Assembly (NCBI GenBank): GCA_016178625.1
Contig: JACOSX010000140.1
Span: forward strand, 2,804-66,803
Length of the DNA: 64,000 nucleotides
Origin: Ignavibacteria bacterium
Lineage (GTDB): Bacteria > Bacteroidota > Ignavibacteria > UBA10030 > SZUA-254
Direction of reading: 5' to 3'
The notes under the pieces were generated by a model. It saw nothing but the letters and a program-made list of their open reading frames with translations. It was not told where the DNA came from and searched no databases. Of the stretch, positions 1 to 64,000 are shown piece by piece. The position numbers and the translations under genes were made by a program. The stretch's first letter is position 1; each line of letters begins with the position of its first letter.

Positions 1-172
1 TCTTCGGGTCGGACCGGGACTGCAGGTGGGGATGATGGTTGGGTTCATTCATTCTCCGTCAATTTCTTTAAAATTGGATGAAAAAGCAAGTCACAACGCG
101 AATGATTACGGGGAAAAGTAAAAGAGTCTTGCATTTCTTTCTGGTTTCGCGTAAGTTCAACGAGAACTCTTG

Positions 173-2638
173 ATGTTGAACATGTTCCTAAAATATTTTC
201 TGATTCCCAGTTTCATTTGTTTCTCAGGAATCCATGTGATGAAAGCTGGGACCTCACCGAAGAGTATCGTAGCTTCGCGTGTTGCCACATCGCCTCGGAT
301 CGATGGATACCTCTCTGATGATGTCTGGCAATCTGCAGTAGCGGTGTCGGGCTTTCAACAATTCGATCCTGATGAAGGAGCACCCTCAACAGAAGCCACC
401 GCGGTTAAAGTCGTGTATGATGATAACGCAGTGTATGTAGGAGTGATGTGTTATGATTCTGATCCCTTGGGTATTGTTGGGCAATTGACCCGGCGTGATC
501 GGACGGTGGAAGCGGATCGCTTCTCTTTCAACATCGATTCCTATCATGATCATACCACTGCATTTGTCTTCGGTGGAAGCGTCTCCGGGGTTCAGTCGGA
601 TGGGATTCTCTCGCAAGATGGTCTTGTCTATGACAACCAATGGGACGCCGTCTGGGATTTTGATTCAAAGATTTTGCCTGATGGCTGGTCGGCAGAGTTT
701 AAAATACCGTTCAGTGCACTCCGGTTTTCAGAACAAGATAGCGAATATGTTTGGGGTATCAACTTCCGTCGGTACATTGCACGGAAGAAGGAAATTGACC
801 AATGGGTGATGGTGCCGCGGAAGGAGATGCCGCCGGGAACAATTGCTTCTGTTTCAAAGATGGGGCATCTTTCTGGTATTACGAATATTCACCCGCCTCT
901 ACGCATTGAAGTCCTTCCGTACCAGGTTTCCAAGGTGAACTACCTCGCGCAGCCCGCGCCGTTTCCTGCCAGAAAAGAGCTCAAAGGCAGTGCTGGTCTT
1001 GACTTGAAGTACGGTGTGACCAATAGTTTTACGTTCGATATGGCAATCAACCCGGATTTCGGTCAGGTGGAAGTTGATCAGTCTGTTTTGAATCTCACCG
1101 TCTTCGAGACACGCTATCCGGAGAAGCGGCCTTTTTTTCTTGAAGGCGCACGATTGTTTACGTTCGGGGAATCGTTCGACAATCAATCATTGCAGTTATT
1201 CTATTCTCGTCGTATCGGTCGGAAACCCACGCTGGCCAGACCCCCGACACCGGGATACACGTTCAGCCAAAATCCACAAACGACGACGATCCTTGGAGCT
1301 ATGAAGCTGACAGGCCGCACCGATGATGGTTTTTCAATCGGTGCGCTGACCGCGCTCACGGATCAAGAAGAGGCGATTGAAGAAGATACGTCGGGGGTGC
1401 GATTAAGTCCGTTTATTGTTGAACCGCGCGGAAGCTATAGTGTTGTACGGTTGAAGCAGGATATCCTTGGAAATTCTTCGGTGGGCATGATGCTGACAAG
1501 TAGGTTCAAAGATCAACGGTTTCCCTCGTTGAGTGGCGGGATCGATTGGAACGTACGGTTCGGAGATGGAACCTACCGCGCGGATGGTTATATAGCGGGG
1601 TCGCAAATCACTATCGCACCCGATACGCGGCATACCGGTAGTGCTGGTAGAATCAACGTTGGCAAACCAGAAGGTGATCACTGGCTTGCCGTTACAGAGT
1701 ATGATTTTGCTTCGCGAAATTTCTTCATCAGTGATCTGGGGCTGTTCAACCAGCCTCTCGAACATGGTGGTTATGCTCAAATAATATACAAGGAAGATCA
1801 CGCGGTTGCGCCGGTCCGACGATATTGGCTGGCGCTCGAAGCTGATGATCGATGGAATTGGGACGGCATCAATACGCTCAAGAATATTCTCGCACAGGTA
1901 TCGTGGGAATTCAGAAACTTCTGGTATGTTGGGCTTAATTATTACAATGATCTTCCGTCATTCGACGATGCAAGCCGGGGGCTAAGAGGTCTTTATCGTC
2001 GTCCTTCGGGGAATCGACTCATAGCATCGCTTCAAACGGATAGTCGGTATCCCCTGTTCATCACCATGAGTGGTGGCTATTATAACACTGCAAAAAATTC
2101 GCGCACAGTGTTTGGCGGGGCAGTATTTACCATCCGTCCCACTCCTTGGATCGAGCTCGCTCCCGAAATCTTTCTTCTTGGAACACGAAACTTAGAGGCG
2201 TGGGTTATCCCGGATACAACGGATGACGGTCATAATCTATTTGGAGATCGGGACGTCGATCAGGTTAATTTCTCGTTGCGCGGAACAATAACCTTCACAC
2301 GCAGTTTGAGTATGCAGTTTTTCACGCAGGTATTTCTCGCAAAGGGGCACTATTCGAATTTCAAGAAACTCCTCTCCGCGGATGAACTTCCACTCTATGG
2401 TTATGAAAGCTCTCCGTTGTACGCAAACCCAGACTTCAACCAAAAATTCCTCAATGCCAACGTTGTTTTACGATGGGAATATTTACCTGGAAGCACCTTC
2501 TATCTTGTATGGACTCAAGCGCGCTTCGGGAATGATGGCATTTTCGATCAGAGTTTCTCTGAAAACTTCTCCAATGCCTTCAAACTTCCGATGGACAACG
2601 TGGTCCTTGCCAAGATAAGCTATTGGTGGAATCTCTGA
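173..2638 (+). CDS. DUF5916 / carbohydrate-binding-family-9-like secreted protein (outer-membrane associated), full-length paralog of 17954..20404
   Basis: 822-aa ORF (track start 170 is TTG; first ATG 173). Hydrophobic N-terminus. Conserved 'PRIDGxLxDxVW ... DFxQxDPxEG' block near the N-terminus and 'YPEKRPFF..FYSRRIGR' mid-protein block shared with the ORF at 17954. Confidence 0.6.
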   Translation: MLNMFLKYFLIPSFICFSGIHVMKAGTSPKSIVASRVATSPRIDGYLSDDVWQSAVAVSGFQQFDPDEGAPSTEATAVKVVYDDNAVYVGVMCYDSDPLGIVGQLTRRDRTVEADRFSFNIDSYHDHTTAFVFGGSVSGVQSDGILSQDGLVYDNQWDAVWDFDSKILPDGWSAEFKIPFSALRFSEQDSEYVWGINFRRYIARKKEIDQWVMVPRKEMPPGTIASVSKMGHLSGITNIHPPLRIEVLPYQVSKVNYLAQPAPFPARKELKGSAGLDLKYGVTNSFTFDMAINPDFGQVEVDQSVLNLTVFETRYPEKRPFFLEGARLFTFGESFDNQSLQLFYSRRIGRKPTLARPPTPGYTFSQNPQTTTILGAMKLTGRTDDGFSIGALTALTDQEEAIEEDTSGVRLSPFIVEPRGSYSVVRLKQDILGNSSVGMMLTSRFKDQRFPSLSGGIDWNVRFGDGTYRADGYIAGSQITIAPDTRHTGSAGRINVGKPEGDHWLAVTEYDFASRNFFISDLGLFNQPLEHGGYAQIIYKEDHAVAPVRRYWLALEADDRWNWDGINTLKNILAQVSWEFRNFWYVGLNYYNDLPSFDDASRGLRGLYRRPSGNRLIASLQTDSRYPLFITMSGGYYNTAKNSRTVFGGAVFTIRPTPWIELAPEIFLLGTRNLEAWVIPDTTDDGHNLFGDRDVDQVNFSLRGTITFTRSLSMQFFTQVFLAKGHYSNFKKLLSADELPLYGYESSPLYANPDFNQKFLNANVVLRWEYLPGSTFYLVWTQARFGNDGIFDQSFSENFSNAFKLPMDNVVLAKISYWWNL

Positions 2639-2808
2639 ATCCTACACTAATGTACTTCTGATGTTGATATCCTAAGGCACACCTTCTTTTGGTTCTCCCA
2701 ACCACGTCAACTGCAGAGTGACTCTTCGTGACGCTGCATAAAAGCAGGCCGAGGGACAATAGGGGGGAACTAATCCATTTGATTTTCGTAACAGAGTGCA
2801 GGCTGTGT

Positions 2809-2836
2809 CAACCATCGTACGGAACCGAGTGTCTAA
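2809..2836 (+). promoter_or_regulatory. Candidate ECF-type promoter (CAACCAT-N16-TCTAA) upstream of ECF sigma gene 1
   Basis: CAACCAT at 2809-2815 and TCTAA at 2832-2836, 32 nt before ATG 2868. The same motif pair occurs upstream of the paralogous sigma gene at 12877-12903. Typical of autoregulated ECF promoters with an AAC -35 element. Confidence 0.3.
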
Positions 2837-2867
2837 CCTCCAGAATCAAAGACAAGGGATCCCCTGC

Positions 2868-3422
2868 ATGACCGCTGCGGATGAGCAGCAACTGATCCTT
2901 CATGCGAAAGAAGGAAGCCATGATGCATTTCGAGTCCTCGTTGAGCGCTATATGAAGCAAGCGTATAATATCGCCTATGGTTTTGTCAACGACCACGACG
3001 ACGCTGAAGATATTGCTCAAGAGGCGTTCGTTCGTGTTTTCCGTTCGATCAAAACGTTTCGCGGTGATGCAGAATTCGCGACATGGTTATACCGGATCGT
3101 GACAAACGTATCGTTCAACCGTACGCGTCAGAAGAAAAATATCGCACGGCGTGAAGTGCAGCTGGTTAATGAGACACTCGAGACTATGGGTAGCGCAACG
3201 CCGGAGTATAGTCACGACGATGTGGAGGCAATCATGGAACGCGCGCTCCATGAGCTGCCAACGCTGCAACGGGCAACAGTTATTCTCCGTCATCTCAATG
3301 GAATGTCGACGAGACAAGTAAGCAATGTCCTCCGATGTTCGGAGGGAACGGTGAAGACGCATCTCCACCGCGGTTTGAAGAAGATGAAAAAGATGATGAT
3401 CTTCTTGAGAGAACAGAAATGA
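2868..3422 (+). CDS. RNA polymerase ECF-subfamily sigma-70 factor (sigma-24/RpoE-like)
   Basis: Region 2 and region 4 motifs ('DAEDIAQEAFVRVFRSIKTFRG..EFATWLYRIVTNV', C-terminal HTH 'MSTRQVSNVLRCSEGTVKTHLHRG'). The track ORF begins at 2796, but ATG 2868 leaves room for the upstream promoter motif. The stop overlaps the anti-sigma start (ATGA at 3419-3422). Confidence 0.85.
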   Translation: MTAADEQQLILHAKEGSHDAFRVLVERYMKQAYNIAYGFVNDHDDAEDIAQEAFVRVFRSIKTFRGDAEFATWLYRIVTNVSFNRTRQKKNIARREVQLVNETLETMGSATPEYSHDDVEAIMERALHELPTLQRATVILRHLNGMSTRQVSNVLRCSEGTVKTHLHRGLKKMKKMMIFLREQK

Positions 3423-4228
3423 TGATCAGGCACAGACGAATCAAGCTCTTATTGTATGACTATCTCATGGGTGAGCTGTCTCAGGACGGGCGACACACGG
3501 TAGAGGATCATCTTGCTACGTGCCTGAAGTGCGCAAATGAGTTGACGGAGCTGCAGTCTGCACTTGAAGTTACCTCGCTGGTAATTCATCAGCCGAGCGA
3601 AGAACGTCCTGTTGAGTTTTGGCAGAACTTCACCCGAGAAGTGGAGAACAAGATCCAAGCCGCCGCCGCTGTTCAACATGGGAAGCCTGCGTTCGTGTCG
3701 GTTGAGCACATGAATGCATTCAAAATCGCGAAATTCAGACCTGCTGTTGTACTCGGCGTCGCGATTGCCATGCTTGTTGTGGCTCTCATTGTCGGGAGAT
3801 CTTTGAGGACCCGCACTGAAGAAAACCGAGCACAGGGTCTTCCTGAACGAGCAGTGCCGCTGATATCTGCTAACGATAGGATGGGACAGTACTTCCGTAA
3901 ATCGAAGACGCTGCTTGTGGGGATCGAGAATATGAAAGTTGATGAGCGACAGCCGGTTGATCTGAAGGCAGAACGGAGGGTTTCGCGGCAGCTCATCCAC
4001 GAGGCGCGTTATCTCAAAAGCCAGCCGATCGATGTCCGATCGGCAAAACTCATCGGTGACCTCGAAAAGATACTCATTGAACTTGCCAACATGAAAGAAG
4101 AGAATAATCTTCCCAATGTTGAAATCATCCGTGGGGGAATTCATCAGGAAAACCTGTTATTCAAGATCCGCATGGCCGAGTCGCTGTACGATACTGTGAA
4201 ATATGTCACTGCGAACATTACATATTGA
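3419..4228 (+). CDS. Anti-sigma factor, zinc-finger type, single-pass membrane
   Basis: Translationally coupled to the sigma gene. N-terminal 'LLYDYLMGELSQDGRHTVEDHLATCLKCANEL' is the putative zinc-finger anti-sigma signature. One TM helix (AVVLGVAIAMLVVALIV). Confidence 0.7.
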   Translation: MMIRHRRIKLLLYDYLMGELSQDGRHTVEDHLATCLKCANELTELQSALEVTSLVIHQPSEERPVEFWQNFTREVENKIQAAAAVQHGKPAFVSVEHMNAFKIAKFRPAVVLGVAIAMLVVALIVGRSLRTRTEENRAQGLPERAVPLISANDRMGQYFRKSKTLLVGIENMKVDERQPVDLKAERRVSRQLIHEARYLKSQPIDVRSAKLIGDLEKILIELANMKEENNLPNVEIIRGGIHQENLLFKIRMAESLYDTVKYVTANITY

Positions 4229-4240
4229 AAGAGCTAAACT

Positions 4241-5413
4241 ATGAAATACTTCATGCTTGTTCTCCTCGCCATTGCTGCAGAAACAATTCTGCTCAAGGCA
4301 CAAGGCTTATCATCCGATGCGCTGGGTGTAGCACCAATACAATCAATGGATGTTTCCATCACCCTCGCGGCGATCCCTGGTGAGCCACGGGGTGGTGGAG
4401 ATGATCCTGTCTACAAGATCTATAAGAAGGGATACAATCTTATCCTCGATGAACAATGGGAAGAGGCGCGGAAACAATTTGCCGAGGTAGTGAAAAAGTA
4501 TCCCAAGAGTGAATACGTTGATGATGCCGAGTATTGGTCGGCGTACGCGTTGAGGCACATCGACAAGAAGAAAGCGATCAAAGCCTACGAGAAATTTCTC
4601 GTCAATTATCCTCATAGCAGCTACTATGATGATGCTACTTCAGATCTAAGCCAGATAGCACCAAAGCCGTTCATTATCGGAAGAGTTGGAGGTAAGGTCG
4701 TGGGTGCTGACAGCGGTTACGTCGATGAGAACGGCTTCATGCTGTCGAGAACCAATGGAAAAGGATTTAGCTACATGTACGGTTTTGGTCCGAATCAAAA
4801 GATCATTGAGCGCCAACTGAAGAATCAACTTCGGGCAATGGCACATATGCGCTTGCCGGGCAAATCGCCTCCCCCATTCCCTGGTCTCAACGGGCTTGGT
4901 GGTGATCTTGACCAAGAAACTCGCCTGAAGATGGAAGCACTCCATGCCCTCGGCGAGACGAAAGAGGATTCGACGGCATTTCGCTCGTTTAGAGACGTCG
5001 CCATCAATACCTCCAACGCCACCGACCTTCGTATCGCTGCAATGGACGAGCTTGCGCAATGTAAGAAGTATGACCCCTTCCCCGTATTTCTTGAGATCGC
5101 TAAGAACGATACGAGCGAGCAGATCCAAACGACAGCAATCGATCACATTGGAATGTTTACGAAGGATAAGAATCGTTCCGTCGAGACATTGATCGAGTTG
5201 TTCAATGCCATCCCCAAAAATCGGACAGATCAACGGCAGAACATCTTCTACTCGATTGCCGAGGTTGGCAATGACCGTGCGGTGGATTTCCTTGCAACCA
5301 TTGCCAAGACCTACGACAATTACGACCTTCGCAGCACTGCCGTGTATTACCTCGGTAGTATCGGCACTGATCGTGCCCGCGCCGCGCTTTACGAAATTCT
5401 TCGGGGGAAGTGA
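4241..5413 (+). CDS. Secreted TPR / HEAT-repeat (PBS-lyase-like) protein, third gene of the ECF module
   Basis: Signal peptide, YfiO/BamD-like TPR block, then HEAT-like repeats ('LRIAAMDELAQ', 'TTAIDHIGMF', 'LRSTAVYYLGSIG'). Sits 13 nt after the anti-sigma gene. Confidence 0.55.
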   Translation: MKYFMLVLLAIAAETILLKAQGLSSDALGVAPIQSMDVSITLAAIPGEPRGGGDDPVYKIYKKGYNLILDEQWEEARKQFAEVVKKYPKSEYVDDAEYWSAYALRHIDKKKAIKAYEKFLVNYPHSSYYDDATSDLSQIAPKPFIIGRVGGKVVGADSGYVDENGFMLSRTNGKGFSYMYGFGPNQKIIERQLKNQLRAMAHMRLPGKSPPPFPGLNGLGGDLDQETRLKMEALHALGETKEDSTAFRSFRDVAINTSNATDLRIAAMDELAQCKKYDPFPVFLEIAKNDTSEQIQTTAIDHIGMFTKDKNRSVETLIELFNAIPKNRTDQRQNIFYSIAEVGNDRAVDFLATIAKTYDNYDLRSTAVYYLGSIGTDRARAALYEILRGK

Positions 5414-5805
5414 TCGAACCGTAGCAACATTCCTGATTTCTTCGCCCTCATAATGCTCCATCCCGTTGCAAGGATGTTTTAGTAGGATTCCGCTTGGAGG
5501 AATTTTCCTTTCCGGGGGACAGGATAAGAATTCTGTTCAACCTATGAAATCGATTCGTGCTGCACGGCATATTGACACTTAAGCGCAGAATGATTACTTT
5601 CCTACGTTCGATCTCCTAAGCCTTCAATCTCACGGAGTCAAGCTTGGGAGTCCAAAGTTCGATCAACCGTACAATCCGGTTTTCTCTGCTAGGTGGACCG
5701 TTTTGAGATCTTAACTCTTATATTCACTTCCGAGAGTCTCTCATTTTTTACAACAGAACGCGATCTGTGATACTTCGTCGAATGCGTGCGGATACTTTTC
5801 AGACA

Positions 5806-8800
5806 ATGAGCATGAAGAGTGTGTTCTTCGGTCTTATCCTCGGTGCCATTATTCTTTTCATGACAGGGTCATCCATCAGTCAGGAACTGCCCTTTACACA
5901 CTACACACCAGAGAGTGAAGTGAACCCGCTCCCTTCTGCTGATGTTCGAACGTTGTATCAGGATCGCCTGGGTTACATCTGGATGGTGGTATACTCGTCG
6001 GGTCTCCTTCGATACGATGGGCATCACTACGACCGATATACAATTGACGATGGTTTGCCCGGTCTCGATGTGCGTGAAGTTCTCGAGGATCGATTTGGCC
6101 GGCTGTGGGTCGCATCAGAAGAAGGACTCGTAGTCTCTGAGAAGCCACTCGATGAGTATTCAGTAGAAACTCGTATTCGGTTTATCACTCAGATCGGCCA
6201 GACAAGTATTGTGCGAGCTGCCATCATCGAAAATCGCATAAGCCTCGATTCGCGCGGTGTACTCTGGGTGGGCACGCGCGAAAACGGGATTATCCGTTAC
6301 CGTTTTCCCAGTGTGGATTCCGTGGTGGCGGATACGATTAAGACGGATATTGCGGGCGATGGAAAGAACAAAGATATCCGTTCCATCTGTTTGCGTCGCG
6401 ATGGTTCGATGTGGGTGGCAATCGGTGGGGGAGATTTGATAACATTCGCCCGAGACTCAGGGCGATATGAACTCATCGCTGCTGATGACGGGATGCCACG
6501 CTCCAATTCTGACGACCTCTATGAAAGTCATACCGGTATTTTGTACGGAGGCCGCCAGAATGGAATGCTCTGGCGTTTGGCGGAGAACGCTGGCAAACGC
6601 CGCATCGTTGTGGTGAATCGAGATCTCAAGAGTCGGATTACCAACATTATCGAAGCTCCTTCGGGAACCCTCTGGGTTGCAAGCGAAGGTTCGGGGGTGA
6701 TGAAGATTACCTTGGACACTGATAGTTCGTCTTCCGCTCGATCCGAGACTCGTCGGATCATCTATACTCGCCATAACGGTTTGTTGAGTGACAACATTAG
6801 CAACATTCTTCAGGACACTGAAGGGAACATCTGGCTTGCACAAGTTGGAGGCGTTTCTAAGCTCCGCGCCAACTATGCTGCATATGGAAGCTTCACCACA
6901 ACCTCTCACAGTGGTGCAAAGCCGAATCTGCCGAACGCGTCTATCAATGCAGTCATTCCGCCAACTCGAGGGACAGATTCACACGGTTTATGCGTAGCGA
7001 CGACTGGTGGAGGAATTGCAATGATTGACGAAGAGGGTGAAGTCGAGAGCATCCAAGCCGATCAGGGGTTACGAAACAATTGGGCGAACGGTCTCGCGGT
7101 GGATTCAAAGGGAAGACTCTGGATTGGAACGACCAGTGGTATAAACTGTTTTTCCCCTGAGATGAAATTGCTCCCGCCTGCGTCATCTCAAGTTCGATCC
7201 GTTTCGTTCTTTAAGAAAAGAGGAATCATTGCTGCTTATCAGCTCACAACAATCTACGCCTGTAAAAGCCTCCCGATGCGGGAGAGCGGACAAGACGGAA
7301 AAACGATTGAAAGTCTGTGGTTCCCCGGCTACCAGAATCTCTACTGCTTTGTTGATGGTACATGGTTTGTCTTTCGAAATGCATCTGGGCTACCTGCAAC
7401 ATTTTTTGATGCGGTAGCTTTTGATGATGAAGGACGGCTTTGGGTAGGAACTCGGGATGCTGGTCTCTACCGGAGTGATACACCACTCACACTTGCGAGT
7501 CTAAAAACATTGCAAGTGCGTGACGTTGAATCTCAGTTAGGCCGCGGGAAATTTGGTCGGGAGATTGTTTCATCTATATTTAAACCGAAGTGGGATCAGT
7601 CAAACGGCGCTCCTTCCAACCAAATCGAGTCAATGATATGGCAAGATAGCGCACTCTGGATTGGTACACCTGAGGGGTTGGTCGTCATCGAACATGATCC
7701 GCCTCAGATGACAACACATCTCACAGTGGCTGGAGGTCTCAAAGGAAATGATGTAACCAGCCTTGCATTTTCACCTGTAACAGGTTCTCTCTGGACAGGG
7801 ACCAATGGTGGGCTTGCCGAGGTCGATCCGAAACGAAGGATTGTACTAAGAACTCTTACAAAGCAAGATGGTCTTGTTGACAACGAAGTTTGGTTTTATG
7901 GATCGGTTTCGGTTGGAGAAGATGGAGCGGTATACTTCGGGACAGCCAAGGGACTGTCCCTTTACTCGCCACAGCACGACAAAAGGAACGATACTCCTCC
8001 CATCATCCGGTTGGCCCGCGCGCATCTCACCGAAGATAATTCTGGAAACAACGAAGCAGACTTCGAGTATTCCGCACTGAGTTATGCAAACGAGAAGCTT
8101 GTCCGGTATAGGACTCGTCTTGTTGGTTACGACAGGGATTGGTCTCCTGAGAAATCAGAGATCGCCATTCGCTACACCAACCTGTCGGCGTTCTTCATTC
8201 CTAAGCAATATACGTTTGAAATCTTGGCTTCCAACAATAATGGTGTGTGGACGCGGGTGCCCTTTCAGTATTCCTTTTCGATCCGACCGCCATGGTGGTT
8301 CAGGTGGTGGTGGCTGCTGTTAAATGTGCTCTTCCTTGTTCTTTTCGTGTATGTGTTCAATCGTCATCGCGTGCGCCAACTTGAGAAGAGAAGCCGTATG
8401 TTGGAAAAAGTTGTCGAGGAACGGACCCACGAGATCCGAATTCGCATGGAGGAAAATCGCCTCCAGGCCGAAGAATTAGCAACTAAAAATATCGAATTGG
8501 AAGAGAAGAATAAAGAAATCGTCAAGACTCAAGAACAGCTCATCATCCAGGAGAAGCTCGCATCGTTGGGTGCTCTCACTGCAGGGATTGCACATGAAAT
8601 CAAGAACCCGCTAAATTTTGTGAATAATTTTGCGGAACTTTCTGTTGAACTGATCCAAGAGCTCCGGGACGATTTGAACAACCATCGTGAACGTCTCGAT
8701 CAAGAAACCCAAGAAAAGATCCATGAGCTCCTGACCGATTTGGAACACAATACGACGAAAATCAACGAACACGGAAAGAGAGCCGACAGTATCGTTCGCG

Positions 8801-9351
8801 GAATGCTCTTACATTCTCGCGGAAAATCGGGCGAGCGAATGCCGACGGACTTAAACGTTCTATTAGATGAATATGTCCATCTTGCCTATCACGGCTTGCG
8901 CGCCCAGGATTCCAATTTCAACATCACCATCAAAACTGACTATGATCGATCCGTCGGTCAGATTGATGTGGTGCCACAGGATATCAGCAGGGTATTTTTA
9001 AACATCGTCAACAATGCCTGCTATGCCGCTCATGAAAAGAAAAAATCTGCACCGAGGGAATTCATCCCCACACTTTTCGTGTGCACCAAGAGCGTCAATG
9101 GTTCGGTAGAGATCCGAATCCGCGACAACGGCACTGGTGTTCCTCAGAAAATCATCGACAAGATATTTGATCCCTTCTTCACCACAAAACCGACCGGCAA
9201 GGGGACCGGACTCGGTCTTTCCCTGAGTTATGACATTGTTGTGAAAGGACATAATGGCGAGATCCGCGTAGAGACAGAAGAAGGGAAGTACACAGAATTC
9301 ATTATTCGCTTGCCCAAGAGTACATCCGCAGGAGAAGGAGCCCGGGTATGA
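5806..9351 (+). CDS. Hybrid-architecture sensor histidine kinase with periplasmic two-component-regulator beta-propeller repeats and Y_Y_Y domain
   Basis: Track ORF starts at GTG 5767; ATG 5806 precedes the signal anchor. Repeated 'G.LW.GT..GL' propeller motifs. TM helix [21 protein letters not shown], a coiled coil, the HisKA H-box '[10 protein letters not shown]', and HATPase_c G-boxes '[16 protein letters not shown]'. Confidence 0.85.
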
Positions 9352-9719
9352 AGAAAATAGTTGTCGTGGATGATGAACACGATGTCCAATTCCTTTTCGA
9401 GCAACGGTTTCGGAAGGAATTGAAATCAGGTGAAATAGAATTTCACTTTGCATTTTCCGGAGAATCGGCGTTGGAGTATTTGGATCATGAAGATCCTTCC
9501 ACCATCGAAGTGGTTCTCTCGGATATCAATATGCCCGGGATGAGTGGTTTGGATCTTTTGAAGATTGCGAAAGAGAAATATGCAAACCTGAAAATCGTTA
9601 TGATTACCGCGTATAACGATAGTACGAATTACCAGATGGCGGTACAATACGGTAGTGATGACTACTTCACGAAGCCTATCGACTTTACCATCTTGAAGAA
9701 TAAACTTCTTAATCGATAG
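9348..9719 (+). CDS. Single-domain response regulator (CheY-like receiver)
   Basis: ATG overlaps the kinase stop (ATGA). Receiver motifs: 'VVVDDEHDV', phospho-Asp region '[16 protein letters not shown]', 'KIVMITAY', 'DYFTKP'. Confidence 0.85.
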
Positions 9720-9744
9720 ACATCTGTCGACAAAAGGTTATCCA

Positions 9745-10917
9745 ATGTTCGCGAAAATACTCGTTGTGGATGATGAGCCAGATCTGGAAGAACTTATCCG
9801 TCAAAAGTTTCGGAAGAAGGTTCGCGAGAACGAGTTTCAGTTCTTGTTTGCCAGGAATGGTGTCGAAGCCCTTGAGAAGATGAACAAGGATCGAACCATC
9901 GATCTTGTTCTCACGGATATCAATATGCCCGAGATGGATGGATTAACATTGCTCAGTGAACTTGAATCTCTCAAGATACAAACCCTTAAAGCTGTTATCG
10001 TTTCTGCGTACGGGGACATGGAAAATATTCGCACTGCCATGAATCGTGGCGCATTCGATTTTCTCACAAAGCCGATCGATTTCAACGATCTGGAGCTGAC
10101 AATTAACAAGACGTTGCAGCATTTGCAAATCATCAAGCAAGCGGTCGTTGATCAGGAACAGCTTATTGCAGTGCGGCGAGACCTGAGCATCGCCACGCGC
10201 ATCCAACAATCGATACTTCCGCGGAAGTTTCCTCCATTCCCCGACCGACATGAGATGGAGATTTTTGCCGATATGGTTCCGGCGAAAGAGGTTGGGGGCG
10301 ATTTCTATGACTTCTTTTTTCTCGACGACGATAGACTTGCCTTCGTTATCGGGGATGTTTCTGGGAAAGGAGTCCCTGCGGCAATTTTCATGGCGGTAAG
10401 CCGTACACTTCTGAGAGCGCTCGCCGTACAAAATATGGACCCCGGTGAATGTTTGCGTCGAATGAATACGATGTTGATTCCTGAAAGCGAAACGTCTATG
10501 TTTGTGACGGTGTTTTATGGCATCCTGAACACGCGGACGGGCGAAGTGCAGTATAGCAATGGCGGTCACAACTCTCCCTATATCTTGCGCGGACATGGAA
10601 CGGTCGAACCGTTAGAGGGAACCGGGGGGCTTATCGTGGGCATACTGCCCCACCTCGATTATGATGTTAAGACGATACACCTCGACCCCGGTGATGCGCT
10701 TTTCATGTATACAGACGGCGTGACTGAGACAAGGGACTACAATGGGAATGAATTTTCTGATAGTCGGCTGGGGGAGTTCCTGCGTCGTGTGAAGGACTCC
10801 TCGCTGAAGGAGATTATCCGGTGGATGGTGGAGGAAGTCAATACTTTTTCATCAGGAGTTCCACAAGCTGACGACATTACCATCTTAATGTTGCGCTACC
10901 TCTCGAGAGCGCAATAA
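9745..10917 (+). CDS. Response-regulator receiver fused to a PP2C/SpoIIE-type serine phosphatase (RsbU-like)
   Basis: N-terminal receiver ('ILVVDDEPD..LTDINMPEMDGL'). C-terminal PP2C/SpoIIE motifs ('GGDFYDFF', 'GDVSGKGVPAA', 'YTDGVTE'). Confidence 0.85.
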   Translation: MFAKILVVDDEPDLEELIRQKFRKKVRENEFQFLFARNGVEALEKMNKDRTIDLVLTDINMPEMDGLTLLSELESLKIQTLKAVIVSAYGDMENIRTAMNRGAFDFLTKPIDFNDLELTINKTLQHLQIIKQAVVDQEQLIAVRRDLSIATRIQQSILPRKFPPFPDRHEMEIFADMVPAKEVGGDFYDFFFLDDDRLAFVIGDVSGKGVPAAIFMAVSRTLLRALAVQNMDPGECLRRMNTMLIPESETSMFVTVFYGILNTRTGEVQYSNGGHNSPYILRGHGTVEPLEGTGGLIVGILPHLDYDVKTIHLDPGDALFMYTDGVTETRDYNGNEFSDSRLGEFLRRVKDSSLKEIIRWMVEEVNTFSSGVPQADDITILMLRYLSRAQ

Positions 10918-11088
10918 CGATCTTGTGATCCCCCCTAGCGTGAACTCCTCAGACCGTTTGGAAAGTTCATTTGAGATGTTTCCGATGATATCTCACTTCC
11001 CAATTAAGGATATCCTCGTCCACAAAACGAGGGAAAACATTTCGTTTCCCCACGGGTAGACGAAAAAACTGTTGTCGACGAACTGCTG

Positions 11089-12414
11089 CTAAAAACTTCC
11101 GCCACCGCCGCTAGATTTGTTAATCAGGTAATATACACCTGCCGCATCGGTAGTCGGTGATGTTGTACTACTTGCTGCGGTTGTCGTGATTGAGGAGCTG
11201 GCGGCGACAAGCGCTTCACCCCAGCCAATTAAGATAAGCTGTAGTGCCGGATCGGTTCCAAGGATACCGTGACCTGACACATGATTGAATTCCAACGCCA
11301 ACAACTGCTGGTTTAGAGCGTCGAGGTCAGTCTTAATGGGTCTGCTCAAAATATCAAGTGCTGCCTGAAGACCGTCGTCACTTCCGAGTTGGAATGGCTC
11401 AACGAGTAACAGACTTCGGATGCGGGACACGTAGACCAACAAGCTGTCTTTCGAAACAATGGCGTTGCCAGTTCCAGAGATGGCAGCCTGGAGCTGCTTC
11501 TTCCAAAAATTCGGAGTCGCGCCGTTAGTAAGGAGAACTCCGAACTTTAGGTCGTTAATGAGCTTGGACGATTTCGGTGCGAACCCAAAGTTATTTCCCG
11601 GAGAATCCGGTCCCACACTAACGGAGAGTGTTGTTGGAGTAGTCGCGCCAAGATATTTGGTCTGTGTCGATGCTACCGTCGTCGTATCAACCTTGATGAG
11701 ATAGCTACCGGCGGGGAGTGCTTCAAAGATATAGCTGCCACCCGTGTTTGTTGTCGTGCTGGTGAGGGGAACACTGAATGCATCGCACAGGGTGACGGTG
11801 GCATTCGCGATGCCCGTCTCAGATCCATCTCTGATTGCATTGCTGTTTCCGTCGGTGTACACGCTCCCAGAGATGTCAAAGACCCGAGCACATGCGCCAA
11901 TGATCTGACCGACCTGCGTTGCACCCAATGTCTTGATTGAGACTAGCACAATTCCTGCCCGAATATTGCCTGGGTAAGTGATTGAAAATGTGTTAGAAGT
12001 TGTAGATCCCGATCCGGTGCTAGGGTGCCATTCAATTCCGGGATTGATAAACGCATCGTTGTTGGATGTAACACCGTTATCAGGTGTAGCTGAGAGAAAT
12101 GCCGGAGCACACGCGGGTAGTTCGAGACGAAAATGCACGTCGTCCCCTGGACCCGTGACTGTGTACGTGAAGGTTGTCTGATTATTGACGAACGAACGAC
12201 TGTCGAAATGCACTTTGAATCCCGCGAGATTTACACTCTCTGGAAAGACAACACTCTGGAGGATCCTTCCGTCCTGCCTGGTGGTCTTTATGGGTCCTTT
12301 GGATGGGGTTGATTCCCTTGAAGAACTTTCAGCAGGATTCTTGGACTGTTCACAGCCAACAGTAAATAATCCTAGTGCGGCGATGAAGAGTGTTACATGC
12401 AAGAAGTGTTTCAT
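11089..12414 (-). CDS. Lipoprotein with Cna-B/SdrD-B-like (carboxypeptidase-regulatory-like) beta-sandwich domain
   Basis: Lipobox 'LFTVGC'. 'SGSVYTDGNSNAIRDGSETGIANATVTL...GSYIFEALPAGSYLIKV' matches the SdrD B-like fold pattern. Convergent with the receiver-PP2C gene. Confidence 0.5.
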   Translation of the reverse strand: MKHFLHVTLFIAALGLFTVGCEQSKNPAESSSRESTPSKGPIKTTRQDGRILQSVVFPESVNLAGFKVHFDSRSFVNNQTTFTYTVTGPGDDVHFRLELPACAPAFLSATPDNGVTSNNDAFINPGIEWHPSTGSGSTTSNTFSITYPGNIRAGIVLVSIKTLGATQVGQIIGACARVFDISGSVYTDGNSNAIRDGSETGIANATVTLCDAFSVPLTSTTTNTGGSYIFEALPAGSYLIKVDTTTVASTQTKYLGATTPTTLSVSVGPDSPGNNFGFAPKSSKLINDLKFGVLLTNGATPNFWKKQLQAAISGTGNAIVSKDSLLVYVSRIRSLLLVEPFQLGSDDGLQAALDILSRPIKTDLDALNQQLLALEFNHVSGHGILGTDPALQLILIGWGEALVAASSSITTTAASSTTSPTTDAAGVYYLINKSSGGGGSF

Positions 12415-12876
12415 TGATATATCTCCCTTCTATAAAACTAGTGAAAAAGGTAAGTGGATTAGCATTTCATTTTCGGCTTCATTAACAGTGTTGGAGTAGC
12501 AATCGCAGATGTTTGAATACGCTCATCGGAACTGAGCTAATCCCCCCCCTCGATCACCGCACGTCTATTGCGATCTTCTCATATCTCGGAATTCGGGATA
12601 CGTTCTACAACGTTCTTCATTGGTGAAATTTCCAAACGTCGATCGCATCGATTTGCCATGAGAGCTGTTGCGTCTTGTGGTGAAACGGTTAGATGATGAT
12701 TCCTCAGGAAGATACAAATTTAATCTTGAAATACAAACCCCTCATCGCGCATTTTTACCTATTTTATCCATTCTCAGTAAGTAGTTAAAAAGTATATCTC
12801 AATCGCCTCAATCAAAGAGCGTTGTGTCCCCAAAAGTGCGACTTGTATTTCCTCTGCAAATTCAGCACGTTACCCA

Positions 12877-12903
12877 CAACCATTTGCGAGAATCACAGTC
12901 TAA
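12877..12903 (+). promoter_or_regulatory. Candidate ECF-type promoter (CAACCAT-N15-TCTAA) upstream of ECF sigma gene 2
   Basis: Same heptamer and TCTAA pair as at 2809-2836, 33 nt before ATG 12937. Confidence 0.3.
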
Positions 12904-12936
12904 AGAGGTAGTTAAGAGAAACTAATCTCTTAGAGC

Positions 12937-13518
12937 ATGGTGTCAAGCGATCATGAATTGATTCAATACGCTCAGCACGGCGATGTGAGTGCCTTCGAAC
13001 AGCTTGTCTATCGTTACGATAAACAGGTGTTTGCCATTGCAGCGCGCTTTGGCAACTATGCCGACGATGCCAAAGATATTTATCAGGAAGTATTCCTGCG
13101 GGTGTTCCGAGGTATCAAGACGTTTCAGCAGAAGAGTGAATTTGCAACATGGCTCTATCGGATTACGACTAATGTTTGTCTCACGCACCAGACCCAACGC
13201 AAGAAATATCGTTATTCGTCGTTGAACCATGACGATGATCCGAAGCAAGAGTTGATAGATCCCGCCCTACATGAGCGCCCACATGAATCGTCGCCAGAAC
13301 AACACACGCTGGCATCAGACATTTCGTTCCATATTGAAGCAGCGCTTCGATCGCTTTCTCCTCAACAAAAGTTAGTGTTCACGTTGCGGCATTACCAGGG
13401 ATACAAATTGAAGGAGATCGCCACAATGATGGGCTGCGCAGAAGGAACAATTAAGCGTTATCTTTTTTCAGCAACGCAGCGGATGCGTGAACAACTGAAG
13501 GATATCTATGAAGCATAG
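12937..13518 (+). CDS. RNA polymerase ECF-subfamily sigma factor (paralog of 2868..3422)
   Basis: Shares 'FRxIKTFxxxxEFATWLYRIxTNV' with sigma 1. C-terminal region-4 HTH 'LKEIATMMGCAEGTIKRYL'. Confidence 0.85.
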   Translation: MVSSDHELIQYAQHGDVSAFEQLVYRYDKQVFAIAARFGNYADDAKDIYQEVFLRVFRGIKTFQQKSEFATWLYRITTNVCLTHQTQRKKYRYSSLNHDDDPKQELIDPALHERPHESSPEQHTLASDISFHIEAALRSLSPQQKLVFTLRHYQGYKLKEIATMMGCAEGTIKRYLFSATQRMREQLKDIYEA

Positions 13519-13554
13519 CAATAATCAGTGAACCATTGATTTTTGTGATGGAGG

Positions 13555-14505
13555 ATGACCATGAAACATGAACAATACAAAGAATGGCTACAACTTTCGC
13601 TCTATGATGAGCTAACACAGGATGAGCGACACACGCTCGATGATCATCTCAACTCGTGCGCGGAGTGTCGAGAGGAATTCGACTTCCTCAAGAAGTTTCA
13701 CGCTGTTCTCACACAGCACAAATCTGTTGATCTGCCCGAGCAGTTGCTCGTTGAGGCACGTTACCAATTGCGAGGGGCGCTGCGGATGCAGCAATCGAGG
13801 CGATCATTCTGGGATCCGGCGTTCGATGCGTTGCGTGAGGTAGTTCTTCCTCACTATAAGATTGTCTTCGGCGGAATTGCCCTGTTTGTACTTGGAATAG
13901 TGCTGGGGTATCTTCTCTTCAATCCATCATCCCGCAGAGCCGCTCAACTGGTGAAAGAAGAAAACCCCATCATCCAGAGCGACACGCGGATCACCAACGT
14001 CCGCTTTCTCAACACCGATATCGCAACCGGGCGGATTGAGTTTACCTTCGAGGCGGTGAAGCCGGTACGCATGAAGGGAAACATCAACGATGAATCAGTC
14101 CAGAAAATTTTAACGCACGCGCTTCTCACGGAACAGAACCCAGGCATCCGCTTGCAGTCCATTAATGCAATCGCCTCGCGAAAATCGCCGGATAAGGAGA
14201 TAAAATCGGCGCTGATTGCAGCGGTGAAAACGGACGAGAACCCGGGTGTTCGCAAAGAGGCGCTCAAAGCGTTGGAAAGGTATCCCATGGACGAGGAGAT
14301 CAAACACACTCTTCTCTTTGTCCTCACCCACGAACGGAATGCTGGACTTAGGATTGCGGCGATCAATTACCTCGACTCCACGAAAGTGGAAGGGCAAGCT
14401 TTGGATCAGGATGTGCTGAACGTGCTCAAAGAGAAAATGCAATCAGACGACAATAATTATATTCGCCTGCGTGCGAAGGCAGTTGTTGAGGAGGTCAGAC
14501 AATGA
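13555..14505 (+). CDS. Zinc-finger anti-sigma factor with C-terminal HEAT repeats (paralog of 3419..4228, fused to HEAT module)
   Basis: 'LYDELTQDERHTLDDHLNSCAECREEF' matches the anti-sigma 1 N-terminus. TM helix IVFGGIALFVLGIVLGYLLF. C-terminal HEAT-like repeats ('NPGIRLQSINAIAS', 'NPGVRKEALKALE', 'NAGLRIAAINYLD'). Confidence 0.7.
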   Translation: MTMKHEQYKEWLQLSLYDELTQDERHTLDDHLNSCAECREEFDFLKKFHAVLTQHKSVDLPEQLLVEARYQLRGALRMQQSRRSFWDPAFDALREVVLPHYKIVFGGIALFVLGIVLGYLLFNPSSRRAAQLVKEENPIIQSDTRITNVRFLNTDIATGRIEFTFEAVKPVRMKGNINDESVQKILTHALLTEQNPGIRLQSINAIASRKSPDKEIKSALIAAVKTDENPGVRKEALKALERYPMDEEIKHTLLFVLTHERNAGLRIAAINYLDSTKVEGQALDQDVLNVLKEKMQSDDNNYIRLRAKAVVEEVRQ

Positions 14506-15659
14506 AGATTGCTATTCGGCTGGCGCTCGCATTCGGCTTCGTTTTCTTTCTTGAGTCATTTATTGTACCGACAGATCAGGATGACCTCGTCCGAACAAAT
14601 TCGTTTGCTGTAAAAAAAGGCGGATTGCTGGATCTCTTAATCAATGCCGGTGAAGTTCATGTGATCCCATGGGAAAAGAGTGAAGTTTTTGTGAAAGTGC
14701 GCGGACTTGATGAGGAGGAATTCGACCGATTGGAGATGACATCGAACGGAAACACCGTCAAGATTAGAGGGGAATCCGACCGATGGTCCGGGGACACACG
14801 CGTGGAAGTCAGTGTGCCCTCTAGCTTTAGGGTGGACGTGAAAACAGGGTGTGGGAATATTGAGGTGAAGGGGCCACTCAGTGGAATTGTGAATGCGACG
14901 ACTTCGGCTGGCGATGTTCTAGTTGGTGATATAAGAGGAACCATTAGAGTTCGGACGGCCGGTGGCAATATTCAGATTGGTAATGTAGAAGGCGACATCG
15001 AACTTAGAACTGCGGGGGGGGATATTCTCGTTGGCACAGTCTCCGGTACAGCCGAAATCAGTACGTCCGGCGGGAACATTCAGATAGAAAGCGTAAAGAG
15101 GAGTCTCCAGGCGAAGTCCTCTGGGGGTGACGTGCGCGTGGGAGACGTCGGCGTTGGCGCCGAAATTGCCACTCTCGGGGGTAACGTCGTGCTTGGGAAG
15201 ATCGGCGGCGGGGCGACACTCACGACTGCCGGCGGCGATATCGATCTCCAGAGCGCGCACGGCGTTGTCACAACGTCGACAGGTGGAGGAAACATTCGTC
15301 TGGCAGATGTTGCAGGCTCGATCCTGGCTACCACGGGTGCCGGAGATGTTGACGCTGAGTTGATACCAACCGATCACGGCAGCACGATGATCGTGACAGG
15401 CAATGGTGTTATCCGCTTGTCTGTTCCCGAAGACGCCAAGGCGACGATCGAGGCGCGAATCCATGTCGACGATGCGTGGGACTACGATCGTGAATCGTTC
15501 CACATCCGATCGCAATTTCCATCGAAGGACTATCAGAAGTACCACGACAAGAAAGAAATCCGCGCAACGTACATCTTAAACAATGGCGGACAAAGAATCA
15601 AACTGGAGACGGCAAATGCTGACATCGAGATCAGAAAGTTGGTGTCACGCTCACGGTAG
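14502..15659 (+). CDS. DUF4097-family beta-strand-repeat protein (putative adhesin-like), coupled to the anti-sigma gene
   Basis: ATGA overlap with the upstream gene. Repeated 'GGNIQIG / GGDILVG / GGDVRVG / GGNVVLG' units typical of DUF4097. Contains a G8 homopolymer at 15014-15021. Confidence 0.75.
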   Translation: MKIAIRLALAFGFVFFLESFIVPTDQDDLVRTNSFAVKKGGLLDLLINAGEVHVIPWEKSEVFVKVRGLDEEEFDRLEMTSNGNTVKIRGESDRWSGDTRVEVSVPSSFRVDVKTGCGNIEVKGPLSGIVNATTSAGDVLVGDIRGTIRVRTAGGNIQIGNVEGDIELRTAGGDILVGTVSGTAEISTSGGNIQIESVKRSLQAKSSGGDVRVGDVGVGAEIATLGGNVVLGKIGGGATLTTAGGDIDLQSAHGVVTTSTGGGNIRLADVAGSILATTGAGDVDAELIPTDHGSTMIVTGNGVIRLSVPEDAKATIEARIHVDDAWDYDRESFHIRSQFPSKDYQKYHDKKEIRATYILNNGGQRIKLETANADIEIRKLVSRSR

Positions 15660-15821
15660 TTTGATGTTCGTAACCATTGCGTATCGGATGTAGGTTGCGG
15701 TGGCACAAGTGTGTATTACACTTGACTCTGATGATCGATTTCTGTACGTTTGAGTCGTAATTCTTGCCGTCAATTCAAACAGAACTATCTGTCTGACATG
15801 CTTACATCACTCGGAGGAACT

Positions 15822-17819
15822 ATGAAACATTCGCCCTATTTGGTTGCTCTAGTATGTGTCCTCTTCCTAAGTGTTCCCCAATTCTCCTTAGCCAATGGAA
15901 AAGATATCTTTTCCATTCTTCCCAAAGAACCCAAAGTTGGCGAAACCATCACCGTTACATACAACAGTGGTGTCGAAGATGCAAAACTCAAAGACGCGAA
16001 AGAAATGGACGTCCAGGTGCTCATTTACCGCGAGCACCTATACAATCCAGTTAACCAACCGTCGCTACTGGAAGCGTCGATGAAACGGGAAGGAAACATC
16101 TGGACGGGCACACTCACCTTAGATGACGCACGAGCGAAATATCTCATCTTCCGTTTCCGGTCGGAAGGTAAAAAGGATGATAACGATGGAAAGTGCTGGG
16201 ATGCGCTTGTGTACGATAAAGATGGTAAGCCCGTTGAAGGAGCTTACTTGATGCGAGGCACACATTACTCCGGTGGGGGGTACTTCATCTTCACGCAGTC
16301 CAAAGCCGTGAAAGACCTCGCGAAAGCAAAAGAGGACTTGGAGAAAGAACGAGAACTTTATCCAGAGAACTGGGTGGCCTCTGTGACGCTGTGGAATCTC
16401 ACGTCGCATGATGAAACTAACGAAGCGGTAAAGAACCTTCTCAGGACTGAGCTTGATCAGATATACGAAAAATTCAAAGACAATGAAGCAGCACTTGTTC
16501 CCATCTGCGCCGATTACGATCGAATCGGTGACAGCAGTAAGGCGCAGCAGATACGAGACCGAGTGATGTCGCGAAATCCAAAGGGTATCTTCGCCCAGCG
16601 GGTGCGATGGAGCTACATCTCGCGTGGCGAGAACTCTACGTCCCAGCGGATCGAAATGATGCAGAAGTACTTTGCCGATTTTCCGAACGTAGACCCAGAC
16701 GAACGCGAGAACAAACTCAACGATTTGTTATATGCTTACCTCGAGCAGAAGAACTACGACAAGACATTCGAGATCCTCAGCAAACTCAAGAAGCAGGATG
16801 GCATGACGTACAACAGCATTGCTTGGTCGCTCATCGAGAAGGGAGAGAATCTTGAGAAGGCAGTAGAGTGGGCAAAGCGAAGTGTCGAACTGAGCCGTAA
16901 TCCTGACCCTGCCTTACGACCACCATACTGGAGCGCGAAGGATTGGGAAAAGAATAAGGGCTACAATCTCGGCATGGTGCTGGACACGTATGGGTTCGGA
17001 CTTTTCCAGTTGGGAAACTCTAAAGAAGCTGAGGAGACCTACCGTGAAGCGTACGAACTCACGAAGGGTGGTGACGCCGACATCAATGCACGGTACGTCG
17101 AGTGTCTCGTCAAGAACGGAAAGTACGACAAGGCTATTGAGGTTGGGTTTGCTTGCGTAAAGAGTGGAAAGAACAACCCAAAGCTCCTCGACCACATGAA
17201 AAACGCGCTCGTGAAGTCGGAGGGTACGGCTCAAAGCTACGATGCGCTTACCTCCGATAAGAAAAAATCGTTCGAGGCCATGCTTGTTGAAACTGAAAAA
17301 TCCAGAGTCGAGGAGATGAAGAAGAAGCTCCTCGAGAACCGTACATCGAAACCCTCGGTTGATTTCATGCTCAACGATTTAGACAGCAAGCCCGTGACAC
17401 TTTCTGCACTGAAGGGCAAAGTCATTGTGATTGATTTCTGGGCGACATGGTGTGGACCATGCAAACAGTCGTTCCCGTACTTGCAGAAAGTCTATGAGAA
17501 GTATCAGACCAACGATAAGGTCGTCTTTCTTGCTGTCGATACGTGGGAACGTCTCAAAGATTACGCGTCAACGCTCGAGAACGCGAAAAAATTCATGAAG
17601 GAGAACAAGTACACCTTCCCAGTCGTGATCGACGTTTTGGAAGGGAAGAAAACAGTTGAAAGGTACGAAGTTGAAGGTATTCCCACGAAGTTCATCATCG
17701 ATAAGAAGGGAAACATCGCGTTCAAAGGCGTAGGATTCAGCGGACCGGATATGGTTGAGGAACTAACACAACAAATTGAGCTCTTGCTCGCTGAATCTCT
17801 TGGCTCACTCGGGCGATAA
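15822..17819 (+). CDS. TPR-repeat protein with C-terminal TlpA/ResA-like thioredoxin (thiol:disulfide oxidoreductase) domain
   Basis: GGAGG Shine-Dalgarno 5 nt before ATG 15822. Signal peptide. 'VIDFWATWCGPCKQSFPYL' redoxin CxxC motif. The track ORF begins at 15750. Confidence 0.8.
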   Translation: MKHSPYLVALVCVLFLSVPQFSLANGKDIFSILPKEPKVGETITVTYNSGVEDAKLKDAKEMDVQVLIYREHLYNPVNQPSLLEASMKREGNIWTGTLTLDDARAKYLIFRFRSEGKKDDNDGKCWDALVYDKDGKPVEGAYLMRGTHYSGGGYFIFTQSKAVKDLAKAKEDLEKERELYPENWVASVTLWNLTSHDETNEAVKNLLRTELDQIYEKFKDNEAALVPICADYDRIGDSSKAQQIRDRVMSRNPKGIFAQRVRWSYISRGENSTSQRIEMMQKYFADFPNVDPDERENKLNDLLYAYLEQKNYDKTFEILSKLKKQDGMTYNSIAWSLIEKGENLEKAVEWAKRSVELSRNPDPALRPPYWSAKDWEKNKGYNLGMVLDTYGFGLFQLGNSKEAEETYREAYELTKGGDADINARYVECLVKNGKYDKAIEVGFACVKSGKNNPKLLDHMKNALVKSEGTAQSYDALTSDKKKSFEAMLVETEKSRVEEMKKKLLENRTSKPSVDFMLNDLDSKPVTLSALKGKVIVIDFWATWCGPCKQSFPYLQKVYEKYQTNDKVVFLAVDTWERLKDYASTLENAKKFMKENKYTFPVVIDVLEGKKTVERYEVEGIPTKFIIDKKGNIAFKGVGFSGPDMVEELTQQIELLLAESLGSLGR

Positions 17820-17953
17820 GAACGTTCTCAATCTCAATTATCCACCGAGGCGGCGGCTGATAATTCAGTTGCCGCCAGTGTGTTTGTAAATCTCCCCGCT
17901 ATTTCTTATTTTCTACCCACCCAAAAAGAATCTCCCAAAAAAAATCCCGGAAC

Positions 17954-20404
17954 GTGAGATCAAGTCATCTTTTGTTTCTTCCATTTCTCTTGATGATGTA
18001 CCTCGTCAGTACATCCACCGCCGTTGCAGGTGACAGTCCTCGCACAGTCCGTGCCGTGCGGGTAAACACGCCACCACGAATTGATGGGGTGTTGAATGAC
18101 GAAGTCTGGAAGGTGGCAGAGCCGACGTCCGATTTCATCCAGAGAGATCCCGAAGAAGGGAAGCCTGCGTCTGAACGCTCAGAAATTCGGGTGTTGTATG
18201 ATGATGAGGCACTCTATTTCGGTTGCATGTATTACGACTCAGAACCGAACAAGATCGTTGCACGATTGACGCGCCGTGATAACGAGGTCGAATCTGATAG
18301 GGCATCTATACGTATCGATTCCTATCACGATCACCAAACGGGCTACGAGTTTACATTCAATGCCGCCGGTGTAAAAATAGACATCCTCCAGTATGATGAT
18401 GCAAATCGTGAAGATGATTCATGGGACCCTGTTTGGGATATCCAAACGAAACTCACCGATCAAGGTTGGGTTGCAGAAGTGAAGATACCATTTAGAATTC
18501 TCCATTATCGTCCGGCATCTCTCGATTCAGCAGATAACGTATGGGGAATTAATTTCTTGCGCTATATAAGCCGTAAGCAAGAATCCGAACGATGGGCGTT
18601 TACACCCAAAAGTCAGAGCGGGTTCATTTCCCGGTACGGACATCTGATCGGATTGCGTGATCTGCCCACACCGCGGCAATTCGAGGTGCTGCCCTTTATT
18701 ACCAGCAAAGAGAGCTACAATCCCGCTTCCACATATCAAATGAAGAGACAGGATTTTCTGAGCAATGCTGGCGTGGATTTGAAATACGGACTTTCCAGTA
18801 GTTTCACCCTCGATGCGACGGTCAATCCGGATTTCGGACAAGTGGAGGCTGATCCGGCAGTGCTCAACCTTAGTACGTTTGAGACATTCTATCCGGAAAA
18901 ACGACCGTTCTTTATTTAGGGAACGCAAATCATTCATTTCACCACATTCGGTGGAGAGTTCGGACCTGGGATGTTTTATTCCCGACGCATCGGTCGAGCT
19001 CTCAGCGAAGATGGGGTCAATGTTCCTCCGGGGGGGCGAGTCGAAGATATCCCGCAGCAGACAACCATCCTTGGGGCGGCAAAGTTGACTGGTCGGACCA
19101 ACGGTGGACTTTCTATCGGAGCCCTGCAAGCGTTCACACAAGAAGAGAAAGCAACGGTGGTCGACTCTCAAGGAAATACGAGCGTGCAAATGCTCGAACC
19201 GCGCGCTCATTACAATATTATTCGCCTGAAGCAAGATATTCTCAATAATTCTAATGTTGGAATGATTGTTACGTCTGTTGCAAAAGACTCACGGTACCCT
19301 GCATTCACAAATGCCTACGACTGGAATTTGAAGTTTGATCAGAACACGTATCTGTTGAATGGTTTTCTGGCGTTCTCGCACACGACAGGTGAAAACAGTG
19401 ACCGCATCAGCGGGTCGGCTGGAAAAATGGAATATTCAAAGATTGCAGGAGAGCATTGGCTATGGTCACTAAGTGCCGATTTTACATCTCCTCACTATAA
19501 CATTAACGACGCCGGGTTTTTCTTCAGTCCGAATGATTTTGGGAGCGTACTTTTCCTGAATTACAAAGAGGATGTCCCCTCGAACGTAGTGAGGAATTAT
19601 AATTTGGGAGTATTTTTTCACGTGAGGCAGAATTTTGATGAGGTGAATATCTTTCGCCAAGCACAATTTAACGGACTACTACTTTTTTCCAACTACTGGA
19701 GGATGACTGGGAGCGCAGAAGCCGATATTGGTTTGTATGATCAGCGAGAGACAAGGGGTCATGGATTATACAGAAGACCCCGCTCGTATCAAACGAGCAC
19801 GTATCTTTTTTCGGATGAACGAAATCCGTTGGTCATCAAAGTAGGACAACGATTTGGGCGGGACAGTATGATCAAACGGGAGTGGGCGACGGAAGCAGGT
19901 ATCACGATGAAACCTTTGTCATGGATGGAATGGGAAATTGAGTATCAATATCAGCAAGTCCGGAATCAGGAAGCGTGGATAGACACAATTCTTGTCAGTG
20001 GTGCCACGAGCAACATCTTTGGAGATCGGAGTACAGATCAATCAAACTTCATTCTCAGGAGTACAATTACGTTCACTCGCGAGTTGACCCTTCAGTTGTA
20101 TGGTCAAGTATTTCTGGCGAAGGGTCATTATACCAATCTTCGGCAACTTGTTGGCACTTCTGATTTTGTTCCACCTGATCACTACGGTGGTGATCCCGAT
20201 TTCAATAGACGATCTCTGAACACGAATGTAGTGTTGCGATGGGAGTATTTTCCTGGCTCAACACTTTTCCTTGTCTGGTCTCAAGCACGAATTGAGAGAA
20301 ACGGAGATTACTTTACCAGTTTCCGGGATGATATAGGGGACACGTTTCAGATTGCCCCCTCGAATGTTCTTCTCTTGAAAGTTAGTTACTGGTTAAGTCT
20401 GTAA
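17954..20404 (+). pseudogene. DUF5916/CBM9-like paralog interrupted by an in-frame TAG (18917-18919); otherwise full-length
   Basis: Track ORFs 17954..18919 and 18971..20404 are in the same frame. Aligns with 173..2638: 'YPEKRPFFLEGARLF' there versus 'YPEKRPFFI*GTQIIHF' here, so a Glu codon (GAG) became TAG. Confidence 0.7.
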
Positions 20405-20410
20405 AAGAAA

Positions 20411-20440
20411 AAGGCGACCAGTAACATCATCAGTCGCCTT
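20411..20440. terminator. Hairpin terminator between convergent genes (AAGGCGAC-14nt-GTCGCCTT)
   Basis: Perfect 8-bp stem. On the minus strand it is followed by TTTTTCTTTT, making it an intrinsic terminator for 20459..21694. It lies 6 nt after the stop of the plus-strand gene. Confidence 0.5.
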
Positions 20441-20458
20441 CTTCATCATCAGCCTCGT

Positions 20459-21694
20459 CTACGGTCGGTGTCCTCTTTCTCGTCCACCTCGAGATTCTTC
20501 CGGTCTCTGTACCGGCTGAGGACGTTCCCGCACTTGAGGTTGCTGTGGCTGCCATCGGGGATTTTCTCGACGGCGGTTCTCGCGTGAAAATTGGTCCTCA
20601 TGTCGTTGTTGCACCTGATCACGATGCTGCTCTTGACCCCGCCACATTTCTTGGGTTTGCCGGTCTTGTCGAAATCCTCGTTCCGGGGGTCGAACAGGTT
20701 CTAATTTTCGCTCGGGGAGTGGGCGTTCACGCACTTTCTCTTCTTGCTTGCGAGTGTCTCGCCCGTAGTCTCGTGGTTTGAATTCTGGCTTTTCTGATGC
20801 ACGATCTCTCTTGTAATGTTGGGTTGATTCTTGGGGAAATCGTTCGCCGTCTGCGCCGATGCGCTGATCGCCATGCCGCATCACAGGTGGAGTTCCTCTC
20901 TGACCATCTAACCGGGGACGGAAAACTTCCACCCGCTCGCGATTTGCATCTCGCACCAGACGGTCTCCGTCTGCTCGGTCACGTTGAACAACTTCGACTC
21001 TATTTACTCTTGTATTTGTTCTGCGCTCGACAAAGCCGACATCGATGCCTCTGTTGATGACTCGATTGCCTTCAAATCGAATATCGACCGCGCCCCGGGT
21101 AGTCCCGAAGAGCCGGCGTGTGCGCTCGAGAGGTTGAATGTATTCAACAACTCCTGGAGAAGTGAAATTCCTGCATGAGACGAAATTCCAGTAATGAACT
21201 GGCGTCACCCAGCCACTTGAAAAAGAAATTCCAACGTTGACACTGAACGATGCGTACGGAGTTAGGGGTGCCCACCCGATATAGTCATCATCATATCTCC
21301 ATTCTACCCATGCTGGACCCCAAACATCGTCAGGGATCCAAATCCAACCGTAATAGTCATCGTAATGCCAACGCCCATAGTGAAATGTTGCCCACCCAAA
21401 TGGCTCATTAGAAACCCAGTACCACCCGTAGTCGGTCCATATCCATTGCCCATACAAATAGGGGCGCCACCCGCGGACGATATGGATCGGGCGCCACGCA
21501 TAGCCGAAGCGTGAATCGACCCATTGACCGTAGGGTGAAAGAGATGAGTAGAAAAAGCCAACACTTCCTTCGAGTTCAACATGGTCCCTCACTTTGAAGT
21601 GCCAGGGTTTATGGTGTTTAGCTTCGAGTTCACCTATAAGCGCTAAAGTGAGCAGCAGGGTGATCAATATTTGTTTCATTGCTATGCCTTTCAA
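20459..21694 (-). CDS. Secreted protein with Trp-rich [YF]GxW repeat domain and long Arg/Glu/Gln-rich disordered C-terminal tail
   Basis: Signal peptide. Residues ~55-150 carry nine copies of YGQW/YGWYW/FGWATF/YGRW/YGWIW/WGPAW/IGWAP spaced 8-11 residues apart. The C-terminal ~200 aa are low-complexity and charged (RDRADGDRLVRDANRERVE...). Confidence 0.55.
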   Translation of the reverse strand: MKGIAMKQILITLLLTLALIGELEAKHHKPWHFKVRDHVELEGSVGFFYSSLSPYGQWVDSRFGYAWRPIHIVRGWRPYLYGQWIWTDYGWYWVSNEPFGWATFHYGRWHYDDYYGWIWIPDDVWGPAWVEWRYDDDYIGWAPLTPYASFSVNVGISFSSGWVTPVHYWNFVSCRNFTSPGVVEYIQPLERTRRLFGTTRGAVDIRFEGNRVINRGIDVGFVERRTNTRVNRVEVVQRDRADGDRLVRDANRERVEVFRPRLDGQRGTPPVMRHGDQRIGADGERFPQESTQHYKRDRASEKPEFKPRDYGRDTRKQEEKVRERPLPERKLEPVRPPERGFRQDRQTQEMWRGQEQHRDQVQQRHEDQFSRENRRRENPRWQPQQPQVRERPQPVQRPEESRGGRERGHRP

Positions 21695-21975
21695 ATTCTC
21701 ATTAATAACATAATTCTACTCATGCTCAAAGCAATGTTTATGCCATCTAAGAAAATAGATAATACAAGGTAATTTCGATGAATTTGTCTCAATAAAGACC
21801 CATTCCTGTTTGGGAATGAAGACGATGGAAATAAACTTCACCCCGTGTGATCTGGGTTCTTGACTTTATCAACCCGATCGAGTACCTTAAAGTGGAGTCA
21901 GGCATAAATGAGTACCTTCCCCAACGACTTCATTCGTCTGTTCGCCCGAGTTTGAATCAGTCAAAGGATCGTTAC

Positions 21976-23733
21976 GTGAATTTTCGTCGTGAAATAGGTT
22001 GCCTGGGCATCGTGTCTCTCTTCTGTATTGGAGTATTTCCAACGATACTCAACGCCCAAAGGGGGCGTACCAATCCTTTCCACGAAATGATCCGTGATGT
22101 TTCCACGCACCTTCCACCGAGCCAATCTGGAATTTACGTTCCTCCGACTGATGCAGATTTTCGCGACTGGAATACCATCCTTTCGCTGTTTCGTTCCAAT
22201 GCATTGGATAGTTGCAGACACCTCCTCGAGAAATATCATTACACATTGACAGAGGTAAAAGATGGATTTACTGGAAATACGTATGATGTATTCAGGGAGA
22301 GACTCCCGATTCAAAGGGGATGGGGAACATTTATCTTCAACAGGAATCATTCGAAGCGCTTGAATATTCATGTGAACCATCCTTCTGATGATGCATACGC
22401 GCTCAATATTGGTGTAGAATGTTTCCGTCGTTCAAATGCAGAGTGGCTGTTCATTGGCGGAACGAGTAAGTTCTCAGTGGTAGGGAAGTATTCTTCAGAT
22501 GTTGGCGTGTCGAGGAGGAGTATCTTCCAACGGTGGTATGAGAACCTTTCCGATCTTACCCATATTACTGTTTCTCTCCATACCTTTTCAGAGAATTCAT
22601 ACGCTGATCCGATCTCGACCACCGATGTCATAGTGAGTAATGGGAAGACTTCAGACGATCAATGGGGGGTCTCGCAGATCAGTCTCGCTTTTCGCGATTC
22701 CGCGCGAGCTGCAGGTTTTACCTCAGCTCTGGCAATGTTTGATTCCGGTTATGGACGACTAGCGGGAGGGTGGAATGTCCAGGGCCTGTTCTCGAATGAC
22801 AGTCTTGGCTTCGGTCATTGGCTGTATATTGAACTCTCCCATCGACTCTTGAAACAACCCCATAACCACGCTCGATTGATCACGGCCATCGATCACGCGA
22901 CCGACTTGACCGGCAAGAGGATTTCGCAACAGGTGAATCGCGCGTTTGGGCTAGTCTCTCCTCGCGTTGTGAAGGTTGATTCTCTGCATCGGATCATGTT
23001 TCCGCCAATCGGTGCTGAAACGTATAGAGTTATTTCCTTTGACGCGCAGAACCAACGAGACGACACTCTGGATATTCGTATGGGAAATTGGCTTGAACTC
23101 CTTGGGGGTCAAAAATCTGTCGCATCGGTGACGCGACTCGATACTTCCGATCGCCTTAGGCAACAACTCGCACGGAACCACCAGCGAGGATCTCGCTCAG
23201 TCATGGCTCAACTGGTAACAGTTGAGGGAAATCGATTATCTTCCACTGTCCGGTATCCAAAGGATAGTGACCAAGACTCTTCGCGCTCAGGTGATGAAGA
23301 TGATCAGGCGAATGAACCCTTGCAGGTGCATCGAATCCCGCTTCGGCCTATTCTTGCATCCACGTTCATGATACATCCATCTGAAGAAATGGTATCGTAT
23401 AGCTGGTCAGGCACCATGCCAGCTCATTTTGTGCCTGGGATTAAGTCATTTCAGATGAACGCCTCTCTAAGGGAAACCGAAGAGTTAGAAGGGATCCCCA
23501 AGTTTCTTATTCCGCTGATCAATAGTTCCTATCGAAGTGGCAAGAGCCGGTTCATCGGTGTCGAGATGACAAATATCCTTGTCAACGAAATCGCTCGACT
23601 CGTTACCGAACATGATGTTGCGGGAAAGGATGTTGGATTGCTCGCGGAACAATCAGAGAGCGGGGATTATTACCTGAGGATTTTCCCGGCATCTAACAGA
23701 GAAAAAAGGCTTCAGGACCAACCTCGACCTTAA
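21976..23733 (+). CDS. Secreted hypothetical protein (no recognisable family)
   Basis: Track ORF starts at GTG 21847. GTG 21976 has an AAGGA Shine-Dalgarno and a signal peptide (RREIGCLGIVSLFCIGVFPTILNA/QR). Motifs 'NIHVNHPSDD' and 'VSLHTFSEN' are possible metal ligands. Acidic, Ser-rich linker near residue 470. Confidence 0.5.
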   Translation: MNFRREIGCLGIVSLFCIGVFPTILNAQRGRTNPFHEMIRDVSTHLPPSQSGIYVPPTDADFRDWNTILSLFRSNALDSCRHLLEKYHYTLTEVKDGFTGNTYDVFRERLPIQRGWGTFIFNRNHSKRLNIHVNHPSDDAYALNIGVECFRRSNAEWLFIGGTSKFSVVGKYSSDVGVSRRSIFQRWYENLSDLTHITVSLHTFSENSYADPISTTDVIVSNGKTSDDQWGVSQISLAFRDSARAAGFTSALAMFDSGYGRLAGGWNVQGLFSNDSLGFGHWLYIELSHRLLKQPHNHARLITAIDHATDLTGKRISQQVNRAFGLVSPRVVKVDSLHRIMFPPIGAETYRVISFDAQNQRDDTLDIRMGNWLELLGGQKSVASVTRLDTSDRLRQQLARNHQRGSRSVMAQLVTVEGNRLSSTVRYPKDSDQDSSRSGDEDDQANEPLQVHRIPLRPILASTFMIHPSEEMVSYSWSGTMPAHFVPGIKSFQMNASLRETEELEGIPKFLIPLINSSYRSGKSRFIGVEMTNILVNEIARLVTEHDVAGKDVGLLAEQSESGDYYLRIFPASNREKRLQDQPRP

Positions 23734-23841
23734 GAGATATTCTCCACTTGCCATCTGGCTTGTGTTTCTTTGCTATCGGTTGGTGAGGCTCCATGCGCCT
23801 CCGGTACGCTGATCCTTAATATCTTATTTCAAAAAAAGTTC

Positions 23842-23869
23842 TTGACAAAGAACAAATAAATGTTATATT
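23842..23869 (+). promoter_or_regulatory. Sigma-70-like promoter TTGACA-N16-TATATT
   Basis: Near-consensus hexamers about 120 nt upstream of ATG 23992. A G8 tract (23884-23891) lies in the predicted leader. Confidence 0.35.
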
Positions 23870-23991
23870 ACAGCAAACTTTTCGGGGGGGGTGTTACTGT
23901 TAGCTTCATGATCGTCGAATGATTTGAATTGCAAACACGCACCACCTAATTCACACATCATTATCCACCCATCTCTCGAAAGGAGATATGT

Positions 23992-25842
23992 ATGAAGCAT
24001 GTTTCATTCGTAGTTCTGCTTCTACTTCTCATTGCAGGATCTTTGATCGCCGGCCAGACGTATACCGGTCTTAAAGGTCCCGCAGCAGGAGTACAACCAA
24101 CCATCATTACCATGTCTAAGGCTCAGGGCACCCCAGTAGTGTTGGGCGCCGGCTTCCAGCCCCACTCGGCACCCGGATACTTGAGTACCACAGGCCATGA
24201 ATTAGATGTGAAGTTTTCCACTGTCCCGGCAAATGTTCAACTCGGCGGCACATCAGGTGCTGGAACGAGCACGATTCTCGCGCCGAGCAGTGGCACATCG
24301 TTCGATGCTACAGTTCAAAATGGCTGGATCCCGTACGATGCGTCCGTCGCAGTTGGACCGAACAACATTGTTGTCTGCACGAATGCACAAATCGAAGTGT
24401 ATTCTCGCGCAGGCGCATTCCAGGCTCGCTACAGCACCGATCCAGGAAGCGGCAGCGATTTCTTCCCGACTGATGCCGGAGTAAGCTTCGATCCGAAGTG
24501 TTACTACGATGCTGCAGGCGGTCACTTTGTTCTTCTCTACGATCAGGAATCAAATCCGCTTGCATTCATGAACGTTGCGGTTTCGGTCACAAGCGATCCG
24601 ACAGGTTCGTGGTATAAATATCACTTGGATTGGACACTCGACGGTTCTACACCTACCAGCAACTGGGGTGACTATCCAAGTCTCGGTTATGATAATAACT
24701 CTATCTACATCGGCGCGAACCAATACTCATTTGCAAACTCCTATAAGTACTCCAAAGTCCGTGTTCTTAGCAAAGCCCAGCTCTACTCTGGCGCATCGGC
24801 TACGTGGGTTGATTTTATCAACTTGCTCAACGCGGACGGCACCTCGGCGTTCACGGTAAAGGCTGGTCGCATGCTTTCTTCCAGCACGTCGGAATATCTT
24901 TTGAATACAAGACCAGGCGGTGGAAGTTCTGTCACAACATGGAGAATCGATAATGGTCCAACATCTCCTACACTCACGCAAGTGGCAACTGTGAGTGTCG
25001 GTACGTATGCAGTTCCACCGAACGGCAGGCAGCCCGGTGGAAGTTCTGTTGCAGATGGTGATTGCCGAACTCAGGATCTGGTCATACAAGGCACGACCCT
25101 TTACACTGCCTTTAGCGAGAAGTACGGTGGGCGTCAACCCTTCAATAGGGGTGCAGGATGTCGCTACCTTGAGGTCTCAACTACTGGTACGAAGTTGGCA
25201 GATATTTCCTTCTTCACAACGGGCGTTGATCGCTACTATCCGGCTGTAACTGTTGATGCATCCGGGAACGTCTTCATGGTCTATAACCAATCAAGTACGA
25301 CCCAATACGCCTCGATGTACAGCACCGGTATCAATAAGGGAATCGGTGAAACAGGATTTGAAACTGGCGCCTTGATCAAATCAGGCGCGGGTACTGTCAC
25401 AAGCGGTCGATGGGGCGACTATAATGCTATCGCCAACGACTTCACGAATACGGGCGCTTGTTGGATGTTCGCAGGATGGGCACAATCGAATGGCGCATGG
25501 GGAACACACGTTGCCTCAGCATCGTTTGGCGTTGCACCGACAACACATCCTCAGAACATGGTTACAGAGGGTCTCGTTCATTCCTTTGTGTTGAATGCGA
25601 ATTACCCCAATCCGTTTAACCCAACAACCATGATTTCCTATACCCTGTCTCAAGAAACACAAGCGAAACTGGTTGTGTTTGACGTTCTTGGGCGTCAGAT
25701 CGCTACCCTCGTTGATGGCGTACAAACAGCAGGCGACCATCAAACGCTGTTCGATGCGAGTAACTACCCCAGCGGTATTTATTATTATAGACTCAATGCT
25801 GGTAGCAATGTGAGTATCGGTAAAATGATGTTAATGAAATAA
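23992..25842 (+). CDS. Secreted protein of unknown function with T9SS C-terminal sorting domain
   Basis: AGGAG Shine-Dalgarno. Signal peptide. C-terminal 'NYPNPFNPTTMISYTL...GIYYYRLNAG' Por secretion CTD. The N-terminal ~520 aa are Gly/Ser/Thr-rich with a repeated 'WGDY' motif. Confidence 0.7.
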   Translation: MKHVSFVVLLLLLIAGSLIAGQTYTGLKGPAAGVQPTIITMSKAQGTPVVLGAGFQPHSAPGYLSTTGHELDVKFSTVPANVQLGGTSGAGTSTILAPSSGTSFDATVQNGWIPYDASVAVGPNNIVVCTNAQIEVYSRAGAFQARYSTDPGSGSDFFPTDAGVSFDPKCYYDAAGGHFVLLYDQESNPLAFMNVAVSVTSDPTGSWYKYHLDWTLDGSTPTSNWGDYPSLGYDNNSIYIGANQYSFANSYKYSKVRVLSKAQLYSGASATWVDFINLLNADGTSAFTVKAGRMLSSSTSEYLLNTRPGGGSSVTTWRIDNGPTSPTLTQVATVSVGTYAVPPNGRQPGGSSVADGDCRTQDLVIQGTTLYTAFSEKYGGRQPFNRGAGCRYLEVSTTGTKLADISFFTTGVDRYYPAVTVDASGNVFMVYNQSSTTQYASMYSTGINKGIGETGFETGALIKSGAGTVTSGRWGDYNAIANDFTNTGACWMFAGWAQSNGAWGTHVASASFGVAPTTHPQNMVTEGLVHSFVLNANYPNPFNPTTMISYTLSQETQAKLVVFDVLGRQIATLVDGVQTAGDHQTLFDASNYPSGIYYYRLNAGSNVSIGKMMLMK

Positions 25843-25861
25843 GAACGAGTCATAACTATGG

Positions 25862-25907
25862 AAAGAGCCGACGTATGCTTTTAGCGGAGTCGGCTCTTTC
25901 TTTTTTG
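25862..25907 (+). terminator. Rho-independent terminator (11-bp stem AAAGAGCCGAC/GTCGGCTCTTT + T6)
   Basis: Perfect stem with a 16-nt loop, followed by CTTTTTTG, 20 nt after the stop of 23992..25842. Confidence 0.7.
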
Positions 25908-26490
25908 AAGCAGTTGTCTCGAGTCCTATTTTGATGACCCGCAGCTTGATTCTCATCTGTTAATTTGTTAGTATCCTACGTTTCTTCACCTGCGACTGAT
26001 AATGAGGTTTTCTTCCTCCACATATAAGCTTCTTTCGCTCCTGATCGTCTGCAACTATTTCGCGTTTCGTGTAGAGTTGTTTGAGAATGAGTATGAACGT
26101 TTCCATCCAGATCACAGAAATGGAAGTGCCTTCACCAATTCATCGCTGAACTGGGAGACATTCGACAAGGATAACGCGCCGAAAGCCTTTGTATTTGATC
26201 CTTCTGTTCGTGTAGAATTTATCTGTGTTAACGATGTTCAACGTGAACACCAACTTCCTCACGCCCAGCCATCTCAACTCATCCGTGATAAATCCCCACC
26301 CTTGATCTTCTCCCAAGTGTAACAGACTACCCTGACTCCACTACCTCCTTGGTCTAGTGAAGGGTGAGGGACATTCTTTTGTTCGTCATTCTCTGCTAAG
26401 ATCTTTGTTTGGTGGAGTTGATCTGTGCATACTCCACGACCATACAGAAAAAATTCCTCTTGAACATTTTCTTCCAAAAAGGACTCTGAA

Positions 26491-28653
26491 ATGAAAAAGT
26501 CTTTTTTCCTTCTCATGTTTATGCTTATAGCAGCAGGTGCACTTTGGTCCCAGGTCCAGAAAGATACTATTCGGTATCAGTTGCAGCCAGTCACAATTAC
26601 TGCAACACGTGTCTCTGAAGGATGGCTTGAGGTTCCTCTTGCAATTAATGTCCTTGAACACAACGATATTCAACATACCAAAGGGTACGGCTTGGATGAA
26701 ATACTATCTGGTGTGCCGGGTGTGCTCGCTCAATCACGGTACGGAAACCAAGATATCCGGCTTACCATTCGTGGATTTGGTGCCCGGGGCGCAGGAGCCA
26801 AGTCGAATGCAGGAACGTCGCGGGGCATTCGCGTGCTGATAGATGGTTTTCCTGAAACCGAGCCTGATGGAAGAACATCATTTGATCTCATTGATCTCTC
26901 GGGAGCAGGTAGTGTCGAAGTTGTTCGGTCGAACGCCTCATCGGTATGGGGAAATGCGTCGGGGGGCGTGGTGAATATTCTCTCGAACACAACGTTCACT
27001 GCACCTTATTCACATCTACAATCAATGTTCGGCAGTTTTGGATTTCACAAAGAGATGCTGCATGGCGGCGCGATGCTTGGTCAAGGACGGTTCTTCTTCT
27101 CGGCGAGCAACACAACGTATGATGGTTGGCGCGACCATTCGGCAAGTTCACAAATTCTGGTGAACACCGGAGTCATCTCTCCCTTGGCTGAGAAAACATC
27201 CTTGGGTGTTTATTTGACCGGTACAAGCAACCTCTTCCGGATTCCTGGACCTCTGTCTCAAGGACAATTCGATTCCAATCCTCAACAAGCTCAGAATCTG
27301 AAAGATTCGGTGACAGGTGTGAACTATACCCTGGTCGCCCGGGATGAGCGGAGGTTCAATCGCCTTGGGCGTCTGGGGGTGAACCTCATGCACGATATTG
27401 ATCCAAAGAACAGTTTCTCCGCGTCTGCATTTGTTAGTCCAAAATATTTGCAGCGATCAGAACGAAATAGGTTTCGTGATTTCAATCGTTATCACGTCGG
27501 AGGAAACTTCACGTACAGCAATAGGGCGTCCTTCAGTCCTGAGGTGTCGAATACATTGTTAGTAGGAGTCGATGAGGCGTATCAGGATGGGGCAATACAT
27601 TTTTATAATCTTACCAGTGCAGGTGATCGGGGAACAATCCTCGCGGCGAACAAGCGAGAAGGTGCAAATAACTTTGGCACTTTTCTCGAAGATGAAATCA
27701 TGTTAAGTGATCGGGTCAGTATTCTTGCCGGTGTACGGTATGATAATATTACTTATTATTATGACGATTATATAACGCCAAGCCTGAACGATCGAAAATC
27801 CTTCGAGCATCTTACACCCAAAGCCGGTTTCACATACAAGTTATCGCCAACGCATAGCGTATATGCGAACATAGGTGGAGGGGTGGAGGTTCCAGCGGGA
27901 AACGAGGTAGACCCCTCTCCAACCTTTGGTCAGGATACAGTGAGAGCCATCAACCCTTTACTCGATCCAATCACGTCAACGACGCTCGAACTCGGAACGA
28001 AGCAAGTTCTTTCACTTGGAGGGGACGAAAGGGTCGGTGCAATACTCTACGACATTGCTCTCTACTGGATTGAAGTGAGCAATGATATCATTCCATACGA
28101 TGATGGCAGTTTCTATTTCACCGCTGGAAAAACCCGCCGGATGGGCGCTGAAATAGGCGGCCGACTCCAATTTGAGAACGGCTTTTCTGTTGAAGGTACT
28201 CTTACGACCTCAGATAACAAGTACATCACATACCAGATTGATTCAGTGCATTATGGCGTTGCAGGAAAGTTTCGTGATCTTAAGGATAATTTAATGTCTG
28301 GGGTTCCAAGTTTCTTTTTTGATGCCGGCGTACGTTACTCACCGCTCGGGATGGAAGGTGTATATGCCAAAGTGAACCTTCGGGGTGCTGGCAAGTATTT
28401 TGCCGACGACGGCAACCAATTCGAGGTGCCGGCATATTCCGTGTTGAATGCTTCGATCGGTATTGATCATCTTCCCATAGAAAACACTGGGTTCACGTTA
28501 ACGGGATTTATTGGAGCCAATAATCTTGCTGACAAGAAATATGCGGCTGCGGCTTGGATCAACCCGCAGCTAATATATGGGAAACCTGTGTTTCTCGAGC
28601 CAGGGTTACCTCGCAACTTTGTTGGATCATTCTCTGTCCAGTATGACTTCTAA
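26491..28653 (+). CDS. TonB-dependent outer-membrane receptor
   Basis: Signal peptide. Plug domain ('DEILSGVPGV..IRG'). Long beta-barrel ending in a C-terminal aromatic ('SVQYDF'). Confidence 0.85.
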   Translation: MKKSFFLLMFMLIAAGALWSQVQKDTIRYQLQPVTITATRVSEGWLEVPLAINVLEHNDIQHTKGYGLDEILSGVPGVLAQSRYGNQDIRLTIRGFGARGAGAKSNAGTSRGIRVLIDGFPETEPDGRTSFDLIDLSGAGSVEVVRSNASSVWGNASGGVVNILSNTTFTAPYSHLQSMFGSFGFHKEMLHGGAMLGQGRFFFSASNTTYDGWRDHSASSQILVNTGVISPLAEKTSLGVYLTGTSNLFRIPGPLSQGQFDSNPQQAQNLKDSVTGVNYTLVARDERRFNRLGRLGVNLMHDIDPKNSFSASAFVSPKYLQRSERNRFRDFNRYHVGGNFTYSNRASFSPEVSNTLLVGVDEAYQDGAIHFYNLTSAGDRGTILAANKREGANNFGTFLEDEIMLSDRVSILAGVRYDNITYYYDDYITPSLNDRKSFEHLTPKAGFTYKLSPTHSVYANIGGGVEVPAGNEVDPSPTFGQDTVRAINPLLDPITSTTLELGTKQVLSLGGDERVGAILYDIALYWIEVSNDIIPYDDGSFYFTAGKTRRMGAEIGGRLQFENGFSVEGTLTTSDNKYITYQIDSVHYGVAGKFRDLKDNLMSGVPSFFFDAGVRYSPLGMEGVYAKVNLRGAGKYFADDGNQFEVPAYSVLNASIGIDHLPIENTGFTLTGFIGANNLADKKYAAAAWINPQLIYGKPVFLEPGLPRNFVGSFSVQYDF

Positions 28654-28772
28654 TAATCTTCAAACACTGGAGATCGGTAGGCTTGAGGAGTACTGACACC
28701 CTCTGTATTTTATGGAAGGATTTTGTATATTTTGTAACAGAAACGTTCACCATTATTTGCAAGGAATAATTG

Positions 28773-29039
28773 ATGGCAACTAAACCACCTTCATCTGTTC
28801 AAGAATTCCCACTAGATGCACTCGAAACGATAGCCTACGAGAGTGTACGCACGCTACCAACTCAGGAACCCAACGATCGCAACCGGTTGGGTTACCATGT
28901 GTGGCGATGGCTCAAGACTCGACAGGGGTCGCTCGAACAAGCGATTGCAGAATCAGGCTCGCGACTTCATGTCAAAGAGGAAGATGCCCTCAAGATAATC
29001 CGGGATGCATTAGCAAAGCAGGGTATCACCGTAGAGTGA
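28773..29039 (+). CDS. Small hypothetical protein
   Basis: AAGGAA Shine-Dalgarno 8 nt before the ATG. 88 aa with no motif. Sits between the receptor gene and ndh. Confidence 0.35.
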   Translation: MATKPPSSVQEFPLDALETIAYESVRTLPTQEPNDRNRLGYHVWRWLKTRQGSLEQAIAESGSRLHVKEEDALKIIRDALAKQGITVE

Positions 29040-29106
29040 TTTTCACTCATGCTCCATTCATGTGACGATCTTGTCTCGAGAAGAATTCGGGTGAGGTGAC
29101 CTTTGT

Positions 29107-30336
29107 ATGGCAAAACCAAGGCTCGTTATCCTCGGAACAGGCTTTGCTGCGTTTAGTGTCATCAAGGATATAGACGAGGAGTTGTATGAAGTTATCGTTG
29201 TCAGCCCCCGCAATCATTTTCTCTTCACGCCACTCCTTCCGAGTACGACCGTTGGCACTATAGAGTTCCGCAGTATCATTGAACCGATCCGCGTCGCCAA
29301 GAGGGGAATTGAATATCATCAAGCAGTGTGTACAAACATTGACCCAACGCACCGTCTGATTCAATGCAGGCAAGTGCTTGATGGTATTTCCTTCACGCTC
29401 CAGTTCGATCTGTTAGTCATTGCTGTAGGCGCAACGAGCAACACGTACAACATTCCCGGAGTTAAGGAACACTCGTTGTTGTTGAGAGAGCTTTCAGATG
29501 CTCGGGCCATTCGACAACGTATCATCGACTGCTTCGAACGCGCGAGCACACCCGGGCTCGGTAGCTCTGAGCGAAAGCGTTTGCTCCATTTTGTTGTAGT
29601 AGGTGGCGGACCGACAGGTGTAGAATTTGCGGCCGAGCTGCACGATTTCCTGATGGAAGATCTTCGCTCTTCATATTCTCACCTCGTGGATGACGCGCAG
29701 GTCACCGTGCTTGAAGCGACCGATCATATCCTTGGTACATTTGATCAGACATTAAGCGAATATGCGACGCAGCACTTCTGCCGACAGAAGATTGAAGTGT
29801 GTGCACGATCGACGGTCATTAGGGTTGAGCCGACACAAGTTATCCTCAAGGATGGTACTGTTGTACCTTTTGGTCTCCTTGTCTGGTCGACAGGGATCGG
29901 ACCATCTTCACTGGTAGAGGCATTGCCGATTGCCAAGTGGAACGATTCGAGAATCATTGTTGATCAGTTTCTGCGCGTCCAGGGATCAATGATAGTATAC
30001 GCACTCGGAGACTGTGCGACAATCGAGGGGAACAACCTTCCTCCAACCGCTCAGGTTGCCCGACGGGAAGGAAAATACTTAGCACGAGCGTTCAACAGGT
30101 TAGCGGAGAAGAAATCGATTGAGCCATTCCAATATAAAGATCTTGGTATGCTTGCATACATCGGTGGGGGAAAGGCGCTTGCCGATCTGAACAATCTCAA
30201 GGGGCGAGGATATTTTGCATTCATCTTTTGGCGGTCGGTGTATCTTACCAAACTCGTGAGCCCCAAGACCAAGATGCTTGTCTTGTTCGACTGGATCAAG
30301 ACCCGAATCTTCGGCAGAGATATCAGTCGATTCTAA
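29107..30336 (+). CDS. ndh: Type II NADH:quinone oxidoreductase (NDH-2), FAD-dependent
   Basis: 'RLVILGTGFAAFSV' Rossmann GxGxxA. Second dinucleotide fold 'HFVVVGGGPTGVEFA'. About 400 aa with a C-terminal membrane-anchoring region. Confidence 0.85.
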   Translation: MAKPRLVILGTGFAAFSVIKDIDEELYEVIVVSPRNHFLFTPLLPSTTVGTIEFRSIIEPIRVAKRGIEYHQAVCTNIDPTHRLIQCRQVLDGISFTLQFDLLVIAVGATSNTYNIPGVKEHSLLLRELSDARAIRQRIIDCFERASTPGLGSSERKRLLHFVVVGGGPTGVEFAAELHDFLMEDLRSSYSHLVDDAQVTVLEATDHILGTFDQTLSEYATQHFCRQKIEVCARSTVIRVEPTQVILKDGTVVPFGLLVWSTGIGPSSLVEALPIAKWNDSRIIVDQFLRVQGSMIVYALGDCATIEGNNLPPTAQVARREGKYLARAFNRLAEKKSIEPFQYKDLGMLAYIGGGKALADLNNLKGRGYFAFIFWRSVYLTKLVSPKTKMLVLFDWIKTRIFGRDISRF

Positions 30337-30349
30337 ATGTACGTTCCAC

Positions 30350-30385
30350 TTGACAACAACTAAAAAATCGTCTATATTGAGACGA
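30350..30385 (+). promoter_or_regulatory. Sigma-70-like promoter TTGACA-N17-TATATT with overlapping 18-bp palindrome TCGTCTATATTGAGACGA (candidate operator)
   Basis: -35 at 30350-30355, -10 at 30373-30378. Perfect 6-bp inverted arms TCGTCT/AGACGA flank the -10, 5 nt before ATG 30391 of the LexA/CI-like repressor. Confidence 0.4.
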
Positions 30386-30390
30386 CAAAT

Positions 30391-31104
30391 ATGTCGGAAG
30401 AGTTAATAATTGAAGGCAAAAATGGCATCCATAACATGAAAAGAACGACCATGAAAACCTCGCTCAGTGACCGCATCCGAGCTGCTCGGGAGAATAAAGA
30501 AATTGACCAGAGTAGCCTTTCAAGAAAAGTTGATGTCGCTGTCCGCACGCTCCAACGATGGGAAAAAGGAATGCAAGTTCCTGATAGTGATTACTTGCTG
30601 CGGCTTGCCAAATATACTGGTGTCCGCCCTGAATGGTTATTAACTGGCGAGGGAGAAATGTATCCTTCTCCGGCGCCCGTGGGAAAAATAATTCCTTTTC
30701 ATAAGGAATCATCATTGCGAAAAGTCTCTCTCATCGACATTCCTGTTCTCTCCTCTGTTCCAGCGGGAAAAACCGCAGCAATCTTTCATCCCGAACATGT
30801 CGAACGATATATCACGATCGACAACATTAAAGATCATGGTGCGTTTGCTCTCATTGTGAAGGGAAGGAGCATGTCACCGAGGATTGAAGATGGTGATATC
30901 GTTGTCGTCAGCCCACAACAAGAAGTACGTAACGGAGACATCTGCGTTGTCCGGGTGAACGATGAAGACGTGTTGAAGAAAATCAAAATGGATGAGAATT
31001 ACGTTCATCTTATTCCACTGAACACAACATTTGAGCCTGTCACAGTTCGGAAGCGAGATGTGGCTTTTATTTGGAAGGTCATCAGGGTAATCAAAAACCT
31101 TTAA
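30391..31104 (+). CDS. XRE-family HTH + S24 peptidase (LexA/CI-like autocleaving repressor)
   Basis: HTH_3-like 'SSLSRKVDVAVRTLQRWEKG'. An Ala-Gly site ('VPAGK'). S24 catalytic Ser 'GRSMSP' and Lys 'VLKKIK'. Confidence 0.7.
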   Translation: MSEELIIEGKNGIHNMKRTTMKTSLSDRIRAARENKEIDQSSLSRKVDVAVRTLQRWEKGMQVPDSDYLLRLAKYTGVRPEWLLTGEGEMYPSPAPVGKIIPFHKESSLRKVSLIDIPVLSSVPAGKTAAIFHPEHVERYITIDNIKDHGAFALIVKGRSMSPRIEDGDIVVVSPQQEVRNGDICVVRVNDEDVLKKIKMDENYVHLIPLNTTFEPVTVRKRDVAFIWKVIRVIKNL

Positions 31105-31192
31105 GCTTGCATTTTATCCCTGTTTTCCCACGTTTTTCATTTTCGACCGGTATTCAGTCGATAACTCATGCACGTGATGGGTCTGGCATTTG

Positions 31193-31206
31193 GTGACAAT
31201 TGTCAC
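31193..31206. promoter_or_regulatory. Perfect 14-bp palindrome GTGACAATTGTCAC upstream of HTH-receiver gene
   Basis: Sits 65 nt before ATG 31271, followed by a second inverted repeat CTTGAGGT-18nt-ACCTCAAG (31231-31264) that spans a TATATT. Confidence 0.3.
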
Positions 31207-31270
31207 TATACAAATTCATTTGTGTGTTATCTTGAGGTATATTCTTTCGTGAAACAACCTCAAGGCAATT

Positions 31271-31933
31271 ATGGTCGAATACAGGCAGAGTCCCAATGGA
31301 CTCAAATTCTCTACGGTGTACCGAAAACCTCTCAATGTTGGTCTGGTAGCAAAGATTTGTAGGGTTAGCAAAAAAACCGTTTTGAATTGGATATATAGGG
31401 ATGCACTGAAGGCCTTCACAACGTTCGGAGGACACTACCGGATCTGGCCCGGAGACCTAAAGGAATTCATGGTGAAGGCAGGACTTGATGTACCGTTCCA
31501 ATACGTCGATGACCGAGGAACAACGGTTCTCATCGTCGATGATGATCCCGCCTATACACTGTTGCTCAAAGAAGCGATCTGCGAACATTTTCCCAGCGCT
31601 GATGTCATCACGACGGATGATGGTTACGAGGCACTGCTTCTTATCGGAGAACGAAAGCCTCATGTAGTTCTCCTCGATCTGAAAATGCCGAAGATCGATG
31701 GGTTTCAAGTTCTCGAGCTACTGAAGTCGAGAAAGAAAGATAACACTATGAAAATCATCGTCCTTTCGGCATTTATAGACCATCAAGTCCGAGAGAAGTT
31801 GAATGAGACTGTTGCCGATGAAGTATGGGAGAAGGGGAAGGACATCTGGGGGCTTCTCCAATCCCTGAAAACGCTCGTCAACTCGGGTGGAAGTCAACCT
31901 CGCGTTTCACGAACACTATCACATTCAAACTAA
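31271..31933 (+). CDS. Response regulator with N-terminal excisionase/MerR-type HTH (HTH_17) and C-terminal receiver domain
   Basis: 'LNVGLVAKICRVSKKTVLNWIYRDALKAFTTFGGHYRIWPGDLKEF' is the HTH_17 pattern. Receiver: 'VLIVDDDP', 'VLLDLKMPKIDG', 'IIVLSA'. Confidence 0.7.
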   Translation: MVEYRQSPNGLKFSTVYRKPLNVGLVAKICRVSKKTVLNWIYRDALKAFTTFGGHYRIWPGDLKEFMVKAGLDVPFQYVDDRGTTVLIVDDDPAYTLLLKEAICEHFPSADVITTDDGYEALLLIGERKPHVVLLDLKMPKIDGFQVLELLKSRKKDNTMKIIVLSAFIDHQVREKLNETVADEVWEKGKDIWGLLQSLKTLVNSGGSQPRVSRTLSHSN

Positions 31934-31957
31934 ACTACTTTTTTTACCCGACCTCTT

Positions 31958-32656
31958 ATGAAAGCAATTCGTGTCCTGCTCATCGACACAACCACAACAC
32001 ATAAGCAACTCCTGGAGCAGAGACTCCTAAACCCTGACTCAATCCGATTTAATGTGAGATTTGCTGCCCCAAAACATGCGGGGGATGTTTTCAAAGACTC
32101 TGCGAACCAGTTAGATCTCATTCTCATTGGTGAGAAGATCTCTCCATCGACTATCGTGCAGACGACGAAGATGGTTCGATCGCGGAATCTAACGATTCCG
32201 ATTTTTGCACTGACGAAACAGAGTGAAGCCCGGGTGCCACGGAACTACCAACGAGCCGGTGTCGATGATATGATCAATATTGCCGATATCGATTCGCCGC
32301 TCTTTTCGTGGACCTTCGTCAGCACGGTTGAACATGTTGTTTTGAAGAAGAAGGCGCGCGAGTATGATGTCCTTCACCGCCAGCTGCGCTCCGTCAATGA
32401 TTCACTGGCGTACATTATGCACGAAATCAATAACCCATTGAGTGTCATCAGACTCGCTCTCTATCATCTCGATAACCCGGAGTTGCCAGGACATAAGCGT
32501 GACACATTCCTCAAGTTGCTCGTCGATAATCTCGAAAGAGTTGAGTCTCAGATGAATGAGCTTCGGTTAATTCGCCGCGACCTTGGCGGTGAACCAACAA
32601 CTCGCACGAAGATTCTCACAATCAAGCCTGCGGCTGGGGTTCAGGCGAAGCGCTGA
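31958..32656 (+). CDS. Receiver-like domain fused to HisKA (DHp) dimerisation/phosphoacceptor domain, no HATPase domain
   Basis: N-terminal 'RVLLIDTT..LDLILIG..IPIFALT' is receiver-like, with a degenerate acidic pocket. 'LAYIMHEINNPLSVIRLALYHL' is an H-box. The protein ends about 60 aa later with no G-boxes. Confidence 0.6.
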   Translation: MKAIRVLLIDTTTTHKQLLEQRLLNPDSIRFNVRFAAPKHAGDVFKDSANQLDLILIGEKISPSTIVQTTKMVRSRNLTIPIFALTKQSEARVPRNYQRAGVDDMINIADIDSPLFSWTFVSTVEHVVLKKKAREYDVLHRQLRSVNDSLAYIMHEINNPLSVIRLALYHLDNPELPGHKRDTFLKLLVDNLERVESQMNELRLIRRDLGGEPTTRTKILTIKPAAGVQAKR

Positions 32657-32765
32657 TAGCCTCACCGTGCGGTGCGTGATTGAACGCATGGTGGATGGAA
32701 AACTCATTTCGTATCTTTATCCTGTAAGTTATCAATAGCTCCGATAACTTAGTCTTGGTTGACCG

Positions 32766-32796
32766 AGCCCGATTCATGCCCTGGATCGGGCTTTTG
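32766..32796 (+). terminator. Terminator hairpin AGCCCGAT-11nt-ATCGGGCT + TTTTGTATT
   Basis: 8-bp perfect stem followed by a T-rich tail, downstream of 31958..32656. Confidence 0.5.
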
Positions 32797-32880
32797 TATT
32801 CTTGGAATCCTCCACTCATTTCGCTACATTACGTGCAAGATAACGTTCGCTTCACACATTTCACGTCTGAATAGTCTATC

Positions 32881-33978
32881 ATGGGTTTCAATTGTGGAAT
32901 CATTGGACTTCCCAATGTGGGGAAGTCCACGTTGTTTAATGCCATTACTGCGGCTGGTGCAGCAGCGGAGAACTATCCTTTCTGTACGATCGATCCGAAT
33001 ATCGGTGTTGTGCCGGTCCCGGACAAGCGACTCGATACACTGGTGAAGCTCTATAAGCCCACGAAGGTTACTCCAACGGCGATTGAGTTTGTCGACATTG
33101 CCGGGTTGGTGAAAGGCGCCAGCAAGGGTGAAGGTTTAGGAAATCAATTCCTCTCGCATATCCGCGATGTGAACGCGATTTGTCACGTCGTTCGATGTTT
33201 CGAAGATGAAAATGTTGTCCACGTGGATGGCAACGTTAATCCGACGCGGGACATCGAGATCATCGAAGCAGAATTAATCCTCAAGGACTTGGAGACCGTA
33301 GAAAAGAAGTTGTCAGATACGGACAAGCGTTCGAAGAGTGGCGATAAAAAAATCCGTGCCGAAGCCGATTTCTATGCTCGGATCCGTGAGCACCTCCTCA
33401 GTGGTCGGCTTGCACTCTATGAGAAGCCTGAAACTCCAGATGAGGAGATCTTTCTGCGAGACCTTCATCTGTTAACTGCGAAGCCGGTGATGTATATTGC
33501 CAACGTCGATGAGAAACACCTCACCGCTGAAGACGGATATGTGAAACAGGTACGCGAGCTTGCTGCCAAGGAGGGTGCAAAGGTAGTTGTCGCCTGCACA
33601 AAGATCGAGGCGGAAATTGCCTCGATGCCTTATGATGAACGAGAAGAGTTTCTCCGTGAGCTCGGGGTAAAAGAATCTGGACTCGATCAGGTCATCCATG
33701 AAGGGTATGCCTTGCTCGATCTCATCACGTTTTTTACCGCCGGACCAAAAGAGGTAAAAGCATGGACAATCAACCGAGGATTCCTTGCACCGCAGGCTGC
33801 AGGAGAGATTCATACCGATTTCGAGCGCGGGTTTATCAAAGCTGAGGTGATAAAGTATCAGGACCTCGCGGAGCTTGGCTCTGAACTTGCGGTGAAGGAG
33901 AAAGGGCTCCTGCACATTGAAGGACGGGAATATGTTGTGGAGGATGGAGACGTTATTTTTTTCAGGTTTAATGTGTGA
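32881..33978 (+). CDS. ychF: Ribosome-binding ATPase YchF (Obg-family GTPase/ATPase)
   Basis: '[16 protein letters not shown]' P-loop, 'DIAGLV' G3, 365 aa with a C-terminal TGS-like region. Highly conserved family. Confidence 0.9.
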
Positions 33979-34084
33979 TCAGCGGGCATGTCATCGCGAA
34001 TCCCGCTTCCAGTGGGACGAAGCAATCTCATACTCTCATTGAAGCATCACTTCATCGCTTTGTTCCTGGCGGTGACACCAGAAT

Positions 34085-35140
34085 TTAAAACATCTCCATC
34101 TGACCTTTCGGTTCTCTCCGAAAATGGCTGGTATCAAATTCAAACTTCTCGTTGTTCAATCCAACCTTTTCGCAACTCAGCTTGAAGAGTTGTTTGATCG
34201 AGTTCGCAATCTCGCCTTCACCTCCCATACGTTTACCCCACTGTGAATCGCTTAACTTCCCGCTACGGACGTCTCTGATTCTGTTAAGGACTTTCCCAGC
34301 TCTCTCGGGTAATGTTCGTTGAATCCAATCTAGGAAGAGTGGTTCTACTGATCCTGGCAGTCGAAGCATAGTGTAGCCCGCCCACGTTGCGCCACGCGAT
34401 GCCGCTTCCTTCAGGATCATAGGCATTTCTTCGTCGGTTAGCCCCGGAATAATCGGTGCTACATTCACGCACACTGGAATCCCATGGCTCGAAAGGATTT
34501 CAATCGTCTCCAGCCGTTTATAGGGAGCTGATGTTCGGGGTTCCATCATTCGAATCAGTTCTTTATTGAAACTGGTGATCGAAATGATAACAAAGACAAG
34601 ATCACGTGCGGCGAGATCTTTGAGAATATCGAGGTCTCGAACAATGAGTGCATTCTTGGTGATAAGTCCGACGGGGTTACGGTACTTAAGAAAAACTTCC
34701 AGACACCGACGGGTAAGTTGTACCTTACGCTCAACCGGTTGATAGCAATCGGTGTTACCGGAGAAGCACACCATTTGCGGTTGCCACGTCTTTTTCCGGA
34801 ACTCCTTCTCCAGAAGTGCAGGCGCGTCATGCTTCACGATGATTTTCGTCTCGAAGTCGATGCCGGCGGAGAAGCCGAGATATTCGTGACTTGGTCGCGC
34901 GTAGCAGTAGATACAGCCATGTTCGCAGCCGCGGTAGGGATTGATGCTATAGGTGAAGGGAATATCCGGGCTGTCGTTTTTTGCCAGAATGGTTTTGGAG
35001 GTATCTTTATAGAATACGGTTTGAACCGGACGGTCCTCGTCGTTCTCATCCCACTCAATCTCGAGTGGTTCGAGATGAAGCTGTTCGAATCGGTTGGGCG
35101 GGTTGAAGGCAGCGCCGCGGCCTTTGAGAGATGCCGACAT
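34085..35140 (-). CDS. Radical SAM protein, PA0069/SplB-like (DNA-photolyase-like) family
   Basis: 'YRGCEHGCIYCYA' CxxxCxxC radical SAM cluster motif. 351 aa. Matches the COG1533-like arrangement. Confidence 0.8.
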   Translation of the reverse strand: MSASLKGRGAAFNPPNRFEQLHLEPLEIEWDENDEDRPVQTVFYKDTSKTILAKNDSPDIPFTYSINPYRGCEHGCIYCYARPSHEYLGFSAGIDFETKIIVKHDAPALLEKEFRKKTWQPQMVCFSGNTDCYQPVERKVQLTRRCLEVFLKYRNPVGLITKNALIVRDLDILKDLAARDLVFVIISITSFNKELIRMMEPRTSAPYKRLETIEILSSHGIPVCVNVAPIIPGLTDEEMPMILKEAASRGATWAGYTMLRLPGSVEPLFLDWIQRTLPERAGKVLNRIRDVRSGKLSDSQWGKRMGGEGEIANSIKQLFKLSCEKVGLNNEKFEFDTSHFRREPKGQMEMF

Positions 35141-35148
35141 GAGAGGCC

Positions 35149-35469
35149 TTACGTGATGATCGGAAATATGATATAGCGTAACAATACGTGAGCAACAACT
35201 TCGACAACAAGTGCGATCACAAATGCGTCAGGGAAGAACTGAATATTCGTATATTTCGAGCAGAGGTACGTTGCAAGGCCAATAACAACGATTGGTGCAG
35301 GAATGAACAAGAATGGGATGAGCGAGACGAGCACTCCGCTCCCGGCTATGACGATACAACTCAAGAGTGTTGCGGGAATTACTCTCCAACGGAAAACGCC
35401 GTAGTACATTGTAGTTTTCATAACAAGGGGAACGATCGCTGAGAGGATGTAGCTTAGAACTATAGACAT
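35149..35469 (-). CDS. Small 3-TM membrane protein (hypothetical)
   Basis: 106 aa, three hydrophobic helices. Sits 8 nt upstream of the radical SAM gene on the same strand. Confidence 0.4.
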   Translation of the reverse strand: MSIVLSYILSAIVPLVMKTTMYYGVFRWRVIPATLLSCIVIAGSGVLVSLIPFLFIPAPIVVIGLATYLCSKYTNIQFFPDAFVIALVVEVVAHVLLRYIIFPIIT

Positions 35470-35472
35470 GAC

Positions 35473-36213
35473 TTATTTCAATAAGATTAGCTTCTTCGTC
35501 TCCGAGAAGATGTCCGCTTGCCCGCTTTCTTGTTGGCGGGTGGAAAGCCGATAATAATACACTCCACTGGCAACCTTGTCTGCGTTCCATTGCCGTGTAT
35601 ATGTGCCGGGATAGAGTTGTTCCGATACCACTGTGACGATTTCCTCTCCGAGGAGGTTGAAGACTTTGAGCGACACAAACCCGGAAGCTGGAACCTCGAA
35701 CCTAATTGTCGTGACCGGGTTGAACGGGTTCGGGTAGTTTTGGGAGAGTAGATAGGTAGCTGGTGCAACGTTCTCTTCTCGAATGCCGAGCGGCATCGGC
35801 GGGCCTAGTTGAGCGATGTCGTAAGCGGCTCGGGACAATTCAATTGTCCGGGAGCAAAAGCTCGCGTGAAGCGCGTCCGCGTAGTATTCTGCGTAGATCA
35901 GGTAACTAGAGTCTGCGACGAAAGGGTAGCCACAAGCAGCTTCATTGATGGCTGTGTAAATCGTGACTGGTGATGATGCGATTCCTTTCCAGTATCCGAA
36001 CACCTCCACCTGCAAGCGCAGTTCATGAGTAGCAGAATCGAGTCTGATCTCAATGATCTTTCCAAAAAAAACAGCACTGCTGTTTTGTAATTCCTGCAAC
36101 GGAGACCCTGGAAACTCGCAACTGCAGGCACTCGCGTTTGGATGTACGAGTACACTTACCAAACCGGACATAATCAAGAAAACAATCATCGGTTTCATAA
36201 CGTACCCCCACAT
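35473..36213 (-). CDS. TIMP-like (NTR/OB-fold, tissue-inhibitor-of-metalloproteinase-like) domain protein with T9SS C-terminal sorting domain
   Basis: Predicted signal cleavage leaves an N-terminal 'CSCEFPGS...'. Cys spacing C1/C3/C64/C96 matches the TIMP C1-C70 and C3-C99 disulfides. 'YTAINEAACGYPF' aligns with TIMP 'YTAPSSAVCGVSL', and 'SYLIYAEY' with 'EYLIAGKAE'. C-terminal 'NYPNPFNPVTTIRFEV...GVYYYRL' is a T9SS CTD. Confidence 0.6.
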   Translation of the reverse strand: MWGYVMKPMIVFLIMSGLVSVLVHPNASACSCEFPGSPLQELQNSSAVFFGKIIEIRLDSATHELRLQVEVFGYWKGIASSPVTIYTAINEAACGYPFVADSSYLIYAEYYADALHASFCSRTIELSRAAYDIAQLGPPMPLGIREENVAPATYLLSQNYPNPFNPVTTIRFEVPASGFVSLKVFNLLGEEIVTVVSEQLYPGTYTRQWNADKVASGVYYYRLSTRQQESGQADIFSETKKLILLK

Positions 36214-36247
36214 AAAAAGTGCGACGCACCTTTAAGGTGCGTCGCAC
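36214..36247 (-). terminator. Strong rho-independent terminator (12-bp perfect stem GTGCGACGCACC/GGTGCGTCGCAC, 5-nt loop, T5) ending the fur-FTR1-ApbE operon
   Basis: Perfect inverted repeat 36219-36230 / 36236-36247. On the minus strand it is followed by TTTTT (plus-strand A-run 36214-36218). Confidence 0.6.
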
Positions 36248-36255
36248 ATGGATAA

Positions 36256-36585
36256 TTACTCCACGCCTAACTTCTTCTTCGCCTCATCCGACATCATTGA
36301 GGGATTCCACTGCGGCTCCCAGACAATCCGGATGTCGCACTCGTGTACGCCGGGAATCTCGAGCACCCGTTCGCGTGCAAGATTGGAGATCGCGCCGCCC
36401 ATCCCGCAACCGGGAGTTGTAAGTGTCATCTTCACCCCGACCCAATCGTCGATGATCTTCACGTCGTATACCAATCCCAGATCCACAATGCTCACGGGGA
36501 TTTCGGGATCGTATACGTCTCGTAATGCTTGAAACACTTGGGCTTCGGTTACGTCTTGTTGTTCGGTGGGATTTTGGTTGTTCAT
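36256..36585 (-). CDS. DUF59 / MIP18-family protein (SufT/PaaD-like Fe-S assembly factor)
   Basis: 'VYDPEIPVSIVDLGLVYDV...TLTTPGCGMGG' is the DUF59 signature. ATG at 36585 with an AAAGGAA Shine-Dalgarno. The track ORF extends to 36654. Confidence 0.65.
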   Translation of the reverse strand: MNNQNPTEQQDVTEAQVFQALRDVYDPEIPVSIVDLGLVYDVKIIDDWVGVKMTLTTPGCGMGGAISNLARERVLEIPGVHECDIRIVWEPQWNPSMMSDEAKKKLGVE

Positions 36586-36698
36586 CGTGGTCGTTCCTTT
36601 CACAAGTAAGGTAAGATTTTTACGGACGGATTGCAAAACCAAAAGCCCGGGCATAATACTACGTTGTCTGGAGGCAGGACGGTGTCCTGTCCTACCGC

Positions 36699-37748
36699 TC
36701 AGATTTTTACGAGTTTCTCAGCATCTCCGTCTTGAACGATGGAGATGAATTGGATGTCCTTCGATTGCTGAAGGATCGATGCTGTTTTCTCCATACCGAG
36801 AACAAAAAATCCGGTTGAGAGCGCATCCGCTTGGATGGCTGTATCTGCGATGACTGTTCCGCTCAGAATAGTTCTGGCCGTTCTTCCACTTGATGGATCG
36901 AGGATGTGACCAATTGTTTGTCCGTTGGCTTGAATGAAATTCTCATAGTTGCCAGATGTTGAGAGTGCTTGATCTTTGATGTGAACCGTCGTGATGATCT
37001 TGTCAGTCTCTTGTGGATCGGTAATTCCGATCTCCCATCCTTCGGTATCAGGTGGTGTACCGATGGCGTACAGATCGCCACTGTGGTTAATGAGCGCGGA
37101 TTCAATACCATGTGACTTTACAATATGCGCCGCTTGATCAAGTGCATAGCCGACGGCGATTCCTCCAAAATCGAGTTTTGTCCGAGGGTGTTTGAGCGCC
37201 ACAACTGATGCGTAATCATTCGATACGATGTTGAGCATCCCGACTCCATCAAGAGTCTCGGCAATTTGTTTGTCAGAAGGGAAGTGATGCACTTGGGCAT
37301 CATCCCGGAAACCATAAAGCTCCATGAGCGGTTCGAGTGTTACGTCAAATGCACCTTCGGTCATCTCGTTGTACGTTCTCGCTCCACTAAGGACTTGGAT
37401 TATTCTCGAATCGACTTCAAGTTCATTTCTTCCCGAATGGTGATTGATCACCGACACTTGGCTTTTTGGATCGAAGACGCTCATGAGCTTATCAATCTCT
37501 TTCATCTCGCCGAACGCTTCTTCGATTGCCCGGTTGCATAATCGCTCATCATCACAATATGCTTTTATTGTAACAATACTTCCCATGGTGAACGCTGCTC
37601 GCTCAACGTATTTGGTTGGTGCGAGTACTTTTGCGATTCCGCTCAGTGGCCCGAGAGTAGTGCCGAGCATCAATGCCGATGAGAGTTGCATGAAGGACCG
37701 ACGCGAGAGAACCGGGTGTTCTTTCCCCTCAAGTACGACCCGCTTCAT
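36699..37748 (-). CDS. apbE: FAD:protein FMN transferase ApbE with Tat signal (periplasmic flavin transferase)
   Basis: 'SRRSFMQL' twin-arginine motif. 'LDFGGIAVGYALD' and 'GHILDPSSG' ApbE motifs. The start overlaps the upstream stop (ATGA 37745-37748). The track ORF extends to 37802. Confidence 0.8.
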   Translation of the reverse strand: MKRVVLEGKEHPVLSRRSFMQLSSALMLGTTLGPLSGIAKVLAPTKYVERAAFTMGSIVTIKAYCDDERLCNRAIEEAFGEMKEIDKLMSVFDPKSQVSVINHHSGRNELEVDSRIIQVLSGARTYNEMTEGAFDVTLEPLMELYGFRDDAQVHHFPSDKQIAETLDGVGMLNIVSNDYASVVALKHPRTKLDFGGIAVGYALDQAAHIVKSHGIESALINHSGDLYAIGTPPDTEGWEIGITDPQETDKIITTVHIKDQALSTSGNYENFIQANGQTIGHILDPSSGRTARTILSGTVIADTAIQADALSTGFFVLGMEKTASILQQSKDIQFISIVQDGDAEKLVKI

Positions 37749-38278
37749 CTTTGTACTCTCCAGAGCTCCCATAAGATGAGAGTGATCATGATGAGAAAAC
37801 ATCCGACCATTGTTACGCCGGAGATAATCACGAGCCAGCTGAACAATTCCGAAACGAAGCGCATCAGCCAGATTCCACCGAACGTCGTGGCGATAGCAAT
37901 GATTGGCTCGACCATCAGAAATTTTTTTACAGCATGACCGACTATCGAGGAAAAATAGAAAAGTCCTCCGACTGTGAAAAAGACAAGGGAAAGCGAAAGC
38001 ACATGATTATGAAGGAACATGTACATCTCATCGATACTCTTCGCATATTTGATCTCGGCTGTATTTTCGGGCGAGCCGCGATACTGTTCAGCGAGTCCGC
38101 GCGGCGTGCCGGATGTTGTATGATCGACAAACAAAAGTCCTATGGCATATCCCGAGGTGAGCAAGATCAGAAATGTAGTGATGAAAAGCCGAAGGGTTGA
38201 GTCGGCATTACATAGCCTCCAATGGGTCGTTACCCTTTCCGCATTTGTCTCGTTCATTGATTCAGGGGATGCGATCAT
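37745..38278 (-). CDS. 4-TM His-rich integral membrane protein (possible b-type cytochrome / EetA-like electron conduit)
   Basis: Four hydrophobic helices with His at helix ends ('VDHTTSG', 'FLHNHVL', 'VGHAVKK'). Tight overlaps with both neighbours. An alternative start is at 38257. Confidence 0.45.
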   Translation of the reverse strand: MIASPESMNETNAERVTTHWRLCNADSTLRLFITTFLILLTSGYAIGLLFVDHTTSGTPRGLAEQYRGSPENTAEIKYAKSIDEMYMFLHNHVLSLSLVFFTVGGLFYFSSIVGHAVKKFLMVEPIIAIATTFGGIWLMRFVSELFSWLVIISGVTMVGCFLIMITLILWELWRVQR

Positions 38279-38819
38279 GAGTGAGCTCGAAGGTGGTAAG
38301 AATCTTTCTCACTCCGTCGGTGATGGCGTGGACGGATATTGTCGCGCCGCTGATGTTCTTGATGTCCCTCCCCGGCTGGAGCTTGTCTAATGTTGTCTTT
38401 TGACGAAACTGTTTCCGAAACGATTCGTAGGCGATCTCGCCACCGTACGATTCACGGTAGGCAAGAACATCAATATCTTGCACGTTGCCAGTTGGCCTAA
38501 CACCAACCAAATAAGTAATAAGTTGGGTTTTACCTTTCACGTTATCGATAAACCCGTATCCCACAACCTCTTTCCCAATAATACAGCGATACACGGTGAT
38601 TGTATCGCCAGTCCAACGAGACCTGCTCCGGTCGAAAAGTTGTTGTTTCTCTTCCGATGTCAGTTTTACGGTTATGAGTGTGATAGAAGTCGAGTCACCG
38701 AACATTTTTTTTAGCGACGCAAATACTTTACCGTCAACACTGAGTTGAGAGCGAGACATCACCGTACAAATTACCATCAAGCAGAATGTGAGAGAAATAT
38801 CTTTCCAGCGCAAGAACAT
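38262..38819 (-). CDS. Secreted/lipoprotein FMN-binding-domain protein (FMN_bind; ApbE substrate)
   Basis: 'GYGFIDNVKGKTQLITYLVGV' and the C-terminal 'ISGATISVHAITDGV' fit the FMN_bind domain, whose [S/T]GAT[I/V]S Thr is the flavinylation site. The start overlaps the porin stop (TGATG). Confidence 0.7.
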   Translation of the reverse strand: MFLRWKDISLTFCLMVICTVMSRSQLSVDGKVFASLKKMFGDSTSITLITVKLTSEEKQQLFDRSRSRWTGDTITVYRCIIGKEVVGYGFIDNVKGKTQLITYLVGVRPTGNVQDIDVLAYRESYGGEIAYESFRKQFRQKTTLDKLQPGRDIKNISGATISVHAITDGVRKILTTFELTHDRIP

Positions 38820-39934
38820 CAGAAATTGTATCCAACGCCGATGTTCATTTGCTTTGTGTCTGCATTGGCGGCATTGTTAAAGAACTGATAATCGATCTTA
38901 AATGCGGTGTTATACGTCGGTTTGTAGGTCGCGCCGAAGGTGATTTCGTTTCGATCGTACACAGGGTTTGCGATGAAGCCGGTGACCTTTGATTGCGTGT
39001 TATATTTTTCATAACGGGTGAACAAAAGCAATGCTTGGTCAGATTCCGAGTACATCAACGGCAGGATATTGTAGGAGCCTTCCAGATAGAAACCATAAAT
39101 TTGGTCGGCGACATCGTTTCCATATGCTGTATTGATTTTTTGTGCATCACTAATTGATATGAAAGCGCCTACAGCGCGAAGAGAGAACTGGTCGTATGCG
39201 TATTGCGCATCACCCGAAAGGAGGGTGAGCATACTACTGCCGAGTGAATCGACACCTTCTGTGATATTGCCTGTGAAAAACGAGCCGCCGAGTTTTAATT
39301 CCGGGGTGGGGACGTACTCTAATCGACCGGTGAATGATGGATTCATGGGTGAGCTCTCAAGAGCTTCCTGTCTGCCCTCGCGGATGCCTTCCGATCCGCT
39401 GAAGTCCTCTGCCTTTAATCCTGCCATGACGTACAGTTGATACTTGACGCCTTCAGATAGCGTGCCGTAGATACCAGCACCGGATTCGCGCCACGTTGTG
39501 GGGATGACAATACGGTCTACATTTGGTCGCTCGACACCGTTAAATGTAGCTGGCTCATGAAATTGGTTAATGACGCCGATTGGCGGGAGGAGAATGCCCG
39601 CTTTCATGCCAATATTTTGATTGAAATGCCAGTCGAGATATGCCTGTTCGATGGCAACTTCTCCACCCTCGGCGCCGCCGCCTTCAGTGGCTTCAATTTT
39701 AGTGTGCTCGATTTCGACCTCTGACTTGAAGGATAAGTTCTCGTTAAAGGTGTGTGCAAGGTAGAGGACGAAGCGATGAAAATCGAGCGTGCCTCGAGTA
39801 GAGCCGTTAGGCTCATTATAGTGAAGCTCACCATAACCCCCGACGGTCGTTGATTCTTGAGCGTTGAGCCGGAGCGGTTTCAACTGAAAAGGTGTCAACA
39901 GAGCAATAGTAATAATAAAGTATTTTAGATGCAT
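38819..39934 (-). CDS. Outer-membrane beta-barrel porin (phosphate-selective porin O/P-like)
   Basis: AGGAG Shine-Dalgarno 13 nt before ATG 39934. Signal peptide. Alternating amphipathic beta strands ending in the C-terminal 'GVGYNF'. The track ORF extends to 39952. Confidence 0.6.
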   Translation of the reverse strand: MHLKYFIITIALLTPFQLKPLRLNAQESTTVGGYGELHYNEPNGSTRGTLDFHRFVLYLAHTFNENLSFKSEVEIEHTKIEATEGGGAEGGEVAIEQAYLDWHFNQNIGMKAGILLPPIGVINQFHEPATFNGVERPNVDRIVIPTTWRESGAGIYGTLSEGVKYQLYVMAGLKAEDFSGSEGIREGRQEALESSPMNPSFTGRLEYVPTPELKLGGSFFTGNITEGVDSLGSSMLTLLSGDAQYAYDQFSLRAVGAFISISDAQKINTAYGNDVADQIYGFYLEGSYNILPLMYSESDQALLLFTRYEKYNTQSKVTGFIANPVYDRNEITFGATYKPTYNTAFKIDYQFFNNAANADTKQMNIGVGYNF

Positions 39935-40026
39935 TTGTACGGTACTCCTCAAACAACATTAACATTTGGTGATTTAGCGGATTGTGACGACACACGTCTT
40001 AGAGGAGTAAGGGACCCAGCGGATTT

Positions 40027-40055
40027 CTTGACAACCAATTCTTTTCTGAGTATAA
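40027..40055 (+). promoter_or_regulatory. Perfect consensus sigma-70 promoter TTGACA-N17-TATAAT oriented antisense to the FTR1 gene
   Basis: TTGACA 40027-40032, 17-nt spacer, TATAAT 40050-40055. No plus-strand ORF follows. A ~100-nt ATG-free transcript would end near a T-run at 40134-40138 and run into the 3' end of 40160..41455. Confidence 0.3.
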
Positions 40056-40159
40056 TTAAATTGAAGAGAAAGGGGAAATAGACTATAAAAGTTTATTACT
40101 CTTTTCAAATTCGAGGTGCGGCACCATCACTCTTGCCGGAGCGGTGACACACTTTTTGT

Positions 40160-41455
40160 TTAGTGACCTTCTTCCGGTGTAATGTCGAAATACTTCCGCC
40201 GATGTTGCAGATCTGCTATCCTGATTTCAATCTTGCCATCTCTCATCCGCGAAGGTAAATAGATCGGTGCACATCCATTCCCTTCCATTGACCCACTATT
40301 ATTTTCATCGATCTGATCATCTTCAACAGCCTGATGGAGTTTGCTTAATGGTGAAGGCGCATCGCATTGTGAGCAAATCAGCTCACCGTTTTTCAGATAA
40401 TAACGACCGTAACTATAGCAGGCATAACATGCATCAAAGGCAGTGGCGAATTTTCCAAGGCTTATCCTGAGGACGAAGAACCGAATCTCGAGAGAGCTAT
40501 CTTGGATGGAATATCGGTGGAGATTACTATCACTCACTTTCTCAATCGGAATCTTGATCATGCCTGTAGATGGGACAAGAAGATGTTCTGATGAGAGATC
40601 CATCGCATGGTTCGATGAGAAGATGTCTCCAACCCCAAGAAAAAGAACGATCACCAAAGAGGCAAATACGGCACTGAGTTGCCATCTTCGCTGTCCTCTG
40701 GTTGACGGAGGCGTTTGTGGCGGCTTCCGTCCTGGGATCATCATCATTGATGCCGGAATGCTAACGATCGCGAGGATAAAAAGAAGATTGTTTTGGACGA
40801 TGGGACCGAGGATTCCCATCATCCTAGGATTCGAGGGGAACACGCCGAATTCGTAAAACTCATGTATTGCATTGACGATGAGTTGAATCGTGAAGATGAG
40901 AAGCGTAACTGCAGTTACCCTAAGAAATCTTCCGATGTCAACCTTAACGCTTCCCTGGATGAAGAGCACTGCAAACAATGTTGCAACCAAGAGCCCGATC
41001 ATAGTGCCGAGGAGGCTCCACCATGCCCCGGTACTAAATGCTACTGCGTGAAGAAAGATTGCTGTCTCTAAGCCTTCGCGGAAGATCATGAGGAATGTAA
41101 AGCTGAGAATGCTGAGGTGTGCTTTCCATGATCTTCTGGCGTCAAGGATGTTGTTTACCTTTTCTTCGATGTCTCTGCGGATTTTCTTTGCGGTCTTCCA
41201 CATCCAAACGATCATCGAGATTACGAAGAAGGCGGCGATCAACATAAAGTATCCTTCGAACATCTCTTGGTCGATTGTCAGTCGTTGGAGAATGATAGCA
41301 CCAATGACGCTTGCAAGTAATGCAAGCACAAGGCCGAGATATACAGACTTTATGAGAGAGATTTGTTGGATCTTTTGTAAATAGACGATCAGGATCCCAA
41401 GAACGAGAGCGATCTCAATTCCTTCCCGCAGAGCAATGATAAGTGATTCAATCAT
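40160..41455 (-). CDS. FTR1-family high-affinity Fe2+ permease fused to a C-terminal Cys-rich (DUF2318-like) domain
   Basis: Two RExxE motifs ('REGIE', 'REGLE') within seven N-terminal TM helices. One extra TM helix, then a ~150-aa domain carrying 'CYACYSYGRYY..CSQCDAP..GNGCAP'. Confidence 0.8.
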   Translation of the reverse strand: MIESLIIALREGIEIALVLGILIVYLQKIQQISLIKSVYLGLVLALLASVIGAIILQRLTIDQEMFEGYFMLIAAFFVISMIVWMWKTAKKIRRDIEEKVNNILDARRSWKAHLSILSFTFLMIFREGLETAIFLHAVAFSTGAWWSLLGTMIGLLVATLFAVLFIQGSVKVDIGRFLRVTAVTLLIFTIQLIVNAIHEFYEFGVFPSNPRMMGILGPIVQNNLLFILAIVSIPASMMMIPGRKPPQTPPSTRGQRRWQLSAVFASLVIVLFLGVGDIFSSNHAMDLSSEHLLVPSTGMIKIPIEKVSDSNLHRYSIQDSSLEIRFFVLRISLGKFATAFDACYACYSYGRYYLKNGELICSQCDAPSPLSKLHQAVEDDQIDENNSGSMEGNGCAPIYLPSRMRDGKIEIRIADLQHRRKYFDITPEEGH

Positions 41456-41491
41456 GAAATTATTCTTATTGGTGACCGCACAAACATGCGT

Positions 41492-41938
41492 CTATGATTT
41501 CTTTTTTGACTGACATTTCGAACAAACTCCGAAGATCTGAAGTGTGGAGTTCTGTATCTTAAATTTTTTTTCCTGGCAAACTTCCTGCTGAATCCTCTCG
41601 AGTTTATCATTCACAAATTCGATAATATCACCACATTCAAGGCAAATGAGGTGATCATGGCGGGGTCTACCGAAGGCTTTCTCATATCGGGATTGGCTCT
41701 CACCGAATCGGTATTTTGAAATGAGACCGCATTCGGCAAGAAGATCGAGCGTGTTGTACACGGTCGCACGCGACGCCTTGAGCCCCTTTGATATAAGCGA
41801 GGCATGGAGAGTGTCCGCGTCGAAATGCCCATTCGTTTTCATAATCTCTTCCAACAAAAGGAAACGCTCACGAGTGGGACGAAGCTTCTTCTCTTTCAGG
41901 TAGTCGGTGAGAGTATTTTTTGCTGCGCTAATATCCAC
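41492..41938 (-). CDS. fur: Fur-family ferric uptake transcriptional regulator
   Basis: Winged HTH, 'HDHLICLECGDIIEF' and the C-terminal 'CSKC' metal sites. 148 aa. First gene of the minus-strand operon. Confidence 0.85.
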   Translation of the reverse strand: MDISAAKNTLTDYLKEKKLRPTRERFLLLEEIMKTNGHFDADTLHASLISKGLKASRATVYNTLDLLAECGLISKYRFGESQSRYEKAFGRPRHDHLICLECGDIIEFVNDKLERIQQEVCQEKKFKIQNSTLQIFGVCSKCQSKKKS

Positions 41939-41940
41939 GG

Positions 41941-41966
41941 GGATAATTGTTTAGACTTGGTCTAAA
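41941..41966. promoter_or_regulatory. GATAAT hexamer followed by 17-bp palindrome TTTAGAC-TTG-GTCTAAA (candidate Fur/operator site) in fur-SDR divergent region
   Basis: GGATAATTG at 41941-41949. Perfect 7-bp inverted arms at 41950-41956 / 41960-41966. AT-rich NATWAT-like hexamers continue to 42010. Confidence 0.3.
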
Positions 41967-42084
41967 TATAAATAAATTATTCGTTCCAGTCAAGAATAAT
42001 TTTATTATTTTATGGCAAATTGGATGTCGGTTTGTTCAGCGATGCTGGTGGTTTTTTCCTTTACTTTCAATCAATGGAGTACAT

Positions 42085-42843
42085 ATGATTGATCTGAGTA
42101 ATCAAGTAGCACTTGTCACCGGTGGATCTCGAGGCATCGGTGCTGCGACAGCTATTCTCCTTGCTTCTGCAGGTGGCGATGTGGCAATTACCTATGATCG
42201 AAACGCAAAGTCAGCCAGAGAAGTGTTGAATGAAATTAAAGATCAGGGGCAGAGGAATCTTGCTTTGAGAGTCAGAGTAGAAAGGCCATCTGAATGCAAT
42301 AAAACTGCCCTCAGAGTCCTTAAGAGGCTGGGAAGGATTGATATTCTCGTTAACTGCGCTGGCATTTGGGAATATGGAGGCTTAGAAAATTTGGCAGTTG
42401 GGGATTGGAGGAAAACGATTGATATTAATCTGACAGGCACATTCAATATGTGTCGTGCGGTCCTTCCTATTATGAAAAAACAGAAATATGGAAGAATAAT
42501 TAATGTTTCCAGTACGGCGGGACAAAGGGGTGAGCCATACCATTCTCACTATGCAGCTTCAAAAGGAGGGATTATTGCCTTCACGAAATCGATCGCGCTT
42601 GAACTGATCAAGAGTGGCATCTGGGTAAACTGTGTTTCACCTGGGTGGGTTGATACAGATATGGTTTCTAAGGTCTTAAGGAATCCTAAAGAAAGAAAAC
42701 TGATAACGCAAGCCATTCCGCGTGGCAGAGTCGCCACCCCAGAAGAAATTGCTGGTCCCATTGTTTTCTTGGCATCCCGGCTTTCCGACCATATTGTTGG
42801 CGGGATTCTCAATGTGAACGGCGGGAGCGTCCTCTGTGGTTAA
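42085..42843 (+). CDS. SDR-family oxidoreductase (3-oxoacyl-ACP reductase FabG-like)
   Basis: GGAG Shine-Dalgarno. 'VALVTGGSRGIGAA' TGxxxGxG motif. 'YAASKGG' catalytic YxxxK. The track ORF begins at 41947. Confidence 0.85.
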   Translation: MIDLSNQVALVTGGSRGIGAATAILLASAGGDVAITYDRNAKSAREVLNEIKDQGQRNLALRVRVERPSECNKTALRVLKRLGRIDILVNCAGIWEYGGLENLAVGDWRKTIDINLTGTFNMCRAVLPIMKKQKYGRIINVSSTAGQRGEPYHSHYAASKGGIIAFTKSIALELIKSGIWVNCVSPGWVDTDMVSKVLRNPKERKLITQAIPRGRVATPEEIAGPIVFLASRLSDHIVGGILNVNGGSVLCG

Positions 42844-42993
42844 TAAAAGTGTTGAAATTTAGTTATTATAGCCATTTCTTTCCAACTCCTTCAAAATATT
42901 TCATTTTCCTCAGATTTTGCTTGCTTAATTATTCAAATTTTCTATATTTGAGCGAGATTAATATTACGCTATTCTTCTCTTTCTTAGTTTTAA

Positions 42994-44115
42994 ATGAAGC
43001 ACGATAAGCATAAGTTTCTCAAGGGGAAGCAGATAATTCCAAAACCGATCCCGAAAAATATTTCGGTGAATCAGCTTGTTGATGAGTATTTCCAAGCATA
43101 TAACTCGGGGAGGCTTAGAGAAGCTGCCCACTTGCTGACTGAGAAAATGCTTTCTGCTGATTCCACTATTGGAATGAGCCTTACCGGAGCTCTCACCCCC
43201 GCCGGGTTAGGCGGTGCATGCATTGTTCCACTGATTAAGTCAGGATTCGTAGATTGGATTGTCAGCACCGGCGCAAATCTTTATCACGACACTCATTTTG
43301 CGATTGGACATTCGCTTCACCGAGGGACTCCTTTCACTGACGACAGACTCCTAAGGAAAGAAGGCATTATCCGCATTTATGACATTGTCTTCGATTATGA
43401 GGTTTTGTTGTCAACTGATGCCTTTTTTCGAAAGCTGTTGAGACTTCACGAATTTCAAAATGAAATGGGTACAGCCGAACTTCATTACCGGTTAGGAAAA
43501 TACATTGCTGAGCGAGAAAAAATCCTTGGAATAAAGAATAGTAGTGTCCTTGCTACCGCCTACAGGTGTGGTGTACCGATATATACATCGTCGCCGGGTG
43601 ATAGCTCAATCGGGATGAACATTGCAGAGGTTGCCCTGGCTGGATACAAAATAAAACTCGACGTATTATTAGACGTAAATGAAACAGCTGCAATTGTGCT
43701 TGATACCAAGCGTAAGGGTGGAAAGAGCGGCGTATTTATCTTGGGGGGCGGTTCACCCAAGAATTTTGTATTGCAAACCGAGCCGCAGATACAAGAGGTC
43801 TTAGGGATTGACGAGAAAGGACACGACTATTACTTGCAGATAACTGACGCTCGTCCCGATACAGGCGGACTCTCCGGAGCGACGCCAGCTGAAGCGGTTA
43901 CGTGGGGAAAGGTGGATCCGGATAAGTTACCCGATGCTGTCGTTGCCTATCTCGATTCTACGATAGCATTGCCTATACTCACCTCCTATGCCCTGGCAAA
44001 GGTCAAACCCCGACCATTGAAGCGTTTGTATGACCGACGAGAGAGCATGCTCGGAGGTTTGTATAGAGAGTACACAAGGATTAAACAACGGAAGAAGGTT
44101 AAGGCAAACGAATAA
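42994..44115 (+). CDS. Deoxyhypusine synthase-like protein (bacterial DHS/homospermidine-synthase-like family)
   Basis: '[16 protein letters not shown]' and 'GGGSPKNF' match DHS-family motifs. 373 aa. Confidence 0.7.
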
Positions 44116-44195
44116 TGATAATAAGTCATTCCCCTAAGGGGACTCGTCTTTGAGGAAAGGCGAGAACATTTACACTCACAATATGGAGGGTCAAC

Positions 44196-44396
44196 ATGAG
44201 CAGGTTCACAGAATTACGCGACTTGTTAAGCAGCTTCGAGAAGGACTTCATCAAGTTCTATGAGAAAGGCAATAAGTCGGCGGGGACGCGAGTACGGAAG
44301 GAGATGAATGAGCTGAAGAAGAAAGCACAGGAGATCCGCAAGGAAATCCAGGAGATCAAGCAGAAAGCGAAGGAGGCTGAAGGCGGAAGTATGTAG
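44196..44396 (+). CDS. Histone H1-like small basic nucleoid protein
   Basis: GGAGGG Shine-Dalgarno. 66 aa, Lys/Glu-rich 'FEKDFIKFYEKGNKSAGTRVRKEMNELKKKAQEIRKEIQEIKQKAKE', typical of Bacteroidota histone-H1-like proteins. Confidence 0.6.
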   Translation: MSRFTELRDLLSSFEKDFIKFYEKGNKSAGTRVRKEMNELKKKAQEIRKEIQEIKQKAKEAEGGSM

Positions 44397-44419
44397 TTGT
44401 ACGTGTTCATAGTTCCTTG

Positions 44420-44462
44420 AAGAGACTCCTGACCGACTGTTTAGAGTGGGAGGGAGTCTCTT
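44420..44462 (+). terminator. Terminator-like hairpin (10-bp stem AAGAGACTCC/GGAGTCTCTT, 23-nt loop) + TATATTTT
   Basis: Perfect 10-bp stem 24 nt after the histone-like gene. Long loop and a weak T tail. Confidence 0.4.
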
Positions 44463-44600
44463 TATATTTTCACTGAAAGCATATAAGGTCAAGAAACGAG
44501 GAGGAGGTGTATTTCAGTTTCTTGAACAGGAACCTTCCTTTGTTCACACCTTTTTCATATATTGGGTCGTTATAGTCATGATATCATCAAAAGGGAATGC

Positions 44601-45794
44601 ATGAGTCGACGGTTTCTACAACTTGCTCTCATAAGCGCCATCGCCTATGGCTTCGCATTGGAAACAGGCTCTAATTACAGGAAGATCCACTTCGACGCTT
44701 TTGTGGTCGACACACACAATGATGTCGTACAACGAATGATGGCAGGAGAAGATATCTCTGTCCGGACTCAGCACGGTCATTCCGATCTTCCCCGGTTCAG
44801 GGAGGGAGGGCTTGATGTTGAGATGTTTTCTATTTGGGTCCCCCCAGAGAAAACCGCGCTGCCGTACTACGATCAGGCCGACGATCAGATTGACACGGTG
44901 AAGAGCTTCATCCAGCGGAATAAGTCGCAGGTGGGTCTCGCGCTGACCTCCGCCGATGTAGTAAAGCTTGTGAATACTGGTAAATTTGTTGCCATGTTGG
45001 GCATGGAAGGAGGTCATCCAATTGCAAACAGCTTGAAGAACCTCGAACGTTTTTATCGTCGGGGAGTGCGATACATGACGCTCACGTGGAATAACAGCAC
45101 CGATTGGGCAACGTCGGCAAAAGATGAAACAGATTCCAATGCGAACCTCCAGCACAAGGGATTGACCAATTTTGGCAAACAGGTTGTTCGAAGGATGAAC
45201 GCATTAGGCATGATGGTCGATGTATCGCATGTTGGCGAGCAGACCTTCTGGGATGTCATGAAGGTATCGAAGAAACCGGTGATCGCGTCCCATTCTTCCG
45301 CATGGACATTGTGTCACCATCGACGTAATCTAAAAGATACGCAGCTTGACGCGATCAAGGATAATGGAGGCGTTGTGTTCGTGAATTTTGCCCCCCAATT
45401 TATCGACAGCACGTTTACTGCAAAAGAGAAGATCATGCGCGATCGAAACAAAGCTCGCATTGATTCCTTCTCGGCAGCTTTCCGAGTGAATGACGATTTT
45501 CTCCGAGATCAAGCTATAGCAGAATTTCTGAAAAATGAATATCGCCCTATCCGGCCAAAGCTAAAAATTCTCATCGACCATTTCGATTACATCGCGAAAC
45601 GCATTGGCGTTGATCACGTTGGGATTGGATCCGATTTTGACGGTATAGCAGTAACGCCACGAGATATGGACGATGTCACCTTTCTCCCAAACATTACACG
45701 GGAGCTTCTCAAGCGAGGGTATTCCGAAGAGGATGTCCGAAAAATCCTTGGTGGCAATTTCTTGCGTGTTCTGCAGGAGGTAGAGAAAAAATAG
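44601..45794 (+). CDS. Membrane dipeptidase, peptidase family M19
   Basis: 'VVDTHNDV', 'MLGMEGGH', 'VDVSHV', 'GIGSDFDG' are M19 zinc-dipeptidase motifs. Signal peptide after ATG 44601. The track ORF begins at 44562. Confidence 0.85.
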   Translation: MSRRFLQLALISAIAYGFALETGSNYRKIHFDAFVVDTHNDVVQRMMAGEDISVRTQHGHSDLPRFREGGLDVEMFSIWVPPEKTALPYYDQADDQIDTVKSFIQRNKSQVGLALTSADVVKLVNTGKFVAMLGMEGGHPIANSLKNLERFYRRGVRYMTLTWNNSTDWATSAKDETDSNANLQHKGLTNFGKQVVRRMNALGMMVDVSHVGEQTFWDVMKVSKKPVIASHSSAWTLCHHRRNLKDTQLDAIKDNGGVVFVNFAPQFIDSTFTAKEKIMRDRNKARIDSFSAAFRVNDDFLRDQAIAEFLKNEYRPIRPKLKILIDHFDYIAKRIGVDHVGIGSDFDGIAVTPRDMDDVTFLPNITRELLKRGYSEEDVRKILGGNFLRVLQEVEKK

Positions 45795-45798
45795 AAAA

Positions 45799-45827
45799 GG
45801 CCATCAAGCATGTCCGTTTGATGGGCC
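45799..45827. terminator. Hairpin GGCCATCAA-10nt-TTGATGGGCC between convergent dipeptidase and S8 protease genes
   Basis: 9/10-bp stem immediately after the 44601..45794 stop. Candidate bidirectional terminator. Confidence 0.35.
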
Positions 45828-45847
45828 CCGTCGCGCCTTATTCAATC

Positions 45848-48800
45848 TCACCGCATCAGCACGAATGTCTTTGTCGCTGAGAATTTCTCTGTTTGGAGGC
45901 GATAAAAATACACCCCACTTGGGAGGGTCCCCGCGTTAAGCGTGACCGATTTAAATCCTGGGTCTTGAGTTCCATCCACAAGTGTCGCGACTTCGTTTCC
46001 TAAGATGTTGAAGACCTTCAGCGTCACATATTCCTTCTTCGGCAAGTCGTACGCGATGACTGTCGAGGGATTGAATGGATTCGGATAATTTTGATGTAAT
46101 ACATGATCCTTCGGGATTCGAACTTCTTGAACTCTGAGGTTCACTACTTTGACATGTTCGTTCCCCACCGCGAGAATGGCACTTCCCGCACCATTCACCA
46201 AAATTGACCTTCCCGCTTCATCCATAATCTGATACACATGTGGATCATGTATTTGGATTTTCCATTCAACGGTGACACGAGAGGATGGTGATTGAATGAG
46301 AATCGGATATTCTCGGATCCCTTCTCGTGGCAACTCCTCGAAGAATGTTCCCGATGCAAACCGAACATCGAAGCTACCCGTAGGAGGAGCCGGCGGGAGA
46401 ACAAAGGATGAAACATTCCCATCGTTGGACTCACCGTTGCTGAAGTAAAGAGTCTGACTGTTTCCTCGCCCATCTGTTACTGTGAGACTATTGAAATCGG
46501 TCGGTGGATGCCACGTGTTTGCCTTCGAGAGCGATGCTGAGGATGTACTGAAGAATAGCTTGCCTGTCTGATTTACCTTCACCCAGAACCCCTTTCCCGG
46601 CTGGATGCTATCGGCAAGGACGTATCCTCGATTATATCCGAAGAAGTTCGATGCAATGATACCTCCGGGATTACTCGACACGACATCTGTCGCGATCGGT
46701 GTCGTAAGTGAGCCGACAAGATTCCATCCTTCAAGGACATCGACACTATCTTGACTGATCGGCGAGCCATAAAATCCGATTGTCTGGCTGGATCCAAACT
46801 TCAGCCAATATCCTGCACCTGGCGTTAACGTGTCTTTCACGATGTACATCGTCCCGTTGAACCCAAACGCGTTTGAAATCGCGGTGGGAAACAAATCAGT
46901 CTTGAGTGAACTTGTTGGGTCAATGGCAAGCGAGATGAGATTCCACCCGCTCTCCAGTGTTGTGTAGAGGGTTCTCCTGTTCGAGACATGGAACGAGACC
47001 GACACAAGAACGTTGCCCGTCGATGAATCATTATTTGATACTCTCAGGTTAACGCCATAGTCTCCGGGTGATAAGGATATGGCGTCCAGTGTGATCCTCA
47101 CGTAGGTGCTATCTCCAACGGGAATGGTGCTACTGTCCTTGTCTATTGATATCCAGGCTGGCAAAGCCGAATCATTCCCGCTGACGGAGAAGTGTAATGC
47201 CACTGTTCCTGTGTTGCGGATCTTGAGGCTATCTCGTGTCGTTTGGCCGGAGTCGGCTTCAAGTGTGAACGAGGGTGGGCTCAATGCGATCTTGGGTCCT
47301 AAGGTGTTGAGTGTGATCGGTACTTTCGTCGGGGAATGAGCGGTGTCATTACTCGCGATTGTGATAGTGTCACGGTACGTTGTCCATTGGCTCAAGGATG
47401 CGGCGTTGAGTGAGTAATAGATCTTCGAAGAACTCTGGATTGGAACAGATCCGCTCCCCGATGTAATTTGGAGCCATGGCGTTCCTGATGACGACGAGTA
47501 CGTCATTGCGATGTAGCCGTCGTTAAAGATGGTTAGAGATTCCGCGGCGGATGCGCCGGGATTGATGGAGAAGGTCGAACTCGTGGGGGATACTCTTACA
47601 CGCGCCTCAAGAGACGGGACATTACCGCTCATCAGCAGTGAAACAATTTGTGGACCACTGGTTAGTATTCCTTTGTGCGTAATCCGTACAGTGTATGCCC
47701 CAAGGGTTGGGGATTGGATAAGAACCTGTTCAACGTTATCGCGGATGTTGTCGCCAGTCGTTGCGGCCGTAGTTGGTGACGCAGGATCAAGAACCCACGG
47801 ATTGTAGATTGTTTGATCCGATTGCTTGATGATGCGGAGGTCGAGGTCGTTCACGACCATCATCGTCGAAGGATTGAGCGACGGTGTAGGTGGAGTACCT
47901 GCGGGATCCGACCAGCAAATTGTCGCCCGGAAAGGTTGGGTCGCATTGCTGTAGACAGTCATCGAGATCGTATCTCCCTGATTTAACGTCAGCTCACGCA
48001 TGTGGGAACCCACGCCTTCTGTATTATCGAGGCTCATCAGTTGAACTGCCCTTAATGTATTCATCAATCCCCATCCATGTACATAATCGGGACCGGGATT
48101 TGTGCCCGCTTCGTCTGCAGTGTGGATAATAAGTCCTCTCATCGTCGATGCTCGGAGGAGCGTACTGCCGTGCAAGTTCCGCTGGTGTTGTAAAAGTAAA
48201 CCCACCGACCCTGTGACATTCGGTGTTGCCATCGACGTGCCGCTGAGGGTCGCATAACTATTGTTGTTGGGAGTTGATGAGGAGGTCACGTTCACACCGT
48301 CGGCAACGATATCCGGTTTGATTCGTCCATCATCCGTTGGTCCCCAACTGCTGAAGCTCGACATCACCACGCTGCTCGGGTTTGTATAACCACCCGGAAT
48401 CGCGTTGATCGCGCCAACAACGAGGACATTCTTCGCCGTGCTCGCCCCGTTCAAACAATCATAGCCTGTTCCGCTTCCATCAAGATCACGTATCGTGGAG
48501 CTCAACTGGGGATTGTTATTGTTGTAAATCCAGTGTGTGGCTGGCTGGGTTCCGGGTCCCTCGCCGCGATCATTTCCCGCTGCTTTCACCATAAGATAGT
48601 ACGGTGCATTGCGAGCAATATTGTCCCATGTTTGTGCCTCATCGTCGTAAAAGCCGAAGCGGTAGTCTGTAGCTCCGCTAATGGTTGTGTCTCCAAACCA
48701 GGTCCATCGGCCGTCAGCGAAGAAATTAAATCGCCAACCTGTGATCAATCCATACGAATGGTTAGACGTCCTCAAGCCGGCTGCCGCAGCGGATGCCATC

Positions 48801-49342
48801 TCGCTGACATCGTTGTTGAAGTCCCACTCCTTAAGCCGTCCCTGGAACGACATTCCCTTTGCCAACGAATTTACTCCTGCGGCGATCATTGTGCCGGCGA
48901 CGTGTGTGGAGTGGAGATTCGATGTTCCTTGAGTCTGGAGGACGCGCGTGCCAAACTCTTGGTGTGTTGTAAGCACGGCACCGCCATCCCATTCACCGAC
49001 GGTATCGGTTGAACCGTTCAATGTATATCCGAACCCTCCGCCGGGCCAGACTTTATAGGTTGCGACGGTACGTGCAGCATCGAGATTGTTATCGGTTGCG
49101 TAGTATTGGGGGATGCCGTGCACAAAGCGCTGGAGCTCTGCGACCGAGCCATCTGAAGCTTCGACACGGATCGGCAAATGGTTTGCGACGGCGATCGATT
49201 CTGCGATGGCGCGCTCCGCCTGCCACTTGTTCGCTTGCCGGATTGAGAATTGTTTGAGCCACGATTGTGCTGAGACATCTGTCGCCATGAACGACACAGC
49301 GACGAGCGTGATGACTATATATGAGGACTGAGACGCACGCAT
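45848..49342 (-). CDS. S8-family (subtilisin-like) serine peptidase, 1164 aa, with T9SS C-terminal sorting domain
   Basis: Signal peptide. Catalytic-triad motifs 'HSTHVAGTMIAAG' and 'GTSMATPNVTGSVGLL'. Multiple beta-sandwich regions. C-terminal 'NYPNPFNPSTVIAYDL...GVYFYRLQ'. Confidence 0.85.
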   Translation of the reverse strand: MRASQSSYIVITLVAVSFMATDVSAQSWLKQFSIRQANKWQAERAIAESIAVANHLPIRVEASDGSVAELQRFVHGIPQYYATDNNLDAARTVATYKVWPGGGFGYTLNGSTDTVGEWDGGAVLTTHQEFGTRVLQTQGTSNLHSTHVAGTMIAAGVNSLAKGMSFQGRLKEWDFNNDVSEMASAAAAGLRTSNHSYGLITGWRFNFFADGRWTWFGDTTISGATDYRFGFYDDEAQTWDNIARNAPYYLMVKAAGNDRGEGPGTQPATHWIYNNNNPQLSSTIRDLDGSGTGYDCLNGASTAKNVLVVGAINAIPGGYTNPSSVVMSSFSSWGPTDDGRIKPDIVADGVNVTSSSTPNNNSYATLSGTSMATPNVTGSVGLLLQHQRNLHGSTLLRASTMRGLIIHTADEAGTNPGPDYVHGWGLMNTLRAVQLMSLDNTEGVGSHMRELTLNQGDTISMTVYSNATQPFRATICWSDPAGTPPTPSLNPSTMMVVNDLDLRIIKQSDQTIYNPWVLDPASPTTAATTGDNIRDNVEQVLIQSPTLGAYTVRITHKGILTSGPQIVSLLMSGNVPSLEARVRVSPTSSTFSINPGASAAESLTIFNDGYIAMTYSSSSGTPWLQITSGSGSVPIQSSSKIYYSLNAASLSQWTTYRDTITIASNDTAHSPTKVPITLNTLGPKIALSPPSFTLEADSGQTTRDSLKIRNTGTVALHFSVSGNDSALPAWISIDKDSSTIPVGDSTYVRITLDAISLSPGDYGVNLRVSNNDSSTGNVLVSVSFHVSNRRTLYTTLESGWNLISLAIDPTSSLKTDLFPTAISNAFGFNGTMYIVKDTLTPGAGYWLKFGSSQTIGFYGSPISQDSVDVLEGWNLVGSLTTPIATDVVSSNPGGIIASNFFGYNRGYVLADSIQPGKGFWVKVNQTGKLFFSTSSASLSKANTWHPPTDFNSLTVTDGRGNSQTLYFSNGESNDGNVSSFVLPPAPPTGSFDVRFASGTFFEELPREGIREYPILIQSPSSRVTVEWKIQIHDPHVYQIMDEAGRSILVNGAGSAILAVGNEHVKVVNLRVQEVRIPKDHVLHQNYPNPFNPSTVIAYDLPKKEYVTLKVFNILGNEVATLVDGTQDPGFKSVTLNAGTLPSGVYFYRLQTEKFSATKTFVLMR

Positions 49343-49502
49343 GAGCTCATCTCCATGATGATGAATGGTGGTGGATGGATTGATGACGGTGTAATCTACA
49401 GATTTGTTGAGAATCCTACAAGGGTTATTTCTGAAGAATGAATCTCTTTGATTCTCACCGAAAAATGTGTTATTTTGACTTCACAAATATTCAGAGAGAC
49501 GA

Positions 49503-50699
49503 ATGGCTGATCAAGATCAGGATCAAGAATACAACCAACCACCTCAGGAACGACCTTCTGGTAACCCTTCACCGCGACCTGAGCAAACGCCGCAGCTTCA
49601 AATAGAAAAGCCGCCAAGCGCCCCGCCAGGTCAGCCTCAGCCGCCACAGCAACAGCAGGTGCCGCAGCAGCAACAGGTTCAGCGGCAACGCGATCGTCGT
49701 AATCGTCCACCTCAACAACAGCGGCAGCGACATCAGGTTCGGCAACAAGGAGGGCCACAGCTCCGCGATGGTGGAGGGATATCCGTCGTGATTCCACTCT
49801 ATAATGAAGAGCAATCGCTCCGGGAGTTGTACGATCAGTTGCGCAACACGCTCAACCGCCACGGACGGTATGACATCATCTTTGTCGATGACGGCAGCAC
49901 CGATGGATCGATGCGTGTTCTTCATGAGCTGCGTCACCGCGACCGCCGGGTGAAGATCATCCGGTTCCGTCGCAACTATGGAAAATCTGCAGCGCTCTCT
50001 GTTGGCTTCCAACATGCCGACGGGGAATTCATCATCACGATGGATGCCGATCTACAAGACGATCCCGCAGAGATCCCGAGCCTCGTCAATGAAATTAAGA
50101 AAGGATACGACCTCGTCTCCGGTTGGAAGAGGAAGCGCCGCGATCCGCTCTCAAAAACAATACCATCACGGTTTTTTAACTTTGTCACATCTGTTCTCAC
50201 AGGCATCAGAATTCATGACTTCAACTGCGGACTGAAAGCCTATCGTAAAGAGGTCGCGAAGGAAGTGAAAATCTACGGCGAGTTGCATCGTTATATTCCT
50301 GTGCTCGCTCACTGGCTTGGGTACAAGATCGGTGAAATTCCGGTGCAACATCGCCCACGCAAGTATGGCAGGACAAAATTTGGCATCGGCAGATTCTGGA
50401 AAGGTTTCCTTGATTTGCTGACAGTTCTCTTCACGACGCGTTATATGCAGCGACCCCTTCATCTCTTCGGCTTCTGGGGATTATTGTTTGTGCTCGCTGG
50501 ATTTGGCATTGATCTCTATCTCGTTTTCCTCAAGATTTTTGAGGGGATGTCGCTTGGCAATCGTCCATTATTTGTCGGCGGAATTTTGTTGATCATCGTG
50601 GGGGTACAGTTCATCTCAGTCGGATTGCTTGGTGAATTGATCACAAAGACACGCCAGGCTGGTGACAAGGAGTATTCAATTCGGGAAATCTGGAAGTAA
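49503..50699 (+). CDS. GT2 polyprenol-phosphate glycosyltransferase (GtrB/CsbB/DPM-synthase-like) with 95-aa Pro/Gln-rich N-terminal extension and C-terminal TM helices
   Basis: 'ISVVIPLYNEEQSL..IIFVDDGSTDGS..DADLQDDP' GT2 motifs. N-terminal 'PPQERPSGNPSPRPEQTPQ..QPQPPQQQQVPQQQQVQRQRDRRNRPPQQQRQRHQ'. Four C-terminal TM helices. Confidence 0.8.
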   Translation: MADQDQDQEYNQPPQERPSGNPSPRPEQTPQLQIEKPPSAPPGQPQPPQQQQVPQQQQVQRQRDRRNRPPQQQRQRHQVRQQGGPQLRDGGGISVVIPLYNEEQSLRELYDQLRNTLNRHGRYDIIFVDDGSTDGSMRVLHELRHRDRRVKIIRFRRNYGKSAALSVGFQHADGEFIITMDADLQDDPAEIPSLVNEIKKGYDLVSGWKRKRRDPLSKTIPSRFFNFVTSVLTGIRIHDFNCGLKAYRKEVAKEVKIYGELHRYIPVLAHWLGYKIGEIPVQHRPRKYGRTKFGIGRFWKGFLDLLTVLFTTRYMQRPLHLFGFWGLLFVLAGFGIDLYLVFLKIFEGMSLGNRPLFVGGILLIIVGVQFISVGLLGELITKTRQAGDKEYSIREIWK

Positions 50700-50894
50700 G
50701 TTCGCGTCGATGAGAACGACTCCTTCCTTACTCCTTCTCTCTACCAAAGCGCAGTGGAGGGGAAACACAGAGCGGGGTATTCTCGCTCTGATGTGCGCGG
50801 TGGTATGCCCGTCAATCAGCCGGCTATATCTCACCACAGTGTATGTGAATGGTCTCGATTCAGGATATGGAATACGAATAATGTATCTCTTACC

Positions 50895-51992
50895 ATGAAC
50901 CTTACGATTAAAGATCTTAAATTCGATTGTCGTCATTTTCGCGGAGACATTCCCTGCAAGCCTCATAAACAGCATGGCGTTCATTGTATCGATGATCGAG
51001 GGAATGATTGTCAGTACTACGATCAGACCACGAAGAAAATTCTCATCATCAAGCTTGGCGCAATTGGGGATGTTATTCGCACGACTCCGCTTCTGCATAA
51101 GCTTAAGGAGGTGGAGCCGCACGCTGAAATTTGGTGGTTTACTCTTACACCCGATGTTATCCCGAAGTCGGTTGACGTCATCCTTCCTTATACACCGCAA
51201 AGTATGGCGACATTGCAGGCGATTACGTTCGATACACTCTACTGTCTCGATAAGGACAAGGAAGCATGCGCACTGAGCGTTTTGCTCTCGGCGCGAGTGA
51301 AGAAAGGATTTACGCTGGAAAATGGCAAGTGCGTTCCGATCGATGCCGATGGGAAGCATAAATATCTTACCGGTATATTCGATGACCTGAGCAAAACCAA
51401 CACAAAAAGCTATCAAGAAGAGATTTTTGAGATCTGTGGCTTCACATTTTCCAGTGAAGAATACATGATGCCCGATGTGAACGGATATACGTGGAAACTC
51501 CCACCCAGGAAGAACATCATCGGGTTGAATACAGGGTGTGGGGGCCGTTGGACTTCTCGTCTCTGGCCTGACAAATATTGGATTGCTCTTGCCAAGAAAC
51601 TAAAGAAGGCAGGATACGTTCCACTGCTGCTTGGTGGCGAGCAGGAACACAAGAAAAACCTCAAGCTTGCTCAGCAAAGTGGCGCGCTATACCTCGGACA
51701 TTTCCCGCTTCACCAGTTCTTGAGCGAAGTGAATCAATGTGACCTTGTGGTGACTGCCGTAACGATGGCGATGCACTTCACGATCGGTTTGAAAAAGAAG
51801 ATTGTCCTCTTCAACAATATTTTTAACAAGCACGAGTTTGAGTTGTATGACCGCGGCACAATCCTCGAGCCGGATTTTGAATGTGGTTGCTTCTACTCAC
51901 CAACATGCCCGAACAATTGCATGCAGTACCTATCGGTCGAACGAGTGTTCGATGCTTGTCGACAGCTGCTGCCTGTGAAAAAAATGAAGTGA
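50895..51992 (+). CDS. GT9-family glycosyltransferase (heptosyltransferase-like) with extra Cys-rich segments
   Basis: 'LIIKLGAIGDVIRTTPLL' GT9 signature. 'LNTGCGGRW'. N-terminal 'CRHFRGDIPCKPHKQHGVHCIDDRGNDC' and C-terminal 'CGCFYSPTCPNNC'. The track ORF begins at 50754. Confidence 0.7.
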   Translation: MNLTIKDLKFDCRHFRGDIPCKPHKQHGVHCIDDRGNDCQYYDQTTKKILIIKLGAIGDVIRTTPLLHKLKEVEPHAEIWWFTLTPDVIPKSVDVILPYTPQSMATLQAITFDTLYCLDKDKEACALSVLLSARVKKGFTLENGKCVPIDADGKHKYLTGIFDDLSKTNTKSYQEEIFEICGFTFSSEEYMMPDVNGYTWKLPPRKNIIGLNTGCGGRWTSRLWPDKYWIALAKKLKKAGYVPLLLGGEQEHKKNLKLAQQSGALYLGHFPLHQFLSEVNQCDLVVTAVTMAMHFTIGLKKKIVLFNNIFNKHEFELYDRGTILEPDFECGCFYSPTCPNNCMQYLSVERVFDACRQLLPVKKMK

Positions 51993-52007
51993 GTCTGCGT
52001 GGTGACG

Positions 52008-54311
52008 ATGAAGAAAAGTTCTTCCGCGGCGCAGCCTTCTACCTCGCTCCCTGAAATTAAAGATTGGCAGGCTGTCCTTGCCATCACCGTTCTGGTTGCA
52101 ATTTTTTTTCGGGACATCCTTTTCCAAAAAGCTTTTTTCTGGGAAGATTTCCTCTATCAGTTTTATCCCTTCCGCTTTTTTGCTGCCGTATCGATGGCAG
52201 GTGGGGAGATGCCGTTGTGGAATCCATATACATTCTGCGGAATGCCGTTTCAAGCTGACATCCAATCTGCCCTCTTCTACCTTCCGAATCTCCTTCTAAC
52301 GCTTTTTGTATCGAACGGCAGTCTTCACTTTTACTGGGTTGAGCTGCTTATCATTGTCCACTACGTGATTGCAGGTGTGTGCATGTATTTTCTCGCGAAG
52401 GAATTTGGCATGCGTCGTATGGTGGCGCCCTTCAGCGGGTTGATATACGCGTTGTCCGGCTTTATGATTACGCATGCGATCCATCAAGTCGTCATTTGTC
52501 AGGTCGCATGGCTGCCGCTCATCATTCTGTTGTTCAGAAGAATGGTGGTTCGTCGGTCTGTCCTGCAGATGATTCTCGCAGGGCTTGTCCTTGGCCATGC
52601 GGTACTGGCGGGGTTTCCTCAGCTCTCACTGTATATTTTCTTTTTCCTTTTACTCTTCTTCTTGTTTGAGTTTTTTACGTGCGCAAAAGAACGTGGTTTT
52701 GTTTCGGCGCTTCCACTGGCACCGCTCGCCGCCGGTGTCGTTATCGTTGCGCTTGGTCTGGCGGCGATTCAACTTCTTCCAACAATCGAACTTGCGCCAC
52801 AGTCGCAACGCGCAGAGATCACGTATCAAAAATCTCTCGAAGGAATGCTCAGCTGGGAACAGCTTATCACTGTTATTGTCCCGAAATATTTCGGCTTAAG
52901 CGGCGCTCAAGGTTCAACCTATTGGGGACCCGGCGGGTATTGGGCATATTGGGAAACATGTTTCTATATCGGTATCCCCGCCCTTCTGTGCGTCATCGTC
53001 GCTGCATTCATGATCAGACAAAACCGAAACGTAGCGTTCCTCTTTGGGATAGTCTCATTCGCCCTGCTCTACGCTCTCGGAGATCATTTCATTCTCCATA
53101 AATTCTTCTTCAACGTTGTACCTGGTTTTGGGAAGTTCCGAGACGTCGGACGCATGACATTGCTCTCGACCTTCGCAGGGGCACTGCTTGCAGGGTTCGG
53201 GTTACAATGGTTGTTAGATGCAGTTGGTATTCGTCTCCGAAAACTTCAGAGGGTCGCTGCCACGATTGCAATTGGTGGGATTGGAGTGTGGCTCCTTGCG
53301 CAAGGAGGTTTATTCCAACCATCCACCAGCCCAAAGCTGTATCAGCAGGTTCATCAGATTGTTACCGGTGAAACAACAACAGCGTTACTACTTATTCTCT
53401 TCACGGGCGCTGTGCTCCTGTTATTCTCGAGAAACAAGATTTCCGGAATGGTGTTAGTGATCGCTCTGGGTGGATTGCAATTTGTTGATATGAACATCTT
53501 TGGGTTCAGCCAGAACAACGGCGAAACGAATCCTCGTGATTATTATCTTCAAACTGCACAAACGGTTGGGATGCTGAAGCAGGATGGCTTGCGCGAATTG
53601 TTCCGCGTGAATGCGCGCCAGGGTGGAGCAATGGTATTGGATCGGAATCAAGGGATGGTTGATCAGATCTTCATGTTAGAAGGATACACACCTCTTGCCC
53701 TTCAACGATCCTACCCTCCAGCAAAAGATTGGGATAAGATGTGTGACTTACTCAATGCAAAATATCGCATCTCCATTGATCGCCAACATCGCTCAATGCA
53801 ACTTGTGACATCCTCAACGCATTTGCCCCGAGCGTTTCTCGTTTACCGCGATACAATCATGTTGATCGAGAAAGAGGAGAAGGCATACATGGAAAGCGAC
53901 GCGTTCAATCCTGCACAGGAGGTAGTGCTCGAGGAAGACCCACACTGGACAGCTGAAGACAGGGGGGACTCAACGTCTCCATCGACGTTCTTCACATCGT
54001 ATCGTCTCAATAGCATGTCTCTTACCGTTATAACACCGCGTAATGGATTCCTTGTTCTCAGTGAAATCTATTATCCCGGCTGGAGTGCATATGTCGATGG
54101 TTCTTCCCGTCGGATCTATCGGGCTGACTGGAGTTTACGCGCGATCCCTCTCGAAAAGGGATCTCACCAAGTCGAACTTCGCTTCGAGCCCGAAAGCTAT
54201 CGACGAGGAAGTTGGATTACCATTGCCACTATTGGCTTCTCGATTATCGGAATTGTATATTTCACCCGGAAAAAGAATCGCGGCGGCCAGACGATAAATA
54301 TGCGTTCATGA
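52008..54311 (+). CDS. YfhO-like polytopic membrane protein (GT-C-fold glycosyltransferase candidate)
   Basis: About 770 aa. More than 12 TM helices in the N-terminal 480 aa, then a large extracytoplasmic C-terminal domain and a final TM. Matches the bacterial YfhO arrangement. Confidence 0.6.
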   Translation: MKKSSSAAQPSTSLPEIKDWQAVLAITVLVAIFFRDILFQKAFFWEDFLYQFYPFRFFAAVSMAGGEMPLWNPYTFCGMPFQADIQSALFYLPNLLLTLFVSNGSLHFYWVELLIIVHYVIAGVCMYFLAKEFGMRRMVAPFSGLIYALSGFMITHAIHQVVICQVAWLPLIILLFRRMVVRRSVLQMILAGLVLGHAVLAGFPQLSLYIFFFLLLFFLFEFFTCAKERGFVSALPLAPLAAGVVIVALGLAAIQLLPTIELAPQSQRAEITYQKSLEGMLSWEQLITVIVPKYFGLSGAQGSTYWGPGGYWAYWETCFYIGIPALLCVIVAAFMIRQNRNVAFLFGIVSFALLYALGDHFILHKFFFNVVPGFGKFRDVGRMTLLSTFAGALLAGFGLQWLLDAVGIRLRKLQRVAATIAIGGIGVWLLAQGGLFQPSTSPKLYQQVHQIVTGETTTALLLILFTGAVLLLFSRNKISGMVLVIALGGLQFVDMNIFGFSQNNGETNPRDYYLQTAQTVGMLKQDGLRELFRVNARQGGAMVLDRNQGMVDQIFMLEGYTPLALQRSYPPAKDWDKMCDLLNAKYRISIDRQHRSMQLVTSSTHLPRAFLVYRDTIMLIEKEEKAYMESDAFNPAQEVVLEEDPHWTAEDRGDSTSPSTFFTSYRLNSMSLTVITPRNGFLVLSEIYYPGWSAYVDGSSRRIYRADWSLRAIPLEKGSHQVELRFEPESYRRGSWITIATIGFSIIGIVYFTRKKNRGGQTINMRS

Positions 54312-55228
54312 CATACTCAATCATCATACCGATTTACAATGAGGAGGATATACTGCCTGAACTTCATCGACGGTTAACCTCTGTGCTTGACTCGCTTGGC
54401 GAGTCATCGGAGGTGATTCTCATCGATGACGGGAGTGCCGACCACTCATACGACGCAATGAACGAAATCCATCGGAAGGATCAACGATTTAAAGTTTTGC
54501 GTCTCTCGCGAAATTTTGGCCATCAGGTCGCAATCACAGCGGGACTGGATTATGCGACAGGGGAGGCAGTGATCCTAATGGATGGCGACTTGCAGGATCC
54601 CCCCGAACTGCTGGCGGAAATGACTGCACAGTGGAAGGCAGGATATCAAGTGGTCTATACTGTCAAACGCAGCCGCAAAGAAAATGCTTTGAAGCGCTTC
54701 GCGTTTGCTTCATTCTATCGGTTGATGCACACTTTTTCTTCCATCTCTATACCGATGGAGGCGGGAAATTTCTCATTGCTCGACAAGCGGGTCGTCGACG
54801 TGTTGCGGAACATGCCTGAACGCAACAGGTATATCAGCGGTATGCGCGCATGGGCGGGTTTCACTCAGGTCGGGGTGGAGTTTCACCGCGATGCTCGATA
54901 TTCGGGAATGCCGAAAATGACGTTGAAACGTCTCATCAACCTCGCGCTTGATGGTTTGATCTCGTTTTCCAACGCACCGCTCCGATTAGCGATCTACATC
55001 GGTGTAGTAGTAGCAGGGTTTTCGTTTCTCGGTGCGGCATATGTCATCTATGAAAAGCTCTTCACCCATCAAGCGATTCTTGGTTGGACGTCTACAATTG
55101 TTGCTATCACGTTCATCGGCGGCATGATTCTCCTTACCCTCGGCGTCATTGGAGAGTATATCGGACGCATTTATGATGAAGTCAAACACCGACCCATCTA
55201 TATTGTCAAAGATAAGATTGGTTTGTGA
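54308..55228 (+). CDS. GT2 polyprenol-phosphate glycosyltransferase (GtrB/CsbB-like), translationally coupled to YfhO-like gene
   Basis: ATGA overlap. 'YSIIIPIYNEEDIL..ILIDDGSADHS..DGDLQDPPE' GT2 motifs. Two C-terminal TM helices. Confidence 0.8.
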   Translation: MTYSIIIPIYNEEDILPELHRRLTSVLDSLGESSEVILIDDGSADHSYDAMNEIHRKDQRFKVLRLSRNFGHQVAITAGLDYATGEAVILMDGDLQDPPELLAEMTAQWKAGYQVVYTVKRSRKENALKRFAFASFYRLMHTFSSISIPMEAGNFSLLDKRVVDVLRNMPERNRYISGMRAWAGFTQVGVEFHRDARYSGMPKMTLKRLINLALDGLISFSNAPLRLAIYIGVVVAGFSFLGAAYVIYEKLFTHQAILGWTSTIVAITFIGGMILLTLGVIGEYIGRIYDEVKHRPIYIVKDKIGL

Positions 55229-55292
55229 TCGGCTATATAACACTTGTGTCGTGGATCTACTGTAACATGTTTCCTCGCGACAGTCTCACCCT

Positions 55293-55700
55293 TTGCCTTC
55301 TTTCTTCATGCGAATCTTGAACATATTTATTCTCTCGGTAATCATCATCCTTGGCGCATTGAATAAAGCAGAAGGACAAGCTCAGCAGTCGAATGCAAGT
55401 TTCCAGCCGTTGCCGGGAACAACATTCCGGTGGCGACTGCTAGGGTTTGATGAGGAGAAAAAAAAGTATCAGGTCGAAATGGTTTTCCTTAATACGACTG
55501 ATTCAATCTTTGTTTTCAACTATGTCATCGGAACAAATAGAGCGGAAGAACTGCTTGGCAGGGTTACCCTACGGCCGCGGGGACAAAGCATGTTCGGTTG
55601 GTTATTTAGCGGGAATCGCATTACGAATATAGGAGCTACTATGGTTGATATTCAAGCCCCACCGAAAAAACTGCAGCGGTCTGAACCTATGCAACAATAA
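55293..55700 (+). CDS. Small secreted hypothetical protein
   Basis: Signal peptide (ILNIFILSVIIILGALNKAEG). 135 aa with no motif. Lies inside the glycosylation cluster. Confidence 0.4.
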   Translation: MPSFFMRILNIFILSVIIILGALNKAEGQAQQSNASFQPLPGTTFRWRLLGFDEEKKKYQVEMVFLNTTDSIFVFNYVIGTNRAEELLGRVTLRPRGQSMFGWLFSGNRITNIGATMVDIQAPPKKLQRSEPMQQ

Positions 55701-55714
55701 CTGCCGGTCCTCTT

Positions 55715-57619
55715 GTGGAAAGCGTAAACGAACAATTTTCTCATCAGCTTCATCGTTCTGTTCTGATCTTCCTTGGAGTTGTCATCGCCCTCTACGGGAT
55801 CAGTTCGTTTTTTCCCAATTCATTCCTATGGGGTGTTAATCATCTCGCTTTTCTTTCCCCGGTTCATCGGCTCATCATGCTCACTGCCGCGATTACACTC
55901 GGTGTGCTACCGATCTCCAGGCGCTATCTCGGTGCACTGGATCGTTGGCTAAGCTCTCGGTCTCTGACGAGAATGGAAGTGTATATTGTTCTCTTCGTCA
56001 TTGGGGTGATAGGGACTTTCATCTGTTACCGCTTCAGGATTATCACTGATTTGTATGGCGATTCACGAACTCTCTTGTCGTTATTATCGGGAAAAGTATA
56101 CGCAATTCCAGATTTGTTCAATCCGAAAGATACTGAGCCGTTGACGCGGTACATCCACCAAATGGCGGCGAACGTATTTCACATTGATCAGAAGGTAGCG
56201 TACGAGATCATCAGTGCCATCGGGGGAGGACTTTTTCTTCTCTTCTACCTCCTCTTTGTTCTCCGGCTTGAAGGATCTGTCTCGTGGAAAATACTTCTGG
56301 TGATCCTTGGTCTGAGCGGTGGAGCGAATCAGCTCTTCTTCGGTCATGTAGAAGACTATACCTTGGTGTACGTATGTTCCATCCTTTTCCTCATTGCGGG
56401 ATGGCAGTTATTTGAGGGGAATGCAACACTTGGGACGATGATTGTCCTGTTCGTAGTTGGTGTTCGGCTTCATGTACAGATGGTGCTGCTCGCACCAGCC
56501 CTACTGTATGCTGTGTTGCATCACCGACGTAGGTTATCTCCGAAGTTCGAACGGTGGATCGAACCGAAGAGGCTGTTTGCTGGCGTCGCCCTTTCGGTGG
56601 TTTGTGCAACGCTTGCATATTTTTTCTATTTCCATGCCGACCGGTATCTTGTGAACGATCAGGCGGAACGTTTTCAGAAAGTGTTCTTGCCACTTGTGAA
56701 CCCCCTGCCGCCGCCACATTACTACACACTGTTTTCCATCGGGCACTTGTCGGATGTGGCACAAGAATTCTTGCTGACCGTTTCTCCTGTGGCGATCATG
56801 GTGTTGTGGCTTGTAATAAAATTTTACCGCCGGGTCGACTGGCGGCAACCTCGCATCATGTTCTTCGGACTTGCCGTTTTCTATTTCCAACTATTTAACC
56901 TGACGGTCAATCCTTTGTTGACCATGGAGCGAGATTGGGATATGCTATCCCTCGCAGCTGCGCCAGCGATGTTCCTCGCAATAGCACTCTCGCACCAACT
57001 GTTTGAGAAGAAGCTTTCGTCGGCAGAATGGGCAACCACTACCGGCGTTGCGTTGGCAGGCGCCGTGTTATCCTGCACTATTTTCTATCTCAACACAACT
57101 GAACAATGTGTCGGTAGTCGTTTTCTGGGAATAGGAAAATGGGCATTCAGAAGTTATTACCAGGGGTCTTCCTATCTCATCAATGTCGGAGAAGGGATGA
57201 TTTCGGATAAAGATGAACAAATTGCGCGGGGTGATAAGACGATTCGAGAGTTATTGCCGGATGCGTCTATGCCAGACTTCGAGCTTGCAAATCTTTATCA
57301 CAAAATGGGCAATCTTCTTTATGCCCGGAAGCAGTTCATCCGAGCGAGCTATTATTATGGCAAAGGGCTTGATAATGATCAGAGCAGTGCCACGGCAACC
57401 AAGGCGATTGTGAGAATTGCACTGCAGTTGCGGCAATTCGATGACGCGTCACGCATCATCTCCTATTATAATGAGAGTGCTAATCAACCGACTGTTATTG
57501 ATTTCGATGGTCTCGCGTTGGCGCAGCGATGTAACTACTTCCGATATTTGCAATCGATCGGCACAGATTCCGCTTCAATCCAGAAGGAACTTGATCATTT
57601 CTACGAAACTGGACAATAA
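55715..57619 (+). CDS. Polytopic membrane protein with C-terminal TPR repeats (PMT/ArnT-like GT-C-fold candidate)
   Basis: GTG start. About 12 TM helices over ~450 aa. C-terminal TPR-like 'LANLYHKMGNLLYARKQFIRASYYYGKGL'. Confidence 0.5.
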   Translation: MESVNEQFSHQLHRSVLIFLGVVIALYGISSFFPNSFLWGVNHLAFLSPVHRLIMLTAAITLGVLPISRRYLGALDRWLSSRSLTRMEVYIVLFVIGVIGTFICYRFRIITDLYGDSRTLLSLLSGKVYAIPDLFNPKDTEPLTRYIHQMAANVFHIDQKVAYEIISAIGGGLFLLFYLLFVLRLEGSVSWKILLVILGLSGGANQLFFGHVEDYTLVYVCSILFLIAGWQLFEGNATLGTMIVLFVVGVRLHVQMVLLAPALLYAVLHHRRRLSPKFERWIEPKRLFAGVALSVVCATLAYFFYFHADRYLVNDQAERFQKVFLPLVNPLPPPHYYTLFSIGHLSDVAQEFLLTVSPVAIMVLWLVIKFYRRVDWRQPRIMFFGLAVFYFQLFNLTVNPLLTMERDWDMLSLAAAPAMFLAIALSHQLFEKKLSSAEWATTTGVALAGAVLSCTIFYLNTTEQCVGSRFLGIGKWAFRSYYQGSSYLINVGEGMISDKDEQIARGDKTIRELLPDASMPDFELANLYHKMGNLLYARKQFIRASYYYGKGLDNDQSSATATKAIVRIALQLRQFDDASRIISYYNESANQPTVIDFDGLALAQRCNYFRYLQSIGTDSASIQKELDHFYETGQ

Positions 57620-57634
57620 CATTCCAGGGTTTGT

Positions 57635-58771
57635 ATGAAGATTACCATCGTCGGGACAGCCTATCCGCTCCGAGGCGGCATCGCTCACTACAATGCACTT
57701 CTTGCAACCCACCTCGGCAAACGGCATAACGTGGAGACCGTGACCTTCAAACGACAATACCCGAAGTTGCTATTTCCCGGGAAGACACAGGAGGAAAAAG
57801 GAGAGCATCTCGATATTGCGCCTGCGCCGCAGTTGATCGATTCGATCAATCCGCTCAATTGGATCTCCGTCGCTCGAACGATCAGCCTACGCAAGCCGGA
57901 TTTGCTCGTTTTCAAATACTGGCTTCCGTTTTTTGGCCCGTGCTTCGGAACGATTGCGCGCCGCGTCAAGAGGGCAACAGGTGCACGGGTGCTGTTCATT
58001 TGCGATAATATCATTCCTCATGAACGACGCATGGGGGATATTGCCTTCACGAAATATGCTTTCAAGTCGGCTGACTGTTTCGTCGTTCAGTCGGATGCTG
58101 TGGAGCGAGATATCAAGACACAGTTCCCGGGTTCTTTGTACAGGAAGGTGCCGCATCCCGTCTATGAGAATTTCGGAGCGTCGATCCCCAAAGACAAGGC
58201 ACGTAGGAGATTGGAAATCTCTGCCAAAAAAGTTATTTTGTACTTCGGCTATGTGCGAGCATATAAAGGTCTACGTGTTTTGATTGATGCCATGAAGAAG
58301 TTGGCAGAAGCAGGCTACATGCCGGATGATCTCGTCTTGCTTGCTGTCGGTGAATTTTATGATGACGAATCCCAATATCGTAAACACGTTCGTCAGTTAG
58401 GTCTTGAGTTATCGGTCCGCTTTGTTTCTGAGTATGTTCCCAACGACCAAGTAGCACAATACTTCAGTGCCGCTGATGTTGTTATCCTTCCATATCTCTC
58501 AGCGACGCAGAGCGGAATTACACAAATTGCCTACAACTTTGATAAGCCGGTGATTGCTACAGATGTAGGAGGACTCGCAGAAGTGGTCATTGATACTAAA
58601 ACTGGTTTCGTCGTTCCTTCGAATGACGCCAGCGCCTTGGTAAACGCCATCAAAAGATTTTATGAAGAGAAGAAAGAGAGTGAATTTGTCGCGAACGTAA
58701 GAATTGAGAAGAAGAAATATTCCTGGGAGAACCTTGTATCGACGATCGAAGAACTGCAACAGCTCAGGTGA
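57635..58771 (+). CDS. GT4-family glycosyltransferase (glycosyl transferase group 1)
   Basis: 'ILYFGYVRAYKG' and 'DVGGLAEVVIDTKTGFVVP' match the GT4 EX7E region. Confidence 0.8.
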   Translation: MKITIVGTAYPLRGGIAHYNALLATHLGKRHNVETVTFKRQYPKLLFPGKTQEEKGEHLDIAPAPQLIDSINPLNWISVARTISLRKPDLLVFKYWLPFFGPCFGTIARRVKRATGARVLFICDNIIPHERRMGDIAFTKYAFKSADCFVVQSDAVERDIKTQFPGSLYRKVPHPVYENFGASIPKDKARRRLEISAKKVILYFGYVRAYKGLRVLIDAMKKLAEAGYMPDDLVLLAVGEFYDDESQYRKHVRQLGLELSVRFVSEYVPNDQVAQYFSAADVVILPYLSATQSGITQIAYNFDKPVIATDVGGLAEVVIDTKTGFVVPSNDASALVNAIKRFYEEKKESEFVANVRIEKKKYSWENLVSTIEELQQLR

Positions 58772-59676
58772 TGGAAAAAATGTCAACTTGCCCCCTCTGT
58801 TCCTCATCGAAATTGAAGTCGAAGCCGTTTGGTTATCGCTACAAAAACAGATGGCTCGGTGGACGCGAGTGTAAGGATTGCGGGATCATCTTTATCGATC
58901 CCCAACCGAGTGCGCAAGAGATCACAGAGATGTACTCGAAAGAATATTTTGAAGGAGACTTCCGATGCGGTCATGCGGGCAGTTATTTCAGTGACGATTC
59001 ACTTAATCGTCTCGTAGACACTTCTTTATTGGAAAGGATCCGTCACTATAGGCAGTCGGGGAAGTTTCTAGAAGTGGGTTGCGCAGGGGGGGCATTCCTC
59101 AGTGCGGCAAAAAAGATTGGTTATGATGTGCACGGGGTGGAGTACTCAGAAGTTGCTGCCAAGTTCGCACGAGCAACATTCAATCTCGAGGTGGTTACCG
59201 GGGACATTCATGCTGCAAATTTTCCCGCGGAAACATTTGATGTAATCTTCATGGGGGATGTCCTTGAACACTTGCCTGACCCGATTGCGACGTTGAAAGA
59301 GATCAACAGAATCACTGCCCTCGGTGGATTGCTCGTTATTTTAGTTCCGACACAAACTAACACACTATTTTCCCGCCTTGGGTTTGTCATCTATCGAGCG
59401 CTCGGCAAGAATGCTATTGTCCATCTTCCGCCGTATCATTTGTTCGAATATCGATCCGCGAGCTTGGAGATTCTGCTTTGCCGTTGTGGATTTCGAAGTT
59501 TCCGAAAATCAGAATCCCTTCTTCCGCCAAATGAGATTACACTTCGGGGCACCTTGATGCAGAGGATAGGAAAAAAACTATTCCAATATCCCAACTATCT
59601 CGTGACGGCCCTCTTTGGTGCCTTTGGAGACCGTGTTGAGCTCTACGCTACGAAACAAACTCACCTTCCATTATGA
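58771..59676 (+). CDS. Class I SAM-dependent methyltransferase with N-terminal Cys4 zinc ribbon
   Basis: 'CPLCSS..CKDCG' zinc ribbon. 'LEVGCAGGAFL' motif I. 'DVIFMGDVLEHLPDP' motif II/III region. Confidence 0.75.
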   Translation: MEKMSTCPLCSSSKLKSKPFGYRYKNRWLGGRECKDCGIIFIDPQPSAQEITEMYSKEYFEGDFRCGHAGSYFSDDSLNRLVDTSLLERIRHYRQSGKFLEVGCAGGAFLSAAKKIGYDVHGVEYSEVAAKFARATFNLEVVTGDIHAANFPAETFDVIFMGDVLEHLPDPIATLKEINRITALGGLLVILVPTQTNTLFSRLGFVIYRALGKNAIVHLPPYHLFEYRSASLEILLCRCGFRSFRKSESLLPPNEITLRGTLMQRIGKKLFQYPNYLVTALFGAFGDRVELYATKQTHLPL

Positions 59677-60779
59677 AAATCGCTATTGTCTTTGGAACGC
59701 GACCAGAAGCCATCAAAATGGCTCCGATTGTTAAGGAGTGCGAACGGCGTCACCTCGACCACGTCGTGATTGTTACTGCTCAACATCGCGAAATGCTCGA
59801 TCAGAAGCTGGAAGTCTTCGGGATTGAGCCCCACTATGATCTTGACATCATGCAGGAAAATCAAGATTTGTTCTATGTGACTTCATCGGTCATTAACGAA
59901 ATTAAACCGGTGCTCTTGAAGGAGAAACCTGATGTCATCCTTGTTCAAGGCGACACGACGACAACACTTGCCGCAAGTCTTGCCGCATTCTATCTAAAAA
60001 TTCCGGTTGGTCATGTTGAAGCCGGGTTACGGACGTGGAATAAAGCCAACCCTTATCCTGAGGAGATCAATCGACAAATCACGTCCCGCTTAACCGATAT
60101 TCATTTTGCGCCAACTCAAGGGGCAAAAGATAATCTCTTGAAAGAAGGCTTCGCTCCGGAGTCCGTCTACGTTACCGGAAATACCGTTATCGATGCGCTC
60201 TTGATGATCGTCGATCCACATTATACATTCAACGAATCGCCGCTTAGTACGGTTGATTTCGTGAACCGGCGAGTTCTTCTGCTCACCTCACATCGTCGAG
60301 AGAACTTCGGCGAGCCGATGGTACAAATCTTCTCCGCATGTCGTTATCTTGTCGAGAATAATCCTGATGTCGAGTTGATTTATCCGGTTCACCCAAACCC
60401 AAACGTCCAGAAAACCGCTAAAGAGATACTCGCCGGTGTTCCGCGTGTTCACCTCATCGAGCCAATGGAATACCGACCATTCGTTCAGCTCATGAACAGG
60501 TCGTACCTCATCCTGACAGATTCGGGGGGCGTACAGGAAGAAGCGCCCACGCTCGGCAAGCCAGTCCTCGTGTTACGTAAAACCACGGAACGACCTGAAG
60601 CAATTGAGGCGGGCACGGCTACATTAGTTGGAACCGACAAGCAAATGATTATCAAGCACGCCCAGCACCTGCTTTCCGACAAGCTCGCATATCATGAGAT
60701 GGCGACTAAAGCAAATCCTTATGGTGATGGGAAAGCGGCACAGCGGATCGTCGACATCCTTCTTGAGAAAGTGCGATGA
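59673..60779 (+). CDS. wecB: UDP-N-acetylglucosamine 2-epimerase (non-hydrolysing)
   Basis: 'KIAIVFGTRPEAIKMAPIV', 'HVEAGLRT', 'DSGGVQEEAP' are canonical WecB/MnaA motifs. ATGA coupling to the upstream gene. Confidence 0.9.
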   Translation: MKIAIVFGTRPEAIKMAPIVKECERRHLDHVVIVTAQHREMLDQKLEVFGIEPHYDLDIMQENQDLFYVTSSVINEIKPVLLKEKPDVILVQGDTTTTLAASLAAFYLKIPVGHVEAGLRTWNKANPYPEEINRQITSRLTDIHFAPTQGAKDNLLKEGFAPESVYVTGNTVIDALLMIVDPHYTFNESPLSTVDFVNRRVLLLTSHRRENFGEPMVQIFSACRYLVENNPDVELIYPVHPNPNVQKTAKEILAGVPRVHLIEPMEYRPFVQLMNRSYLILTDSGGVQEEAPTLGKPVLVLRKTTERPEAIEAGTATLVGTDKQMIIKHAQHLLSDKLAYHEMATKANPYGDGKAAQRIVDILLEKVR

Positions 60780-60782
60780 TCG

Positions 60783-61616
60783 GTGGCTGAGCCTCCTCTG
60801 GTTCAAATCGTTATTCTCACTTGGAATGGCCGCGAAGATATCCTTGAATGTCTGCGCTCGCTTCGGCAATCTACTTATCCCAATGCAAAGATTCTGATTG
60901 TCGACAATGCTTCTACCGATGGAACCGTGGCTGCGGTTAAGAAAGAATTTCCCGGTATTGAAATCGTTTGTAACCCTACAAATCTGCGAGTCGGTGGAGG
61001 ATACAACACGGGACTCAAGAAAGCGTTCGTTGATGGCGCACCATATATCCTTATGCTCAACAATGATACGATCTTCAAGCCTGATTTCCTATCAAGGCTA
61101 GTTGACGCAGCCGAATCGAGCCCGGATGTCGGAATGGTCGGACCGAAAATTTGCTATTACTCCGATCCGAAACGGATTTGGTCTGCCGGTGGGAGAATCG
61201 AGTGGTGGAAAGGATGGTGTTATCAAGTCGGTGTGCGCGAAGTGGATCACGGGCAATACGATATACCCGGTGAAGCCGATTGGGTGACTGGTTGTTGCGT
61301 TCTGGTGAAGCGGGACGTCGTTAAAGTCATTGGCTTGCTCGACGAATCATATTATCTCTATGGAGAGGATACTGATTGGTGTGTGAGGGCATCGCGAGCC
61401 GGCTTCAAACTCTGGTATGAACCGTCAGCGGTGATTTGGCATAAACTCTCGGTGAGCATTGGTGGACATCTTTCCTGGTTCAAGAACCGAAACAAATTGA
61501 AGAGCCAGCTTCGTTTGATGGTACGGTATGCGCAGCCGTACCATTGGTTGACGATACCGTTTTGGATAGTGGTCAACACCATTATCAGCTATATTAGGGT
61601 AAAGCAGTCCCGATAG
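60783..61616 (+). CDS. GT2-family glycosyltransferase
   Basis: 'VQIVILTWNGREDILECL', 'ILIVDNASTDGT', 'MLNNDT' are GT2 motifs. The 3' end overlaps the IS relic on the opposite strand. Confidence 0.75.
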   Translation: MAEPPLVQIVILTWNGREDILECLRSLRQSTYPNAKILIVDNASTDGTVAAVKKEFPGIEIVCNPTNLRVGGGYNTGLKKAFVDGAPYILMLNNDTIFKPDFLSRLVDAAESSPDVGMVGPKICYYSDPKRIWSAGGRIEWWKGWCYQVGVREVDHGQYDIPGEADWVTGCCVLVKRDVVKVIGLLDESYYLYGEDTDWCVRASRAGFKLWYEPSAVIWHKLSVSIGGHLSWFKNRNKLKSQLRLMVRYAQPYHWLTIPFWIVVNTIISYIRVKQSR

Positions 61617-61861
61617 CCTAATGAGGTATGGGGCTCCGCCTGCCATCTTGTTGCTTCCACCGATATATTGAGGATCTCGCCATGCAAATGGTTATCGCTC
61701 GGTTTGCCGTTCAATGATTCGATGTAGCCATTTTCTCACGGCCTCCCAGATTCAATGAATAAGGTATTGACGACAAGCCGTTGAAGCCAACTGAAGTTGG
61801 TCTCTTCCTTGATGCCTATCTGACGACAGATCTCTTCAATCGTCTGTCCTTTTGTGTTCAT
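61589..61861 (-). mobile_element. Decayed, internally deleted IS3-family transposase relic (OrfA HTH fragment joined in-frame to OrfB C-terminal tail)
   Basis: Minus-strand translation gives 'TIEEICRQIGIKEETNFSW' (IS3 OrfA HTH_Tnp_1 pattern), an in-frame TGA, then 'ENGYIESLNGK...EATRWQAEPHTSLGY', which matches the IS3 OrfB tail 'ENAYIESFNGKLRDE...EARxxIExWRxxYNxxRPHSSLGY'. An upstream remnant 'KPQKRYRAEV' sits in another frame. No intact ORF remains. Confidence 0.5.
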
Positions 61862-62103
61862 CAATTCACTTCCGCTCTATAGCGCTTCTGTGGTTTCAGT
61901 ATTGACTCTCCAATCTTTTTTCATTAGTTTGAAGTATCATGAATCTGCCAGATGTGGGCGAGATGGAGATTCATTCTCCAACGCTTGCGGTGGGGTACAT
62001 ACCTTCAAAATACGCGATTTGTACAATTTCCTAAATTATAATTCATTTGTTCGCTTTCGTCACCGAAAATTCGTCTAATCCCTTTCAGGTTATCCTCAGG
62101 ATA

Positions 62104-64000
62104 TTGCTGATTCGAGGATTGCCTACTTTCCTCATTTTCTTTTATAGCGTTCCCTTGTCTATTCAGGCACAGTCGGAGGAGTTTAATGAAGAGTGGCGAT
62201 GGGTGCACTTCACAACGGAATCAGGACTTCCCTCAGATCATATCTATGAGATTGTTGAAACATCAGATGGGACGCCATGGGTTGCAACATCAAAAGGCTT
62301 AGCATGGTATGATGGGTTCAGGTGGCATGCGGTCCCCGATTCATTAGGAATACCCATTGCTCTGGATGCTTCTATGGATGGGTGTTTAACCCCTCATGGA
62401 AAAGATAAAGTTTTTGCCAATTTCTATGAAGGCTTATATGATGTCAGCCAAAATAGTGTGCAGAAAATACGATTAAATTTCAATCAGAAAAAGTTAAATA
62501 ATGGTTTCATTACATCAGCAGGTGATCTCGGGTGTTTTGTGCAAGTATATGATGAACTGTTCCGTTACGATTCATCACGCATATCTTCCCTGAAAACCCC
62601 CGCTCGTTTAGTACCTAACTGGAGAAGTGTTTTCTACACCCGAAATCGTTCAGTCTGGATTAATACTACTGAAGGCATCTACCGTTGGACGGGAAACCAG
62701 TGGGTAGAAAAATTCAAATTTCAAAATGAGATCGGTAAAGTAAATACCATCATTGAGGACAAAAATGGGGTCGCCTTTATATCTCTTGGCGGTTTGAATT
62801 GTGCGGGTTTATGGAAGATAGGGAAACATGGCGCTCCCATCCGTCCTCTCACCGAAGGGAAGAATCAAATCCAGACCATGGATGTTTCTCCCATGGGTGA
62901 AATTATCACGGTCCATCGATCAGGTCATATACGAATTCGCGACGGAGGTAAATGGCACTCTTTACATCCCATACCCGCGCAAATGCATAATATTTTGTAC
63001 ATTAAATTTCGTGATAACGGGGATCTTTGGGTGTGCAGTGAAAAGGGACTTTTTCTCTACAAAAAAAATTCCAAACGATGGTCTTCTTCGGTTCCCCAAT
63101 CAGTGAATAATGAGTTCTCCGTCAACGAGCTTCTTCACGCAAGAGATGGTTCGATCTGGTTAGGCACGAGCCAAGGAATTGAGATACACCGTCTTGATGG
63201 TTCTGTCCATGGGATACATTCTCTCAACGGTCACCCGATCGAGGTGGTGACTGGCTTGGCTGAAGATGATAGTGGGGGGATTTGGATTTCGAGCGGAAGC
63301 GCTTTTGATGGCGTATACCATTGGGACGGTTTTAAGTGGCACTATTTCAAAACGCTCGATAATGTTGGAGGAGTTAAGATTCATAAGATACGGAAAGATC
63401 GTCACGGAAGAATGTGGTTCCTCGGTATTTCAAAAAAGATTACCCCTAATGACTCAAGCGTTTATCCGGGAGCGTTTGTCTATTCTGAAAGAAAATTTGT
63501 ACGTTGGGGAACATCGAAAGGGATGCTCAACGGTAAAATCTATGCTTTCACGCAAACAGATGATGGTTCCTATTGGTTCGGCACTTCCGAGGGCTTATGC
63601 CGATGGAAACCCTTAGATCGTAACCAACCCGATTTAGGCGGCACATGGACATATTGGAACAACAGCCAAGAAATCGATCATGCTTTTGCGCTGGACGTTG
63701 GATCGACCGGACTTGTATGGTTCGCTAATCGATTCAGAAAAATAGGTTACATTGATGAACTAGACAATGTCCAGTTTCCCCCAGCTCTTAAATATTTCAG
63801 GAATTCGGTTTGGGATATCAAGTTTGATGTGAAAGGGAGATTGTGGATTGCCGTGCAAGGGGATGGTATCGGACTATATCATAATGGGGTGTTCTCACAG
63901 TTTGGACTCTCTTCAGGATTGAGCAGTCCGAAAGTGTGGCCCCTTTTGCCTGTCGATGATCGATTATATATCGGAACAGATGGGAATGGTGTTAACATTT
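62104..64000 (+). CDS. Second two-component-regulator beta-propeller sensor protein (5' part only; runs off window end)
   Basis: One open frame from about 62035 to 64000 with no stop. Signal-like 'LLIRGLPTFLIFFYSVPLSIQAQ', then repeated 'DG.(L)W.GT..G' propeller motifs matching the N-terminus of 5806..9351. It is missing from the track because there is no in-window stop and no ATG start. Confidence 0.65.
   Translation, partial: MLIRGLPTFLIFFYSVPLSIQAQSEEFNEEWRWVHFTTESGLPSDHIYEIVETSDGTPWVATSKGLAWYDGFRWHAVPDSLGIPIALDASMDGCLTPHGKDKVFANFYEGLYDVSQNSVQKIRLNFNQKKLNNGFITSAGDLGCFVQVYDELFRYDSSRISSLKTPARLVPNWRSVFYTRNRSVWINTTEGIYRWTGNQWVEKFKFQNEIGKVNTIIEDKNGVAFISLGGLNCAGLWKIGKHGAPIRPLTEGKNQIQTMDVSPMGEIITVHRSGHIRIRDGGKWHSLHPIPAQMHNILYIKFRDNGDLWVCSEKGLFLYKKNSKRWSSSVPQSVNNEFSVNELLHARDGSIWLGTSQGIEIHRLDGSVHGIHSLNGHPIEVVTGLAEDDSGGIWISSGSAFDGVYHWDGFKWHYFKTLDNVGGVKIHKIRKDRHGRMWFLGISKKITPNDSSVYPGAFVYSERKFVRWGTSKGMLNGKIYAFTQTDDGSYWFGTSEGLCRWKPLDRNQPDLGGTWTYWNNSQEIDHAFALDVGSTGLVWFANRFRKIGYIDELDNVQFPPALKYFRNSVWDIKFDVKGRLWIAVQGDGIGLYHNGVFSQFGLSSGLSSPKVWPLLPVDDRLYIGTDGNGVNI

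Follow-up and report, generated by a model that had tools for sequence, protein, structure and literature searches.

A Fur-headed Ignavibacteria operon that combines a predicted flavinylated extracytoplasmic module with an iron importer

Genes and regulatory features of the operon

The window, meaning the whole 64,000-nucleotide stretch of DNA that was analysed, comes from an uncultured member of the Ignavibacteria and contains seven co-directional minus-strand open reading frames, which encode a Fur-family regulator, an FTR1-FtrD permease, a porin, an FMN_bind protein, a four-transmembrane (4-TM) protein, ApbE, and a DUF59 protein (Table 1). An earlier note had described this gene set, and every reading frame was found where it had been placed. 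Profile and structure searches bore out the descriptions of the parts overall. The exception is the "His-rich" label given to the 4-TM protein, which has 5 His in 177 residues and has an HxH motif as its conserved feature. Both of the reported translational overlaps were seen by direct reading of the sequence; an ATGA at 37745-37748 places the ApbE start over the 4-TM stop codon, and a TGATG is present at 38817-38821. The reported terminator closes the operon, with a stem one base pair longer than the 12 bp originally given.

Table 1. Features of the operon and its flanking regulatory DNA
Feature	Position	Strand	Evidence
Intrinsic terminator, operon end	36219..36247	-	13-bp stem, 9 G-C pairs, 3-nt loop, TTTTT tail
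Cytosolic DUF59 / SufT-like Fe-S assembly protein (FeS_assembly_P), 132 aa	36256..36654	-	PF01883, 8.3e-19
ApbE FAD:protein FMN transferase	36699..37748	-	PF02424, 2.7e-77
4-TM inner-membrane protein, PF27139 Aq_1264_TM, 177 residues	37745..38278	-	precomputed Pfam annotation
FMN_bind (RnfG/NqrC-like) periplasmic protein, 185 aa	38262..38819	-	PF04205, 1.1e-9; RnfG-type NCBIfam matches
16-strand outer-membrane porin	38819..39952	-	AF2 fold and Foldseek vs PDB
FTR1-family iron permease with C-terminal FtrD-like Cys-rich domain, 431 aa	40160..41455	-	PF03239, 4.9e-32; PF10080, 3.8e-17
Fur-family regulator, 148 aa, GTG start	41492..41938	-	PF01475, 7e-31
Fur-box-type palindromic operator	41949..41967 (palindrome TTTAGACCAAGTCTAAA, 41950-41966)	.	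half-sites ATTTAGA-N5-TCTAAA
Promoter-like site TTGACT-17-TATATT	41965..41993	-	consensus scan, 10/12 matches; consensus match only

In NCBIfam, Fur models match the Fur-family protein best, a single PerR model is slightly weaker, and every match scores under its equivalog cut-off. The iron specificity of the regulator rests on its context and its operator. On the minus strand the operator reads ATTTAGACCAAGTCTAAAC, with half-sites identical to those in ATTTAGAATTATTCTAAAT, the Fur box predicted for Riemerella anatipestifer; in EMSA, Fur bound promoter fragments that contain this box (PMC5609570). The Fur-box check named in the earlier note thus found half-sites matching a box described in Bacteroidota, a related phylum. 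The motif occurs once in the window and recurs in front of fur, at the matching position, in 17 of 17 related loci, where the remaining intergenic DNA has diverged. The operator candidate as first described also included a GATAAT; in related loci the palindrome is conserved and the GATAAT is not. The -10 element of the promoter-like site abuts the palindrome, and related loci again show a TTGAC sequence resembling a -35 element as well as a TAT(A/T)TT element. In 19 loci fur leads the unit. The gap separating the transporter gene from the porin gene was found to hold neither a further Fur box nor any internal element that is conserved.

The porin reading frame begins with a TTG at 39952, yet NCBI calls a protein of 371 aa, which makes the ATG at 39934 the probable start. 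A Pfam search of the porin sequence gave no match. Its AF2 model (pLDDT 83) is a barrel of 16 strands with a long loop 3 that is conserved, and the best Foldseek matches in the PDB are OprP 2o4v, OmpC, Omp-Pst2, and OprO (E about 1e-12). Homologues of the porin match PF07396, PF07642, and PF13505 weakly. Conserved residues are mostly acidic or His, and the invariant ones include four His and E78, E80, and E82, at alternate positions in strand 3. A role in Fe2+ entry has been proposed for PF07396-like porins preceded by Fur boxes, named psp (PMC545781).

Conservation of the locus and exchange of its transporter

The order Fur, transporter, porin, FMN_bind, 4-TM, sometimes ApbE, and usually DUF59 is found in 21 related loci of the Ignavibacteria and Bacteroidota. 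These share a chromosomal slot, bordered on one side by deoxyhypusine-synthase and SDR genes and on the other by radical-SAM and YchF genes. Co-localisation, which the earlier note had set as a check, holds in all related loci. About half of the loci include ApbE, which must be encoded elsewhere in the remaining genomes.

The transporter position is occupied by FTR1-FtrD in 5 and by FeoA/FeoB in 16 of the 21 loci in which a transporter is visible. FTR1 had been taken as the defining transporter, a view that the FeoAB majority does not bear out. In a neighbour-joining tree of the concatenated porin, FMN_bind, and 4-TM proteins, the FTR1-type loci form one derived clade within a Feo-type backbone. 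By this tree, FeoAB is the ancestral partner of the module and was replaced once by FTR1-FtrD. Feo imports ferrous iron, and therefore the product of the porin and flavin module must suit Fe2+ import.

FTR1-family permeases are classically tied to ferroxidation rather than reduction; the coupling is established in yeast Fet3/Ftr1, and it is also how Brucella and Bordetella FtrABCD are modelled. Could the operon be an oxidase-permease of the Fet3-Ftr1, EfeUOB, or FtrABCD kind? Fe2+ brought in by the porin would then be oxidised at FTR1-FtrD, and electrons would pass from the Cys domain to the flavoprotein, the 4-TM protein, and the quinone pool, the reverse of the route favoured below. In this FTR1-FtrD, PF03239 spans residues 2-203 and PF10080 (formerly DUF2318) residues 307-423, and the FTR1 sequence has two RExxE motifs, REGIE and REGLE. 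Hydropathy gives seven TM helices, a K/R-rich loop, and then an eighth helix, which suggests that the Cys domain lies in the periplasm. A periplasmic FtrD-like domain joined to the permease would suit oxidation, and fusions of this kind are frequent in the Ignavibacteria and Bacteroidota. Electron flow in flavinylated systems could also in principle be reversed (Meheust et al.). Against this, the module is ancestrally and mostly paired with FeoAB, an Fe2+ importer that has no FtrD-like domain. In addition, as the earlier note said, there is no P19, cupredoxin, EfeO, or EfeB gene in the operon or the scanned flanking genes. We consider the oxidase reading very improbable.

Other exchanges are seen beyond the transporter. 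In locus L039 a TonB-dependent receptor has taken over from the porin and flavin module, of which an ApbE remnant of 98 aa survives, while Fur and the operator are retained; this swap is another iron-acquisition exchange. Distant lineages again group the porin, FMN_bind, and Aq_1264_TM genes, or two of the three, and the full trio is found there with no transporter. On a planctomycete-like contig a FecR-like gene lies three genes from the 4-TM gene and next to the porin. Some lineages carry the trio in a housekeeping setting that lacks iron genes. This last observation, together with the nearness of the PerR model and the lack of an equivalog assignment, would fit some other periplasmic redox task co-regulated with iron import, such as protection of Fe2+ or the importer from oxidants, or reduction of Mn or Cu. 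The Fur-box half-sites in the operator, the partnership with Feo and FTR1, and the FecR-like and TonB-receptor genes of the variant loci make such a task quite improbable.

The flavoprotein and its membrane partner

ApbE flavinylation biochemistry is established on NqrC, RnfG, and PplA. The predicted flavinylation site of the FMN_bind protein is T160, in SGATIS, and the protein can be aligned to RnfG 7zc6_G across this motif. Conservation of the Thr was another check set in the earlier note, and it is invariant, the motif [ST]GAT[ILM]S being kept in 31 of 31 orthologues. The ApbE signal contains a twin-arginine motif, SRRSFMQ. The FMN_bind protein has a hydrophobic signal or anchor at its N-terminus and sits in the periplasm, so iron must cross the porin before reduction, and not after it as originally proposed.

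ApbE and a flavinylated FMN_bind protein are the core of flavin-based extracellular electron transfer in Listeria, as is also cited in PMC8238504. Is the operon dissimilatory, with Fe(III) as terminal acceptor rather than nutrient? The shared core speaks for this, as does an NDH-2 gene in the window, which is real (29107-30336, plus strand). It had been described as upstream of the operon, but lies about 6 kb past its 3' end on the other strand, is near the operon in only one other locus, and is not part of the system. The remaining genes of the Listeria locus, EetA/EetB, DmkA/DmkB, and FmnA, are absent from the seven genes. Furthermore, Fur heads the operon, a Fur box is present, and an iron importer is always included; the flavoprotein lies in the periplasm, enclosed by an outer membrane, with no multihaem or multi-flavin wire. 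A Listeria-type role is extremely improbable, and no named system, characterised ones being a further check in the earlier note, matched this gene set.

Flavinylation clusters are known to co-localise with ferrous-iron transporters and have been proposed to be assimilatory iron reductases (PMC8238504), and FMN-binding proteins occur in place of thioredoxins in FTR1/P19/DUF2318 clusters (PMC6083913). The pairing of flavinylation with FTR1 or other ferrous-iron transporters has thus already been published from bioinformatics, and as a concept it is not new. What is new relative to that link is the 4-TM membrane partner and the porin.

The 4-TM gene adjoins the FMN_bind gene in every locus with visible flanks. 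The AF2 model of its product (pLDDT 81) has four TM helices, for which no solved structural relative was found, and the positive-inside rule puts the N-terminus inside. Only H90 and H92 are invariant over 47 diverse PF27139 members; they form the HxH, at the predicted periplasmic end of TM2, and no recognised cofactor motif was found in the protein beyond it. The position of both His on the periplasmic side rules out a classical two-haem wire across the membrane. In TM3, close relatives share an invariant E124-P125, which at least 70% of the wider family also conserves. No unrelated role is known for the family, a point that the earlier note had asked about.

These features leave room for a reading in which the flavoprotein is the iron reductase and Aq_1264_TM handles metal as an Fe2+ channel, gate, or chaperone. 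The periplasmic HxH and the membrane-embedded Glu would pass Fe2+ to Feo or FTR1, or Aq_1264_TM would itself be the importer where the three genes stand alone, with flavin electrons coming from a complex encoded elsewhere. In its favour are the two invariant His, both at the periplasmic face, the conserved E124-P125, the lack of a four-His haem pattern of the PepSY, MsrQ, or DUF4405 kind (PMC11334425), and the stand-alone trios L040, L032, and L033, which have no inner-membrane iron transporter nearby. However, every Ignavibacteria locus already has a dedicated Fe2+ importer, and all characterised FMN_bind proteins take electrons from an adjacent membrane partner (PMC8238504). Strict adjacency to and translational coupling with FMN_bind also fit a redox complex, adjacency persisting on one distant contig where the gene order is reversed. 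Metal handling by Aq_1264_TM is thus unlikely, though a serious contender.

A proposed route for iron

The central idea of the earlier note, an iron-regulated operon in which an importer of ferrous iron is joined by an ApbE-flavinylated extracytoplasmic module, survived each computational refutation test listed there. We favour, with some confidence, an autoregulated, Fur-repressed operon for envelope-spanning assimilatory iron uptake, in which flavin-based reduction would precede import. Bacteria are known to reduce iron before importing it, and this operon is probably a new form of that route.

Under iron scarcity the Fur-family repressor would leave the Bacteroidota-type Fur box, and the genes from fur through DUF59 would be transcribed. 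The dedicated 16-strand porin would admit Fe2+ or small Fe(III) species to the periplasm. By analogy with NqrC, RnfG, and PplA, Tat-exported ApbE would attach FMN covalently to T160 of the FMN_bind protein. Aq_1264_TM, its translationally coupled partner, would anchor the flavoprotein and feed it electrons at a site centred on the invariant periplasm-facing HxH, the menaquinol pool being their most likely source. The HxH may ligate a haem b or else a metal, perhaps where the two subunits of a dimer meet. The reduced flavin would turn Fe(III) to Fe(II), or maintain periplasmic iron in the ferrous state. Import of the Fe(II) would fall to FTR1-FtrD in this operon and to FeoAB in the majority of sister genomes; that one transporter has been exchanged for the other is evident from the loci.

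In the cytosol, the DUF59/SufT-like protein may hand incoming iron towards Fe-S assembly. This protein, for which an alternative start at M24 gives 109 aa, also matches TIGR03406 and TIGR02945, under their cut-offs. Its gene is found in most related loci, and in one locus without the flavin module it directly follows FTR1-FtrD.

Operon structure and the proposed Fur operator

The operon comprises seven co-directional minus-strand genes (36214-41966), as the earlier note had described; the ORFs are present, and profile searches assigned families to most of them. The ATGA and TGATG overlaps, the terminator and a palindrome upstream of fur, each read or scanned directly, were also borne out.

Features of the iron operon and of its surroundings, in window positions
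Feature	Position	Strand	Evidence
Fur-family regulator	41492-41938	-	PF01475, 7e-31
FTR1 permease-FtrD-like (formerly DUF2318) fusion	40160-41455	-	PF03239, 4.9e-32; PF10080, 3.8e-17
Porin ORF, 377 aa	38819-39952	-	no Pfam match; AF2 16-strand barrel
FMN_bind protein	38262-38819	-	PF04205, 1.1e-9; RnfG-type matches
4-TM protein, 177 aa	37745-38278	-	PF27139 (Aq_1264_TM) label, protein database
ApbE	36699-37748	-	PF02424, 2.7e-77
DUF59/FeS_assembly_P protein	36256-36654	-	PF01883, 8.3e-19
Terminator, 13-bp stem	36219-36247	-	scan
Palindrome ATTTAGA-N5-TCTAAA upstream of fur	41949-41967		kept in 17/17 loci
Hairpin between ApbE stop and DUF59 start	36660-36700	-	9-bp G+C-rich stem, one bulge, no T-run
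Promoter-like site TTGACA-17-TATAAT	40028-40056	+	12/12 match to sigma-70 consensus
Secreted protein, 246 aa	35473-36213	-	C-terminal T9SS sorting domain PF18962; N-terminal region without family match
TonB-dependent receptor	26491-28653	+	Plug and barrel
NDH-2	29107-30336	+	Pyr_redox_2 and NDH2_C
LexA/CI-like repressor	30391-31104	+	HTH_3 and Peptidase_S24
Deoxyhypusine-synthase-like gene	42994-44115	+	PF01916, 1.1e-70
Lys-rich ORF, 66 aa	44196-44396	+	

For the control region, the 130 nt preceding fur were taken from each of 17 loci and aligned de novo. Within DNA that has otherwise diverged, a sharply conserved block was found, TTGAC-N17-TAT(A/T)TT followed directly by ATTTAGAC-NAA-NTCTAAAT. 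The palindrome adjoins the -10 element and occurs once per locus, the window included; a scan of the window found no further Fur-box match. The GATAAT that the earlier note had counted as part of the operator shows no such conservation. The E. coli-type Fur box GATAATGATAATCATTATC was also considered upstream of the fur and porin genes of all loci, where it scored 9-12 matches out of 19, and 14/19 in one case; these scores were rejected as chance level in AT-rich DNA. In Riemerella anatipestifer the Fur box ATTTAGAATTATTCTAAAT has been predicted, and promoter fragments that contain it bound Fur in EMSA (PMC5609570). The operator shares both half-sites of that box, ATTTAGA and TCTAAAT, and is accordingly taken to be a Bacteroidota-type Fur box positioned for autorepression, with a response to iron predicted. 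A Fur-family repressor and a promoter Fur box, as in a Fur regulon of the Bacteroidota/FCB type, are thus both present.

The fur and transporter genes are separated by 36 nt in the window, and elsewhere by 9-18 nt or not at all, the genes overlapping; with gaps this short they are likely to form one transcription unit. Transporter and porin genes are 208 nt apart in the window and 3 nt apart in the related locus L001. An internal promoter could lie within the 208-nt gap before the window porin gene; comparison of this gap between the window and related loci found no conserved block. An Rfam scan of 35000-43000 gave one chance-level match alone (E = 0.89).

Two further elements were seen within the operon. 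The hairpin between the ApbE and DUF59 genes might act in RNA processing or stability, or might be due to chance. The promoter-like site in the FTR1-FtrD/porin gap is antisense and reads into the 3' end of FTR1-FtrD. With 0.07 perfect matches expected, it is the sole one in the 64-kb window, and it is present in none of the 40 related loci. Beyond the terminator lies the gene for the T9SS-sorted protein, which was rejected as an operon member: only its sorting domain recurs, in varying positions and on varying strands.

Conservation and exchange of operon parts

Scanning one genome per species identified 25 loci, each in a MAG of Ignavibacteria or Bacteroidota, and further contigs were found through individual proteins. 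The window proteins, together with FeoA and FeoB, were mapped on all loci by tblastn. The conserved order is Fur, an inner-membrane iron transporter, porin, FMN_bind protein, Aq_1264_TM (the 4-TM protein), ApbE (present in roughly half of them) and, in most cases, DUF59. The chromosomal slot is constant, bounded at one end by deoxyhypusine-synthase-like and SDR genes and at the other by radical-SAM and YchF genes.

The transporter itself is exchanged. FTR1-FtrD takes this position in five loci, the window included, and FeoA/FeoB in 16. In a neighbour-joining tree of concatenated porin, FMN_bind and 4-TM proteins the FTR1-type loci form a single derived clade nested among the Feo-type loci, and it is on this nesting that Feo is read as the ancestral partner, with FTR1-FtrD having taken its place in situ. 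As Feo imports Fe2+, the output of the module (porin, FMN_bind protein and Aq_1264_TM) must suit ferrous import. Might the operon instead work in an oxidase-permease mode? It does encode an FTR1 permease in the window, but the Feo majority among the loci argues against this. No match to P19 (FtrA), cupredoxin (FtrB/EfeO) or DyP peroxidase (EfeB) was found among the seven genes, the scanned flanks or the related loci.

The module can also be absent from the slot. In one variant FTR1-FtrD is followed directly by DUF59 and the flavin module is missing. In another, at locus L039, the order is Fur, FTR1-FtrD, a TonB-dependent receptor and then an ApbE remnant, with the same operator upstream. The remnant is a 98-aa ORF (10679-10975 of L039), found right after the receptor gene, which aligns only to ApbE residues 251-347, the C-terminal quarter. 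It looks like the deletion scar of an event in which the porin and flavin module were replaced. All exchanges of transporter or module appear to remain within iron acquisition; a rival explanation is that the module serves some other periplasmic redox task.

The gene neighbourhoods of eight distant PF27139 members were examined. At four loci on other contigs (L032, L033, L035 and L040) an FMN_bind gene lies directly upstream of the 4-TM gene with a homologue of the window porin alongside, and L033 additionally has ApbE. At L037 the FMN_bind gene is directly downstream instead, while on the short contig of L038 a porin homologue is downstream of the 4-TM gene; the contig of L034 is too short to show neighbours. 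The 4-TM gene adjoins FMN_bind in every locus with visible flanks. Locus L035 is planctomycete-like, and there a FecR-like gene adjoins the porin gene. A gene at 7540-8532 of L035 (minus strand) abuts the Aq_1264_TM gene there in convergent orientation; it encodes a protein of 330 aa with an NAD_binding_1 domain and a weak match to FAD_binding_1. In this lineage the module might draw its electrons from that protein, as a cytosolic donor linked to NAD(P)H.

Predicted properties of the operon proteins

The porin has at least 3,400 homologues; it was modelled with AlphaFold2 from an alignment of 29 homologues (pLDDT 83). The model has the OprO/OprP-type fold, a 16-strand beta-barrel with a long loop 3 (residues 122-155) as candidate constriction, and its best PDB matches are OprP (2o4v, the top Foldseek match), OmpC, Omp-Pst2 and OprO, with E around 1e-12 and TM scores of about 0.6. 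The window porin is below every Pfam threshold, and its homologues have only weak matches to PF07396. Sequence searches found no solved structure for the porin profile or for FTR1-FtrD. In the porin, conserved charged residues are for the most part acidic or histidine, and E78, E80 and E82 alternate along strand 3. This suggests a possibly cation-selective lumen, provided that these residues face it. OprP has an arginine ladder, of which the proposed glutamate ladder would be the acidic counterpart.

By description, the porin resembles psp of Geobacter metallireducens and Desulfuromonas, an outer-membrane protein with weak PF07396 similarity and predicted Fur control (PMC545781). It was proposed as an entry route for Fe2+ by Rodionov et al. 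(2004), with homologues in Aquifex and uncultured bacteria (PMC545781); PF27139 is likewise named after an Aquifex protein. Unlike the operon described here, psp is presented in the passages of the 2004 paper devoted to it with no mention of a flavoprotein or a 4-TM partner (PMC545781).

ApbE carries an export signal, the twin-arginine SRRSFMQ after the ATG at 37748. The FMN_bind protein has the SGATIS sequence of the [S/T]GA[S/T] threonine motif, with T160 as the predicted target. The flavinylation motif pointed out in the earlier note has stood up well: [S/T]GAT[I/L/M]S is kept in all 31 FMN_bind orthologues. We infer that the FMN_bind protein is a covalent-FMN substrate of ApbE. Its closest sequence relatives are RnfG and NqrC of the Rnf and Nqr complexes, with the flavinylated Thr aligned; however, RnfA-E and NqrA-F genes are absent from the operon and all scores are far under the family cut-offs.

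A hypothetical protein from an Ignavibacteria MAG matches the 4-TM protein at 100% identity. The 4-TM protein had no match in the Pfam copy searched locally and takes its name, Aq_1264_TM, from the database label PF27139. Among 1.84 billion representative proteins, a profile search at E <= 1e-3 recovered 457 clusters (50% identity) belonging to this family. AF2 models the protein (pLDDT 81) with four TM helices and an additional short helix within the first loop, and by the positive-inside rule the N-terminus is inside, which would make this 44-residue loop periplasmic. The earlier note called the protein His-rich, which does not hold, as it has only five His among 177 residues. Many positions are invariant among close relatives, including H53, H90, N91 and H92, yet among 47 diverse PF27139 members only H90 and H92 are invariant, an HxH at the periplasmic start of TM2.

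The catalogued membrane partners of flavinylated systems are the NapH-, MsrQ-, PepSY-, DsbD- and NQR/RNF-like classes and DUF4405 (PMC8238504, PMC11334425). The 4-TM protein fits neither the catalogued Pfam families nor the central four-His haem pattern, and so belongs to none of these classes. A two-haem transmembrane wire was ruled out because both invariant His are on one membrane face. The HxH may instead form a single haem or metal site, perhaps between the two subunits of a dimer, as has been proposed for FezC, or a quinol site. As a rival to a role in electron supply, the protein might handle metal rather than electrons.

FTR1 has the RExxE motifs REGIE and REGLE in its translation; the EfeU model NF041756 matches at 5.5e-41, under its cut-off. 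From its hydropathy profile, FTR1-FtrD is predicted to cross the membrane seven times before a K/R-rich loop and once more after it, in an eighth TM helix, which places the Cys-rich FtrD-like domain in the periplasm. The Cys domain of the separate DUF2318 protein of C. jejuni has likewise been proposed to be periplasmic (PMC6083913). The FTR1-FtrD fusion is widespread in this bacterial group. The DUF59 protein has no signal peptide and across loci goes with the transporter rather than with the flavin module.

Proposed route of iron, known systems and neighbouring genes

Gene identities, synteny, transporter exchange, motif conservation and the Fur-box match were observed directly, and their best-supported reading is assimilatory periplasmic iron reduction, for which the biochemical steps, the electron donor and the selectivity of the porin are predicted. 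The case is wholly one of comparative inference. The porin would carry iron across the outer membrane. The FMN_bind protein, flavinylated by ApbE, would be anchored and supplied with electrons by Aq_1264_TM; Fe(III) would be reduced, or Fe(II) held reduced, and imported via FTR1-FtrD or Feo, and DUF59 would take up the iron in the cytosol. In the earlier note Fe2+ passed the porin after reduction, an order that is topologically wrong because the flavoprotein sits behind the outer membrane.

Is this a known system? Assimilatory iron-reductase flavinylation clusters (Meheust et al. 2021, PMC8238504; Huang et al. 2024, PMC11334425) also combine an exported ApbE, an extracytosolic FMN_bind protein with [S/T]GA[S/T], a small membrane partner and a nearby ferrous-iron transporter, and their proposed role is Fe(III) reduction for uptake. 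The operon differs in its PF27139 partner, in its transporters (FeoAB or FTR1-FtrD, where those clusters have VIT1 or P19-FTR1), and in a dedicated outer-membrane porin as a core part. PF10080, PF02421, PF07396 and Ignavibacteria are all absent from the supplementary tables of Meheust et al.

The C. jejuni FTR1-P19 cluster (genes 1649-1656) and its Gram-positive FMN-binding variants (Liu et al. 2018, PMC6083913) share with the operon FTR1, a periplasm-facing DUF2318/FtrD-like Cys-motif domain, a periplasmic redox protein (thioredoxin or FMN-binding) and an upstream Fur box; FMN-binding proteins replace thioredoxins in such FTR1/P19/DUF2318 clusters (PMC6083913). The operon, in contrast, is without P19, ABC permease and ATPase, adds the porin and Aq_1264_TM, and in most sister loci has Feo instead of FTR1. 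A search for the C. jejuni-type DUF2318 membrane protein (CxxC...CxxC...C) and ABC genes found the domain only as the FTR1 fusion, not as a separate membrane protein, and no ABC genes in the operon.

In the Listeria monocytogenes flavin-based EET locus, too, ApbE (FmnB) flavinylates an extracytosolic FMN_bind protein able to reduce ferric iron. The operon, however, has no linked Ndh2; judged by family assignment, the other Listeria locus genes, such as EetA/EetB and DmkA/DmkB, are not among its seven, none of which is a quinone-biosynthesis gene. Its diderm periplasmic setting, under Fur and with importers, suggests an assimilatory rather than a respiratory role. Fur control, the importers and the unlinked NDH-2 all speak against a dissimilatory EET function. 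The NDH-2 gene had been placed upstream of the operon in the earlier note, but it lies past the operon's 3' end on the opposite strand. It was rejected as a member of the system: it is an operon neighbour in just one other locus, L009, and is not syntenic, so its proximity is read as general chromosomal synteny with no functional link.

Flavinylation-based assimilatory iron reduction beside ferrous-iron transporters is an already published concept (PMC8238504), and with carriers so far in uncultured or poorly studied lineages the advance is incremental, not categorical. The literature searched yielded no account of the operon gene set, none that names PF27139 as partner of a flavoprotein, and none of the porin-FMN_bind-4-TM trio. 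It is possible, though we hold this only tentatively, that the trio is a self-contained, previously unrecognised redox module which spans the envelope and crosses phyla: a glutamate-ladder cation porin for iron, a flavinylated ferric reductase and a new PF27139 class of electron input (quinol-oxidising, its HxH possibly binding haem or metal at a dimer interface), joined to the local Fe2+ importer, Feo or FTR1-FtrD, or swapped for a TonB-dependent receptor.

To our knowledge, the delivery of ferrous iron to Feo and FTR1 importers in mostly ferric environments is poorly understood for diderms, and few dedicated outer-membrane channels or periplasmic reductases have been defined. The operon family is a candidate for the entire path of iron in compact and genetically linked form, from porin, flavin reductase and membrane partner to importer and cytosolic acceptor, in which natural swaps between Feo and FTR1-FtrD and with TonB-dependent receptors point to function. 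It also gives the uncharacterised family PF27139 a testable role, which if confirmed would add one more membrane-partner class to the ApbE-flavinylation systems.

Among the surrounding genes, the TonB-dependent receptor gene of the window has no Fur-box match upstream; in L001 and L039 such receptors are beside or within the iron operon. The LexA/CI-like repressor gene is followed by those for a response regulator and a HisKA-domain protein, none of them related to the iron operon. The small Lys-rich ORF that follows the deoxyhypusine-synthase-like gene occupies the position of an Hc1 histone-like gene (PF07432) in related loci, and this pair, with an SDR gene, flanks the iron operon in nearly all of them.
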